Virus record (IMG/VR): IMGVR_UViG_3300035698_034156
Direction: 5' to 3' (one strand)
From: an uncultured virus (IMG/VR IMGVR_UViG_3300035698_034156)
Lineage: Duplodnaviria; Heunggongvirae; Uroviricota; Caudoviricetes
Length of the DNA: 54,485 nucleotides
Shown: in pieces, positions 1 through 54,485 of the stretch
How the letters are laid out: each line of letters starts with the position of its first letter
Position numbering within the stretch: the stretch's first letter is position 1
Program-made: the position numbers and the translations under genes
The notes under the pieces: model-generated
What the model was told of the DNA's origin: nothing
Databases searched by the model: none
Seen by the model: the letters and a program-made list of their open reading frames with translations, nothing else

Positions 1-3000
1 ATGGCGTTTTCTTGTGATAATGCTTCGTGGAGTGGGTGGGAATCATACAATACTTCGTTTTCAAATTTCAACTTTGAAACTGGTGCTGGTTGTAGTGCTG
101 GAGATGGTTCTAAAACTATTTATGTAAAATACAGAGATAATCTTGACACTGAAAGTTCGAGTGTGAATGACTCAACATATTATGACACGACTGCGCCATC
201 TACTTCTGATAACCATGTTGAGGGTTGGCAGACCGTTGGTTTTAGTTTTACTTTGACTCCGAGTGACGGTTCGGGTTCTGGCATTGCGTCTACTGCGTTC
301 CGTGTGGATGGTGGGGATTGGAATGCTAACATGATTGTTTGGGTTGTTGCAGATGGAAATTATCAGGTAGATTATAACTCAACTGATAATCTTGGGAACG
401 CGGAAATTACTAATACTATCTGGGCTTCGCTTGATTCAACTGCGCCAACTACAACAATCATTGATTATAATGCTGATTGGCAGTCAACAGACCAGAATGT
501 TATTTTGTCTTGTTCAGATACAACATCAGGTTGTGTAACAACAAGTTACAGAATTGACTCTGGAGCATGGCAAGCATTCAGTTCAAGTATTTTGTTCACT
601 GACGGCAACAAACAACTTGACTATAATTCAACAGACAATGTTGAAAACGTGGAAACAACAAACACCACTTGGGTTGCAGTTGACAAAAATTCTCCAACAG
701 CTTCAGACGATTCCGATACAGATTGGCACGGAAACAACATCACTATTACGATTACTCCGACTGATGGTTCAGGTGGTTCAGGTGTAAATTTCACTAAGTG
801 GTGTCAGGACACTGCTGGAACTTGCACGCCTTCGATTACTGGTGTTTCAGTTGTAACTATTTGTGCAGATGACGATATTAACTCACAATATGTTAGATAT
901 CAAGTAACTGATAATGTAGGGAATACATCATCAATTTATACTTCTGAACTAATAAAGATTGACCGAGAAGACCCAACATCAACAGATGACGCCACTACAA
1001 CATGGTTTAATTCAAATCAAACTATTATAATTACTCCTGATGATGCAAGTGGTTCAGGTGTTGCGTCAACATTGTGGTGTCAGGACACAACAGGTAACTG
1101 CACACCAATGAATATTGGAACATCAGCTTTGACAATTTGTGTTGATGGAGATGTGAATACTCAATATGTTAGATATAAAATAACTGATAATGCATCTAAT
1201 ACATCAGGAATTTACACTTCTGATAAAATATCAATTGACCGAGAAGACCCAACAACAACAATAACTGATTACAATGCAGGATGGCAACCAAGAGACCAAA
1301 ACATTATTCTAAGTTGTAGTGATGGAACAGGCTCAGCTTGTGATATAACAAAATATAGAATTGATTCAGGAGCGTGGATTGAGTTTTCATCAAATATTCT
1401 TTTCATTGACGGAAATAAACAACTTGACTACAACTCAACTGACACAGCTTCAAATATCGAAACTATGAATACGGTTTGGGTTGCAGTTGACAAAAATTCT
1501 CCAACAGCTTCAGACGATTCCGATACAGATTGGCACGGAAACAACATCACTATTACGATTACTCCGAATGGTTCAGGTGGTTCAGGTATTGCTTCGACTG
1601 TATGGTGTCAAGATACATCTGGAACTTGTACTCCGACTAATACTGGAACAAGCGCTGTAAGTATATGTGCTGATGGAGATGTTAACTCACAGTATGTTAG
1701 ATATCAAGTAACAGATAATGCAGGAAATGATTCTTCAATTTATACTTCAAAATTAATTAAAATTGATAGAGAAGACCCAACAGCAACAGATAATTCTGAT
1801 ATAAGTTGGCATTCAGATAATGTTACAATAACAATAACGCCGACAGACGGAAGTGGTTCTGGAGCAGATGTTAATTTGTGGTGTCAGGACACGGCTGGAA
1901 CTTGTACACCTGTTATTGCAGGAACTTCTGTTACAACAGTTTGTGTAGATGGGGATGTAAACCAACAATATGTTAGATATCAAATAACTGATAGTATTGG
2001 AAATGATTCTTCAATTTACACTTCTGAATTAATAAAGATTGATAGAGAAAAACCAACAGTGGGAACTACAACATTAGCTGGTGGATTTACTGAATCATCA
2101 GGATACATTAAGGGAACAAGCACAGTTTCAGCAACAGCAGATGATGGAAGTGGAAGTGGAATAGATGATACAACATGTGAGTACACAGTAGATAACGGAG
2201 TAAACTGGTTATCAGGAACATATAGTGGTGGAAGTTGCATATCAGGAAATATTATTATTTCAAACGCAACCATTTACGATTTCAATATTCGTATTTCAGA
2301 TAATAACGGAAACACAGGAGTTGGAACAAAAACTTTAACTTATACAGGAGACACTCAAGCACCAACAACAAGCGATGATTCCGATACAACAACACATCCA
2401 CCGAACTATAATGTAACAATTTCAGAAGCAGATAATTATTCTTCAACCGCACAAATAACAACTTATTATTGTAAGGACACAGTTGGAACATGCACTCCAA
2501 CAACAGGAATAAATGACGGTGAAATGGTTTTGTTCACTTCATCTGATAGAGGAGTAAACCATCTTAGGTATTACTCAACTGATGTTTTAGGAACCGCGCA
2601 AACAGTTGTTGACAAGGACATAAACATTAATCAATTACCAACGTTTACATCTGCTGTTGATGACGCAGGAACCATTAAAGGTGGAATAACGGTAACAGTA
2701 ACAACCGTGGCAAGCGACCCAGATTGGGACCAAACACTTAAATTATATGTTTGTAAAACAAATTCAGCAACATCCGCGGGATGCACAGGAGCTGAATATT
2801 GTAATGATACATCGAACAAAACTAATCCAACATGTAACTGGGTTTCAGAAAGCGATGATATATTACATAATTGGTATGCGTATGTTTATGATTTAAACGA
2901 TGAAGCGGCAATAGGAAATTCTAAAACAGGAAGTTATACAAATGATTCAACCGTTCCAACAATATCTAATGTAATACCAGTTGATTCCAGCACGGTTTAC

Positions 3001-5217
3001 AACAAATCTGTAAGTTTTACAGTTTTCGACGCAATAGGAATTAGTGACATCAATGTATGGGTTAACAATGCGGTTTCAACAGATTTTATTCAAAGTTCTC
3101 ATTGTTCTGGAACAACAACAATTAACTGTGGATACATTGAATCAGGAATAATCACAGGAGACAATAACATATGGATAGATGCAAATGACAGTTTTGACCA
3201 GAGAAGTGCAAGCACACAAATAGATTTCACAGCTTCTTTAACATCTCCTAACATCAATATAACAAGTCCTAACAATGGATATGTTAGTGGTGAAACACAA
3301 AAAATTATATGGACTGTTTCAGATGACGATGCAGATGACTTAACCGCAGATATTTATATTTCAACATCAGCAGGAAATCAAACATATTTAATAGTTGAAG
3401 ATTTAAATCTTTTAGATACATTAATTTGTTCAGATTATTCAGGAGACACAAGTGTACAGTATTCATGTGAATATGACTGGAACACTTTCGCATACTCAGG
3501 AGGAACTTTAAATGAAGAATCTTACTGGGTAGATATAAATGTGGCGGATATAGGTTCAAATACATCTCTGGATTCCAGCAATAATTATATAACAATAAAT
3601 AATATTCCAAATATAAAAATTGTTAGTCCAATACCGCCAGGTTTTATTAGTCAATATCGAAATTCGTTGGATACAGATACTTCAATAGATTTTAATATTG
3701 TTTCAGGAACATCAACAGAAGATATTAGCATAACTTTATATTATTCTGATTCTCCTAGCGGAACAGATAATACAATGGTAGAAGATTGGAATGTTGTAAA
3801 TACAACGAACTGCCCAACATTTACTGACGCAAACAAAGAATGGCAATGCAGTTACGACTGGGATACAACAAGTGTTCCAGATGGGAATTATTATCTTTCA
3901 ATGACAGCTTCAAATTTTGTGGATAATAATACAATATCACAATTAACATCTTTCTTAGTTGACCAAACATATCCTTTAACAATAAGTGATGCTAATTCAA
4001 CATGGCAGAACACAGATGCAAATGTAATATTGAATTGTAGTGATTCAGGTAGTGGGTGCGATGTAACATCTTATAGAAAAGACACAGATGATAGCACTGC
4101 GATAAGTTGGGGTAGTTGGTTAACATACATAGAAGGAGAAGGAATTCTGTTCGATGTTGACGGAAACTATGGTTTAGATTTTACTTCAAAAGATAACGCT
4201 GAAAATATTAAAACAATTAGCCGAGCATTTGTATTAAAAGATTCAGGTAATCCAATCGTATTAGATACTAGCCCAGATGCAAACACTTCAATGGAAGCTT
4301 CAACTTACACTTTTGAATGTCAAACATACGATGGAAGGTCAGGAGTAAAACGGTGTTATTACGATGTTTACAAAGACAATATTTTAAGTGTGTCAGGAGC
4401 AACAGTTAACCCAGTTGATGGGAATTGCAATTATAATATAACTGAAACAAACGTAAAATATTTTGTTATTTGGACAATCGAAGATAATACAAGTAATTTA
4501 TCAAGCGATTCTCAAAGTTTTGCGATGACATTAACAAGCAGTGCAGTAGTTAATCCCCCAAGCAGTGGTGGCGGAGGTGGTTCTGATGATAATGTTATTG
4601 TAGTTGTAGAAGGAGCAGTTGTCGGAGAACCTTGTGAAATGAATGAGGATTGCGCAGGTGGATTAATTTGCTTAGAAAACGTGTGCTCTAAATCCGAAGT
4701 TATTTCATCCACATTAATAGATATCATTTTTTCAACAAAAGTGATAGAAATGGGAGCTTCATCTCAAAGAACTTTCAGTATGACAATATTAAACAAAACT
4801 GAGGGAATTATCCCACTCGAAATATTTTTAGATGAAAATTTATCGAAATACATAGATTTGAACTATTTTAAGTTCAGTTTACAGCCAAAACAGTACAAAA
4901 ACGTGCTTTTCACGATTGAAACAGATGAAAACTTTTCTGGGATAATAAAGGGTTCGATTGAAACAAACATAAATGAAGGGCAATCATACCAAGTAAGTTA
5001 TATTGCGATAAAACATAGCGAAAACCCACTGGGAGACATTTTATCGTTGGTTTTAATTCCTTTTCCAAATCCTTTACCTGGGATTGGATATGCTTTAACC
5101 ATTGGAACTCTGGTGTTTATTGTGATAGTAGTGGTTGCTTTGTTGTTAATTCGAGGGATTAGAATTAAAAGAAAAAAGATAAAGATTAAGAATAAATACT
5201 TTAGAGGAGTATATTAA
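1..5217 (+). CDS. Giant membrane-anchored surface protein with Ig-like repeats (5' end outside the window)
   Basis: Tandem ~70-100 aa Cys-paired beta modules ending D..AP/P; SSGGGGG linker; Cys-rich module (CEMNEDCAGGLICLENVC); C-terminal TM helix and basic tail. Begins inside an EMAFSC repeat shared with the next ORF. Confidence 0.85.
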   Translation: MAFSCDNASWSGWESYNTSFSNFNFETGAGCSAGDGSKTIYVKYRDNLDTESSSVNDSTYYDTTAPSTSDNHVEGWQTVGFSFTLTPSDGSGSGIASTAFRVDGGDWNANMIVWVVADGNYQVDYNSTDNLGNAEITNTIWASLDSTAPTTTIIDYNADWQSTDQNVILSCSDTTSGCVTTSYRIDSGAWQAFSSSILFTDGNKQLDYNSTDNVENVETTNTTWVAVDKNSPTASDDSDTDWHGNNITITITPTDGSGGSGVNFTKWCQDTAGTCTPSITGVSVVTICADDDINSQYVRYQVTDNVGNTSSIYTSELIKIDREDPTSTDDATTTWFNSNQTIIITPDDASGSGVASTLWCQDTTGNCTPMNIGTSALTICVDGDVNTQYVRYKITDNASNTSGIYTSDKISIDREDPTTTITDYNAGWQPRDQNIILSCSDGTGSACDITKYRIDSGAWIEFSSNILFIDGNKQLDYNSTDTASNIETMNTVWVAVDKNSPTASDDSDTDWHGNNITITITPNGSGGSGIASTVWCQDTSGTCTPTNTGTSAVSICADGDVNSQYVRYQVTDNAGNDSSIYTSKLIKIDREDPTATDNSDISWHSDNVTITITPTDGSGSGADVNLWCQDTAGTCTPVIAGTSVTTVCVDGDVNQQYVRYQITDSIGNDSSIYTSELIKIDREKPTVGTTTLAGGFTESSGYIKGTSTVSATADDGSGSGIDDTTCEYTVDNGVNWLSGTYSGGSCISGNIIISNATIYDFNIRISDNNGNTGVGTKTLTYTGDTQAPTTSDDSDTTTHPPNYNVTISEADNYSSTAQITTYYCKDTVGTCTPTTGINDGEMVLFTSSDRGVNHLRYYSTDVLGTAQTVVDKDININQLPTFTSAVDDAGTIKGGITVTVTTVASDPDWDQTLKLYVCKTNSATSAGCTGAEYCNDTSNKTNPTCNWVSESDDILHNWYAYVYDLNDEAAIGNSKTGSYTNDSTVPTISNVIPVDSSTVYNKSVSFTVFDAIGISDINVWVNNAVSTDFIQSSHCSGTTTINCGYIESGIITGDNNIWIDANDSFDQRSASTQIDFTASLTSPNINITSPNNGYVSGETQKIIWTVSDDDADDLTADIYISTSAGNQTYLIVEDLNLLDTLICSDYSGDTSVQYSCEYDWNTFAYSGGTLNEESYWVDINVADIGSNTSLDSSNNYITINNIPNIKIVSPIPPGFISQYRNSLDTDTSIDFNIVSGTSTEDISITLYYSDSPSGTDNTMVEDWNVVNTTNCPTFTDANKEWQCSYDWDTTSVPDGNYYLSMTASNFVDNNTISQLTSFLVDQTYPLTISDANSTWQNTDANVILNCSDSGSGCDVTSYRKDTDDSTAISWGSWLTYIEGEGILFDVDGNYGLDFTSKDNAENIKTISRAFVLKDSGNPIVLDTSPDANTSMEASTYTFECQTYDGRSGVKRCYYDVYKDNILSVSGATVNPVDGNCNYNITETNVKYFVIWTIEDNTSNLSSDSQSFAMTLTSSAVVNPPSSGGGGGSDDNVIVVVEGAVVGEPCEMNEDCAGGLICLENVCSKSEVISSTLIDIIFSTKVIEMGASSQRTFSMTILNKTEGIIPLEIFLDENLSKYIDLNYFKFSLQPKQYKNVLFTIETDENFSGIIKGSIETNINEGQSYQVSYIAIKHSENPLGDILSLVLIPFPNPLPGIGYALTIGTLVFIVIVVVALLLIRGIRIKRKKIKIKNKYFRGVY

Positions 5218-5297
5218 TGGTTAAGGAAGAAAATATTTTGTTTTTAAAGATTAAAAGACAAAAGAATAAGAATAAATACTTTCGAGGTATATATTAA
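5217..5297 (+). CDS. 26-aa micro-ORF duplicating the cytoplasmic tail of the upstream protein
   Basis: TAATG overlap with the upstream stop; MVKEENILFLKIKRQKNKNKYFRGIY versus upstream ...KIKNKYFRGVY. Confidence 0.35.
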   Translation: MVKEENILFLKIKRQKNKNKYFRGIY

Positions 5298-5434
5298 TAT
5301 AGGGTCGGAGTTTATTATAGATAGGTCGGGGTTTATGAAAATAGTTACTGTAAGGATACTAATTCTAATGGCATTTGTTTACGCTAAACCTAAAGCTTTA
5401 GTCGGTGTTTTGTATAAATAAAAGAACTTTGCGT

Positions 5435-5501
5435 TTAAGAGCGTGTGCTGGTTTCTTGCAACCATCCCCAAGATTTTTGTTAGTTCCAGCCACGCTTTTA
5501 A
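5435..5501 (+). promoter_or_regulatory. Strong stem-loop just upstream of the giant adhesin RBS
   Basis: TTAAGAGCGTG(T)GCTGG pairs with CCAGCCACGCTTTTAA; ends 21 nt before the ATG. Confidence 0.55.
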
Positions 5502-5522
5502 TACTTCAAGGAGAAGGATTGA

Positions 5523-8500
5523 ATGAATAAAAAGATACTATTAGCTTTAACATTCGTTTTCTTGTTGTGTGCAGGACAAGGAGTTTTTGGAACTGATACT
5601 TCTTTTGGTTCAGAATATGCTTTCAATGAAGTAAATACCGCATATAATTCTGTTTCTGCTCTTGATTCAACAAGTTTTGTTGTTGCGTTTAAAGATGATG
5701 GCGGAGCCGATTATGGAATAGCTATGATTGGAACTACTAATATATTAGATAATAACGTAATTACATTTGGTTCAGAGTACGTTTTTAATGCGACAAATAC
5801 TCGTAATATCAAGGTTTCTGCTTTTGATTCAACAAGTTTTGTTGTTGTGTTCAGAGATGATGGCGGAGATGATTATGGAATAGCTATGATTGGAACTGTT
5901 TCAGATACTAACGTAATTACATTTGGTTCAGAGTACGTTTTTAATAGCACGATTACAGATGATATTTATGTTTCTGCTCTTGATTCTTCTCATTTTGTTG
6001 TTACATTTAATGATGATGGCGGAGATGATTATGGAATAGCTATGATTGGAACTGTTTCAGATACTAACGTAATTACATTTGGTTCAGAGTACGTTTTTAA
6101 TGCATCAGATACGTGGAATCCTGATATTGCAGTTTTTGATTCAACACATTTTGTAGTTGTGTATCGAGACCCTGGTAATTCAAGCAAAGGAACTGCGATT
6201 ATTGGAACTGTTTCTGATTGGAATGAAATTGCTTATGGTTCAGAATATCTTTTTAATAATGGATTTACATCTTTTACTTCTGTTTCTGCTCTTGATTCAA
6301 CAAGTTTTGTTGTTGCGTTCAGAGATGAAAGTGCGGCAAATTCTGGAAGGGCATCAATTGGAACTGTTTCAAATGTTGACAATATTGCATTTGGTTCAGA
6401 ATATGTGTTTAATGCACAAAGTTCATCGGAAATTGATGTTTCTGTGCTTGATTCTTCTCATTTTGTAGTTATATATCAAGATTATTATAATGCACAAAAA
6501 GGAACTGCGATTATTGGAAATATTTTTAGTATTGATGAGATTCGTTATGATTCTAATTATGTTTTTAATGAAATATATACAGATTATATGTCTGTTTCTG
6601 CTCTTGATTCTTCTCATTTTGTAATTGTATACAGAGATAATGGTGGAGATGATTATGGAATAGCTATGATTGGAACTATGAATTACGACTACGATTTTAT
6701 CACTACTTGTAATTGGACTGATACTGGAACTTATACTTTACACGCTTACAGGGGTTCTGACACAGATATTGCAGATAGTGTTTCTTTGTTTTACAGGAAA
6801 AAAGGAGACCCTGACTGGATTGAAACCACCAATGGAGAAGTAGTAATTGATTCTAATGGAGAATGGGAGATTGGAAACGATTGGAACTCATCAGGAAGTA
6901 ATCGTTTAACACATGCCTATTATTATAATTATGATATTAATGAGATTACTTCTGTTACTATGAAGCTTTTTGGAGGAACTAGTTCTGGCAATCATTTTTT
7001 AAATCAAGCTTTTCGAAATTCTTATGTGGTTTCAGTAAATAATTTTAATTTCCCAAGTGATATGACAATCGCTGGGAATTATTTTATGAATTATGCATTT
7101 AAAGGATGTTCAAAATTAACTTCGATGGGAAATTTCAATCTTCCAACTGAAGTAACCATTGTAGCCGATGATTTTTTGGATTATACTTGGGGTGATTGTA
7201 CTAATTTAACTTCTATGCCTGTTGGTTTTCAGATTCCAACAGGAATAACTTCAGCAGGATATAGTTTTATTGCTCGTACTTGGAGTGGTTGTTCTTCTTT
7301 AACTTTAATGCCTGAAGGTTTTAATCTTCCTACAGGATTAACAATAGCAAATCCTTATTTTTTAGCAAGTACTTGGGATGGTTGTTCTGGTTTAACTTCT
7401 ATGCCTGCTGGATTTGATATTCCAAGCGGAATAACATCAGTAGGCGCAGGTTTTTTTAAATACACTTGGAGTAGTTGCACAAGTTTAACTTCTATGCCTG
7501 TTGGTTTTCAAATCCCAACAGGAATAACTTCAACAGACGATGATTTTTTAGACAGCACTTGGAAAAGTTGTTCTTCTTTAACTTCTATGCCTGTTGGTTT
7601 TCAGATTCCTACAGGAATAACAGGTTATACTGGTTCAGATTTTTTAAAAGATACTTGGAATGGTTGTACTTCTTTAGTTTCGATGCCTGTTGAGTTTGAT
7701 ATTCCAAGCGGACTAACTTCAGTCGATGGTGATTTTATGGAGCAAACTTGGTATAATTGCCCTGCTTTGAATAACGATGATTATACTAAACCTGTTACTT
7801 TCGAATTTACTACTGGAACTAATACCTTTGGGGGAACTACTCCAATAGTAGCAGATGACCCAATCGAAGGAACGAAAGAAACACCAGTAGAAATAGAAGT
7901 TAATAGACCTCTCCCAGATTACGATTTTATTGTAACTAGCAATTGGACTGACACTGGGACTTATACTTTAAAAGCGTACAGAGGTTCTTCTACTGATGTT
8001 GTCACAAGTTATTCTTTGTTTTACAGAAAGAAAGGAGATGCTGATTGGATTGAGACCACTAACGGAGAAGTGGTAATTGATTCCAATGGTGAATGGGAAA
8101 TAGGAAACGATTGGAACAAATCAGGAAACGATGCTTTAACTCATTCTTATTATGGAATTACGGATATTAATGCTGTAACTGACGTTTATTTTAATGAAAC
8201 TTCGCTTGGGGCGACAGTAGGAACTGATTTTTTGAACAGTACTTGGTATGGTTGTTCTGGTTTAACTTCTATGCCTGTTGGGTTTCAGATTCCAACAGGA
8301 ATAACAACAGTAGGAGATTACTTTTTAGGAAGTACTTGGTATGGTTCTGGTTTAACTTCTATGCCTGTTGGGTTTCAGATTCCAACAGGAATAACAACAA
8401 TCGGTAATTATTTTATGTATCAAACTTGGAAAGATTGCACTTCTTTAACTTCAATGCCTGCTTTGTTTAATTTATCAACAGGTATAACCGATGCCCAATC

Positions 8501-11500
8501 TCATTTTTTATATCAAACTTGGTTTGGTTGTACTTCTTTAATATCTATGCCATACGGATTTAATATCCCAACAGGAATAACAGTAGTAGATAATTTTTGG
8601 TTATATAGGACTTGGAGTGGTTGTACTAGTTTAGAAACAATGCCTGCTTTGTTTAATTTACCAACAGGTATAACAGATTTTAAATTATTTCCTTTAAATG
8701 AGACTTGGAATAATTGCACTGCTTTGAATAATGATGCTTATACTGAACCGATTACTTTTGAGTTCACTACTGGAACTGATACTTTTGGTGGAACTTGCCC
8801 AATAGTGGCAGATAGCCCGATTGTTGGAACGAAAGAAACACCAGTATTAATAGAAGTTAATAGACCTGCAAAGTATTGGGTTGGTGGAACAGGAAACTGG
8901 AGTGATACTGCTCATTGGTCGGATAGTTCAGGTGGAGCTGGAGGAGAAGCTTTACCAACCAGTTCAGATAATGTTATTTTTGATACTTCAAGTTCGACTG
9001 CAAACGCAGCTTATACTATGACTGTTGATGCGACTGCTAATTGTCTTGATTTTATAATGGATGGTCCTGACCCAGTAGACGGTGCTAAAGTTACTTGGGC
9101 TGGTTCTTTTACTTTAAATATTTATGGAGATTTAAATCTTAGTGGTGGAACTGCTGGAATAACGAGAACGTATACTGGAGCAATTACATTTCTTCCAGCA
9201 ACTGGTACTTCGAAAACAGTAACTTTAAATTCAGTTGTTTTAACTGGTGTAATGAATATGAATGGAGAGGGAACACTAATTTTTACTGATAAATTAGATA
9301 TAACAGTAAATAAATTTGACCATAAACAAGGAACTGTCACTTTTAATGATGATTCGAGTATGGGACAGTTTTCTAGTAATTATTCAACTACTCGAACTAT
9401 TAATTTGGGTTCAGGAACAATGGAACTAAAAACAAGTGGTTCAGCTGTTTGGACAATAATAACAACTACTGGATTAACTTTTAATTCTGATTCTTCAACT
9501 ATAAAAATTGTAAATAGTGGTGCTACTAATGTTACTTTTTGGTCTGGTAATTTAACTTTTAATAATTTGTGGGATGCTTCTACTGGAGTTGGTTATACTT
9601 ATTTATATGGTTCTGGTACTTTTAATGATTTAAAAATAGATGCAAATACAACTTTTAAATTCGGCGCTGGCAAAACTACAACAATTAGTAGTTTAACAGC
9701 TATTGGAACTTCGGGCAATGAAATTACTTTAACAGGAAACACTGCTGCTGGTTGGACTATTTCCGATTCAACTGGAACTAATGCTGTTGAATATTGTGAT
9801 ATTTCTTATTCAACCGCTACGGGTGGAGCAACTTGGGATGCTTCAGATGGAACAAGCACTGACAGTGGAGATAACACTGGTTGGAGTTGGCCAAATAATG
9901 CTCCAACTCTTGCTTCTGTTGACTTAAATGCGTATTATGGTAAAACTGGTGACACCATTAAGATTACCGCTAGCACTTCAGCTGATGTTGATAGTGATTC
10001 TTTGAATTTGTATTGTGCAACTTCTTCACCTGCGAGTTCTGCAAATTCTGATTTCTGTTCTGATGTTGATAACGCTTCACCGTACTCAGATGTTTCGTGT
10101 GTTGGAACAGCTGTCGCAGGAGACGCAAATCACACAATTTACTGTAAACTTTACGATGGAACTGATTACTCTAGTGAATATTCTGATATTTACGCTTCGG
10201 ATAATACTGCTCCTAGTGTTGGGGTTACAACAATCACTGGTTTCACGACTTATTGGAATGTTGACACAAACTACATTAAAGGAACTGGGGATATTATTGG
10301 TGGAGTTGCAACGGATGCAGGTAGTAACCTAAATACAAGTTCGTGTGAATATACCATTAATGGTGGAGCTAGTTGGATTTCTGGAAGTTGGAATACTGAC
10401 CACTGTGAAAAAACATCATATGTTATCACTAATACAACAGTTTACGATTTTAATACGCAAATAAGCGATGCTGTTTCAAACACTGGTGCTGGAACTGGAA
10501 CAGAACAATATATTGGTGACACTGTTGCTCCAACTGGTGGGAGTATTGTAATAACTGATTCTAGCGGTTATACAACTGATAGTACTCCTGCGTTAACTCT
10601 TTCAGCGAGTGACGCTGGTTCTGGGATGAAGGAAATGGCGTTTTCGTGCAATAATTCAAGTTGGAGTTCTTGGGAAACTTATGATACAAGTTTTTCAACA
10701 TTTAATATAGAAACAGGAGAAGGATGTGGTGCAGGAAACGGAAGCAAAACAATCTATGTTAAGTACAGAGATAACCTTGACACTGAAAGCTCAAGTACAA
10801 ATGATACAACTTATCTTGACACAACAGGACCAACATCCCCAAGTATTACAATAGTTGATACCGATAGTTATACTAAAGATACTACACCAAGCTTAACATT
10901 GTCAGCAACAGATGCTGGTTCTGATTTGAAGGAAATGGCATTTTCGTGTAATGATTCTGATTGGAGTTCATGGGAAACTTACAATGTTTCATTCACTACT
11001 TTCAATGTTGAAACAGGCGAAGGATGTTCAGCTGGTGACGGAGCAAAAACAGTTTACGTTAAATTCCGTGATAATTTAGATAATGAAAGTGCGAGCGCTA
11101 ATGATTCAACAACTCTTGATACTATTGCCCCAATAAATGGAAGCATTGTAATAACTGATACAACAGGTTACACAACGGACACCACTCCAGCATTAACTTT
11201 ATTTGCGGAAGACGCTGGAAGTGGGATAAATGAAATGGCGTTCTCTTGTGATAATGCTTCTTGGTCAGGTTGGGAAACTTACAATGTTTCGTTTACTACA
11301 TTCAATATTGAAACTGGTGCTGGTTGTAGTGCTGGTGACGGAGCAAAAACAATTTATGCAAAATATAGGGATAACTTGGATACAGAGAGTTCGAGTGTTA
11401 ACGATTCTACAAACCTTGATACAACCGCTCCGATAAATGGGAGCATTGTAATAACCGATACAACAGGTTATACTAAAGATGTAAGCCCAGACCTAACATT

Positions 11501-14375
11501 GTTTGCAGAAGATGATGGAAGTGGAATGAAGGAAATGGCTTTCTCATGTGATAATGGGTCTTGGAGTTCATGGATTGTTTATAATGTATCTTATTCTTCT
11601 TTTAATATTGAAACAGGAGCAGGTTGTTCAGTTGGAGATGGAGCAACAACAATTTACGCAAAATATAGAGATAACTTTGACCAAGAAAGTTCAAGCGTTA
11701 ACGATTCAACTTATTATGATACATCCGCTCCAGTAACTACTATAACAGATTATAATGGTGGATTGCAAAATACTGACCAAAATATTATTCTAAGTTGCAG
11801 TGACGGAGGAAGTGATTGTGCTACAACTTCTTATCGTATTGACGAAGGTTCATGGTTATCTTTTGACCAGAATATTTTATTTAATACAGACGGCAATTTC
11901 CAGTTAGATTACAATTCAACAGATAATGTGGGCAATGTTGAAATAACTAATACTGTTTGGGTTGCTATATTATACAATTCCACTCCAGAAGTTTGGGTTT
12001 CATCACCTTCTCTTGACGGAAACTATTTAGCGAAAATCCAAAGTATTGTTTTTGATGTGAATGATGCGCAGGGAAACGATGATGTGTTGTTAGCGAGTTT
12101 CTATTATAGTACGAGCGCTGGTGACCATACGACAAGTATTGTGGCGGATGTGAACTTGAATGCGTGGGAGACTACTGCTAATATTACTTGTGATGGGAAC
12201 GCTTGGGCTGTAACAAAAATTTGTCATTATTCTTGGGATACAACAGGATTACCTGACGGAAATTATTACGTGGATGTGAACATTTCGGATGGAACAATTT
12301 CAGCAGAGGATTCTTCCGATAACGATTTTATGACGATTAATCCTGTTACGGTGTTTTCTGATTTGTTTTGGACTAGTTCTGGTGACATTGCATCGTTGTC
12401 TTTTGAAAGAGATTATGATACTGAAATCAGAGCAGATTTTAATATTAGAACTCTTGGAACTATTGATTCGAATTTAATGAAGTGGATGGTTTGGAGCGAA
12501 GAAACTGACGATGTTAATGACTGGAAGTATTCGATGACTACTCCTGACGTGAACGGTTGGAATACTGGTGGAGCTTCGTTTTTTGATTTAACTGATAATA
12601 ACATTGGTAGTGGTGGAGATAATTGGTTTGTTCGATATAACGATATTGTTAGATGCGGTGGAACGGCTGGTTATCCAATTTGTCATTCAAGCACTACTAA
12701 CTGGGCTAATGATACTGTTAATATTGACGATTTGATTGCTAGTAAAGGTAAACCTGTTAAAGTTGGGTTTACTGATACTCACGCTCATGTTGGAAAAATT
12801 ATTTATTCTATTGATGTGAACGTTGTGTTTTTGTCTCATGTTCCAGCAAAGCAAGAAGTTGATTTGTATGATTGTAATTCTTCTTATTCTACTGGGGACG
12901 TTGTAACGAATTCGAATTGTTATTATATTGGTGAAATTAACGCTGATGGTAATGTTAGTTCTACTGGTCAAAGAACATTGTTGTACGAAACTGACGATAG
13001 CGGAAAGCTTGGTTCGGTTGTAACAACTTCTGACAGATTTATCGTGTTTGATTCACAGCATTCAACTTCGCACGGAACCGCTATTAATGCTACGGTTGAC
13101 AGAGATTCTAATACTACTTCGACTTCAACTAATGACGGTGATACGTGGACTGATTATGATGGAACTCCTCAAGTTAGACAAAGATGGATTCATAACGATT
13201 TGACGTATTTTAATTATTATTTAACTTATCATATTTCTGAAACTGGAGAAGATTATAATACTATAATTTACTCTGAGCAAATTCAACCACCTGGGAATAT
13301 TGTTCCAAGTGTTACTGTTTTGCATTTGGTTGGAAACGCTTTCGGTGGGGTTCTTGATATTAATGGTGTGTGTTCTGACGAAAACGTTGATTCTGTCGTT
13401 GTGGATTTGAATTTGTATAACGATGTTGCGATGACTAATATTGGTTCTATTGCTACTGGTGTGTCTTGTGCGGGTGGAACTTTTAGCGTTGATTATGATA
13501 CTACTGCTCATCCAGATGGTAATTATATGGTGTTTGCAACTGTTACTGATGTAGAGGGATTGGATTCGAATGCAACTGCTGGAGAAATAGAATTTAGGAA
13601 TAGACCTGTTGTTGGAGAGTTGCAGTTGTGTGATGGTAGTTGTGCTGTTGCGAAGTCTATTAGTCCAGGAACAGAGTTTACTATTCAAGCAACAGTTATA
13701 GATTTAGGTGATGATATTGATAATTCTGATTTCAATGTAATATTTTATCAGTCATCTGATTCAAATGAATGTTCTGTTGATTGGGATTGTGTGCATAAAA
13801 TTGGAGCTACAGGTGGAACAGCAAATGGTTGTACTCAATCAGGCAATATTTATTGTGTTACAATACCAGCAGGGGATTGGACAACAAAGTTTTTAGCGGG
13901 AGTTTCAGATGTTTATTTATCAGTTAATGATTTGAATGATTTTACTGGGGATGGAAATGAAAGTGTTGGAAATTTAACGATTAATTCAGCAGTAGGACAT
14001 ACTGTTAATGTGGGCGCGGCTTCTTGGAGCAATCTTGTGGCTAATTCAGCTGAGAACGATATTGTTGCTGATTCAAATAGTTATATTTATGTTATTCATA
14101 CAGGGAACGAAGCAACAACTTTGACAGTAACAGGCGGAAATTTAACTGACGGAACAAAGAATCTTTATATGAGTAATCAGAAGTTTTTGAATTCAGATAA
14201 TTATGCTGGTTCAACTGTAATAGATGGAACAGCGCAAGACCCGTTGAGTCCAAGTTCTTTTGAAAGAGGAACTTATCCAAATAATGGGAACGCGGATATT
14301 TGGTATTGGTTAGATGTGCCACAGGGAACAGCATCTGGAAGTTATACTGGAACGGTGGTGTTTTCAACATCTTAA
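5523..14375 (+). CDS. 2950-aa secreted multidomain adhesin (7-blade propeller-like repeats, BspA-like LRRs, Ig repeats, C-terminal pilin-like domain)
   Basis: Signal peptide; 7 FGSEYVFN-type repeats; duplicated module with TWxGCTSLTSMP LRR-like repeats; WVGGTGNWSD motif; 4 EMAFSC repeats; last ~257 aa homologous to the next ORF; no TM anchor. Confidence 0.85.
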   Translation: MNKKILLALTFVFLLCAGQGVFGTDTSFGSEYAFNEVNTAYNSVSALDSTSFVVAFKDDGGADYGIAMIGTTNILDNNVITFGSEYVFNATNTRNIKVSAFDSTSFVVVFRDDGGDDYGIAMIGTVSDTNVITFGSEYVFNSTITDDIYVSALDSSHFVVTFNDDGGDDYGIAMIGTVSDTNVITFGSEYVFNASDTWNPDIAVFDSTHFVVVYRDPGNSSKGTAIIGTVSDWNEIAYGSEYLFNNGFTSFTSVSALDSTSFVVAFRDESAANSGRASIGTVSNVDNIAFGSEYVFNAQSSSEIDVSVLDSSHFVVIYQDYYNAQKGTAIIGNIFSIDEIRYDSNYVFNEIYTDYMSVSALDSSHFVIVYRDNGGDDYGIAMIGTMNYDYDFITTCNWTDTGTYTLHAYRGSDTDIADSVSLFYRKKGDPDWIETTNGEVVIDSNGEWEIGNDWNSSGSNRLTHAYYYNYDINEITSVTMKLFGGTSSGNHFLNQAFRNSYVVSVNNFNFPSDMTIAGNYFMNYAFKGCSKLTSMGNFNLPTEVTIVADDFLDYTWGDCTNLTSMPVGFQIPTGITSAGYSFIARTWSGCSSLTLMPEGFNLPTGLTIANPYFLASTWDGCSGLTSMPAGFDIPSGITSVGAGFFKYTWSSCTSLTSMPVGFQIPTGITSTDDDFLDSTWKSCSSLTSMPVGFQIPTGITGYTGSDFLKDTWNGCTSLVSMPVEFDIPSGLTSVDGDFMEQTWYNCPALNNDDYTKPVTFEFTTGTNTFGGTTPIVADDPIEGTKETPVEIEVNRPLPDYDFIVTSNWTDTGTYTLKAYRGSSTDVVTSYSLFYRKKGDADWIETTNGEVVIDSNGEWEIGNDWNKSGNDALTHSYYGITDINAVTDVYFNETSLGATVGTDFLNSTWYGCSGLTSMPVGFQIPTGITTVGDYFLGSTWYGSGLTSMPVGFQIPTGITTIGNYFMYQTWKDCTSLTSMPALFNLSTGITDAQSHFLYQTWFGCTSLISMPYGFNIPTGITVVDNFWLYRTWSGCTSLETMPALFNLPTGITDFKLFPLNETWNNCTALNNDAYTEPITFEFTTGTDTFGGTCPIVADSPIVGTKETPVLIEVNRPAKYWVGGTGNWSDTAHWSDSSGGAGGEALPTSSDNVIFDTSSSTANAAYTMTVDATANCLDFIMDGPDPVDGAKVTWAGSFTLNIYGDLNLSGGTAGITRTYTGAITFLPATGTSKTVTLNSVVLTGVMNMNGEGTLIFTDKLDITVNKFDHKQGTVTFNDDSSMGQFSSNYSTTRTINLGSGTMELKTSGSAVWTIITTTGLTFNSDSSTIKIVNSGATNVTFWSGNLTFNNLWDASTGVGYTYLYGSGTFNDLKIDANTTFKFGAGKTTTISSLTAIGTSGNEITLTGNTAAGWTISDSTGTNAVEYCDISYSTATGGATWDASDGTSTDSGDNTGWSWPNNAPTLASVDLNAYYGKTGDTIKITASTSADVDSDSLNLYCATSSPASSANSDFCSDVDNASPYSDVSCVGTAVAGDANHTIYCKLYDGTDYSSEYSDIYASDNTAPSVGVTTITGFTTYWNVDTNYIKGTGDIIGGVATDAGSNLNTSSCEYTINGGASWISGSWNTDHCEKTSYVITNTTVYDFNTQISDAVSNTGAGTGTEQYIGDTVAPTGGSIVITDSSGYTTDSTPALTLSASDAGSGMKEMAFSCNNSSWSSWETYDTSFSTFNIETGEGCGAGNGSKTIYVKYRDNLDTESSSTNDTTYLDTTGPTSPSITIVDTDSYTKDTTPSLTLSATDAGSDLKEMAFSCNDSDWSSWETYNVSFTTFNVETGEGCSAGDGAKTVYVKFRDNLDNESASANDSTTLDTIAPINGSIVITDTTGYTTDTTPALTLFAEDAGSGINEMAFSCDNASWSGWETYNVSFTTFNIETGAGCSAGDGAKTIYAKYRDNLDTESSSVNDSTNLDTTAPINGSIVITDTTGYTKDVSPDLTLFAEDDGSGMKEMAFSCDNGSWSSWIVYNVSYSSFNIETGAGCSVGDGATTIYAKYRDNFDQESSSVNDSTYYDTSAPVTTITDYNGGLQNTDQNIILSCSDGGSDCATTSYRIDEGSWLSFDQNILFNTDGNFQLDYNSTDNVGNVEITNTVWVAILYNSTPEVWVSSPSLDGNYLAKIQSIVFDVNDAQGNDDVLLASFYYSTSAGDHTTSIVADVNLNAWETTANITCDGNAWAVTKICHYSWDTTGLPDGNYYVDVNISDGTISAEDSSDNDFMTINPVTVFSDLFWTSSGDIASLSFERDYDTEIRADFNIRTLGTIDSNLMKWMVWSEETDDVNDWKYSMTTPDVNGWNTGGASFFDLTDNNIGSGGDNWFVRYNDIVRCGGTAGYPICHSSTTNWANDTVNIDDLIASKGKPVKVGFTDTHAHVGKIIYSIDVNVVFLSHVPAKQEVDLYDCNSSYSTGDVVTNSNCYYIGEINADGNVSSTGQRTLLYETDDSGKLGSVVTTSDRFIVFDSQHSTSHGTAINATVDRDSNTTSTSTNDGDTWTDYDGTPQVRQRWIHNDLTYFNYYLTYHISETGEDYNTIIYSEQIQPPGNIVPSVTVLHLVGNAFGGVLDINGVCSDENVDSVVVDLNLYNDVAMTNIGSIATGVSCAGGTFSVDYDTTAHPDGNYMVFATVTDVEGLDSNATAGEIEFRNRPVVGELQLCDGSCAVAKSISPGTEFTIQATVIDLGDDIDNSDFNVIFYQSSDSNECSVDWDCVHKIGATGGTANGCTQSGNIYCVTIPAGDWTTKFLAGVSDVYLSVNDLNDFTGDGNESVGNLTINSAVGHTVNVGAASWSNLVANSAENDIVADSNSYIYVIHTGNEATTLTVTGGNLTDGTKNLYMSNQKFLNSDNYAGSTVIDGTAQDPLSPSSFERGTYPNNGNADIWYWLDVPQGTASGSYTGTVVFSTS

Positions 14376-14405
14376 AAAGGTGGTGAAAATTTTAAAGGTG
14401 ATAAA

Positions 14406-15275
14406 ATGAATAAAATATGGAAAATGGTATTATTAATGATTTTTTTAACTCCGTTTGTTTTTGGAGCTGTTAATCTTACGGCTGGAGTTGATAATTCTGC
14501 TCCTGTTGTTGGAGCAATAAGAGTTTGTGATGGAACTTGTGGTTATGGTAAATCTATTAGTCCTGCTACAGCGTTAACCATTGAAGTAACAGTTAATGAT
14601 GATAATAATAATATGGATTGGAGTACAGGTCAGTTGGAAATTTATAAGAACGCTGATTCAAATGATGATTCTGGTGCGGATTGGGACCATATGGTTTTAA
14701 CTGGTTTAACTTATGCTAATGGAAATGGTTGCACAAGGTCTTCTGGTGGTTTCACGGATGTGAATTGTATTACAGTCGATGCAGGAGAATGGACAACAAA
14801 GTTTTTAGCTGGAGATGTAAATATATTTTTCAGGATTAGAGATACAGACGGTTTGTATGACACTAACTCAGGTTCTATATTAACAGTGAATTCGGCAACA
14901 GGAATATCACAAGTAGCTGGAGCTGGTAGTTGGAGTGGTTTAACCGCTAATACGTGGGGAAATGCAATAACAGCTGATTCAAATTCGTATATTCATACAA
15001 TTCATAATGGAAATACGAATGTTAATGTTAATTGCACAGCAACAATTTTGACAGCAGGTGCATATACTATTGATGTTAATAGAGATAGATGGGATTTGGA
15101 TGGAACAGTAGCTTCTACTTCGGAGTTCACTGGTGGTTCAGATTCAGTTCAAGCGACGTGGGGAAGGGGAACAGACCCAACTCCTGCTAGTTTTAATCAT
15201 TATCTTTGGTTAGACACACCGCTTGGAACAAGAGGAGGAAATTATACAGGAACTTTAACTTATAGTTCTTCATAA
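14406..15275 (+). CDS. Secreted putative fimbrial/pilin subunit
   Basis: Signal peptide; mature N-terminus AVNLTAGVDN; ends WLDTPLGTRGGNYTGTLTYSSS (terminal beta-strand pattern of WxL/Csu/TasA-like Ig folds); no anchor. Confidence 0.65.
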   Translation: MNKIWKMVLLMIFLTPFVFGAVNLTAGVDNSAPVVGAIRVCDGTCGYGKSISPATALTIEVTVNDDNNNMDWSTGQLEIYKNADSNDDSGADWDHMVLTGLTYANGNGCTRSSGGFTDVNCITVDAGEWTTKFLAGDVNIFFRIRDTDGLYDTNSGSILTVNSATGISQVAGAGSWSGLTANTWGNAITADSNSYIHTIHNGNTNVNVNCTATILTAGAYTIDVNRDRWDLDGTVASTSEFTGGSDSVQATWGRGTDPTPASFNHYLWLDTPLGTRGGNYTGTLTYSSS

Positions 15276-15289
15276 TTTGAGGTGATTAA

Positions 15290-15463
15290 ATGAAATGTGA
15301 TGTATGTGAAAAAAAGTTAAGAAAAAATTATGGTAAGAGTGGTATAAGATTATGTCGTTCTTGTTCTAAATTACCGTTTAGTTCGGTTTATGAAAGAATT
15401 GGAAATCTTCCTTCACCAAAATCAAAGGTAAAAGTTAAAAAACATAAACGAGGTAAGAAATAA
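15290..15463 (+). CDS. 57-aa basic zinc-finger protein (below the ORF-track cutoff)
   Basis: GAGGTGA RBS; MKCDVC...CRSC...KKHKRGKK; stop overlaps the next ATG. Confidence 0.65.
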   Translation: MKCDVCEKKLRKNYGKSGIRLCRSCSKLPFSSVYERIGNLPSPKSKVKVKKHKRGKK

Positions 15464-16158
15464 TGAATAAGCAGGTTTTTGTCGCCTTTGCCTTGATTTT
15501 GTTAACGGTTTCCGTTTTCGGGAGTAGTATAACTATAGCGTCGAAGGACTATGATGGATTAGATTTAATGGTTGGTGAGACATATTATTTTGATTTTACA
15601 GTGTATAATGAAGGAGAAAACGATACATTATACGGTATTAAAACGATGATAGGAGAGCAGGATACGACTTCCCTCTTTGATGTAGAGTACTCAGAGGAAC
15701 AATTTACTGTTTTAGCTCAAAGTTATAAAAAAGTATGGATTTCACTAGCTCCAAAATTAAGTGTTGGGGAAATAGTAGTAAAAGTTGTAGCGTTTACTAT
15801 TCCAAACAATGAAATTGAAGGTTCTGGTGTAAACATTGTTTTAACAGCAGAAAAAGAACTTATATTGAATTTAACCGAAGTAGAAACAACAACAGAAGGA
15901 TTAGAAAAACCATTTTGGGATTTAACATCAGAAGAACAGGAAAAGATTCTTGAACAAATGAAGTTAGAAGAACAAGGGTTATTAGATAAAGAATTAGAAG
16001 AAGGAGAAAAGGAAGAGGGATTTTTAGGATTTGGTGAATTTAAGTTAAATAACGAAGATATACCAAAAATAGCTGTATTTGTTATTATAGCTGTAGCAAT
16101 ATTGGTTATTTCTTTAACTAAATTGAGGAAAAAGGATAAATATGGTAAATGGAAATAA
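15463..16158 (+). CDS. Membrane-anchored single Ig-fold protein (possible assembly chaperone)
   Basis: Signal peptide, FTVYNEG...VLAQSYKKVWISL beta domain, acidic stalk, C-terminal TM. Confidence 0.65.
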   Translation: MNKQVFVAFALILLTVSVFGSSITIASKDYDGLDLMVGETYYFDFTVYNEGENDTLYGIKTMIGEQDTTSLFDVEYSEEQFTVLAQSYKKVWISLAPKLSVGEIVVKVVAFTIPNNEIEGSGVNIVLTAEKELILNLTEVETTTEGLEKPFWDLTSEEQEKILEQMKLEEQGLLDKELEEGEKEEGFLGFGEFKLNNEDIPKIAVFVIIAVAILVISLTKLRKKDKYGKWK

Positions 16159-18487
16159 AAAACTGTTAATATTATTGTTAATATGCATGTTTTCCAGTGC
16201 TTATTCAGCTGTAAATTTAACGGCTGGAATAGGCAATTCCACTCCAAGAGTAGGATTAAATTATCCAAATGGGTTAGAACTAATCAGTGGTTCAATTGAC
16301 ATAAACGTGTTTTTCGGAGCAGGTGGACTTGGAGGAGATGACAATAATAATTCTATTGACTTAAATATCGGTTTTTCATCAACACCATATGATAATAATA
16401 CAAATATTGTAACCGATTTCAATGTAACTAATTCAGTAAACTGTGTTCGTTATTCGGACGCAACAGAATACTGGGATTGCAATTATACCGTTGACAGTGA
16501 AGGGTTAATTGCTGACGGAAATTGGTACATAAATGTAAAAGTTACTGATGGAACAGATGAAAACTATGCTACTTCATCAGATAATTTTTTAGTGGATAAT
16601 ACTGACCCAGTGTTTACATGGATTTTACCAACAGATGACTTGAACACAAATAACAGAACCATAGAGTTTGATGTGAACAAAGTAGCATTAACATACATTG
16701 ATAGAGATTCAATTTGGATACAATTAACATCAAGTTTAAGCGATAATAATAGCGGAGTATTTAGCAACGCAACTCATTGCACGAACTTTGATGGAAACTA
16801 TCATTGTTCTTATATTGAAACAGATTTAAACGAAAATGTTCTTTACACATTTACACCAACATTTTGTGATATGGCTGGGAATTGTGATTCGAACACAATT
16901 TTAATAGAATTCTGGGCAATAGACGGAAATCTTGACAGTCATAACAGTTCAAGTTATTATTATTTAAGAAACTCTACAATTATAGATTTCAATCTTTACG
17001 CAATAGACCAAAATTGGTTGAATGTTGATTTGAATTATTCTGCAACTAATACGAAGGGAACAGGAACAGTAATAGTTGACATTAATTCATTAGATGCAAT
17101 ATTTACTTGTGATGAAAATGATTATTCTTTGAATAGTTCTTGCAATTATACCTGGGATATTTCATCTGTTCCAGATGGAAACTATTACTTATTATTTGAT
17201 GTAAATAATGGTAAAAATAGTAATTTGTTTGAATCATCAATAGAATTTGTTATTGATAATACAGCTCCAACAATAGAAAATAAACTTCCAATACAAGACG
17301 AAACATATGAAGGAACTTTAGTAAAGTTTGATGTGAATGATTATTCAGGAATTGCAAATATTAGTGTTTATATTAATGGAATTATTTCAACTTCATTTGT
17401 ATTTGGAACTGATTGCACATTAAATGATGGAAATTATTCGTGTAATTATATTGAAAGCGGTTTTACAAAATTAACGCAAAACGAAATAAGAGTTGATGTG
17501 GATGACAGAGCTGGTAATAATTTAAGCCACGCTATTTCCTTTTATGCAGCAGATAGTGGAAGCGGTGTTTCGCCAGGTGGAGGTGGAGGAGATACTCCAA
17601 CAAGTCCAATAGTACAAGATATAGAATATGCTAGTTTCAAAATCACATCTCAATTACTTGAAGAATATCAGGGTTTGCATTTAGCTTTATTAGTAGAAAT
17701 TAAGGCTAATGATTTTAATGGAACTTTAATGGATGTTGATACTCTAACTTTAACTCATTATAATTCTTTTGGGAAACAACTTCAAATTAATGTAATTAAT
17801 GATTTTAAAAAGATACAAACTGGTAAATATTTATATGTGTTTTCTGATGAAATGTCAGTAATTGTAAAAAAGATTGATATTTATGCAAGAAACCCAGCAT
17901 ATACTGATTCAGATGTATTAGAATTAGATTATGTCATGCCAAAAAGTTATGCAGTAATATCGGTAGATTTACCAGAGGAAATAACACCGTTCAAAGAATT
18001 ATATTTTAGTATGAATGTTAAAAACACAGCTTATGTAGATAATGGAATTGAATATGATTGTTGGATTGAAAACGATATTGGTGATGTAATTGGAACTTGT
18101 GATAGTTCATTAATTCAATTAGGAAGTGATGAAACAAGAAAAATAGTTTCATTAGTTGGCTCGTTTGATAAAGGAGATTACACGATGTTTTTAACAGTGT
18201 CAAGCCTTGGTAGTTCCACTGATTTAATAATGAAAAAATTCACTGTTAAAGACGAAGAATATGATAATTCTCTTGGATTAGTTGGTTTGTTTTTCAATCC
18301 ATCTTCTTTCAGTGTTTTTCTTGGTAGTTCTGTTTCCGAGTTCGGTATTGTAGGAAATAACATAAAAATTCATGGTTGGATGATTGTTATTGGAGTCATT
18401 TTTATAGCAATATTATGTGTTTTATACATAGCGTCTTCTAATCAAAAAAAATTATTAAATCATTGGTTAGGTAGTCAAAATGGTTAA
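16142..18487 (+). CDS. Membrane-anchored Ig-repeat protein with N-terminal AVNLTAG strand (putative filament base)
   Basis: Signal peptide; mature N-terminus AVNLTAGIGNSTPRVG; Ig repeats similar to ORF 1..5217; PGGGGG linker; C-terminal TM. Confidence 0.75.
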   Translation: MVNGNKKLLILLLICMFSSAYSAVNLTAGIGNSTPRVGLNYPNGLELISGSIDINVFFGAGGLGGDDNNNSIDLNIGFSSTPYDNNTNIVTDFNVTNSVNCVRYSDATEYWDCNYTVDSEGLIADGNWYINVKVTDGTDENYATSSDNFLVDNTDPVFTWILPTDDLNTNNRTIEFDVNKVALTYIDRDSIWIQLTSSLSDNNSGVFSNATHCTNFDGNYHCSYIETDLNENVLYTFTPTFCDMAGNCDSNTILIEFWAIDGNLDSHNSSSYYYLRNSTIIDFNLYAIDQNWLNVDLNYSATNTKGTGTVIVDINSLDAIFTCDENDYSLNSSCNYTWDISSVPDGNYYLLFDVNNGKNSNLFESSIEFVIDNTAPTIENKLPIQDETYEGTLVKFDVNDYSGIANISVYINGIISTSFVFGTDCTLNDGNYSCNYIESGFTKLTQNEIRVDVDDRAGNNLSHAISFYAADSGSGVSPGGGGGDTPTSPIVQDIEYASFKITSQLLEEYQGLHLALLVEIKANDFNGTLMDVDTLTLTHYNSFGKQLQINVINDFKKIQTGKYLYVFSDEMSVIVKKIDIYARNPAYTDSDVLELDYVMPKSYAVISVDLPEEITPFKELYFSMNVKNTAYVDNGIEYDCWIENDIGDVIGTCDSSLIQLGSDETRKIVSLVGSFDKGDYTMFLTVSSLGSSTDLIMKKFTVKDEEYDNSLGLVGLFFNPSSFSVFLGSSVSEFGIVGNNIKIHGWMIVIGVIFIAILCVLYIASSNQKKLLNHWLGSQNG

Positions 18488-18571
18488 AAAAACGAATATT
18501 TAACCTAAAAAAGGTTTGTTTTTCTATATTTTTCTATACCCTTTATAAATATAGTGTTTAATAAAAGCCTA

Positions 18572-18633
18572 AGAAAGAAGGGTGAAGGCATTGGGAGCCA
18601 CTTTCTATTCTCATTACTTTCCCCTCCTTTTCT
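18572..18633 (+). ncRNA. Candidate small hairpin RNA
   Basis: Long imperfect purine/pyrimidine hairpin starting 30 nt after the first T of TTTATAAA (18542). Confidence 0.4.
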
Positions 18634-18651
18634 CCCTATTTAAAAAATGAG

Positions 18652-18930
18652 ATGAGATTTTTGAATGTTGTTATTAGAGAAAAAGTTTTAGAACGAATTA
18701 TAAAAAATATTTTAAGTAATAAGGAAAATGTAGACGACGCAAAATGTTATTTTTGTGACTCAAGCAAACTTGGTTCATTTTGTAGTATTCACGATAAAAT
18801 AAATGGTGGGTATGTATGGATAAATTTTTGCTGGAGACATGAACCGAAATTAAGTAATAATATAGCAAACGATTTCTATTCCCAGGTTAAAGCTAAAATT
18901 AGGGAAGAAAAAAATTATGTCTATGAATGA
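18652..18930 (+). CDS. Hypothetical protein with Cys/His (zinc-finger-like) motif
   Basis: ORF with CxxC...CxxH. Confidence 0.5.
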   Translation: MRFLNVVIREKVLERIIKNILSNKENVDDAKCYFCDSSKLGSFCSIHDKINGGYVWINFCWRHEPKLSNNIANDFYSQVKAKIREEKNYVYE

Positions 18931-19105
18931 ACAAGCGTGGTGCATAAAACATGGGTATGACCAAACATCAGAACAGCATAAACGCCATAAAAAAGAAAGA
19001 GTGCATCTTGTCATAAAACGGAAAAAAAGAATTAATAAAAAGCAAGGTAAATTTGAAAAAAGTAAGAAAGGAAACAAAGATGTAGAATGGTATCGGTGTT
19101 GTTAA
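18917..19105 (+). CDS. Small basic hypothetical protein
   Basis: ORF coupled to the previous gene. Confidence 0.45.
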   Translation: MSMNEQAWCIKHGYDQTSEQHKRHKKERVHLVIKRKKRINKKQGKFEKSKKGNKDVEWYRCC

Positions 19106-19178
19106 TTTATAATAAGATAGGTATATAATTAATGTAATTAGAAACATTTAAAATACTATATTGAATTTGATGATAAAA

Positions 19179-19862
19179 TTATAATCCATAGTTTCTTTTT
19201 CTATGATTATATTCATCTATTGCTCGAGCTAAATCTTCTTTTTCAAAATTAGCCCATTGCTTCGTTGTAAAATACATTTCTGAATAAGAAGATTGATATG
19301 TTAAAAAACCGCTTAAACGTGTTTCACCAGAAGTTCTAATAATCAAATCAGGTATAACAGGAATTTGAAGATATTTAATAAAAGATTTCGTGTTCAAATC
19401 ATGTCTTTCATTAATTTTATAATGAAAAGCATATTTTTTTATAGCTCTAATAATTTCATCCTGTCCATCATATGCTAAAGCAATGTAAATAGTTTTTTTG
19501 TCATTATGAAGAGTAGATTTTTCTGCTTTTTTAATTAGTTTTTGAATTGATTTACTTAACATTTTTAAGTTACCAACAAACTTTAGTTTAATTCCTTTTT
19601 CTTTTAAATTATTGATTGGTATAGTTTTTAGTTCTCTTTCAAATAATTTCATTAAAACATTGATTTCTTTTTTATCTCGTTTTATGTTTTCCAATGAAAG
19701 AGCATAGAAAACACCGTTTTTAATAAGAGGGTATTGTAAAAGCCAGTCAATAACATCCCACGCTTTTTTGATACCTAAAAGATATGAACTAGAAAATGGT
19801 ATTTTTTCCTTTAAGGCAAATCTTCTGTTTCCATCTGGAACAAAAGCGATAGTTGTAATCAT
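19179..19862 (-). CDS. uppS: cis-prenyltransferase (polyprenyl diphosphate synthase)
   Basis: PDGNRR, YALSLENIKR, PDLIIRTSGETRLSGFL and C-terminal RNYG motifs. Confidence 0.95.
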   Translation of the reverse strand: MITTIAFVPDGNRRFALKEKIPFSSSYLLGIKKAWDVIDWLLQYPLIKNGVFYALSLENIKRDKKEINVLMKLFERELKTIPINNLKEKGIKLKFVGNLKMLSKSIQKLIKKAEKSTLHNDKKTIYIALAYDGQDEIIRAIKKYAFHYKINERHDLNTKSFIKYLQIPVIPDLIIRTSGETRLSGFLTYQSSYSEMYFTTKQWANFEKEDLARAIDEYNHRKRNYGL

Positions 19863-19897
19863 TCAATAATATTAATGCTAATGATATTAATAAAGAG

Positions 19898-19968
19898 TGC
19901 GCAATCAGGGAATCGAACCCTGCCCTAAAGCTTGGAAGGCTTTTGTGCAACCATTACACTAATTACGC
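19898..19968 (-). tRNA. tRNA-Gly(TCC)
   Basis: Cloverleaf: acceptor GCGTAAT/ATTGCGC; AAAGC-CT-TCC-AA-GCTTT; TTCGATT. Confidence 0.92.
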
Positions 19969-19970
19969 TA

Positions 19971-20045
19971 TAACGATGGTTGGATTTGAACCAACGACCT
20001 CTGGGTTATGAGCCCAGCGGGCACTCCTGACTGCCCTACACCGTT
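19971..20045 (-). tRNA. Initiator tRNA-Met(CAT), archaeal type
   Basis: A1-U72; three G-C pairs in the anticodon stem (CTGGG-CT-CAT-AA-CCCAG). Confidence 0.92.
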
Positions 20046-20053
20046 ATGTATAG

Positions 20054-20226
20054 ATTTATAGGACATATTTAAAAAGGTTTAGTAGTGTAATATTATAGAT
20101 ATGGGAAGGAATTTGTTATCCACCTTTTCTTTGTAAGTGTTAGGTCATATCACTCCACCTTTCCATATCACTTTAAATTTATAAGACATATTTAAAAAGA
20201 GTTAGTAGTGTAATATTATAGGTATG
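20054..20226. repeat. Two 50-bp direct repeats (20054-20103 and 20177-20226, 46/50 identical) containing a bidirectional TATA core
   Basis: ATTTATARGACATATTTAAAAAG..TTAGTAGTGTAATATTATAGRTATG. Confidence 0.85.
20098..20169 (+). ncRNA. Candidate small RNA closed by a 12-bp stem
   Basis: GATATGGGAAGG/CCTTTCCATATC; the G-U pair favours the + strand; starts 30 nt after TTTAAAAA (20068). Confidence 0.5.
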
Positions 20227-20295
20227 AAAAAGAAATAATTAGAAAGGGTTTAAGTCATCCATCTTGTTCCTCTCCTATGTGTTTCTTTTTGTATC
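20221..20295 (+). ncRNA. Candidate small hairpin RNA
   Basis: GGTATGAAAAAGAAATA/TGTTTCTTTTTGTATC stem; starts 30 nt after TTTAAAAA (20191). Confidence 0.5.
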
Positions 20296-20323
20296 ATTTA
20301 AAAAAACAGGAGAAAACGATATA

Positions 20324-20719
20324 ATGTTTGATAAAAAAGAAATGGAAACTATTTATTATACTATAAGAAACCGAATTTTTGAACTAGAAGACCCGTGCGA
20401 TAATTGTATCGCATATGACTGTGCTAAAAATCCAATACAGGAAATATTACTAAAAAAATGTAGATTGGATGTAATTGATGAAAAATATTGTCTTAAAGAA
20501 AAAAAGAAAGAATTAAAATCACTAATGGAACTTTACAAAAATAAGTCATTTAATAAATTTAAAAAAGCTAAGTGCGATATTTGCGGTAAAATGAAAATTT
20601 ACCCAGAAGAATTCAGGAAAAAACTTTATACTCAAAGAGGAGATGGAGATTATTTTGTAGTTAAAAGAGTTTGCAAACAATGCAAACCACCATCGAAGGC
20701 AAAAAAGGTGAAGAAATGA
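20324..20719 (+). CDS. Cys-rich hypothetical protein
   Basis: Several CxxC motifs; start moved to the ATG at 20324. Confidence 0.6.
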   Translation: MFDKKEMETIYYTIRNRIFELEDPCDNCIAYDCAKNPIQEILLKKCRLDVIDEKYCLKEKKKELKSLMELYKNKSFNKFKKAKCDICGKMKIYPEEFRKKLYTQRGDGDYFVVKRVCKQCKPPSKAKKVKK

Positions 20720-21060
20720 GTGAAAATGAAATCAAAAATAGAATTAGGAAACATTTAGTTCCTTTATATGATGCATTAAATTCGTGTTGTAGATTTGACA
20801 AAGAACTTGAAAAAGAATTTGGAATCACTTATGATTGGAGAATATGTAAAACTTGTGGTTCACACACATTTTATATTAGACAATCTAATTTACCATCTGG
20901 AACACTAGATATTGATAATGAAGTAGTTGATATTGAATTTATTTGTGCAGAATGCGGAGAACATACAGGTGGCAGAATTTTAGAAGATAGTTTTCAAGAA
21001 AAACTTGATGAATTTGATAATCTTCAATCAAAAACAGTAAAGAAAAAGGTGAAAAAATGA
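20716..21060 (+). CDS. Zinc-ribbon hypothetical protein
   Basis: CKTCG...CAECG; AGGTGA RBS. Confidence 0.65.
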   Translation: MSENEIKNRIRKHLVPLYDALNSCCRFDKELEKEFGITYDWRICKTCGSHTFYIRQSNLPSGTLDIDNEVVDIEFICAECGEHTGGRILEDSFQEKLDEFDNLQSKTVKKKVKK

Positions 21061-21512
21061 ATATAGCTGAAGCTTTAAGTGAATTAAAAATAACTAGAAC
21101 AAGAATTGCAAGAGCCATAGAATCCAGAGAAAAAACAATCAAATACAAAGGAAAAAAACCAAACAAAACATACGAACAATTAACTAAAGATATCAAAGAT
21201 TATGCAAAGAAAGCAACATCATTGAAATTGAAAATATTAAAAGCTAATGTTAATACTATAGTAGGAAAGAAAGTTCTTCAAGAAATTATTTTAGAACAAG
21301 CAGATATTAGAAGCGAAATAGCTTCATTGAAGGGTATTCTTGGAAAAGGAAAGAAAAGATACCATGAAGATATCTTTTCAGAATCTTATGATAAAGAAAA
21401 ATTCCAAGTTAATAGATTTGATGTTGAAGAAGATATCAAAAAACTTGAATCAGAAAAAAGGAAAATTGATTCTGTTATTCAATCAACGAACTGGAAAACA
21501 AAATTAATATAA
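21057..21512 (+). CDS. DIP1984-like coiled-coil protein
   Basis: MNIAEAL...LKLKILKAN...IDSVIQSTNWKTKL matches my recollection of the family's MKLAEAL...IQxxNWxTEL pattern. Confidence 0.75.
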   Translation: MNIAEALSELKITRTRIARAIESREKTIKYKGKKPNKTYEQLTKDIKDYAKKATSLKLKILKANVNTIVGKKVLQEIILEQADIRSEIASLKGILGKGKKRYHEDIFSESYDKEKFQVNRFDVEEDIKKLESEKRKIDSVIQSTNWKTKLI

Positions 21513-21516
21513 TTAA

Positions 21517-21599
21517 AGAGATGAGACGGAAGAACATAGTATAATGGAGAGGCGTCCGTCCAGTTGTAGCTATGTACATAATCTGGATTTCTCATCTCT
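21517..21599 (+). ncRNA. Candidate three-way-junction RNA with a kissing loop
   Basis: P1 AGAGATGAGA/TCTCATCTCT; P2 CGGA/TCCG; P3 TCCAG/CTGGA; loops ACATAG and CTATGT are complementary. Confidence 0.55.
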
Positions 21600-21619
21600 A
21601 ATAATTTAAGGTGAATAAA

Positions 21620-22321
21620 ATGAGTAAAAAAACAAAAAAAATAAGTAAATTTATTGGATTGGATACATGTCGTACAGATTTTTTAAAAAAAGAATATCAA
21701 CCTAATGATAGTGTTTCAATGATATATGTAAGGAAAAATATCAAAGAAAAACGTCTTGAAGTAGAAGTATTACCTTTAGGAATGGGAACGAACAGAATAT
21801 TTAAATCAATTCCACCATTATCTAAAAAAGAAAAATTAGCACGAGATAAAAAAATAGAAAAAATAAGCAAAAAATCAGTTGATACATCTAAATGGGTTAA
21901 ACTTGATGATGAATCAATACAAAACGCATTATTAACAAATCTTGTGATGTGTGTATTATTAAAGGAAGAAAAGCGTGTTGGACTAGTAGATTCATTTAAA
22001 TTCATAGAAGTAAACGCAAAAGCTCATGTATTGTATAGCATATTACATTCTAAACACCCAAGTAATCCGCAGTCACTTACAAATTATATGGTTAAACCGT
22101 ATATAGAAACTATACTTAGAGAATTAGGAAATAAAAAAGAAGTTAAATATCTTTGGGATGTTTGTCTTAGTTTAAAAACAAAAATGACTGCAACTAAAAG
22201 AAGAAAAATGATAAATGATTGGAAAAAAAATAATATTAAAAAAATGATTAAAATTACACGGCAACGGCAAATTAAAAAATCTAAAACCAGAAGCAGAAAG
22301 AAGGGAGTAGGTCGAAAATGA
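21620..22321 (+). CDS. Basic hypothetical protein
   Basis: Long ORF with AGGTGA RBS. Confidence 0.6.
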   Translation: MSKKTKKISKFIGLDTCRTDFLKKEYQPNDSVSMIYVRKNIKEKRLEVEVLPLGMGTNRIFKSIPPLSKKEKLARDKKIEKISKKSVDTSKWVKLDDESIQNALLTNLVMCVLLKEEKRVGLVDSFKFIEVNAKAHVLYSILHSKHPSNPQSLTNYMVKPYIETILRELGNKKEVKYLWDVCLSLKTKMTATKRRKMINDWKKNNIKKMIKITRQRQIKKSKTRSRKKGVGRK

Positions 22322-22668
22322 GTGGAATTGAGCAAACTATAATTTCCAGATTTAGTAAATTTATTCCCTCCTGCTCATTCTGGTATTGGACTAAATTAAA
22401 TTTTAGACTGGATTGGTGGGATTTTAAGATGAATTTAAAGAAAAAGATTTTTTGTGATAATGGATTTCACAAAATTTTGACCAGCAAACAAAGCGTATCT
22501 TCTCTTGGAGGAAAACATGATTATCACTACGAAACAGAATTTTTAAAGTGTGCAAATTGTGAAATGATGTTTTTTTCAACTAAAAAAGATAAAGATATTT
22601 ACTTAAAAATGAACAGCGCTAAAAGAAACAGTTTTTCTGAAGCAATGGAATTAATGAAAAAGAAATGA
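22318..22668 (+). CDS. Hypothetical protein
   Basis: ORF coupled to the previous gene; C/H motifs. Confidence 0.55.
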   Translation: MSGIEQTIISRFSKFIPSCSFWYWTKLNFRLDWWDFKMNLKKKIFCDNGFHKILTSKQSVSSLGGKHDYHYETEFLKCANCEMMFFSTKKDKDIYLKMNSAKRNSFSEAMELMKKK

Positions 22669-22670
22669 TG

Positions 22671-22864
22671 CTTACTTCGGTAAGAACTCTAAAAGGGAAA
22701 GGAGTTCTTGGTGTATACTAGGTTACGGGACAAATGGTTAAGTTGATGTTTTTATAACGGCAAAGTTTTTCAAAAATCAAATATCAAATAGCAATTTGTT
22801 AAAATTTAATTCGCGCATTGATGAAATGTTAAAGTTCAATATCCTTTCCCTTTTAAAACGAGTT
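22671..22864 (+). ncRNA. Candidate ~190-nt structured RNA
   Basis: C(UUCG)G hairpin at 22671-84; 14-bp long-range stem 22690-22703/22842-22855 enclosing ~7-nt periodic TCAAA-like units. Confidence 0.5.
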
Positions 22865-22879
22865 TAAAGATGTGGAACA

Positions 22880-23047
22880 ATGGGAGAATTCGGAAAAGAA
22901 TTTCACAACAAAGAATGGAGAAAAAAAAGAGAACGCATATTTTCAAGAGGAAGTATTGAAACAGGAAAAAAACTATCAAGACGAGGAGTAGGAAGACCAG
23001 GACAACAATTTTCAAGAAAACAAAAATATAACAAATCGAAAATTTAA
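22880..23047 (+). CDS. 55-aa basic protein
   Basis: MGEFGKEFHNKEWRKKRERIFSRG...; below the ORF-track cutoff. Confidence 0.4.
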   Translation: MGEFGKEFHNKEWRKKRERIFSRGSIETGKKLSRRGVGRPGQQFSRKQKYNKSKI

Positions 23048-23107
23048 GTCTTTTGTCGTAAAATCGTGTCTGAGGAAAACTAATTTAAAGAACGGATGCG
23101 TAAATTT

Positions 23108-23176
23108 AATAGGAGCCAAAGCGAAAGCTTTCTCCGTATATTTGGTTGGCTCATAGGAGGAGCCAATCCTCCTATT
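23108..23176 (+). ncRNA. Branched structured element (ncRNA or terminator)
   Basis: AATAGGAG/CTCCTATT closing stem; AAAGC-GAAA-GCTTT GNRA hairpin; TTGGCTC/GAGCCAA hairpin. Confidence 0.4.
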
Positions 23177-23321
23177 TTTAAAAAAAGCTTTACACGGCTA
23201 AAAGATTAATAATTACACATATAAAAGATAGAATAATTATCCAGTTAGGTGAATTATATTTTATATTATATAATCCGCATCCTAAGCAAATAATTGCTAA
23301 TCCTATTGAAAATAAGTTCAT

Positions 23322-23681
23322 TTAATCAACCTTTTTCCATTTACCATTTTCTATTTTTTTCAATTTTTTTACTTCGTCCCTATTCTGCATAAACAACATA
23401 GCTTCAACATTTTCACCGTTTTCAAGAACAATATCTTGTTTTTTAGCAATATAACCAGCACCAGTTTCCATACTGTTTATTTCATCGTAAACAGATGATT
23501 CGACTTCATATAATTCACCGTGAACTTGTCCTTTTCCTTCAATAATTATAGGATACCATCCATGATTATTATACATTTCAAACCCATTAACATAACCATG
23601 GGAAATTAAAACTTCCTTTTTTAAATAAAAATCATGATTACTTTGATTTTTCATTAAAGTTCCGTACACAAATAATTTCAT
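23322..23681 (-). CDS. Gamma-glutamylcyclotransferase (GGCT/AIG2-like)
   Basis: LFVYGTLM, VHGELYEV, ME..GY motifs. Confidence 0.88.
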   Translation of the reverse strand: MKLFVYGTLMKNQSNHDFYLKKEVLISHGYVNGFEMYNNHGWYPIIIEGKGQVHGELYEVESSVYDEINSMETGAGYIAKKQDIVLENGENVEAMLFMQNRDEVKKLKKIENGKWKKVD

Positions 23682-23682
23682 T

Positions 23683-24147
23683 TTATCTTTCTCCTTCTTT
23701 CATTAAATCTAAAGCTAATTTTTCATTGTAAGCTATTGTAGAACCACATTTTGGACAAATCCATTTATGGTCATCAATTCCTAGCTTGGAAGTAAATTTT
23801 GGGATATTTTTTAACTTATATGATATTTTACCATTTTTTAATGTTGCATACCAGTCAACGTTTTCTTTTTTTCTTAAAACTAATGTTTTTAAATTATAAC
23901 CACATCTACAATTCATTTTTTTCTCCTCCTCTTCTTCTTGAATATCTTTCATCAAACCTTTAGCTACATCACTAATAACTCGAGCATCTTCTGCATTCAA
24001 ATTAAGAGAAGGTGGATAATATCCGACAATATCGCAAATTTCTTCCATTAACTCTGGAAGTTTCTGATTTAAATCATCTCTCTGCCATATATCTTCTCCA
24101 CAAGAAATTTCTTCTCGTTTAATAATATCCTTTATTTTTTTAATCAT
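23683..24147 (-). CDS. Hypothetical protein with C-terminal zinc ribbon
   Basis: CRCG...CPKCG. Confidence 0.55.
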   Translation of the reverse strand: MIKKIKDIIKREEISCGEDIWQRDDLNQKLPELMEEICDIVGYYPPSLNLNAEDARVISDVAKGLMKDIQEEEEEKKMNCRCGYNLKTLVLRKKENVDWYATLKNGKISYKLKNIPKFTSKLGIDDHKWICPKCGSTIAYNEKLALDLMKEGER

Positions 24148-24151
24148 TCAA

Positions 24152-25271
24152 TCACCCTTTAACAACCGCAATAGGTGTTAATTTTGTTACAATTTCAACC
24201 AAATCTTTTTGATTTTTCATAACATTTTCTATATCTTTATATGCTCCTGGGGCTTCATCTAAATCTTTTATATCACGAATAGAGTGCATAATACCTTGTT
24301 TATCTAACAATTTTTGTTGTTCTTTTAACTTTAAAGTTCTTTGAGCAACTTTTCTACCCATTCTCCTACCAGCTCCGTGAGAACAAGAATTAAAACTCAA
24401 ATAATGTCCTTTGCCTTTGACAATATAACTTGCAGTTCCCTGACTTCCTGGGATAATTCCAAGCTCTCCTTCTTTAGCAGAAGTTGCACCCTTTCTATGA
24501 ACCATTACCTCTTTACCAAAATGCTTTTCCATAACAGCATAATTGTGGTGAACATCTAACATATTTTCTTCACATGTTTTAAATCCCATATCATTTATTT
24601 TACATTGTATAATTTTCATCATTCTTTTTCTGTTTGCTTTAGCGAACTCCAAGCAATAATTCATTTCTCTCAAATAAGCTTTCGCTTCTTCGCTATCTAA
24701 TGGTAAAAAAGCCAAGTCCCAATCCTTTGGAACTGATGAATGATATTTTTGATTTAGTTCTTTGGCTAAATCGTTATAGTGTTTTGCTACCTTGTAGCCA
24801 ATGTTTCTACTACCTGAATGAATCATAATCCAAACAAAATCATTTTCGTCTTTTTGAATTTCAATAAAGTGGTTTCCTCCACCAAGTGTTCCAATTTGAT
24901 GTGTAGCACTATCAAATTGCTGACTAACAATTGGAAAATCATCTTGAAAACATGTTTCTTTAACTTTAATAATAGGCATATCTAATTCATTTGCTTTCTT
25001 GTTATGACTAAATCCAACAGGAATATGTTCTCTGATGTGTTTCATTAACTCAACTAACTTTTCTTTAGTCAAATCTTCTACAGCCATATAAGTTTGCATT
25101 GCTCTCATACCGCAACCGATATCAACCCCAACCGCATTTGGTACTACAACATCTCTTGTCGCCATCACTCCATTCACATTGTTTAACCATATTTTCACTT
25201 GAATAATATTCATCTTCGTTCATCCAAATTTTTATTGGTATTAACCCGTTTTTTGGTTTATATTCAAACAT
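24152..25271 (-). pseudogene. rtcB: RtcB RNA ligase with an internal deletion and frameshift near the N-terminus
   Basis: VGVDIGCG, GGGNHFIE, HSGSR, HNY, HRKGA and SHGAGR are present. The true start (AGGAGG RBS, MFEYKPKNGLIPIKIW...KQCE) is out of frame with the body, and the MPDxHxGxGxPIG segment is missing. Confidence 0.85.
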
Positions 25272-25348
25272 TTTATTCCTCCTAAACCTATCATTTTCAC
25301 ATCTTTTGTTATCGTTATATAATAATATTATATAGAAATGTTTATAAA

Positions 25349-25720
25349 CTATTCTTTAACTTTTTCCCCTATTTTTATACACATCAAAGACGATAATACT
25401 AACCCAACACAAAAAATAGCCATCATAAGCGTTACAATCTGATAACCATAAATCTCATTAGATGACTGCAAAGCACGAACAACTCTCAAATCACAATCAC
25501 TTAACCTATCCAAATCTGAACCCTTAACTTTAGTTATACCACCTAACAAACCAAAAGCATTCAATTCAATCTCTGACGGAATACCATAAGCACGCCAAAC
25601 CTGCTGATGAACACTTTCATGCATTATTGTTTGACATATAGCACAAAAACATAATGCTAAAATAAATATTAAAACAGTTCCAATAAACAACTTTATATCA
25701 AAATAAATCATAACTTTCAC
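25349..25720 (-). CDS. Membrane protein with HExxH motif (putative metalloprotease)
   Basis: TM helix, IMHESVH, second TM helix. Confidence 0.6.
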   Translation of the reverse strand: MKVMIYFDIKLFIGTVLIFILALCFCAICQTIMHESVHQQVWRAYGIPSEIELNAFGLLGGITKVKGSDLDRLSDCDLRVVRALQSSNEIYGYQIVTLMMAIFCVGLVLSSLMCIKIGEKVKE

Positions 25721-26074
25721 CTATAATAATTTTGGATTCTCATAAATGTTTCCAATTACTTCTTTATTGTTTTTGTAATGATTTACACTATCATTTTCTA
25801 AATAAAACATTCCGTATTCAAAAGTTACAACAGATGGTGAAAGAAACTTTGATTTAACTTGCATTATATCTCCTTCAAAGATTTTTTCCCCATTAATATC
25901 TTTTAAACCAGTGAATTGCATTAATTCACATTTATCAAATTTAGCCCAATTAACTTCAGAGGTATCAGCATTTGAAGAAAATACAATTTCATGGGCTTCA
26001 AAATTTATTTCATGAAGATTGTAATACATTTTCTTTTCTCTTTTCTCCCAAGCTCTATATTCTATTTCTCTCAT
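25721..26074 (-). CDS. YopX family protein
   Basis: MREIEYRAW...MQFTGLKDINGEKIFEGDI...EVIGNIYENPKLL. Confidence 0.92.
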   Translation of the reverse strand: MREIEYRAWEKREKKMYYNLHEINFEAHEIVFSSNADTSEVNWAKFDKCELMQFTGLKDINGEKIFEGDIMQVKSKFLSPSVVTFEYGMFYLENDSVNHYKNNKEVIGNIYENPKLL

Positions 26075-26994
26075 TTAATCACTTCCTCTTTTACCATCAT
26101 TTCATCAATCATAGCTAAACATTTACGCGCAACCTTTTGCTTCATTTCTTTGAAGTTAATAAAAGAATAATTTTCAAAAATATATTCATATTCTTCTTTC
26201 AATATGTCCTTTATTGTATTTGACGGAACAAATTTCATCAAAGTTCTATTAAGAGGTTTATTGAATTCGTTAACATGTTTCAAGATTATTTTTCTAATTC
26301 TTGCATCTGTCGCAAACTGGTCAACTATTTTTGAAGTATCGCTGTTCGCTTGTCTAACTCCACCAAACACAGCTTTGTTGTTCTCCTTAAATTCATCTGT
26401 AACCACTTTAGCATACAACTGATGATTTCCAATAGTATCTTTACGACAATAGTTTTTGATAACAATACCCTCAGCTTTACCATCATAATACTTTGATTGT
26501 GGAATCAATTTGTCAATCTCTTGCTTCTTCAAGTCTTTAACTGTTCCACGCCAAACCAACGGTACATTTTCAACGCCTAACCGCTTGAATTCTTGTTCTC
26601 TTGAATCCCTACCTAAAAACAAACCTGCTCCTTCATCCCCATATTTCATATTTCGTTTGTGTCTGATATCTATTCCGATAACATCAGGAGCATTAGTGTA
26701 ATTGATTGTGTGTTTTGCCATCCATTCAATGTAATAATAATAGTCAGAATTAATATTTTTACCTTCAAGTATTTTCATTAACGTATCTCTTTGTTTAGCA
26801 AAAGTTTTTTCGTCATTTTCTTCCACTAAGTCTCTGTTTCTGCTACAAACATGAATACTTCCGTCTTCAACTAAATAAAAACAACCATTAGCACCATCAA
26901 CCTTTTCTTCTAACACCAATGTATCTTCGGTGTAAGTAAACAATTCTCTTGTATTAGGACTTCCCAATCTTTCAATATCTGGATACTTCTTCAT
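26071..26994 (-). CDS. ATP-dependent RNA ligase (Rnl2-like)
   Basis: Motif I EEKVDGAN, SRNR, VPLVWRG, EGIVIK, AK.V.DEFKE. Confidence 0.85.
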   Translation of the reverse strand: MKKYPDIERLGSPNTRELFTYTEDTLVLEEKVDGANGCFYLVEDGSIHVCSRNRDLVEENDEKTFAKQRDTLMKILEGKNINSDYYYYIEWMAKHTINYTNAPDVIGIDIRHKRNMKYGDEGAGLFLGRDSREQEFKRLGVENVPLVWRGTVKDLKKQEIDKLIPQSKYYDGKAEGIVIKNYCRKDTIGNHQLYAKVVTDEFKENNKAVFGGVRQANSDTSKIVDQFATDARIRKIILKHVNEFNKPLNRTLMKFVPSNTIKDILKEEYEYIFENYSFINFKEMKQKVARKCLAMIDEMMVKEEVIK

Positions 26995-27173
26995 TTTTTC
27001 ACATCCGTTTTCCAATATCTTTCATATCCTTCTTGAACATGAGCTATTCTTGAATTAAATTCTTCTTTTAAAATATTAGAAACATTAGAAAGCTCTTCGT
27101 TTGTGCAATTTTTAATATATTCAAACGCGATTAGTTGAACTTGTCTTTCTGTTAATGAAATTTCCACTTCCAT
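26991..27173 (-). CDS. Hypothetical protein
   Basis: Coupled ORF with RBS. Confidence 0.55.
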   Translation of the reverse strand: MEVEISLTERQVQLIAFEYIKNCTNEELSNVSNILKEEFNSRIAHVQEGYERYWKTDVKK

Positions 27174-27174
27174 T

Positions 27175-27363
27175 TTAATCCTTCCCCTTCTTTTTAGGTT
27201 TGTTATATTCTATTTCAGCGTTAATATTACTATATGCTGTATCTTCTCCAATAAGGAATTCAACATCCTTTTCTGCAATACTATAACCCATCTGGTATTT
27301 TTCTTGGATATAACTAACAATAGCACTTGCTATTTCGTTTTGGTCTAAACTTATTTTGCTCAC
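27175..27363 (-). CDS. Hypothetical protein
   Basis: Coupled ORF. Confidence 0.55.
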   Translation of the reverse strand: MSKISLDQNEIASAIVSYIQEKYQMGYSIAEKDVEFLIGEDTAYSNINAEIEYNKPKKKGKD

Positions 27364-27413
27364 TTTTTCATCTCCGTTATTTTCTTTATTTTTCTGTTCA
27401 TCATTTTTTCACT

Positions 27414-27884
27414 TTAGTGTTGTTTTATTTTAACATCTTTATTTCCACCAAATAATTTTATGGTTTTTTTGGTGTATTGTTTTATTCTTTTATCGTTCCA
27501 TGCTGAACATGGAAGTGAAGCAAGATTTGATAATCTGTCTGCTAATTTTAACATAGTTCCTCTCCTCGAGTGAAGTCTTGGAAAGGTATAACCATCGATT
27601 TTGTTCCCTTCTTGTGTTACTTCCATAACAAGAGTAGCTACATCTTCGTTAAACTCTTTAACAAGTTCTTCTCTTGTAACTTCACAATCTTCAATAACAT
27701 CATGTAAGTAAGCTGAAGCCAAAAGGTTTTCGTCTGTTGTCATTACCGCTAGAATGTCGTGTGTTTGTTTCACATGATTAAAGTATGGTTCTCCTCCATC
27801 TCTAAACTGAAAGTAATGATGTTTTTCAGCGAATTTTCCTGCTTTTTCTATAATATTCATTTTTCCATCCATCATTTTAACCAA
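27414..27884 (-). CDS. HD-domain hydrolase, RelA/SpoT (Mesh1/SAH)-like
   Basis: H..QFR.GGEPYFNH, AYLHDVIED, LKLADRLSN. Confidence 0.85.
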   Translation of the reverse strand: MVKMMDGKMNIIEKAGKFAEKHHYFQFRDGGEPYFNHVKQTHDILAVMTTDENLLASAYLHDVIEDCEVTREELVKEFNEDVATLVMEVTQEGNKIDGYTFPRLHSRRGTMLKLADRLSNLASLPCSAWNDKRIKQYTKKTIKLFGGNKDVKIKQH

Positions 27885-28046
27885 ACCGTACCATTTTTTC
27901 GATTACTCGTATTTTATTGTTTAATTGTTTTGCTTGTCTTTCTGTCATTCCTTCGTATAGTTCTTTTTCTAGGAATGTCATTCCATCAGTGTTCACCATT
28001 TTTTCAATGGTTAATTTGTTATTTTTGAGCATTATTATTTCGTTTT

Positions 28047-28403
28047 TCATTTAATCACCTTTTTTGTTCTTAAAATACATTCTTCTTCTGTTATTATTTT
28101 TACATCTTTTCTTTTCAAATCTGTGTCCTGAAAACACATTTCACACATTTTGTTTTCGCATTTCGCCGACTTTCTTCTTTTTTTAATTTCATTTAATTCT
28201 TTTTGAACTCTTTTTGAAATATATTCTAAATTTGCTTTATCTAATGTATCAAATAAAAACTCAAAATTTTCTCCGTTAGTAATATTTTCAGTATCAGAAT
28301 AATAATCTCCACTTTCTAACAATTCTTTTGCTTTTTTTAAAGATTTTGCTTCAACATAAGAATTATACCATACTTGTTCATAACATTCAATTTTAAAAAT
28401 CAT
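28047..28403 (-). CDS. Hypothetical protein
   Basis: ORF with AGGTGA RBS; VEAKSLKKAKE phage-like motif. Confidence 0.6.
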   Translation of the reverse strand: MIFKIECYEQVWYNSYVEAKSLKKAKELLESGDYYSDTENITNGENFEFLFDTLDKANLEYISKRVQKELNEIKKRRKSAKCENKMCEMCFQDTDLKRKDVKIITEEECILRTKKVIK

Positions 28404-28467
28404 TCAATCACCTTATATTTTTCAGCCCATTCTTTAAAATTTTCAGCACAAGTTCCACAAATAACTT

Positions 28468-28740
28468 TCATTTGCTTTCACTTTCTGGTTTTTTAAATTG
28501 AGGTTTATTTTTTAACCCTGCTTTTTTTAAATCAATATAAATTTTACTAAGCCTGTTCATATTATCACTACAAATTAAAATGTGATTGTGTGTGCCCATT
28601 GGATTTTCACCTTCGCGAAGGTAGTTATGTATCTCATTTGTTGGATGATTATTTTGAATAGTAGATACTTTTTTTATTTCTAATATATCAGTAGGATAAA
28701 CATAGATGCATCCCTTGTATTCTTCAGGTTCATTTTTCAT
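28468..28740 (-). CDS. Hypothetical protein
   Basis: Coupled ORF. Confidence 0.55.
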   Translation of the reverse strand: MKNEPEEYKGCIYVYPTDILEIKKVSTIQNNHPTNEIHNYLREGENPMGTHNHILICSDNMNRLSKIYIDLKKAGLKNKPQFKKPESESK

Positions 28741-28955
28741 TTGCTTTCACTTTCCTTAATAGTTAAATGTGTTCTGGTTATTTTTTTGTTTTTGTTAAAT
28801 ATTACATTATCATTATTGATTAGTTTTAAGAGTTCTGCAACATTGATTACGTAAAATTGCTCGTGGTCATCGATTGCTTGAATCATATTTCCTGCGTATT
28901 GTGAATTAAGGGTTCTTAATTCAACGATGTTTTTACCTGATATTTTGTTTTCCAT
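28737..28955 (-). CDS. Hypothetical protein
   Basis: First ORF after a TTTATAAA promoter on the minus strand. Confidence 0.55.
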   Translation of the reverse strand: MENKISGKNIVELRTLNSQYAGNMIQAIDDHEQFYVINVAELLKLINNDNVIFNKNKKITRTHLTIKESESK

Positions 28956-28991
28956 CTATATCATCTCCATCTCTATACTAATATATATGTA

Positions 28992-29005
28992 GAAATGTTT
29001 ATAAA
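28992..29005 (-). promoter_or_regulatory. TATA promoter TTTATAAACATTTC(TA); identical copy near 25333-25348
   Basis: The same 16-bp sequence precedes two minus-strand gene blocks. Confidence 0.55.
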
Positions 29006-29030
29006 GATTCATTTCTTTATACATAATACT

Positions 29031-29317
29031 TTAATCATCTCTATCAAGCCCATGAATTTTACCCCAATGACAATTATAACAAAGAAGCCTTGCTTTATCA
29101 GGGTCATACGGATAATTCTCTTTATCCTCATGATGAACTGTTAAACACCTTTCATCAGTTTCACCACACATTTCACAAGTACTATTAGCTCTTTTCCATA
29201 CAGCTTTCTTAAATTTTTTGCGTAACTGAATTTTTCTGGAAACAAAGCATTCATGACAATACTCACCTTCTCTTAAATTACTGATTTTAGTAATTCTCTC
29301 ATTTTTTCGTCTCCCAT
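29031..29317 (-). pseudogene. HNH endonuclease; start is out of frame (absent from the ORF track)
   Basis: CEMCG...LTVHH...LLCYNCH...H; needs one extra A in the A6 run after ATG GGA GAC. Confidence 0.65.
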
Positions 29318-29733
29318 AATTTTCCTATAATACTATCATATGCAATTTGATTTATAATTTTTTCTTGTTGTTCTTCTTGATTATCAAAAATAAAACAATC
29401 ACAATCACATATAGCAAGATGCAAATATTCGTGTATTATTGTTGAAATAATTTGGCGTGCTAAAAAATGCTGACTTAAATTTGAATTTGAAATGTATAAG
29501 TTTATTTCATCCAAATAAATTTCAACATGTTTCTTTTTATAAGTAGTATTATTATTAATGTATTTATATTTGGTATAACTAAATTTTCCCAGGTTAAATA
29601 TTCCTTCAGAGTGATTTGGTTCATCAGGGCGCACATTAAAACCTAGAATTTTTAGTATTTTTTTCCACCATGAAAATTCATCGAGTCTAAAAATCTTTCT
29701 TTTATCATGATGCAAAACAAAATTTAATTTCAT
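29299..29733 (-). CDS. Putative zincin-like metallopeptidase
   Basis: STIIHEYLHLAI (HExxH). Confidence 0.55.
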   Translation of the reverse strand: MKLNFVLHHDKRKIFRLDEFSWWKKILKILGFNVRPDEPNHSEGIFNLGKFSYTKYKYINNNTTYKKKHVEIYLDEINLYISNSNLSQHFLARQIISTIIHEYLHLAICDCDCFIFDNQEEQQEKIINQIAYDSIIGKLWETKK

Positions 29734-30116
29734 TACTTTACCTTCTTTATACTAATTCCAATTTCATTTAGTGAACATTCCATTAGTGTTCTATAATTAT
29801 CGCCTTCTAGTTCATCTATTGCTTTCCATAAATCAGAATTTTGTGTTAGGTCTGATGTTCTTGTAGTTTTGTGAAATATCCAACATAATTGGCTTAATTG
29901 GTCTTCGGTTATTTTCACTAAATCATTTGATGACTTTTGTTCTTCTTTTAACTTTCCTAATTTGTGCTTTTCTAATTCGTTTTTTAAAGTGATTTTGCAG
30001 TTAGGGCAAATAAATCTTAGGTTATTGAATAGTAAAAATCCCTTTTCTTTCTTTATATCGCTTCTGTGGTAACTCATATCACACATTTTACACTGAAAAA
30101 TTTGTTCTTCAATCAA
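29733..30116 (-). CDS. Zinc-finger hypothetical protein
   Basis: CKMC...CPNC. Confidence 0.55.
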   Translation of the reverse strand: MIEEQIFQCKMCDMSYHRSDIKKEKGFLLFNNLRFICPNCKITLKNELEKHKLGKLKEEQKSSNDLVKITEDQLSQLCWIFHKTTRTSDLTQNSDLWKAIDELEGDNYRTLMECSLNEIGISIKKVK

Positions 30117-30353
30117 TTTTATTCATCTCCTTTTTACGTTAGACATTACATGTAGTGTTTGCTCTAGCCATTGCAAGTGTTTTTTTTCTCGCCATTTAAT
30201 GTCTTATATAAATCAATATAGAACGTCTTATTTAAAAGGATATCGGACACATTCCATTGGGAATGTTTATAATAAGTATTGTCCTATAATACATATTAAA
30301 AAACACTTTAGGAGATAGATTAGATATGAAATAAGTAATGAAAGAATCAGGTT

Positions 30354-30623
30354 TTGAAATATGTATGGAAGATGAGATATATGGAATTTAAAGATATAAT
30401 AGAGTTTAAACGTGGTTGTGGAACGATAAAACAACAGGATGCCTTTCAACTCATGATTGAAAGAAGAGCCTTGGTGTTGTTTAATATCCTTTTCAATAAG
30501 CACTTGGATACTTTCCATAACCGCGCAAGGCTTAATACGGTTATTATTAGAGATAGTGATTGGAGTATGAGCTGTATGGGAAAAAAAGATTTAGATTATT
30601 TGGTAAAAGTAACCAAAAGTTAA
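30354..30623 (+). CDS. Hypothetical protein
   Basis: First ORF after the divergent promoter region; start uncertain. Confidence 0.45.
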   Translation: MKYVWKMRYMEFKDIIEFKRGCGTIKQQDAFQLMIERRALVLFNILFNKHLDTFHNRARLNTVIIRDSDWSMSCMGKKDLDYLVKVTKS

Positions 30624-30678
30624 AAAAAGAGATTGCTGGAGCAGTATATATAATGAATAAAAAAAGGATGTGGATTTA

Positions 30679-31110
30679 ATGAGTAGTAAAATAAGTGATG
30701 AACTGCGTTTGCATGTAATGGAATATTTTAATTCAAATAATAACATCAAGAAAAGCAGTATAATGAATGAATTTAAAAAGAAAAAAATCAAGTTTTCAAA
30801 ACGAACTCTTGGGAATGTTTTAAAGAAACTTTGCGATGACAAGATTTTATCAAACGATAATCATGTTTATTCAAAGAAGAAAAAAACTAAAATGAATCTA
30901 GGCGAGTTTATGGAGAACGAAGGAATTGAAACGGATATGAGGAAAAAACCGACAACTCCAACTAAAATGAAAATTTTCAAATCGAATTCAATTAGCTCAA
31001 TAACTACACAACTTCGGTCTCAGGAACAAATGTTAATCGAAGTTTGCACGAGACTTTCAAAATTAGAAGATATTTCTCGAAATAATTTAAGGAAGGTGAA
31101 GAAAAAATGA
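30679..31110 (+). CDS. Winged-helix DNA-binding protein
   Basis: FSKRTLGNVLKKLCDDKIL...VY helix-plus-wing pattern. Confidence 0.6.
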   Translation: MSSKISDELRLHVMEYFNSNNNIKKSSIMNEFKKKKIKFSKRTLGNVLKKLCDDKILSNDNHVYSKKKKTKMNLGEFMENEGIETDMRKKPTTPTKMKIFKSNSISSITTQLRSQEQMLIEVCTRLSKLEDISRNNLRKVKKK

Positions 31111-31544
31111 TGAAGTTTGTGTCATTAATTGCGATTTTTTGTTTGTTGCTTGTTTCAGTTCAAGCAACAACTCAATTAGCTGGAAGGTATGATGTTACTG
31201 CAAATACTCAGTTTCGTTGTAGGTTGAATGGTGGTGAGTGGTGGATTCAAAGGTATTTTCCGCATAATCAGCATTGGAGTGGGGTTGAGAGATGTTTTTA
31301 TGGTTGTGATTATGCAACTAAGAAGTGTTATTCTTCAACTGCGAGAGTTTACAGAAAACAAATGAATTCAATTAATAGTTTTATTTACAAGTTAAGGTTT
31401 AAACCAAGTTGGAGTCATACAAATTTATTATCAACTCCGAGAATTCAAACACATACATTAAATAAAACACAAAGGATTTATTTTGGAAATAATGCAGTTA
31501 AATCATATTACAGGAGAACTAATTTAAGGAAGGTGAAAAAATGA
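31107..31544 (+). CDS. Secreted Cys-containing protein (paralog of 41553..41948)
   Basis: Signal peptide; GRYDVTANTQFRCR...CFYGCDYATKKCYS. Confidence 0.75.
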   Translation: MMKFVSLIAIFCLLLVSVQATTQLAGRYDVTANTQFRCRLNGGEWWIQRYFPHNQHWSGVERCFYGCDYATKKCYSSTARVYRKQMNSINSFIYKLRFKPSWSHTNLLSTPRIQTHTLNKTQRIYFGNNAVKSYYRRTNLRKVKK

Positions 31545-31753
31545 TTGATTGTGTGCATATCAAAAATTGCACGAGCGCTAACACAGAAAAGTGCAATAAT
31601 TGTAAAAACAACATGAATCCTAAAAAAGATTATTATGAACCAAAAGATGGTTGGGTTAGAAAACCAATACCTTTTAGAATTAAGCCATACTATCCAGACC
31701 CAAACGCAGAACCATTAAGACCAATGTATATTTGTGAAATTAGGAGCGACTGA
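31541..31753 (+). CDS. Cys-rich hypothetical protein
   Basis: CxxxxxC...CxxC; RBS. Confidence 0.55.
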   Translation: MIDCVHIKNCTSANTEKCNNCKNNMNPKKDYYEPKDGWVRKPIPFRIKPYYPDPNAEPLRPMYICEIRSD

Positions 31754-31757
31754 GAGT

Positions 31758-32185
31758 ATGAATAAGGAATTGTTAAAAATGATTGAAAATACTACGGAAA
31801 ATGGAAAAGCGGTCGTTTCAGAGATATTTTTGTTAACGCAGATGGTTCAGAGATTCATCTGTTTACTCGAAACGGTGGCGGAAATCGAGAATGCTACGAG
31901 AAGAAAGAAGAATGCGAATGTTGTGGGTGTTGCATAGAAAAACATCTTCCGAAGCATCCTAATTATCTTCGAGATTTTGACGATTCTTTTGATTGCACCT
32001 ATGCAACAATTGTTTTTTCAGTTCCAGAAGAGCATAAAGAGTTTTGTGCAAAAATGTCAACTGGTAAAGATGAGCCATCTTTAGTTGAAAAAACAGAAGA
32101 AGCAGTTAAACAAATAAAATCTGGACAAAAACCAGTTCCAAAAGAATTGATTGAGTTATTTGAAGAAATGGGAATGGGAAAATGA
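31758..32185 (+). pseudogene. Phage-type protein split by a -1 frameshift (main frame 31787-32185 is missing from the ORF track)
   Basis: GRFRD...FTRNGGGNR...HPNYLRDFDDSFDCTYATIVFSVP frame has no start; one extra A in GAAAA joins it to MNKELLKMIE. Confidence 0.65.
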
Positions 32186-32194
32186 GGTTAAAAT

Positions 32195-32710
32195 ATGAAT
32201 TTATGGTTTACAGCTGATACCCATTTCGGGCACGAAAATATTATTGAGTATTGTAATCGCCCATTCAAAAGTTTAGAGGATATGGATGAAAAATTGATTC
32301 GTTTCTGGAATGAACGAGTGAAAAAAGGTGATATGGTCATATTTTTAGGAGACTTTTGTTTCCGCAACTCATCAGAGAAAGGAGAAGGCGCAAAACATAA
32401 ATGGGATTATTACCGAGACCAATTGGATGGCGAAATAGTATTTTTACAGGGTAATCATGACAATAATAATTCGTTGCCTACTAAGATTAAAAGCTTGGTT
32501 ATTGATTATGGTGGGGAAGAATATTTCTGCACTCACGAACCAGGCGACTGTAATATTGGTTATAAAGTTAATTTAGTTGGACATGTTCATAATGCTTGGA
32601 AAGTTAAAAAAATTCAAGGAGTATATGAATGTAATGCTGTGAATGTTGGTGTTGATGTATGGAATTATAGACCAGTTAAAATGGAAGAAATTTTAAAAGA
32701 ACTAAGGTGA
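32195..32710 (+). CDS. Calcineurin-like metallophosphoesterase
   Basis: ADTHFGH, LGD, GNHD, GHVH, NVGVD. Confidence 0.92.
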   Translation: MNLWFTADTHFGHENIIEYCNRPFKSLEDMDEKLIRFWNERVKKGDMVIFLGDFCFRNSSEKGEGAKHKWDYYRDQLDGEIVFLQGNHDNNNSLPTKIKSLVIDYGGEEYFCTHEPGDCNIGYKVNLVGHVHNAWKVKKIQGVYECNAVNVGVDVWNYRPVKMEEILKELR

Positions 32711-32895
32711 TTTTATTGGAAGAAATTATATATTATGAAGAAATTAAAAAGGTTGTTAGGGTTGGTAAAGAAGCTAATAATGATACTTTACATAAATTAA
32801 TTAAAGAAGTTGAAGCTGATGGTTATAGGGTTTTTGAAGCCGCGGTTTATGGAGATAAGATTTCTGTTTCTGGTACAAAGGATATAGAAAAATGA
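32707..32895 (+). CDS. Hypothetical protein
   Basis: Coupled ORF. Confidence 0.45.
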   Translation: MILLEEIIYYEEIKKVVRVGKEANNDTLHKLIKEVEADGYRVFEAAVYGDKISVSGTKDIEK

Positions 32896-32927
32896 TGTTT
32901 TAGTTCGGAACATTTATAAGGAGTTAT

Positions 32928-33152
32928 GTGCCTAATATCTATGGTGTTCGGAACAAGTTGTTTCTTATGTCAGGTGAAACTATGAAAAAGATAAAAACAA
33001 TCGTTAAAGAATGTCCTTTCTGCAATAACATTACAACACACCAAGTAATGTGGACTGGAAAACACGAAACTAGAATGTGTCTAAAATGCAACAAAAAGCA
33101 AATTAAAGATTCTAAATGGAACAAAGTACTTTACGAAGGTGAAAGCAAATGA
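32928..33152 (+). CDS. Small zinc-ribbon protein (start probably MKKIK)
   Basis: CPFC...CLKC. Confidence 0.6.
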   Translation: MPNIYGVRNKLFLMSGETMKKIKTIVKECPFCNNITTHQVMWTGKHETRMCLKCNKKQIKDSKWNKVLYEGESK

Positions 33153-33280
33153 TTAATGATTTTGATTTTGAATGTTCAGAATGTCATCATACAACTACTT
33201 CAATTGATTGTCTTGGCACTTACTGCGATTATTGCGGTAAACCTGTCGAAAAGGAACACGAATTAGGTGAGGGGAGCTAA

Positions 33281-33514
33281 ATGGATGTTGTATGTCAATT
33301 TGATAATGAAGCAATTATAACATTAAAAGATGGAAAAAAATTACATTTAGTTGAAGTACAAAGAAATGGAAAACAAGTGATAAGAATTACAAATTCAGGA
33401 AAACTTGCTGTTTCTGTTTTAAAAAAAGAATATCAATGGTATGATGGGTATCGATGGTATGAACCACTTGATGATGAATTTGTATCTGTTGAAATAAACG
33501 GGATTTGGGTATGA
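33281..33514 (+). CDS. Hypothetical protein
   Basis: RBS plus ORF. Confidence 0.55.
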   Translation: MDVVCQFDNEAIITLKDGKKLHLVEVQRNGKQVIRITNSGKLAVSVLKKEYQWYDGYRWYEPLDDEFVSVEINGIWV

Positions 33515-33629
33515 TGGAAAAGAAAAAGATTGCTGAATTATTTACTGAGAAAGAAATGGAAATAATCCATCGTTACGAAGCTACTCGAAGAAGAATTTGG
33601 CGTGCTAAAAAGAAACAGGAGATAAAACA

Positions 33630-33842
33630 ATGAGTTATTGTTGTAAAGATATGCAAGAAGCAGATAAGAAAGGCTGGATTGATTACTGTGAACCAACTAC
33701 AGTTGATTTAGAAACAAGAGAAGGTGGAGAAAATGTTGCAGTGCCGATTAATTTCTGTCCTTTTTGTGGAAAAAAATTTAAATCTGCTGGAAATATGAAT
33801 AAAATAATTAGTGAATTTGTAAAGTCTAAGGTGAAACAATGA
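33630..33842 (+). CDS. Small zinc-finger protein
   Basis: CC...INFCPFCGKK phage-type motif. Confidence 0.65.
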   Translation: MSYCCKDMQEADKKGWIDYCEPTTVDLETREGGENVAVPINFCPFCGKKFKSAGNMNKIISEFVKSKVKQ

Positions 33843-34216
33843 GTTATGCTAGATGTACTTACCCTTATACATATGTAAAAGGTATTAGTAAAGATTATGT
33901 GTTTGGTTCTTGCAACGAGGACAGAACAATTGAGTATATTGAAGATTATGGTGGTATTACTGATGAAACATTGGTAAATTTTGTGTGTAAAATTTCAGAG
34001 AAATGTAATGATAAATTATTTAAAAATTATGTCAGAAAAAAGTTAGCTGAAAGATTAAATGTAAAATTAAGAGACCATCCTTTAACATATAAAGAATTTC
34101 TTGAAGAAGTTGAAATACAAATGGAAACAGTAGGGAAAAAAGAATTGAAAAAGTTTTGGAAGGATATAGCTGAAATGGAAAAAGCTCAGAAAGATAAAAA
34201 GCTCAAGATGATTTGA
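33839..34216 (+). CDS. Hypothetical protein
   Basis: MSYARC start; coupled ORF. Confidence 0.6.
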   Translation: MSYARCTYPYTYVKGISKDYVFGSCNEDRTIEYIEDYGGITDETLVNFVCKISEKCNDKLFKNYVRKKLAERLNVKLRDHPLTYKEFLEEVEIQMETVGKKELKKFWKDIAEMEKAQKDKKLKMI

Positions 34217-34295
34217 AACATACAAATAAACACGCAGATACAATAGGGTTTACTCATGAAGGTATGGGGTATACTGGGCTTTATGATAATTATTT

Positions 34296-34859
34296 TTGCA
34301 TAAACAAGAAATTGAGGAAAAAGAAATGACTGAAATTAAAGTGGACCCAGGAAAATATAAAAATATTAAACGAATTAATATTAGAGTACCAAAATACGCA
34401 TTTAAGAACATTGAAATTTGGATTTCTGGTTTTAAACAAGGATGGGGCAAAAGAAATCAATTAGTAAATTCTTCTTCGATTGTGCTTCTTTCTATACAGG
34501 AAAAAGAACGAGTTCTGTGTTTTGGAATGAAAGATATTAAATTAGTGGATATTAATTGTAGTTTATGTCAAAGAAAGATAGATTTCGGTTTTTTGCAGTC
34601 ACATCATTTAAAACCTCATTATGGCAAACTAAAAAGAGCCAGAGAAGAAGTTCCTGTGTGTCGAGATTGTCATAGAATGATTCATTTTTTATTTTCAAAT
34701 AAAATTCTTCGAGAAATGGATATTAAAGGTGTTTTATTAAGTAAAAGGTTTGATTGTTACCTTAAATGGGTTTCGGATAAAAAAATGGGTATTGTTATCC
34801 CAAAACAAACAATTAGAGATATAGAATTAGAAGAATATGGTCATAGAATTCGAGTATAA
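34296..34859 (+). CDS. Protein with C-terminal HNH-like domain
   Basis: CSLCQR...HHLKP...VCRDCHRMIH. Confidence 0.7.
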   Translation: MHKQEIEEKEMTEIKVDPGKYKNIKRINIRVPKYAFKNIEIWISGFKQGWGKRNQLVNSSSIVLLSIQEKERVLCFGMKDIKLVDINCSLCQRKIDFGFLQSHHLKPHYGKLKRAREEVPVCRDCHRMIHFLFSNKILREMDIKGVLLSKRFDCYLKWVSDKKMGIVIPKQTIRDIELEEYGHRIRV

Positions 34860-34942
34860 GTTGGAATTTTAAAAATTAAAGCAATATTAAAATAGAAACC
34901 TTTTTAATAACAAACTATCATTATTTCCATTAGGTGATACAA

Positions 34943-35209
34943 ATGAATAAAACATCAGAAATGAAAATTAGCTTAGAAATTCAAGAAGAACTTGAAAAAA
35001 TCCCCCGCTGGAAACTCCTAATATACTTACAAAATCAAAACAAAGAAGTTTCCGTTTCAACAATCTCCAAAGACCTAAATTGGACATCAAGCAAAACACA
35101 TTCAGTAATTAAAGCATTACAAAAAGGAAACACTATTAATGCAGAAGTTCGACTAAAAAATAATACAGCCACCAAATTTGTTAAATTAAAAGAAAATAAA
35201 AAAATATGA
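34943..35209 (+). CDS. Winged-helix HTH protein
   Basis: SVSTISKDLNWTSSKTHSVIKALQKGNTI HTH pattern; directly upstream of tRNA-His. Confidence 0.7.
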   Translation: MNKTSEMKISLEIQEELEKIPRWKLLIYLQNQNKEVSVSTISKDLNWTSSKTHSVIKALQKGNTINAEVRLKNNTATKFVKLKENKKI

Positions 35210-35213
35210 TTAT

Positions 35214-35287
35214 GTTGAGTGTAGTGTAATGGTTTAGCATAGAGGGCTGTGAATCCTCAGGAGGGCATTCGATTTGCCCCATTCAAC
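35214..35287 (+). tRNA. tRNA-His(GTG) with encoded G-1
   Basis: G-1 pairs with C73; GAGGG-CT-GTG-AA-TCCTC; atypical A53-U61. Confidence 0.88.
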
Positions 35288-35553
35288 CTATAAAAATAAA
35301 ATAAATAAAGGTGTTATTTTGATAAATGTAAAAAGGCATAAAAGAAAATTATCTCTTAAAAAATTTCACATTAAAATATGTTCATCTATTAATAATAAAA
35401 TATTTAAAGATGAATTTTATATAATGGCAAGAAGCAAAATTCGTGCAAAAGAAAAAGTTTCAAACGATTTAAAAAATAAAGGTTTTAAAATTGTAAAATT
35501 AAATAAATTATTAAATAGATGATGGCTCCCTGTTCAACCTTTAAAAATAAAAA

Positions 35554-35579
35554 TTTCCCACCAAAAAATAAGTGGGAAA
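35554..35579. terminator. Hairpin between convergent genes
   Basis: TTTCCCAC/GTGGGAAA inverted repeat. Confidence 0.45.
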
Positions 35580-35586
35580 GTAAAAT

Positions 35587-35898
35587 TTATTTGACTGATT
35601 CAATCACATTTTTAACCTTGTTAACCTTCTTGATATAATATTCAATGATTTCAGATACATTATCTAAATCTAAAGGAATTTTAACACTCAAAAAAGCTAA
35701 ACTATCCAAATTAAAAGAAGCAGTAATTACTCCATCTTTAAATTCATAGTTTTCAAGTGTTGTTGGAATATTTTCCCATAAAAAACTAGGACAATCCTTA
35801 TGGTCATCTTCTCCATATTCTTCAATATTATCCAATAAAGCATTCTTTTTTTTCTTATCGAATTCTTCTTTATTTAAACTAAAATAAGCTGTTTCCAT
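35587..35898 (-). CDS. Hypothetical protein
   Basis: ORF with RBS. Confidence 0.6.
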   Translation of the reverse strand: METAYFSLNKEEFDKKKKNALLDNIEEYGEDDHKDCPSFLWENIPTTLENYEFKDGVITASFNLDSLAFLSVKIPLDLDNVSEIIEYYIKKVNKVKNVIESVK

Positions 35899-36145
35899 TC
35901 AAAATCACTTTCCTGCCAACACAAAGCCCAGCACCGCCGAGTAAAGCCGATAAACATTGATTAAAGGACAAAGCTTTTAATATCTCCTATGTATATTTAA
36001 TATATAAATTTAAAATAAATTGAAATAGGTGGTCATATGACAAAAAACATAACTCCAAATGAAAACTTCGGATTTTATTTCGCGCCATCGGAGCAACCGC
36101 AGTCACCCATATTATTGGAACTGACGGAATCCAACACGCGAAATC

Positions 36146-36218
36146 GGAGAGATAGTTTAACTTGGTATGACCTCAGCTTTGGAAGCTGATAATGAGGGTT
36201 CAAATCCTTCTCTTTCCA
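36146..36218 (+). tRNA. tRNA-Pro(TGG)
   Basis: TCAGC-TT-TGG-AA-GCTGA; cloverleaf. Confidence 0.85.
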
Positions 36219-36222
36219 CTAT

Positions 36223-36294
36223 GGGCTGGTATTTCAACGGTAGAATAATTCCTTTGCAAGGAATAGGCTGGGGGTTCGAATCCCTCTCGGTCCA
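36223..36294 (+). tRNA. tRNA-Ala(TGC)
   Basis: G3-U70; ATTCC-TT-TGC-AA-GGAAT. Confidence 0.9.
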
Positions 36295-36297
36295 CTA

Positions 36298-36549
36298 ATG
36301 GAAATAAAAGTTTGGATAAGTAAAGCTAAAAGCAAAGGATACTATATTCATTATGATTCAAACGGTGAATTAGATAATTTGGTCAAAGGTAGTTATAAGT
36401 CAATGGATGCGTTAACTAAAAGAGAAAGAACAGAAGGACATCATAAAAAGAAACCGTGTATTTGCGGAACACATTCAATTAGTGGACATAAAGAAAAATG
36501 GAAGTACCCAAAATGGAAAAAGAAAAGCAGAAAAGCCCCAATAATGTAG
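36298..36549 (+). CDS. Hypothetical protein within the tRNA array
   Basis: ORF fills the gap; its stop lies inside tRNA-Glu. Confidence 0.55.
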   Translation: MEIKVWISKAKSKGYYIHYDSNGELDNLVKGSYKSMDALTKRERTEGHHKKKPCICGTHSISGHKEKWKYPKWKKKSRKAPIM

Positions 36550-36609
36550 CTAGGTCAAGCATCTCTGGCTTTCAACCAGAAAACGTGAGTTCAAATCTCG
36601 CTTGGGGTA
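36535..36609 (+). tRNA. tRNA-Glu(TTC)
   Basis: TCTGG-CT-TTC-AA-CCAGA. Confidence 0.9.
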
Positions 36610-36612
36610 CTA

Positions 36613-36685
36613 GCCTCGATAGTGTAGTGGACAAACACACTGGGTTCTCAAACCAGAGACCTGAGTTCAAATCTCAGTTGAGGCA
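36613..36685 (+). tRNA. tRNA-Glu(CTC)
   Basis: CTGGG-TT-CTC-AA-ACCAG (31-39 mismatch). Confidence 0.82.
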
Positions 36686-36687
36686 TC

Positions 36688-36762
36688 CTTCCTTTGGTGT
36701 AACGGCAACAAGCACAGAAGGCTGTAGACTTTCAGGAGCGAGTTCGATTCTCGTAAGGAAGA
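36688..36762 (+). tRNA. tRNA-Tyr(GTA), archaeal type
   Basis: C1-G72, A73, short variable loop. Confidence 0.9.
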
Positions 36763-36768
36763 TAATAT

Positions 36769-36912
36769 GCAGAAGTAGCGAAGTGGCGAACGCACCAGAC
36801 CTAAGATGGAGAGGACAAATCTTCTTATCTGTCCAAAGGGTGAAACTCAAAACTTTCGTGGGAAATCTGGTTGAGCAAGGCTCTCGCGCAGGTTCGAATC
36901 CTGCCTTCTGTA
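36769..36912 (+). tRNA. tRNA-Leu(TAA) with a 59-nt 37/38 intron (36806-36864)
   Basis: Long variable arm; BHB with CCTA/TGGG helix and AG|A, AA|A bulges; C33. Confidence 0.85.
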
Positions 36913-36917
36913 TTTTT

Positions 36918-36988
36918 AGGGAAGTGGCAGAACGGTTATGCACTGGGTTGCAACCCCAGTTAAGCGAGTTCATCTCTCGCCTTCCCTT
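36918..36988 (+). tRNA. tRNA-Cys(GCA)
   Basis: CTGGG-TT-GCA-AC-CCCAG; U73; atypical T-loop TTCATCT. Confidence 0.82.
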
Positions 36989-36990
36989 TC

Positions 36991-37112
36991 GCTGGTGTGG
37001 CTCAATGGTAGAGCGGTTCCCTTGTAAGAAAATGGGCGGAGATTTGCTTCCTCTAGCCGTTTTCTTTGATAGGAACGGGTTGGGAGTTCGATTCTCTATC
37101 TCTCCGAGGGTA
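36991..37112 (+). pseudogene. tRNA-Thr(TGT) with an intron-like insert, fused to the 3' end of a different tRNA
   Basis: 5' GCTGGTG has no CACCAGC partner; after the T-loop comes ATCTCTC-CGAGGGT-A, a foreign T-stem/acceptor end. Confidence 0.7.
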
Positions 37113-37114
37113 TC

Positions 37115-37188
37115 ATCCTCGTAGTGTAGTGGACAAGCACCCAAGTTTCTGAAACTTGGAACGGTGAGTTCGAATCTCCCTGAGGATA
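37115..37188 (+). tRNA. tRNA-Gln(CTG)
   Basis: A1-U72; CAAGT-TT-CTG-AA-ACTTG. Confidence 0.87.
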
Positions 37189-37201
37189 TTTAAATTAAGA
37201 G

Positions 37202-37450
37202 GTGAAAAAATTGAAAAAAATAATGGAATACAAAGGAAAAGAATACGAAGTGTTATTCAGGCACGATAGAACGAAAGACGGAGACAAAATTGCTTCAAAA
37301 GGAGGAAAAACGACAGCATACATTAGAAATGATAAAAGAGAGGACATCATAAGCGAAATATCAGTATGCTCAATGAAAGATAATTACTCCAAAAGAATTG
37401 GAAGATTAATTTCAGAAGGCAGATTAAGGAAGTTGGTATTAAATGCATGA
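37202..37450 (+). CDS. Phage-type hypothetical protein
   Basis: KGGKTTA...SVCSMKDNYSKRIGRLIS.GR motif; start uncertain. Confidence 0.65.
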   Translation: MKKLKKIMEYKGKEYEVLFRHDRTKDGDKIASKGGKTTAYIRNDKREDIISEISVCSMKDNYSKRIGRLISEGRLRKLVLNA

Positions 37451-37751
37451 AAGTGAAATAGGTAAACTGAAAAACTATTGCCATAGATATATCGAAACGA
37501 TATTGAATTGTTTAGATGAAGGATTTTCATTGGAAGAAATAGTGGAATTAGGAAAATTAAGAGGAATAACACATTATTCAATAGAGAGTTTGCTGTATTT
37601 AAAAAAAGGTGAATTAAATGATATATTTCATAATCTTGACAAAGAAATTGGTTTTCCATTAAAATTTAGTGGTGATGATAAGAAATGTCTAATAAAGGAA
37701 TATGGTGTAAAGTTATTTATTAGATTGAAGCCATGGTGGCAGAGCGGTTAA
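37443..37751 (+). CDS. Hypothetical protein
   Basis: Coupled ORF; its stop lies inside tRNA-Ser(GCT). Confidence 0.55.
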   Translation: MHESEIGKLKNYCHRYIETILNCLDEGFSLEEIVELGKLRGITHYSIESLLYLKKGELNDIFHNLDKEIGFPLKFSGDDKKCLIKEYGVKLFIRLKPWWQSG

Positions 37752-37813
37752 TCGCGCTGGGTTGCTAACTCAGTGGGGGAAACTCTAAGCAGGTTCGAAT
37801 CCTGTCCATGGCG
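37730..37813 (+). tRNA. tRNA-Ser(GCT)
   Basis: Long variable arm; G73. Confidence 0.9.
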
Positions 37814-37815
37814 TT

Positions 37816-37917
37816 GGCACAGTGGCAGAGCTTGGTTTAATGCACTCCGCTTGAGTTAGTATTCTGCAAGAAACGGTGAGTCCCTCGGGACCGTAGGTTC
37901 GAATCCTGCCTGTGTCG
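37816..37917 (+). tRNA. tRNA-Ser(TGA) with a 17-nt 37/38 intron (37856-37872)
   Basis: Clean BHB: CTTG/CAAG helix with two 3-nt bulges; long variable arm; G73. Confidence 0.9.
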
Positions 37918-37928
37918 TTGGTGATGTA

Positions 37929-38102
37929 ATGAATGAATGGAAAGATATAGATGAAAATGAAAAATTAAACAAAAAAAAGTTGGTAAAAGCATTAGTAAAA
38001 ACTCGGAATGATTTGTATGGTTATGGAATTAATGAAATGGGAAATTTTACAAATGCTTGGTTAATAAAAATTCTTGACGGGAAATTTGATGCAGAGGTCT
38101 GA
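37929..38102 (+). CDS. 57-aa hypothetical protein
   Basis: GGTGA RBS; MNEWKDIDENEK...; TGA lies inside tRNA-Asp. Confidence 0.5.
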   Translation: MNEWKDIDENEKLNKKKLVKALVKTRNDLYGYGINEMGNFTNAWLIKILDGKFDAEV

Positions 38103-38166
38103 TAGTCTAATGGTAGGATGGAAGGTTGTCAACTTTTCGGTGGGGGTTCGATTCCCCTTCAGACCG
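38096..38166 (+). tRNA. tRNA-Asp(GTC)
   Basis: Acceptor GGTCTGA/TCAGACC; G73; GTC anticodon. Confidence 0.87.
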
Positions 38167-38170
38167 TTAG

Positions 38171-38243
38171 GGGACTATAGTTTAATCGGATAGAGCATTC
38201 GCCTTCGAAGCGTGTAATTCGGGTTCGAGTCCTGATAGTTCCT
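38171..38243 (+). tRNA. tRNA-Arg(TCG)
   Basis: TTCGC-CT-TCG-AA-GCGTG; cloverleaf. Confidence 0.82.
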
Positions 38244-38245
38244 TT

Positions 38246-38317
38246 GGGATTGTGGCGCAATGGTAGCGTTTCCCGCTTATATCGGGAAGGTTGCAGGTTC
38301 GATTCCTGTCAGTCCCA
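38246..38317 (+). tRNA. tRNA-Ile(TAT) by anticodon; body nearly identical to tRNA-Val(TAC)
   Basis: TCCCG-CT-TAT-AT-CGGGA. Confidence 0.82.
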
Positions 38318-38387
38318 TTAAAAAGATGGTTTTAATATTATTAATAAAAAGAAGAAATTGGAGAAATTATAAGGTGTTTTAAAAAAT

Positions 38388-38522
38388 ATGGAAAAAAAGA
38401 AAGATAGTAAATATTATTTTAGTTCTGTTCCGACATATAGAAGTTTACCTCGAAATAGAATTACTTTAATTGACAGAAAAAAATTAGAAAAAATGTTTAA
38501 TGTTAGTATCAAGGACCTGTAG
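38388..38522 (+). CDS. 44-aa hypothetical protein
   Basis: MEKKKDSKYYFSS...; TAG lies inside tRNA-Lys. Confidence 0.4.
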   Translation: MEKKKDSKYYFSSVPTYRSLPRNRITLIDRKKLEKMFNVSIKDL

Positions 38523-38588
38523 CTCAGTTTGGTTTAGAGCAACGGACTCTTAATCCGTGTGCCGTGAGTTCAAATCTCATCAGGTTCG
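38513..38588 (+). tRNA. tRNA-Lys(CTT)
   Basis: ACGGA-CT-CTT-AA-TCCGT. Confidence 0.92.
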
Positions 38589-38591
38589 TTT

Positions 38592-38663
38592 GGGATTGTG
38601 GCTCAATGGTAGAGCTTTCCGTTTACATCGGAAGGGTTGCAGGTTCAATTCCTGTCAGTCCCA
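38592..38663 (+). tRNA. tRNA-Val(TAC)
   Basis: TTCCG-TT-TAC-AT-CGGAA. Confidence 0.9.
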
Positions 38664-38666
38664 TTT

Positions 38667-38741
38667 GGAGCTATAGCTCAGTTTGGATAGAGCATCGGAC
38701 TTCTAATCCGAGTGTCGCGGGTTCAAATCCTGTTAGCTTCG
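38667..38741 (+). tRNA. tRNA-Arg(TCT)
   Basis: TCGGA-CT-TCT-AA-TCCGA. Confidence 0.92.
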
Positions 38742-38745
38742 CTTT

Positions 38746-38821
38746 GGAAATGTAGCATAGTATGGTTTAGTGCACTCGGCTGTTAACCGAAAGACCGTAG
38801 GTTCGAATCCTACCGTTTCCG
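38746..38821 (+). tRNA. tRNA-Asn(GTT)
   Basis: CTCGG-CT-GTT-AA-CCGAA; G73. Confidence 0.9.
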
Positions 38822-38824
38822 TTT

Positions 38825-38900
38825 GGGATAATAGCATCAGTCTGGTTAATGTGCGCGGCTCCAAACCGTGAAATCGGCGGTTCGAATCCGTCTTATCCCA
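38825..38900 (+). tRNA. tRNA-Trp(CCA)
   Basis: CGCGG-CT-CCA-AA-CCGTG. Confidence 0.9.
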
Positions 38901-38903
38901 TTT

Positions 38904-38974
38904 GGAGATGTGGTGTAATGGACGCACACCTTGCTGAAGACGAGGAGGTTTAAGTTCAATTCTTGGCATCTCCA
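38904..38974 (+). tRNA. tRNA-Phe(GAA)
   Basis: CCTTG-CT-GAA-GA-CGAGG. Confidence 0.85.
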
Positions 38975-38985
38975 CTTTTGATTTT

Positions 38986-39025
38986 GTCTTATAAATAATA
39001 CATTTAAATAGATGATGTCTTATAA
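38986..39025 (+). promoter_or_regulatory. TATA promoter flanked by GTCYTATAA direct repeats
   Basis: GTCTTATAA-N8-TTTAAATA-N6-GTCTTATAA upstream of thg1. Confidence 0.7.
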
Positions 39026-39040
39026 TTATTTAAAGGTGAG

Positions 39041-39823
39041 ATGATGAAACTTGAAAGTCTTGAAGAAATGGAAAAATTTGAAGTTTATTCAAAAGATAAA
39101 ATATTGAATGACGCATATTTTTGTGTTAGAGTAGATGGCAGATGTTTTCACAATGAAGTCAAGAAAATGGGATTAAAAAGACCACTTGATAAAAAATTAA
39201 GACAAGCTATTATTTCCGCTTCTAAAGAAGTAATGAAAGATTTTAATTCTGTTTTCGCATACACTGAAAGTGATGAAGTTACTTTTTTCTTTGATAAAAA
39301 CATAGATTTGTTTGATAGACGACACGAAAAAATTTCAACATTAATTTCAGCAAAAATGTCAGCGGAATTTAATAAAACTAAATTTGGAATGTCATTAAAT
39401 TTTGTTCCTATTTTTGACGCAAGAGTATTGGTTTTGCCTAATAAAGAAATGGTAATAAAAAATTTCCAGTGGAGAAGTATGGATAGTCACAGAAATTGCA
39501 TTTCAACTTATTGTTTTTGGAATTTAGTTGATGTGTTGAAATTAAATCCGAAAAATGCTCAAAAAGAATTAGATGGTAAAGGAGATTCGTATAAAAATGA
39601 ATTGTTATTTTCTAAGTTTGATATTAATTATAATGATATTCCTGCTTGGGAAAGAAAAGGGGATATGATTTATTGGGAAAAAATTGAAAAACAAGGTTAT
39701 AATCCTATTAAAAAAGAGAAAGTGGTTGTATCAAGGAAAAAACTTGTAGCTGAAGCAGTTACAGTTCCGTTTAGAAGGGATAATTTAAAAGATTGGATAA
39801 ATAAAGGGATAAAAGTATTGTAA
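39041..39823 (+). CDS. thg1: tRNA(His) guanylyltransferase / Thg1-like 3'-5' polymerase
   Basis: RVDGRCFH, YTESDE, FDARV, WR.MD..RN, IN.NDIPAW..KG. Confidence 0.92.
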   Translation: MMKLESLEEMEKFEVYSKDKILNDAYFCVRVDGRCFHNEVKKMGLKRPLDKKLRQAIISASKEVMKDFNSVFAYTESDEVTFFFDKNIDLFDRRHEKISTLISAKMSAEFNKTKFGMSLNFVPIFDARVLVLPNKEMVIKNFQWRSMDSHRNCISTYCFWNLVDVLKLNPKNAQKELDGKGDSYKNELLFSKFDINYNDIPAWERKGDMIYWEKIEKQGYNPIKKEKVVVSRKKLVAEAVTVPFRRDNLKDWINKGIKVL

Positions 39824-39828
39824 CGGCT

Positions 39829-39869
39829 GTCTTATAAACAATACATTTAAATAGATATTTGTCCTATAA
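39829..39869 (+). promoter_or_regulatory. TATA promoter flanked by GTCYTATAA repeats
   Basis: Same architecture; the ATG at 39878 fits a leaderless transcript. Confidence 0.7.
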
Positions 39870-39877
39870 CATATAAT

Positions 39878-40111
39878 ATGAACACGGAAAGAATTTGTGA
39901 AGGTTGTGAAAAAAACAAAAGTGAGATGCTTGTAAATATGCCTCTTTCACAAGGTTTATTTACTGCGAATCTTTGTATGAACTGTGGATTTATTATTCAT
40001 GAAAGTTCAGAATTATTTATAAAAATTATAAATAAAAGAGCGAAAGAAAGAAATATTTTATTACCTTGTTCAAATGAGGATTTTAAAATTTTGTTAGTTG
40101 GTTTAAAATGA
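39878..40111 (+). CDS. Zinc-finger hypothetical protein
   Basis: CEGC...CMNC. Confidence 0.6.
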   Translation: MNTERICEGCEKNKSEMLVNMPLSQGLFTANLCMNCGFIIHESSELFIKIINKRAKERNILLPCSNEDFKILLVGLK

Positions 40112-40246
40112 CTGATTTCCCGTGGATTGGAATTGTTGTTGGTTTAGCTTTTGTTGGTGGTTCTGGTAGAACAGTTACAGAAAGAGCGCGTGGAGAAGAA
40201 ATTATTTCAGAGATGAAAAAAGAGTTAGGTTGGGAGGATTAAAATC

Positions 40247-40288
40247 GTCTTATAAACCAATGTATTTAAATACACATTTGTCTTATAA
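40247..40288 (+). promoter_or_regulatory. TATA promoter flanked by GTCTTATAA repeats
   Basis: Same architecture; leaderless ATG at 40296. Confidence 0.7.
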
Positions 40289-40295
40289 CATCTTA

Positions 40296-40619
40296 ATGGC
40301 TTTACCGATTGAACCAACTCCAACTTTGTATGGGGAAGATGCATTACGTTTCTTGAAAAAAATGCACGAAAAGAAAAAGTTGTCGAAAATCGATAAAAGA
40401 TTGTTGGAAGATTGTGGTAAAACATATTTGAAAATAAAAGATGAAACAAGAGAAGATGAAATAAAAAAAGAATGTATTGATTTTGGGCACTGGCTTGTTA
40501 ATACAACAACAAATTTTCTTTTATCAAATGTTAAAATAACCGATGATAACTATTTTACAAAAACATGGGTTGAACAAAAATATGAACAGTATAAGAGGGA
40601 TTTAAATGGAATGGACTAA
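40296..40619 (+). CDS. Hypothetical protein with an antitoxin-like N-terminus
   Basis: MALPIEPTPTLYGEDALRFL; start reassigned from the promoter spacing. Confidence 0.55.
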   Translation: MALPIEPTPTLYGEDALRFLKKMHEKKKLSKIDKRLLEDCGKTYLKIKDETREDEIKKECIDFGHWLVNTTTNFLLSNVKITDDNYFTKTWVEQKYEQYKRDLNGMD

Positions 40620-40827
40620 AAATATTCGTGAAACTGGATTAATAGAATGGGTTTGTGAACATGGTATTGGACACCCTGATGAAAAAAGCGCTGAAAGAAT
40701 AGCAAATATTCATAAAGAATGGAAAGATGGAAGTTGCACAAAAGAAGACGCAATCAGTGCGTGGAGAATACACGGCTGTGATGGATGTTGTGGTAGAGAT
40801 GATTTTCCAGGCAAAAGGGTTGATTAA
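40606..40827 (+). CDS. Phage-type Cys/His protein
   Basis: EWVCEHGIGHPD...HGCDGCC. Confidence 0.65.
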   Translation: MEWTKNIRETGLIEWVCEHGIGHPDEKSAERIANIHKEWKDGSCTKEDAISAWRIHGCDGCCGRDDFPGKRVD

Positions 40828-40949
40828 AGTGGTCGGTTGGTTTGAAGTTCCTTTAAGGGAAGGTTGTTGTTATCTTGGAGAAAAGATAAAAAGAGAAGAA
40901 AAAAGAAAAAAAGAAGAATTAAAGAAAAAAAATATATTGGTGAAAAAGA

Positions 40950-41237
40950 ATGGGAGATAGATGGGATTTAGATTTAGATTGCGCTTATTGTGGACATAAA
41001 CAAAGTATGTGGTACGCTCCTACTTGTGGTTCTGATACTTTTAAGTGTAAAAAATGTGGTAAAAATAACTTTATTACTATTGGATTTGAAGCTAAAAAAA
41101 TAGAGGACATTACTCTTGATGATGTAATTGAAGGTTTTGAAGAATCAACTAATGTTTCATGGGAAAAGAATAAAATTAAAGAAATGTGTCAAGAAAGATT
41201 AAAAGAATTAAGGAGTGATGAAATTGTTACAAATTAA
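40950..41237 (+). CDS. Zinc-ribbon protein
   Basis: CAYCG...CKKCG. Confidence 0.6.
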   Translation: MGDRWDLDLDCAYCGHKQSMWYAPTCGSDTFKCKKCGKNNFITIGFEAKKIEDITLDDVIEGFEESTNVSWEKNKIKEMCQERLKELRSDEIVTN

Positions 41238-41556
41238 ATTTTCACACAAAAATTATCGAAAGTTTTATTTAAAAGATGCGAAAATTGAAAATAATGATAT
41301 GGTTAATTTGGTAGGTGTTTCTGTTTGTAATATTGATGATTTGCCAGAGGATTTTAAATATTTTGATGCGAATTATGGAACAGAAGATGAACCAGAGTAT
41401 TATCCTTTACCAAAAGGTAAAGTAATAGTATTATTTTTTTGGTATGATGATTTATTTCCAACTATTCGAAGATGGACTCCAAAAAAAGAAGAATATTATA
41501 AAGAATCTATAGGAAAAGAATTTTTGATTAATATTAAGGAAGGTGGATTGAAGTGA
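41218..41556 (+). CDS. Hypothetical protein
   Basis: IKFSH...FPTIRRWTPKKEEYY; GGAGTG RBS. Confidence 0.6.
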   Translation: MKLLQIKFSHKNYRKFYLKDAKIENNDMVNLVGVSVCNIDDLPEDFKYFDANYGTEDEPEYYPLPKGKVIVLFFWYDDLFPTIRRWTPKKEEYYKESIGKEFLINIKEGGLK

Positions 41557-41948
41557 AGTTTTTTTTGTTGGTTGTGATTTTTTGTTTGTTTGTTATTTCT
41601 GTTCAAGCAAGCGGTTTAACTGGAAGATACGATGTTACGGCGAATACACAATTTCGTTGTAGGTTTGTTGGTGGAGATTGGTGGATTCAGAGGTATTTTC
41701 CACATAATAAATACTGGAGTGGTGTGGAAAAATGTTTTTATGGTTGTGATTATGCGACTAAAAAGTGTTATTCTCCGAGTATAAGAACTTACAGAAAACA
41801 AGTGGATTCAGTTAATACATTTATCTACAATTTGAGATTTACTCCTAATTGGAGTCCAACTCCGAGAGTTTACACTCCAAGAGTTCAATACACTCCAAGA
41901 GTTCAATACACTCCATCAAATACTGTCAGGATTTATTATCGTAATTAA
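41553..41948 (+). CDS. Secreted Cys-containing protein (paralog of 31107..31544) with TPRV(Q)Y repeats
   Basis: Signal peptide; near-identical core; 15-18-bp tandem repeats at ~41859-41915. Confidence 0.75.
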   Translation: MKFFLLVVIFCLFVISVQASGLTGRYDVTANTQFRCRFVGGDWWIQRYFPHNKYWSGVEKCFYGCDYATKKCYSPSIRTYRKQVDSVNTFIYNLRFTPNWSPTPRVYTPRVQYTPRVQYTPSNTVRIYYRN

Positions 41949-42113
41949 TATGAAAAAAGGTGATTAAATGGATTATGATGAACTCAAAGAAAAAGTTAAA
42001 GAGTATGTTTTAGAAAATTTTGGGTGTCGTTGTCCAGATTATTATGCAGATTGTCCGACTTGTCAAGCCTGGGACGCGTTTGACGAATTATTTGTAAAAT
42101 GAAAGGTGATATA

Positions 42114-42992
42114 ATGATAAAATGCAATGAACAAATTATGGAAAAATTTTCTGAAAGACTTAAAACAGACGGAATGTCGGATAAAACGATTAAAGCGTAC
42201 ACATTTTATGTTGGTCATTTACTTGACCCATCAGAGAAAAAGTATAGTGAAATAACGCAGGAAGATATTGAAAATTACAGAACTAAATTAAGACAAGTGG
42301 GGTTATCAGGAAAACCTATCAAAATCAATTCTTTGAAGATGGTTATTTCTGCTTTAAGAGCGTTTTACGAAGATTTTTTGGATATGCCAGGATTAATACG
42401 TAAAAAGAAACTGAAAGGGGAAAAAACAGAAGTCGGAGATAAAATATTATCTCTTTCAGATATTAAAAATATAGTAAAAAACGCTAAAACCGAACTTGAT
42501 AGAACAATGGTAATGTTAGGTTATTCAGCTGGGTTAAGAGTGGATGAAGTTTGTCATCTTAAAAATCAAGATATTGATATGGTTAATGGTAAAGTTTTAA
42601 TCAGAGAAGGAAAAGGTAAAAAAACAGCTTCAGTTAATATTCCAAAATCTGTTGTAACGCAAATTAAACTTTATAAAAATTCAAAGGAATATCATGAAAC
42701 AGATTATTTATTTTCGTATTTTTCGGCAAATGAAAATAAGCGCAAACCTTATTATATGAAAAAGATTCAAAGAATGTTTACAAAACTATTGTTAGATTCA
42801 GGTCTTAGTAAAATGTATAATTTTCATATGCTAAGACATTCTATTGCAAGTCATTTGTTAGCTCGAGGATGGAATATTGATGAGGTTAGAAAACATTTAA
42901 GACATGGAAATATTCAAACTACGTCAATTTATGTTCACACAGTAACGAACGCAGTTAAAGAAAAAGGACATCCAATGGATAAGTTGGTTTAA
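42114..42992 (+). CDS. Tyrosine recombinase/integrase (Xer-like)
   Basis: GLRVDE, GKGKK, HMLRHS, LRHGNIQTTSIY (R-K-H-R-H-Y). Confidence 0.93.
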   Translation: MIKCNEQIMEKFSERLKTDGMSDKTIKAYTFYVGHLLDPSEKKYSEITQEDIENYRTKLRQVGLSGKPIKINSLKMVISALRAFYEDFLDMPGLIRKKKLKGEKTEVGDKILSLSDIKNIVKNAKTELDRTMVMLGYSAGLRVDEVCHLKNQDIDMVNGKVLIREGKGKKTASVNIPKSVVTQIKLYKNSKEYHETDYLFSYFSANENKRKPYYMKKIQRMFTKLLLDSGLSKMYNFHMLRHSIASHLLARGWNIDEVRKHLRHGNIQTTSIYVHTVTNAVKEKGHPMDKLV

Positions 42993-42993
42993 T

Positions 42994-43596
42994 ATGGAAA
43001 AAGAAAAAAAAGAAAAGGTAAAAGTACCAAATGCTGTAAAACTTTCTTTCGTTGTATTATTCATAAACGTAATTTTAATGTTTTTTATGCTGTTTTTTGC
43101 AGCGAGAATACTTGACCCAATCGAAGTTAATGTAATAAAACATGCAAATGTCAATGGGTATAACTATTCTGATTTAAATGACTATTTTTTAGAAAGTTAT
43201 CCTAATGAAGTGTTGCTTTGTATTTATGGTTATCAGGAAGATGAAAATTGGGTTATAACCAGTATTGAAAAGGCTGATATGGAATATCAAAGCAAAACCA
43301 CAGTTTTAGGTGATTGCGGATTAAACGCTATTGGAACTATTCATAGTCATCCTAATTCTGTTTGTATTCCTTCGAAAGCTGATGACTGGTATTATTATAC
43401 AAATTATATTTTACGAAACTATAAATTAAATGGAATAATTTGTGGGAAAGAAGGAGGTTTATTTAATGGTATGTGGTGGATGGAATCAAAGGAATATATA
43501 AATGAAAATGAAGATTTGGACTTTATAATTAATCAGAAAAAAGCTAACAGTATTTTATATAATGCGTTAAGAACAATTAATCCAAAGGAGGAATAA
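42994..43596 (+). CDS. Membrane-anchored JAB/MPN metalloprotease-like protein
   Basis: N-terminal TM; PNE...IGTIHSHPN...PSKADD (JAMM E...HxH...SxxD). Confidence 0.75.
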   Translation: MEKEKKEKVKVPNAVKLSFVVLFINVILMFFMLFFAARILDPIEVNVIKHANVNGYNYSDLNDYFLESYPNEVLLCIYGYQEDENWVITSIEKADMEYQSKTTVLGDCGLNAIGTIHSHPNSVCIPSKADDWYYYTNYILRNYKLNGIICGKEGGLFNGMWWMESKEYINENEDLDFIINQKKANSILYNALRTINPKEE

Positions 43597-43598
43597 AA

Positions 43599-43967
43599 AT
43601 GTCGTCATCGGAAAAAATTCAGATAGAAAAACAAAGAACTAAACAAGAAGAAGAACTATCTCATCAAAAATCGTGTACAACAATAGATACAATAATTAAA
43701 TCTTTAGCAATATTGCTAATTTGTATATTTGCAATATCGCCTGTTGTAATGAATTTTGATAACAATAATGTAATAAGAGAAACACACGAAGGGAAGATTT
43801 GCACAGTAAAACTCACAGGAAATGTAAGCAATTCATTCATAGAAGATATGAATATTGAATCAAATTCAAGAAACAAAGATAATTCAATTGATATATCTTA
43901 TGAAATACCGTGCAGTCAAATCAAAGATACAGTATTACCATCTAATGTGTTACAGGAACTAAAATGA
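43599..43967 (+). CDS. Single-TM hypothetical protein
   Basis: Hydrophobic helix plus a Cys pair. Confidence 0.6.
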   Translation: MSSSEKIQIEKQRTKQEEELSHQKSCTTIDTIIKSLAILLICIFAISPVVMNFDNNNVIRETHEGKICTVKLTGNVSNSFIEDMNIESNSRNKDNSIDISYEIPCSQIKDTVLPSNVLQELK

Positions 43968-44494
43968 ATAAAAAAATTTCCTACGTTAGTTTATTTACTT
44001 TCGTAGGGATTTTAATTTTTTTTTCACAAGGATACGCATCCCAACCGTTTATTCCAGAAGAAGAGGATTTAAATTATATTAATTCACTGGAAAATTTATT
44101 AAATAAAGAAATTTCTTTGTTTGATGGAGAAGTAATAATGACATTAAAAAAAGCAGATATTCAAGTTGGTCAACATTTAGAAAAAATAAATAAATTAAAT
44201 GAAAATGAAAATTTTACATTTAAAGCAGGAGAAGAATATTTTATAACTACTGATGATTCTGGTAATTACTATGGTAATGGAATGGTTATAGTAATGGATT
44301 ATAATACTTCAGTATATGAATCCATTGATGTAATTCCATCTAATGATGGTGCAGGAAATATTTCATTAACTATGACATTACAAGATTTAGAAAGTGGAGA
44401 ATCAGCTCACGCAGATGTTGAAGTGAGAATTTATGGAAATGAACCAAAACCAACAAAAGAATCAGAAGAAACATTTACTGTATATTACCAATAA
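43964..44494 (+). CDS. Secreted or membrane hypothetical protein
   Basis: N-terminal signal-like segment. Confidence 0.6.
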   Translation: MNKKISYVSLFTFVGILIFFSQGYASQPFIPEEEDLNYINSLENLLNKEISLFDGEVIMTLKKADIQVGQHLEKINKLNENENFTFKAGEEYFITTDDSGNYYGNGMVIVMDYNTSVYESIDVIPSNDGAGNISLTMTLQDLESGESAHADVEVRIYGNEPKPTKESEETFTVYYQ

Positions 44495-45545
44495 TAAATA
44501 TTTAATTCTTTTTATTATTTTGTTATTCGCAACAGGATTGCGTTTATATAACTTAAATGAAAAAGAGATTGGTGTTGATGAAGCAGTAACAATAGAACAA
44601 ATTCAAATGAATTACCCTGATTTAATGGAATCACTTGAAAAAGATGCACATCCACCGTTATATTATTGGATTAGTTCTTTATTAGCAAATTTTGGGTTGT
44701 TTGCGGTTAAATTGTTCTCGGTTTTTTGTGGTATTGGCATAATTTTAGTGTCATGGTTAATTGTCCGACAAATTACGAAAAGTGTCCGACAGGCGCACAT
44801 TTTGGCAATTTTATTGACATTAAATCCATTGCTTATAGCTTATTCACAGCATTTAAGGTCTTATTCTTTCTTTGCGCTTCTCTTTATCATAGGTGTTTAC
44901 TCGATTTTGTCTAGGAATAAGTGGCATCTTTTGACTAATGTTTTGATGATTTTAACTCATTACATTGGTTTTGTTGTTATTATAGGTCAATTATTTTACT
45001 TTGGTTTGTTTGAAAAAGATAAAAAAGAACTTATTGAATCAGCTATGTCAGGAGTTGTTGGTTTAGTATTGATATTATCCCAATTATTAGCAAACTTTGC
45101 TTTGGTTTCAAATAAAGTTTATACTCAAAAAGGGTTAATGGATATACTTTACACATTTTATAAATTCATGTTTGGTGCAAATATTTCAACTATTATTTCT
45201 ATGGGATTTTACTTTATTATTATTACATTATTTGCAGGATTACTTCTTTTATACGCTTTTTATATTGGATATAAAAAATCAGTTATAAAACGAGAATTAA
45301 TGGTTTTAGGAATGATACCGTTTTGCGTAGCATTCATCATATCTTTAATTTTCCCATCAATGTTTTATTTCAGATATTTCTTATTTGTTTTACCGCTTTT
45401 ATTTATTCCTGTAGCTGAATTTATTGATAAAAAATATCCAACTGCCTTTTTCTTTTTATTTTTATTATTTGTTTGGATTTGTATATTATTAAATTATTAT
45501 CAAATTATTCTTTTACCAGATTGGAATATGTTTTTTGGGTTATAA
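44433..45545 (+). CDS. GT-C fold glycosyltransferase (GT39/PMT/ArnT-like)
   Basis: Multi-TM; LRLYNL...GVDEA, HPPLYY, RSYS, THY motifs. Confidence 0.85.
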   Translation: MEMNQNQQKNQKKHLLYITNNKYLILFIILLFATGLRLYNLNEKEIGVDEAVTIEQIQMNYPDLMESLEKDAHPPLYYWISSLLANFGLFAVKLFSVFCGIGIILVSWLIVRQITKSVRQAHILAILLTLNPLLIAYSQHLRSYSFFALLFIIGVYSILSRNKWHLLTNVLMILTHYIGFVVIIGQLFYFGLFEKDKKELIESAMSGVVGLVLILSQLLANFALVSNKVYTQKGLMDILYTFYKFMFGANISTIISMGFYFIIITLFAGLLLLYAFYIGYKKSVIKRELMVLGMIPFCVAFIISLIFPSMFYFRYFLFVLPLLFIPVAEFIDKKYPTAFFFLFLLFVWICILLNYYQIILLPDWNMFFGL

Positions 45546-45546
45546 T

Positions 45547-46095
45547 ATGAAAGTTTTGATGCATTACAATGGAGCATATTCAAAAGAAGCTGGTGTTTGC
45601 AGTATTGTTTTAGGGTTAGGAAAAGTGCTTGAAGATAAAGTTGATGTTGATTATGTTTTTGGTTATAATTCTCCGAAATCATATCTTTCAAATTTGAGCA
45701 ATAAATTACACATTTTACATCATACTCCAATAACGTCTTTGTTATTTGCTAAATGGATGATTGGAAAAGAATTTGATTTTGTTCATTCGCATACTCCTGA
45801 AACAGCTTTTGATGCGGTTATTGCACGAATTTTATTAAGGAAAAAGTATTCTGTGGTTGTTCATTTACACGGATTAGATAAAATGGTTAGGAAGGAATGG
45901 AAAAAAGAAGTTGAAAATGGAAACACTAATTATAATATTATTACGGATTTGTATTTTTTATGTTCCATATTTAAAGGTTGGTTTGCTATGAAGTTAGGGA
46001 ATTCTTTTGTTTGTGTGTCAAACAGTGTGAAAAAAGAAGCAAAACAAGCTTATAATGTAGATTCGGATGTATTACTAAATAGGAATTACAAATAG
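45547..46095 (+). CDS. GT4 glycosyltransferase, N-terminal domain only
   Basis: FDFVHSH, VVVHLHG, VCVSNSVK; stops at the interdomain linker. Confidence 0.7.
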   Translation: MKVLMHYNGAYSKEAGVCSIVLGLGKVLEDKVDVDYVFGYNSPKSYLSNLSNKLHILHHTPITSLLFAKWMIGKEFDFVHSHTPETAFDAVIARILLRKKYSVVVHLHGLDKMVRKEWKKEVENGNTNYNIITDLYFLCSIFKGWFAMKLGNSFVCVSNSVKKEAKQAYNVDSDVLLNRNYK

Positions 46096-46098
46096 AAA

Positions 46099-46287
46099 CT
46101 AATTATTTTGTTTATTTTGTTCTTGTTTTGCTTTATCTTCTGCATCTTTTTTCATTCTATATTCAGCCCATCTTCTATATTTGAATTTTGTCCAAGCCTC
46201 TGGCTGTTTTGCTCTCATTTTTCTTTCTTCAGCCAAGAGCTTCTGAACCATTTCATCAGTTACTTTAATGTCTAACATAAAAAACAC
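46099..46287 (-). CDS. Small hypothetical protein
   Basis: ORF with AGGTG RBS. Confidence 0.5.
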   Translation of the reverse strand: MFFMLDIKVTDEMVQKLLAEERKMRAKQPEAWTKFKYRRWAEYRMKKDAEDKAKQEQNKQNN

Positions 46288-46295
46288 CTAAAAAT

Positions 46296-47063
46296 TTGAG
46301 TTATATTTTTAAGAGAATAGTATCTAATAGTAATAAAGGTTTAAAAATAAAGTGTATTGGGGTAATTTTGTTGCTATCTGTTATTATACCGTGTTATAAT
46401 GAAGAAAATAATATAGAAAATCTTAAAATCAATATTAAACCGATTTTATTAGGGTTTAAAGAACTCGAGCTTATTTTTGTGGATGATGGTAGTTCTGATA
46501 ATACTGTTTCTAAAATTAAGGAATTATTTAAAAATGAGCCAATTAAAGTGATAAAACATATAACTAATCAAGGTCTTGGCTCTGCTATTAGAAGCGGTTT
46601 GAAATATTGTGATGGAAATTATGTTTTTGTTTTAGATTTGGATTGTTCTTATGAACCAACAATCGTTTTTGATATGTTAAATCATTTGGAAAAATTGGAT
46701 GAAGAATCGGATATAATCGTTTCTTCTCCTTATATGAAAGGTGGAAATACGGTTGGTGTTCCTAAAGATAGAGAAATCTTGAGTAAAGGAGTTAATTTGC
46801 TTTATAAGATTAGAACAGGAATGAAAATTCATACATTCACTTCAATGGTTAGACTTTACAGAACTTGCGTATTAAAAGATATTGAATGGAAAAATAATGG
46901 ATTTCTTTCACAGGTAGAGATACTTGTAGAAGCGCAAAAAAAACATTATTTAATCAAAGAATTGCCAGCTACCCTTAAGGGTAGAGGGGGTAAATCTTCA
47001 ATGAATGTTCCTGTTACTATTAAATCCCATTTGAAATACTTGATAAATTGTGGTGTAAATTGA
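46296..47063 (+). CDS. GT2 polyprenol-phosphate glycosyltransferase (DPM1-like); true start probably ~46368
   Basis: SVIIPCYNEE, VDDGSSD, NQGLGSA, LDLD, R.GKS. Confidence 0.9.
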   Translation: MSYIFKRIVSNSNKGLKIKCIGVILLLSVIIPCYNEENNIENLKINIKPILLGFKELELIFVDDGSSDNTVSKIKELFKNEPIKVIKHITNQGLGSAIRSGLKYCDGNYVFVLDLDCSYEPTIVFDMLNHLEKLDEESDIIVSSPYMKGGNTVGVPKDREILSKGVNLLYKIRTGMKIHTFTSMVRLYRTCVLKDIEWKNNGFLSQVEILVEAQKKHYLIKELPATLKGRGGKSSMNVPVTIKSHLKYLINCGVN

Positions 47064-48115
47064 AAATAGTTACGGTTTTAGGAACTAGACCTGAAATAGT
47101 TAAATTAGCACCAGTTATTCATAAACTTAACAATTCTAATAAATTTGAGCATTTGTTAATCCACACAGGACAACATTATGATAAAGAACTTAACATTCAG
47201 TTAAGTGAATTGAATTTTGAACCTGATTATTTTTTGAATGTAAAATCAAGAGACATTAAAAAAATAACGAAAAAACTTTTTCCTTTGATAAATAAGATTA
47301 ATCCTGACTTGGTTTTAGTTCAAGGAGATACTAATTCAGCCTTGGCAGGAGCTATCACGTGCCAAGGGACCCATGGAGCGAAGTTGGCGCATTTGGAAGC
47401 TGGGTGCAGAAGTGGAAGTGGTAGAATTGAGGAGTTTAACCGTATTTTAATCGATTATTTGTCAGATTATTACTTTGCTTCAGATGAAGATTCTATGAAA
47501 AATTTGCCGAAAACAGCGTTATTATGCGGTAGAACGTGCTGGGAGTCTCTTGAGATAATAAGAAAAAAATCTAAAAAATCCAAAATTTTAGAGTTATATG
47601 GTTTGAAACCTTATAATTACATACTTTTAACTATTCATCGAGAGGAATCAACTAAACCTAAAAAATTGGCTGAAATAATTGCCGCGATACGCACAAATAG
47701 CGACAACCCCCTTAAAACTGTCGTTTTCACCGTTCACCCTAGAACTATGAAGGTGATTAAAAAGCATAAAATTAGTTTGAAAGGGATTTTAGCTATACCT
47801 CCGCTGGGTTATATTGATTTTGTTAAATTGATGTCGAAAGCTTATTTTGTAATAACGGATTCTGGCGGAATACAGGAAGAATCAGCATTCCTGAGTACGC
47901 CGTGCTATATTCTGATGGATAAGGTTGAATGGATGGAATTTGTTAGAATTGGAAAAAATAGGTTAATTGGGATTGATGGAAATACCATTAAAAAAGAATT
48001 GAATATAGCTATGTCTAGCCCAAACATAATAAAAGATATGAAAAACACAAAACCTATCAAAATACTCAACCCTAGCGATAAAATTATTGATTTTTTAGAA
48101 AAAAAGTTAAAATAA
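47060..48115 (+). CDS. wecB: UDP-N-acetylglucosamine 2-epimerase (WecB/WbpI family)
   Basis: GTRPEIVK, HTGQHYD, QGDTNS, HLEAG, TDSGGIQEE. Confidence 0.92.
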   Translation: MKIVTVLGTRPEIVKLAPVIHKLNNSNKFEHLLIHTGQHYDKELNIQLSELNFEPDYFLNVKSRDIKKITKKLFPLINKINPDLVLVQGDTNSALAGAITCQGTHGAKLAHLEAGCRSGSGRIEEFNRILIDYLSDYYFASDEDSMKNLPKTALLCGRTCWESLEIIRKKSKKSKILELYGLKPYNYILLTIHREESTKPKKLAEIIAAIRTNSDNPLKTVVFTVHPRTMKVIKKHKISLKGILAIPPLGYIDFVKLMSKAYFVITDSGGIQEESAFLSTPCYILMDKVEWMEFVRIGKNRLIGIDGNTIKKELNIAMSSPNIIKDMKNTKPIKILNPSDKIIDFLEKKLK

Positions 48116-48132
48116 ATGGTGTCGTATAACTG

Positions 48133-48771
48133 TTAAAACACTTTTATTTTAATAGTTCCACAACTAGGAACCTTTGAAAAGTATATCCAAACCTTCCTAC
48201 AACCACGAAACTTTTCAGGAAGACGGTCTCCTCTTAATCTCTTAAACCATTTTAAAGGATGAAAAAAACGACCGCCTAAAATATTTTCAACAGCAGTCCA
48301 TTCAATTATTTGGCAATATTTCTTATAATCACCAGTCATATAAATATCCACAAAAAGAGATGGTTCACAAGTATAAAATAAATGTTTTTTAAACAAAGGA
48401 CCTTCAATTTTTAGATTTTGACCAAATAAATAAGATGGGGTCAAATAAGCCATTTTTTTCAAAAGTTTTTGAACAAAAATAGGTTTAAACATATTCAAAA
48501 TAGGTAAAAATAAACAAACAAACAAAAAACTTAATACAAATAAAAATAATATAATATCAATTTTAAAAAATAAAAAAATTATAGATAATAAAAGCATCCA
48601 AGGAATAAGATGGAAAAAAACACTTACACATCCAGCAAGAGACGCACTTATATCTAACCATACATTACCAGAATAAAAGTAACCGAAAGCCACAGTATTT
48701 TTTTCCATATCAATACTCATGACATTCGGGTCACTTAAATGTTTCGCTTTACCTAGAATCATTGAAGTCAC
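48133..48771 (-). CDS. Membrane protein
   Basis: Two TM helices plus a soluble domain. Confidence 0.55.
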   Translation of the reverse strand: MTSMILGKAKHLSDPNVMSIDMEKNTVAFGYFYSGNVWLDISASLAGCVSVFFHLIPWMLLLSIIFLFFKIDIILFLFVLSFLFVCLFLPILNMFKPIFVQKLLKKMAYLTPSYLFGQNLKIEGPLFKKHLFYTCEPSLFVDIYMTGDYKKYCQIIEWTAVENILGGRFFHPLKWFKRLRGDRLPEKFRGCRKVWIYFSKVPSCGTIKIKVF

Positions 48772-48873
48772 TTATGAAATTTCTACAAATGGGTCTCCGT
48801 GCACCGAAACTTTCTTTTCTTTATTTTCTTCTTTTTCTTCTTCTAATTTTTCCTTTTTTTCTTCTTCATTCAT

Positions 48874-49950
48874 TTATAAATCCTCCTTGATAATTTTTCC
48901 AATAAACTCAATATCCTTTCTGGAAACGAGTGGATGAACAGGTAATGATAAAATTTGTTTTGAAATCCTTTCCGCAACAGGAAACTTATCAAAACTATTT
49001 TTGTAATAGGGTTGTTTATGCATTGGAATAGGATAAAATACAGCACAACCAATACCTTTTTCCTTTAATGCATTCATTAATTCATCTCTTGACATTCCAA
49101 AATTTTTTTTATCTATTAAAATGGAATACTGATGAAAAACATGTTTTCTATTTTTCTCAATAAATGGCGTGGTTAAACCACTGATATTTTTTAACTCTTT
49201 ATTCAAAAAACCAGCGTTTCTGATTCTTTGAAAATTCCTTTTATCTAAATTTTTTAGTTGACATAAACCTATCGCCGCAGAAATATTTGTCATCCTATAA
49301 TTGTAACCTAATCTTTCATATTGATAAGTATCACCTTGACCGTGATGTCGAAAAGACCTAGCAAAATTATCTATTTTCTTACTATTAGTTGTAATCATTC
49401 CGCCTTCACCAGTCATCATATTTTTTGTAGCATAAAACGAAAATCCATTAACTTCACCGAAAGAACCAGCTTTCTTATTATGATATTCAGCTCCGTGAGC
49501 TTGAGCAGAATCCTCAATTATTTTTAAACCTGTTTTTTTAATTTTATCAATATCAGCCATTTGACCAAACAAATGAACAGGCATAACATATTCACATTGA
49601 AGACCTTCCGAAACACAAGATAATGCATCTAAATCAATATTGAATGTTTTTTCATTAATATCTATAAAAATAGGTTTACAACCAGCCATTAATATTGCGT
49701 TAACAGAAGCGGCGAAAGTGAAAGTAGGAACAGCTATATACTTAGTTTTATGAGCAATTGAAGCAACACAAGTGTGTAAAGCTGATGTTCCATTATTGGT
49801 AGCAATAGCGTATTTTACACCACAATAATCAGCAAATTTTTTCTCAAATTCTTCTACAACCTTTCCTTGTGCTAACATACCACTTTTCATAACATTAACT
49901 ACGGATTTAATCTCTTTTCTAGTAACAATCGGCTTGGCTATCGGAATCAT
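48874..49950 (-). CDS. DegT/DnrJ sugar aminotransferase (WbpE-like)
   Basis: NGTSALH, IEDSAQAHG, FSFYATKNM.TGEGG, GYNYRM. Confidence 0.93.
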   Translation of the reverse strand: MIPIAKPIVTRKEIKSVVNVMKSGMLAQGKVVEEFEKKFADYCGVKYAIATNNGTSALHTCVASIAHKTKYIAVPTFTFAASVNAILMAGCKPIFIDINEKTFNIDLDALSCVSEGLQCEYVMPVHLFGQMADIDKIKKTGLKIIEDSAQAHGAEYHNKKAGSFGEVNGFSFYATKNMMTGEGGMITTNSKKIDNFARSFRHHGQGDTYQYERLGYNYRMTNISAAIGLCQLKNLDKRNFQRIRNAGFLNKELKNISGLTTPFIEKNRKHVFHQYSILIDKKNFGMSRDELMNALKEKGIGCAVFYPIPMHKQPYYKNSFDKFPVAERISKQILSLPVHPLVSRKDIEFIGKIIKEDL

Positions 49951-50228
49951 TTTTTCACCTTTTTAGATTTATTATAATATTTTATTGCTATAGACCAAAA
50001 TAATATTTGAAAGCCAATAGAAGCATACCACATAAAATGGAAAACTATTTCTTTATCTATACTCCAAAAACCATTTGTCATTAAACCAAACCTAACATTA
50101 TTAGCAATATCATAAAGCCAATGACAAACTAATGCTGTGCATAATAAAAATACCATTATATACTCAAATTTGTCCAACTTTTTCACCCATTTTATTAATA
50201 TAACATTTTTCCTTGGCTGGATTACCAT
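49947..50228 (-). CDS. Small membrane protein (start uncertain)
   Basis: Two hydrophobic helices; fills the operon gap. Confidence 0.45.
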   Translation of the reverse strand: MVIQPRKNVILIKWVKKLDKFEYIMVFLLCTALVCHWLYDIANNVRFGLMTNGFWSIDKEIVFHFMWYASIGFQILFWSIAIKYYNKSKKVKK

Positions 50229-50649
50229 ACACTAAAACAGAAGGTCTAACATCCTTCGTTACAACACTTCCAGCTCCAACCATAGCGTGAGAACCTATTT
50301 CTATTCCAGCAATTAAAGTAGAATTAGCACCAACAGAACATCCATTTTCTAAAACTGTAATAGGAGCTTTTTTATTAGGATTCCAAACAGAAGCACGCGG
50401 ATACAAATCATTTGTGAAAACAACACTAGGACCAATAAAAACAAAATTACCGATTTTAGCGTTATAAATTGAAACATTGTTTTGAATTTTACAATTATTT
50501 CCAATAACTACATCAGCATCAATGTAAACATTCTTACCGATAACACAATTTTCACCTATTGTTCCTCGAATATGAGAATGATGCCAAACTTTTGTTCCAT
50601 TACTTACTTTTCCTTCCACTATCGCCGTTGGATGAATCATTATTTTCAT
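50164..50649 (-). CDS. Hexapeptide-repeat N-acetyltransferase (WbpD-like)
   Basis: IHPTAIV, KIQNNVSIY, GPSVVFTND.YPR, VYGNPAK. Confidence 0.92.
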   Translation of the reverse strand: MKIMIHPTAIVEGKVSNGTKVWHHSHIRGTIGENCVIGKNVYIDADVVIGNNCKIQNNVSIYNAKIGNFVFIGPSVVFTNDLYPRASVWNPNKKAPITVLENGCSVGANSTLIAGIEIGSHAMVGAGSVVTKDVRPSVLVYGNPAKEKCYINKMGEKVGQI

Positions 50650-50856
50650 TATTTTCACTCCGAGTAGTGTGCCCTCGTGAAGGACCAATTGTTCCAATAA
50701 TATAATCTCTATCTCTTAAATAATTTAAAATTAAGTGATGCAATTCTTCTGGTTCAAAACTATTATCCCAAAAACTTAATTTTACTGTATCCCCATGTTT
50801 TGTAATTTGCCCATGAGAATGGTGATTCCTTATTATTGAACGACATTTATCCAAAA

Positions 50857-51741
50857 TTATTCTCCTCCAATTATTTTTTCCGCTGTTATTAAAGTCATTA
50901 AACCATCGTTTCCGTTAATTAACGGTTTTCGGTTTTCATTAATACAATTAATAAATTCGGTTAATTCGAGTTTTAAAGGTTCTTCTTTGAATAATTCTAT
51001 TGTTTTAACTGAATTAGCGTTATCATCTTTTTCAAAAATGTTTATTTCTTGTTGAACCAAGTTAATATACCAAAAACTTTCTTTTAAAGTTGCATAAATA
51101 TGTCTTATTTTACGAGGATTAAACCAATTTACAACGATAGAAGCACTTGAATTATCAGATTTAATAAAAATATGCGCGTGGTCATCGAAATTTGTAAAAC
51201 CAAAACACTCTTTTTTAGATAAACATTGATTTACTTCCTCACATGTTAAGTATCTGAATAAATCAATATCATGAATAGCTAAATCAATTAATACACCAGT
51301 TGAAGGATTTTTAGGTGGTGATACTCCTAAACGCATTATATCCAAAGATAAAATTCGTTCATTATTTTTTTTCACAAAATTTTTAAGATAATTAACAGCA
51401 GGATTAAACCTTTCAATATGCCCAACCATCAATTTTTTATTGTATTTTTTAGCGGTTTCAATCATTTTTTTTGCTTCAATAGAAGTCATAGCAATCGGTT
51501 TTTCAACCAAAACATGACAATATTCTAAAACATCACAAACAACCTTACAATGAAACTTAGTTGGAACTGCTACACTTACACAATCAGGTTTTTTTTCTTT
51601 TATCATTTTCATATAATCAGAATACCAATTATAATTTGTAACTTCGTTTAAATCAGATACCGCAACTAAATCAGAAATTTCAGAAAAAACACGTGCGTGG
51701 TGTTTTCCCATATTTCCATAACCAATTACGGCTGTTTTCAT
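50857..51741 (-). CDS. Gfo/Idh/MocA dehydrogenase (WbpB-like)
   Basis: IGYGNMG, LVEKPIA, GHIERFNPA, DLAIHDID. Confidence 0.92.
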   Translation of the reverse strand: MKTAVIGYGNMGKHHARVFSEISDLVAVSDLNEVTNYNWYSDYMKMIKEKKPDCVSVAVPTKFHCKVVCDVLEYCHVLVEKPIAMTSIEAKKMIETAKKYNKKLMVGHIERFNPAVNYLKNFVKKNNERILSLDIMRLGVSPPKNPSTGVLIDLAIHDIDLFRYLTCEEVNQCLSKKECFGFTNFDDHAHIFIKSDNSSASIVVNWFNPRKIRHIYATLKESFWYINLVQQEINIFEKDDNANSVKTIELFKEEPLKLELTEFINCINENRKPLINGNDGLMTLITAEKIIGGE

Positions 51742-51995
51742 TATATTTCCTCAAATATTTTTTCAAATACTTCTTTTTTCACCATTTTTAAAGCGTTAGC
51801 AAACCTGATAAATGATTGTCTCATTGTTGTATCTTTCACAGAAATTCCAAGTTTTTTGCTTGAAATAATATAAAAAGGAGCTTTGAATTTCACATCCGCT
51901 TTTTGAACACTTAACATTTTTAATTCTACATTAATTTTTAAAGATTTATTTTTTTCTACTATCCACATTTCAGACATAAACATATTTATAGACAT
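51741..51995 (-). CDS. Hypothetical protein
   Basis: First ORF of the minus-strand operon. Confidence 0.5.
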   Translation of the reverse strand: MSINMFMSEMWIVEKNKSLKINVELKMLSVQKADVKFKAPFYIISSKKLGISVKDTTMRQSFIRFANALKMVKKEVFEKIFEEI

Positions 51996-52037
51996 TAACT
52001 TTATAAGACGTATAGCGTTTTGTTGTATTGTTGTCGT

Positions 52038-53393
52038 ATGAATATACTTTTTTTAAATCCTCGGAGACCTTTTCCAATAGAAGAAGATTATAATAGAGGA
52101 TTAAAGTTTTCAAATGGTTATGAAATACCGATAGCTTTAGGTTATTGTGCTTCAATCCTAAGAAAAAAACACGAAGTAAAAATAGTTGACGCTAATTATT
52201 TTCAATATAATGATAAAAGAGTAATGATAAAAACTAAAATGTTCAAACCAGATGTAGTTATTGTTAGTCCAAACACTATGACAAGGTGGCAATGCCCTTC
52301 TTTTACAATCGATTGGATTAAACCAATAATTCAAGAAATTAAAAAATATAACTCAAAAGTAAAAATAATTGTTATTGGAGCACATGCTACAGCAACACCA
52401 AAATGGGTGTTTGAAAAGGTTTCTGAAGTAGATATTGTAATTAGAGGAGAACCTGAATCAGTTATAGAAAATTTATTTCTTGATATAATTAACTTTGATG
52501 CATTAGGTATTTCATATAAAAAAAATGGTAAAATAATACATAATAAGGATGCAGAATTCATAAAAAATATTGATGATATACCTTTCCCATCCTATGATTT
52601 AATGCCAATGAAAGAATATGTTAAAAGAGCAAGATTAAATATTTTATCAAGCAGAGGATGTCCATTTCATTGCATTTACTGTTTTAAACATGTTTTCGGA
52701 GATACTTTGTACAGGGAAAGAAGTCCTAAAAATGTATTAGATGAACTCGAAATATTATTGTCTTATAATCCTTCAAAAATTTCTTTTATGGATTGGGAAT
52801 TTTGTTTAAATAAGAAAAGAGTGTTAGAAATATGTAAAGGAATCAAAGACAGAAATCTTAACTTTAAATGGACTCTTAATACACGATTTCCTGATATAGA
52901 TGATTATCAATTTCTTAAAACTATGAAAGAAGCTGGTTTAGTTGAAGTAAAACTCGGTTTTGAATCTGGAAGTAAACAAATAATAAAGAATATTAATAAA
53001 CAAATTGACTTGGACAGAGTTCCTGTAATAAAAAAGTGGTTGGATGAACTGGGAATAAAAGCGTTTTTTTATGGAATTATTCTTTCCCCAGGTGAAACTT
53101 GGGAAACTCTTAGGGAAAGTGTCAAATTTTCAGTAAAACACGGAATTGGAAAAGGTGGAGGAAAAATTGTTATACCTTTTCCAAAAACAAAATTACATGT
53201 TATGGCTGAAGAACAGTATGGTAGAAAGATAACTTGGGATAATTTACCTGATGTATCTGGAAATATTGGTACTAATTTATTAAATCAAACTTCTGTGGAA
53301 GGAGTATATAGAAGAATTTATGTTTATTATTATTTTTATTCTTTAATTAAAAAAATAAAAGGTGTCTTAAATAGATTTAGAAAAAGTTCATGA
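52038..53393 (+). CDS. Cobalamin-binding radical SAM protein
   Basis: N-terminal B12-binding pattern (GAHAT, RGEPE); SRGCPFHCIYC; GFESGS. Confidence 0.9.
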   Translation: MNILFLNPRRPFPIEEDYNRGLKFSNGYEIPIALGYCASILRKKHEVKIVDANYFQYNDKRVMIKTKMFKPDVVIVSPNTMTRWQCPSFTIDWIKPIIQEIKKYNSKVKIIVIGAHATATPKWVFEKVSEVDIVIRGEPESVIENLFLDIINFDALGISYKKNGKIIHNKDAEFIKNIDDIPFPSYDLMPMKEYVKRARLNILSSRGCPFHCIYCFKHVFGDTLYRERSPKNVLDELEILLSYNPSKISFMDWEFCLNKKRVLEICKGIKDRNLNFKWTLNTRFPDIDDYQFLKTMKEAGLVEVKLGFESGSKQIIKNINKQIDLDRVPVIKKWLDELGIKAFFYGIILSPGETWETLRESVKFSVKHGIGKGGGKIVIPFPKTKLHVMAEEQYGRKITWDNLPDVSGNIGTNLLNQTSVEGVYRRIYVYYYFYSLIKKIKGVLNRFRKSS

Positions 53394-53482
53394 TTGTAAA
53401 AAATGTCATAATAAAATGATTTTAATATCTGTTGATGTTTTAGGCAATACATATTGTGGTTATTGTGGGGAGAAGGTTGATT

Positions 53483-54331
53483 ATGATAGAAAAAAAAAGG
53501 AAAACTAAGTTTATTCGTTATTTCGATAAAACACCGCCAGGAATAAATTGCCCGAACTTTCATGGGTTATCATGGATTAATGGATGTTTGTATAAGTGTA
53601 AGTATTGTTTTTTCCGAAATGATGAACCTATAGTTTTCACAAACACGGATGATATGGTTAAAGAAGTGAAGTTTTGGTTAGCTAAAAATAAAAATCAGGT
53701 ATTACATACAGGAAAAAATAGTGATAGTTTAGCTTTAGATTATCATTATGGTTTAACTGAAAAACTAATTCCTTTGTTTAATGAAGATATTAACGGTAAT
53801 AAGTTGTTATTCTTAACTAAATCAACTAATATTCTTAACATTTTGTCGTTTTCTTCAAAAAATGTTATTGTATCATTTTCTATTAATGCTGAAGAAGTAG
53901 CTAAAAAATATGAAATTGGTTCTCCTTCTCCGATTGAAAGATTGAAATCTGCTAAAATTTTGATGAGTGCTGGGTGGGATACTAGAATTTGTTTAGACCC
54001 TATTATTCCTATTGAAAACTGGAAAGAATATTATACTGTTATTCTTCAAAGAATAATTCATGATGTACATCCATCAAGATTAACTCTTGGAAGTTTAAGA
54101 TATCTTTTGTTAGAAACTGGAGAATCATTTGATTTATGGGGTTTTGAAACAGAAAAAAGTAATTATGATAATAAATATCGTTTAAAAAACAGATTAGAAA
54201 TATACAAATTTTTGATAGATAAAGCAGTTAAACTAGGTTATCCTAAAAGAAAAATTGGAATATGTAAAGAAACTATTGATATTGTAGCTAAACTCGGTTT
54301 AAACAAAGAAATATGTAATTGTACGGTGTAA
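53483..54331 (+). CDS. Spore photoproduct lyase-like radical SAM protein
   Basis: GCLYKCKYC, DSLALD, LTKS, SFSIN, E..SPSPIERL, DPIIP. Confidence 0.8.
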   Translation: MIEKKRKTKFIRYFDKTPPGINCPNFHGLSWINGCLYKCKYCFFRNDEPIVFTNTDDMVKEVKFWLAKNKNQVLHTGKNSDSLALDYHYGLTEKLIPLFNEDINGNKLLFLTKSTNILNILSFSSKNVIVSFSINAEEVAKKYEIGSPSPIERLKSAKILMSAGWDTRICLDPIIPIENWKEYYTVILQRIIHDVHPSRLTLGSLRYLLLETGESFDLWGFETEKSNYDNKYRLKNRLEIYKFLIDKAVKLGYPKRKIGICKETIDIVAKLGLNKEICNCTV

Positions 54332-54333
54332 AA

Positions 54334-54485
54334 ATGAAATATGTAATTAAAAATAAAATGGGTAAAAATTGTGGAACAATAAAACTTGAAAAAAACAGTA
54401 GTCATTCACGTCTTTTAAAATTTGCGTTTACATCAAAAATGTCAGAATATTTACTTGATGATATTCTTGAACTCTTGGAAATAAA
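54334..54485 (+). CDS. Partial ORF running off the window end
   Basis: ATG 2 nt after the previous stop; open to the end. Confidence 0.4.
   Translation, partial: MKYVIKNKMGKNCGTIKLEKNSSHSRLLKFAFTSKMSEYLLDDILELLEI

Follow-up and report, generated by a model that had tools for sequence, protein, structure and literature searches.

Small RNAs which cover ribosome-binding sites (RBS) have been described in bacteria and archaea. In Alphaproteobacteria, the alpha-r14 or cuckoo sRNAs, such as NfeR1, carry repeated, redundant anti-Shine-Dalgarno (anti-SD) modules and block ribosome-binding sites as a class. These RNAs contain three hairpins with CCUCCUCCC in open loops (PMC10746234). The archaeal sRNA162 of Methanosarcina mazei masks an RBS in trans and is reported to act both in cis and in trans (PMC3510493). 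As for viruses, the C4 antisense RNA of phages P1 and P7 is an RNA of about 77 nt which is cut from a longer transcript and acts on the virus's own mRNAs (PMC5320573). The archaeal virus SSV1 produces short non-coding transcripts from its own promoters (bioRxiv 10.64898/2026.06.17.732947). In the open-access literature, no description was found of a DPANN-archaeal virus which encodes small RNAs that mask an RBS in trans.

The window analyzed here is the whole 54,485-nt contig of an uncultured virus (IMG/VR record IMGVR_UViG_3300035698_034156). An earlier note had described in it a family of three stand-alone hairpin RNAs (here H1, H2 and H3, Table 1), each starting 30 nt from a TATA box, and had proposed that they are antisense sRNAs aimed at translation starts, or decoys or antitoxins. 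To judge by their sequence, these rods lack the defining features of the cuckoo/alpha-r14 RNAs and of C4 RNA, and the resemblance would be one of mode. Like the cuckoo RNAs with their repeated modules, H2 carries two identical anti-SD modules. Unlike them, there is one rod per RNA, the module is a different one and lies mostly in stems or bulges, CCUCCUCCC is absent, the anti-SD 5-mers of H1-H3 are mostly paired, the element is archaeal, and Rfam gives no match. In contrast to the rods, sRNA162 is chromosomal, uses an unstructured linker and has a tested target, and shares no sequence link with them (PMC3510493). Being cut from a longer transcript, as C4 RNA is, would fit the leader-plus-sRNA position of H3. 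However, C4 consists of three stem-loops and is made by RNase P, whereas each unit here is a single rod starting at a predicted transcription start (PMC5320573), and the longest exact complement of the rods elsewhere in the window, which is part of the element, is 11 nt. The SSV1 transcripts are mostly cis-antisense to ORFs, while the units described here are intergenic, duplicated and structured (bioRxiv 10.64898/2026.06.17.732947). What the rods would share with trans-acting RBS-masking sRNAs is a predicted promoter of their own, indicated by the TATA box at 30 nt, the promoter matrix score and a match to a host promoter.

Database searches placed the rods in no described family. The Rfam search proposed in the earlier note (Rfam 15, gathering threshold) found nothing but tRNAs in the window. 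When E values up to 10 were allowed, weak miRNA-type matches covered H1 and H2, far below threshold. Archaeal guide RNAs carry C and D boxes (C/D) or an ACA tail with a K-turn (H/ACA). By eye, no such boxes were seen in H1-H3, whose tails are ATT or ACT, and no Rfam guide family matched. The exact promoter-repeat patterns had 0 matches in viral and metagenome contigs. DNA searches of 215 host-phylum genomes with H2-H3, H1 and a fourth unit, with 2-4 candidates scored per genome, yielded only short AT-rich or start-like matches. BLAST against phages matched only tRNAs among the best 20 of 482 records. Searching 1.14 Mb of two host genomes for hairpins with open anti-SD loops gave no counterpart of the units.

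The element and its probable host

The window encodes very large, repeat-rich surface-type proteins and many short ORFs without family. Recognized genes include those for RtcB, an RNA ligase, Thg1, YopX, an HD protein, an integrase and glycosylation. The proteins scanned in the window included no recognizable capsid or terminase, so the term virus-like element is used presumptively. The closest relatives of uppS and those of a 289-aa surface protein (one IMG/VR record and 14 of the 215 host-phylum genomes) point to an Iainarchaeota lineage as the probable host. The best uppS identity across the 215 Iainarchaeota-phylum genomes is at most 56%; the contig is probably tied to Iainarchaeota, and its precise host lineage would lie outside the genomes searched. 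The host 16S tail ends in GGATCACCTCC, so SD-led initiation is available.

A related virus record (G005) has the surface-protein family and one small ORF in common with the element. It showed 0 rods at 125 candidate starts and no TGTCYTATA box, but it is a fragment, estimated at 36% complete. Protein-led locus searches with uppS, RtcB and DUF6847 found no close relative of the element, and the RNA-ligase and DUF6847 relatives in the host phylum are sited on unrelated contigs.

The window holds 23 tRNA matches (20 ARAGORN calls). About 21 tRNA genes form an array at 35215-38975, including a tRNA-Ile with a TAT anticodon. The matches at 36769, 36991 and 37816 were made only by Rfam; all three, of which two exceed the usual length, may be interrupted by introns or inserts. 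The genes for RtcB, RNA ligase and Thg1 lie near this array. The RtcB frame (24152-25271) seems split near its start, where the 353-codon frame and a 49-codon ORF (25271, preceded by a good SD) overlap; a frameshift and a sequence error are candidate causes. Two paralogous small genes (31107-31544 and 41553-41948) have signal-peptide-like starts and are 81% identical over 241 nt; the latter contains a short internal tandem repeat near 41860-41920.

Table 1. Coordinates of the rods, promoters, boxes and neighboring genes
Feature	Position	Strand	Remarks
H1 TATA box	18542..18549	+	palindrome-like; 4.2 bits on + (top 0.7%), 6.5 on minus
H1 rod hairpin	18572..18637	+	weak fold; SD-like GGTGA in 5' arm pairs with 3' anti-SD arm
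Putative 19-codon TTG-start uORF inside H1	18591..18650	+	GGTGA 5 nt upstream; stop one base before ATG 18652
Two small ORFs (92 and 62 aa)	18652..19105	+	no known family; starts 18652, 18917
uppS (cis-prenyltransferase)	19179..19862	-	closest: Iainarchaeota/Diapherotrites proteins, 50-56% identity
tRNA-Met (CAT, initiator-like) and tRNA-Gly (TCC)	19897..20046	-	head to tail
Promoter copy 1	20051..20097	both	two-way TATA 20068-20075; 30 nt to H2 (+), 30 nt to tRNA-Met (-)
Operator-like box TGTCYTATA(A), copy 1	20056..20066	-	in promoter copy 1
H2 rod hairpin	20098..20169	+	72 nt; 12-bp closing stem joins 5' and 3' ends
Promoter copy 2	20174..20220	both	TATA 20191-20198; + start 20221, minus start ~20169
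Operator-like box TGTCYTATA(A), copy 2	20179..20189	-	in promoter copy 2
H3 rod hairpin	20221..20295	+	75 nt; H2 paralogue; open apical loop UCAUCCAU
Five-ORF run downstream of H3	20324..22668	+	includes DUF6847 (21057); three starts carry AAGGTG
Fourth TATA-plus-rod unit	23113..23198	-	between convergent gene runs; apical loop CUCCUAU fully open
TGTCYTATA(A) boxes	20057, 20180	-	pattern matches
TGTCYTATA(A) boxes	30200, 30280, 38985, 39016, 39828, 39860, 40279, 52759	+	pattern matches
TGTCYTATA near-match	40246	+	
TGTCYTATA near-match	52011	-	

TATA boxes and rods

The 30-nt spacing given in the earlier note is exact. TTTATAAA at 18542 and TTTAAAAA at 20068 and 20191 lead, 30 nt on, to 18572, 20098 and 20221, where each rod has its first or second base. 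The non-coding positions of the window were scanned for a TATA box followed 28-32 nt on by a single rod of -17.5 kcal/mol or lower. Four loci were obtained, namely H1, H2, H3 and one extra unit on the minus strand starting at 23198. Forty windows with shuffled intergenic DNA gave a mean of 0.175 and a maximum of 2, with thresholds chosen after the hairpins were seen and a shuffling which breaks local word content. In host data, 2 rods were found at 3342 candidate starts (G031) and 0 at 572 (G020 contig 1). The TATA-hairpin arrangement exceeds chance; it is real but confined to a single locus. The fourth unit folds equally well on both strands (z -3.6 on minus, z -3.5 on plus). The open loop on its minus strand is the clearest anti-SD display in the window, and no homologue was found by DNA search in the 215 host-phylum genomes.

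Compared to dinucleotide shuffles, H2 and H3 fold significantly (z -2.9 with 1 of 200 shuffles as good, and z -4.3 with 0 of 200). The fold of H1 is not significant (z -1.2, 26 of 200 shuffles as good; z -1.3 in a repeat estimate). In all three, the plus strand folds better than the minus strand.

The tandem of H2 and H3 was borne out as a duplication through promoter and stems. The promoter-repeat identity, previously counted as 46/50, is 45/50 ungapped on recount, or 43/47 up to the hairpin start. The repeat extends into the hairpins (68 nt, 84%), so the closing stems are shared and only the interiors differ; the different bodies attributed to H2 and H3 are different interiors. The stems differ at 8 of 24 positions. 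H3 nonetheless keeps 11 of 12 pairs on the plus strand and would keep 8 of 12 on the minus strand, its substitutions giving G-U pairs on the former and mismatches on the latter. Random substitution keeps as many pairs in 0.3%, 1.6% and 6% of cases at transition rates of 0.33, 0.6 and 0.8. Since homologues were not found, this covariation rests on two paralogues. Judging from these patterns, H2 and H3 are tandem paralogues which appear to be selected for plus-strand structure, and they are probably real plus-strand structured RNA elements of some kind. Their interiors are no more alike than shuffles (653/5000), so no seed is conserved between them. Two further features common to H2 and H3, the core GTYATCCAYCTT and a Met-Thr-stop on the minus strand, were attributed to chance, the second by estimate only.

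H1 could not be linked to this pair. Aligned to H2 or H3, it scores no better than shuffles, and it resembles them in composition only; the idea of a three-member family is not supported. No loop motif shared among the three was found. The description of the 5' arm as purine-rich applies to its initial 14 nt (13, 12 and 12 of 14 in H1, H2 and H3), but the 5' half of H2 has a purine fraction of 0.44. The pyrimidine-rich 3' arm is a consequence of pairing with purines in the 5' arm and may simply form a terminator, which counts against an sRNA function; in one host genome, a 19-nt match to the H1 arm is located directly behind a stop codon.

Other rods occur in the window. The strongest intergenic one (5431-5505, z -6.4) lies just before the SD of a 2950-aa gene, with no TATA box at 30 nt. 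A long hairpin (21512-21606, z -3.6) directly follows the DUF6847 gene. Behind a host DUF6847 gene in L144 lies non-coding sequence with short repeats (about 4680-4530, minus), and an RNA element linked to this gene is possible. A 70-nt rod (36076-36145, z -4.3) abuts the tRNA-Pro heading the tRNA array, inside a 50-codon ORF.

Stand-alone RNAs or leaders

The reading preferred here, put forward tentatively, is that H2 and H3 are generic SD-masking small RNAs, i.e., free or processed RNAs of 70-75 nt which damp translation. A second reading is possible though rather unlikely, namely that the rods are cis-acting 5' leaders for mRNA 5'-end stabilization or transcription attenuation of the ORFs behind them. 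Their anti-SD look would then simply reflect pairing with a 5' arm which is rich in purines and resembles a start.

The description as stand-alone RNAs fits H2 best, because promoter copy 2 lies directly 3' of it. For H1 and H3 it is questionable, since plus-strand ORFs begin 14 and 28 nt after their ends. ORF 18652 has no SD and no promoter at leaderless spacing (score -5.3), so H1 is probably its leader and that of ORF 18917. Here, H1 might hide the SD of a uORF coupled to 18652. The hydrophobic look of the uORF peptide is weak evidence, as a pyrimidine arm by itself would produce it. H1 seems to be a looser unit, unrelated to the other two, and is more likely a cis leader. H3 in turn probably leads into the 20324-22668 gene run, whose first ORF carries an AGGAG SD and would need upstream transcription unless the gene is leaderless. 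H2 would be a duplicated leader which gives this run a second upstream promoter.

Further points fit leaders. An ATG at +4 in H2 and H3 opens frames of 11 and 4 codons, comparable to the leaderless starts 39878 and 40296, and the strong rods at 5431, 21512 and 36076 adjoin an SD or a tRNA without a TATA box at 30 nt. On the other hand, a candidate promoter at 20297 (4.4 bits) could serve ORF 20324 directly, and H3 neither pairs with nor switches the SD of this ORF in the fold of 20221-20345. No ORF lies behind H2, yet a perfect stem and a repeated anti-SD module are kept there.

Two-way promoter and operator-like box

The earlier note missed the other face of the repeat. A gap of 22 nt separates the TATA box of copy 1 from the start of H2 and also from base 1 of tRNA-Met. 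The promoter repeat thus reads as two-way, its minus face predicted to serve tRNA-iMet, tRNA-Gly and uppS as well. A minus-strand start from copy 2 would give an RNA antisense to H2. A weak promoter matrix, trained on 82 host tRNA upstream regions and taken as the best of 7 offsets, gave the plus faces of copies 1 and 2 scores of 8.4 and 7.4 bits (top 0.01-0.03% of window positions) and the minus faces 5.8 and 4.3 bits (within the top 0.7%). The plus face of copy 2 also matches the promoter of the HU gene (PF00216) at 20 of 20 nt, in the same orientation, in three related host genomes. The best E of 7e-5 applies to one genome among 215, and the match is suggestive only, since 215 AT-rich genomes were searched.

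The repeat includes a box, TGTCYTATA, which has 10 copies in the window compared to 1.4 expected (0 of 100 shuffles). Box pairs 31-33 nt apart flank the TATA before Thg1 and before the leaderless starts 39878 and 40296, so that three promoters share the layout of box, TATA, box and start. From its position, TGTCYTATA(A) is a candidate element-specific operator. Inside the repeat, the box is directed the minus-strand way, which counts against the plus-strand sRNA reading. Near-identical minus-strand promoters with TTTATAAA-CATTTCTA (25341-25348 and 28998-29005) head minus-strand gene runs and share their layout with the minus face of the repeat. A search of viral contigs for the double-box pattern gave 4 loci, all judged chance.

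It is improbable, nevertheless, that the minus strand is the only functional face, with copy 1 as the tRNA-iMet/Gly/uppS promoter, copy 2 as a second promoter upstream of it, and the plus-strand reading as an accident of a palindromic TATA. The transcript of copy 2 from 20169 would then contain the opposite strand of H2, along with an SD and tiny ORFs. By eye, a TATA-like tract lies about 30 nt upstream in several of 31 host tRNA-Met loci, as it does here, and one of these loci has a near-identical AAACCTTTTTA tract. The box and the TATA-CA/TA-box layout agree with the minus-strand promoters at 25348 and 29005, and H2 forms a TATA+29 rod on the minus strand too (-16.1 kcal/mol). However, the better plus-strand folds of all three rods and the G-U pairs of H3 speak for the plus strand. 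In addition, the end of H3 has no minus-strand promoter (2.0 bits), and the plus face, which resembles a host promoter, outscores the minus face.

Complementarity to translation starts

The CAT and anti-SD-like strings quoted for the hairpins are present. Pairing was scored over 59 element starts, i.e., 70 called by script, less 19 shadow or internal starts dropped by judgement, plus 8 added by hand. For three flagged segments, which had been chosen for their anti-SD look, the mean duplex energy beats that of dinucleotide shuffles (5, 4 and 1 of 150 as good). The H2 5' module showed no such effect over the 59 starts (51 of 150). The best single target was within chance for three of four segments (111, 79 and 64 of 150 shuffles). 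That of the H3 loop, start 33281, was equaled by 4 of 150 shuffles, and its significance is lost after correction for four tests.

Two non-host genomes were also used; their uppS identity is at most 56%, and neither is the host. Two of ten segment-by-genome tests, H2 and H3 arms in the first 300 genes of G031, beat all 12 shuffles. The remaining eight did not exceed all 12, which are few. No specific target survived correction among the 59 element starts and these two genomes.

The display of anti-SD sequence differs between the units. Compared to dinucleotide shuffles, anti-SD 5-mers are not clearly in excess in H1 (P 0.33), H3 (P 0.23) and H2 (P 0.07), and they exceed shuffles in the fourth unit (P 0.013). 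The flagged H1 and H2 motifs are buried, with opening costs of 10.4 and 10.6 kcal/mol, compared to 3.6 kcal/mol for the H3 loop and 3.9 kcal/mol for the first H2 module. H2 carries TCCACCTTT twice (20119 and 20154), and any exact 9-mer repeat appears in 145 of 20000 shuffles. TCCACCTTT is the mirror of AAAGGTG, the element's commonest SD context, and AAGGTG stands at 14 of 59 element starts compared to 14 of 337 starts in one set of host data and 48 of 694 in another. Together, the mean pairing above shuffles, the repeated H2 module and the AAGGTG frequency speak for an action on SD-led messages as a class, primarily those of the element itself, rather than on a single aimed target. Of the original antisense idea, predicted plus-strand RNAs from archaeal promoters, tandem expansion and generic complementarity to starts stand; specific aimed targets are not supported.

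Guides against one or few specific host mRNAs, with new bodies added behind a reusable promoter as targets change, seem as improbable as the minus-strand reading. They would account for unrelated interiors behind the same promoter and stems, and the G031 result fits them. Moreover, the 3' arm of H1 exactly mirrors an 18-nt gene start in one host genome. Against such guides, H1-arm matches of this kind are at the level expected over 215 genomes, and eight of the ten segment-by-genome tests did not exceed all shuffles in genomes which are not the host.

It is very improbable that the RNAs are protein decoys or antitoxins, or that the palindromes act as DNA: abundant RNA-repair genes (RtcB, RNA ligase, Thg1) make RNA-level conflict with the host likely, but the rods have no common loop motif, the adjacent ORFs have no recognizable toxin or RNA-binding family, and the G-U-compatible changes favor RNA over DNA.

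Proposed function and outlook

As generic SD-masking small RNAs, H2 and H3 would be transcribed on the plus strand from the duplicated two-way archaeal promoter, the other face of which would drive tRNA-iMet, tRNA-Gly and uppS. The element-specific operator box may switch both faces together with Thg1 and the other boxed promoters. The closing stem, by joining the 5' and 3' ends, would protect the released RNAs from exonucleases. In H2, the two UCCACCUUU modules (mirror of AAAGGUG) may serve as seeds, and in H3 the open UCAUCCAU loop; both would pair in trans with SD/AUG regions as a class. The predicted effect is damped translation of SD-led mRNAs, most plausibly from the element's own AAGGTG-led genes.

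A wider version of this reading is unlikely. A DPANN-virus cassette, expandable and made of a two-way promoter, a protective end-joining stem and a replaceable interior, would produce anti-SD RNAs co-regulated with the initiator tRNA and would re-allot ribosomes between SD-led and leaderless messages during infection. Messages from the boxed promoters at 39878 and 40296 would escape anti-SD RNAs, their starts being leaderless.

If H2 and H3 act in trans, they are a variant on the known RBS-masking mode. If the rods are only leaders, the locus adds no more than a modest detail to promoter anatomy. Whichever reading holds, the operator-like boxes offer a testable lead. The proposed action of the rods, if real, would mean that an element with a minimal host controls translation without protein regulators and ties this control to its own initiator tRNA through one two-way promoter.
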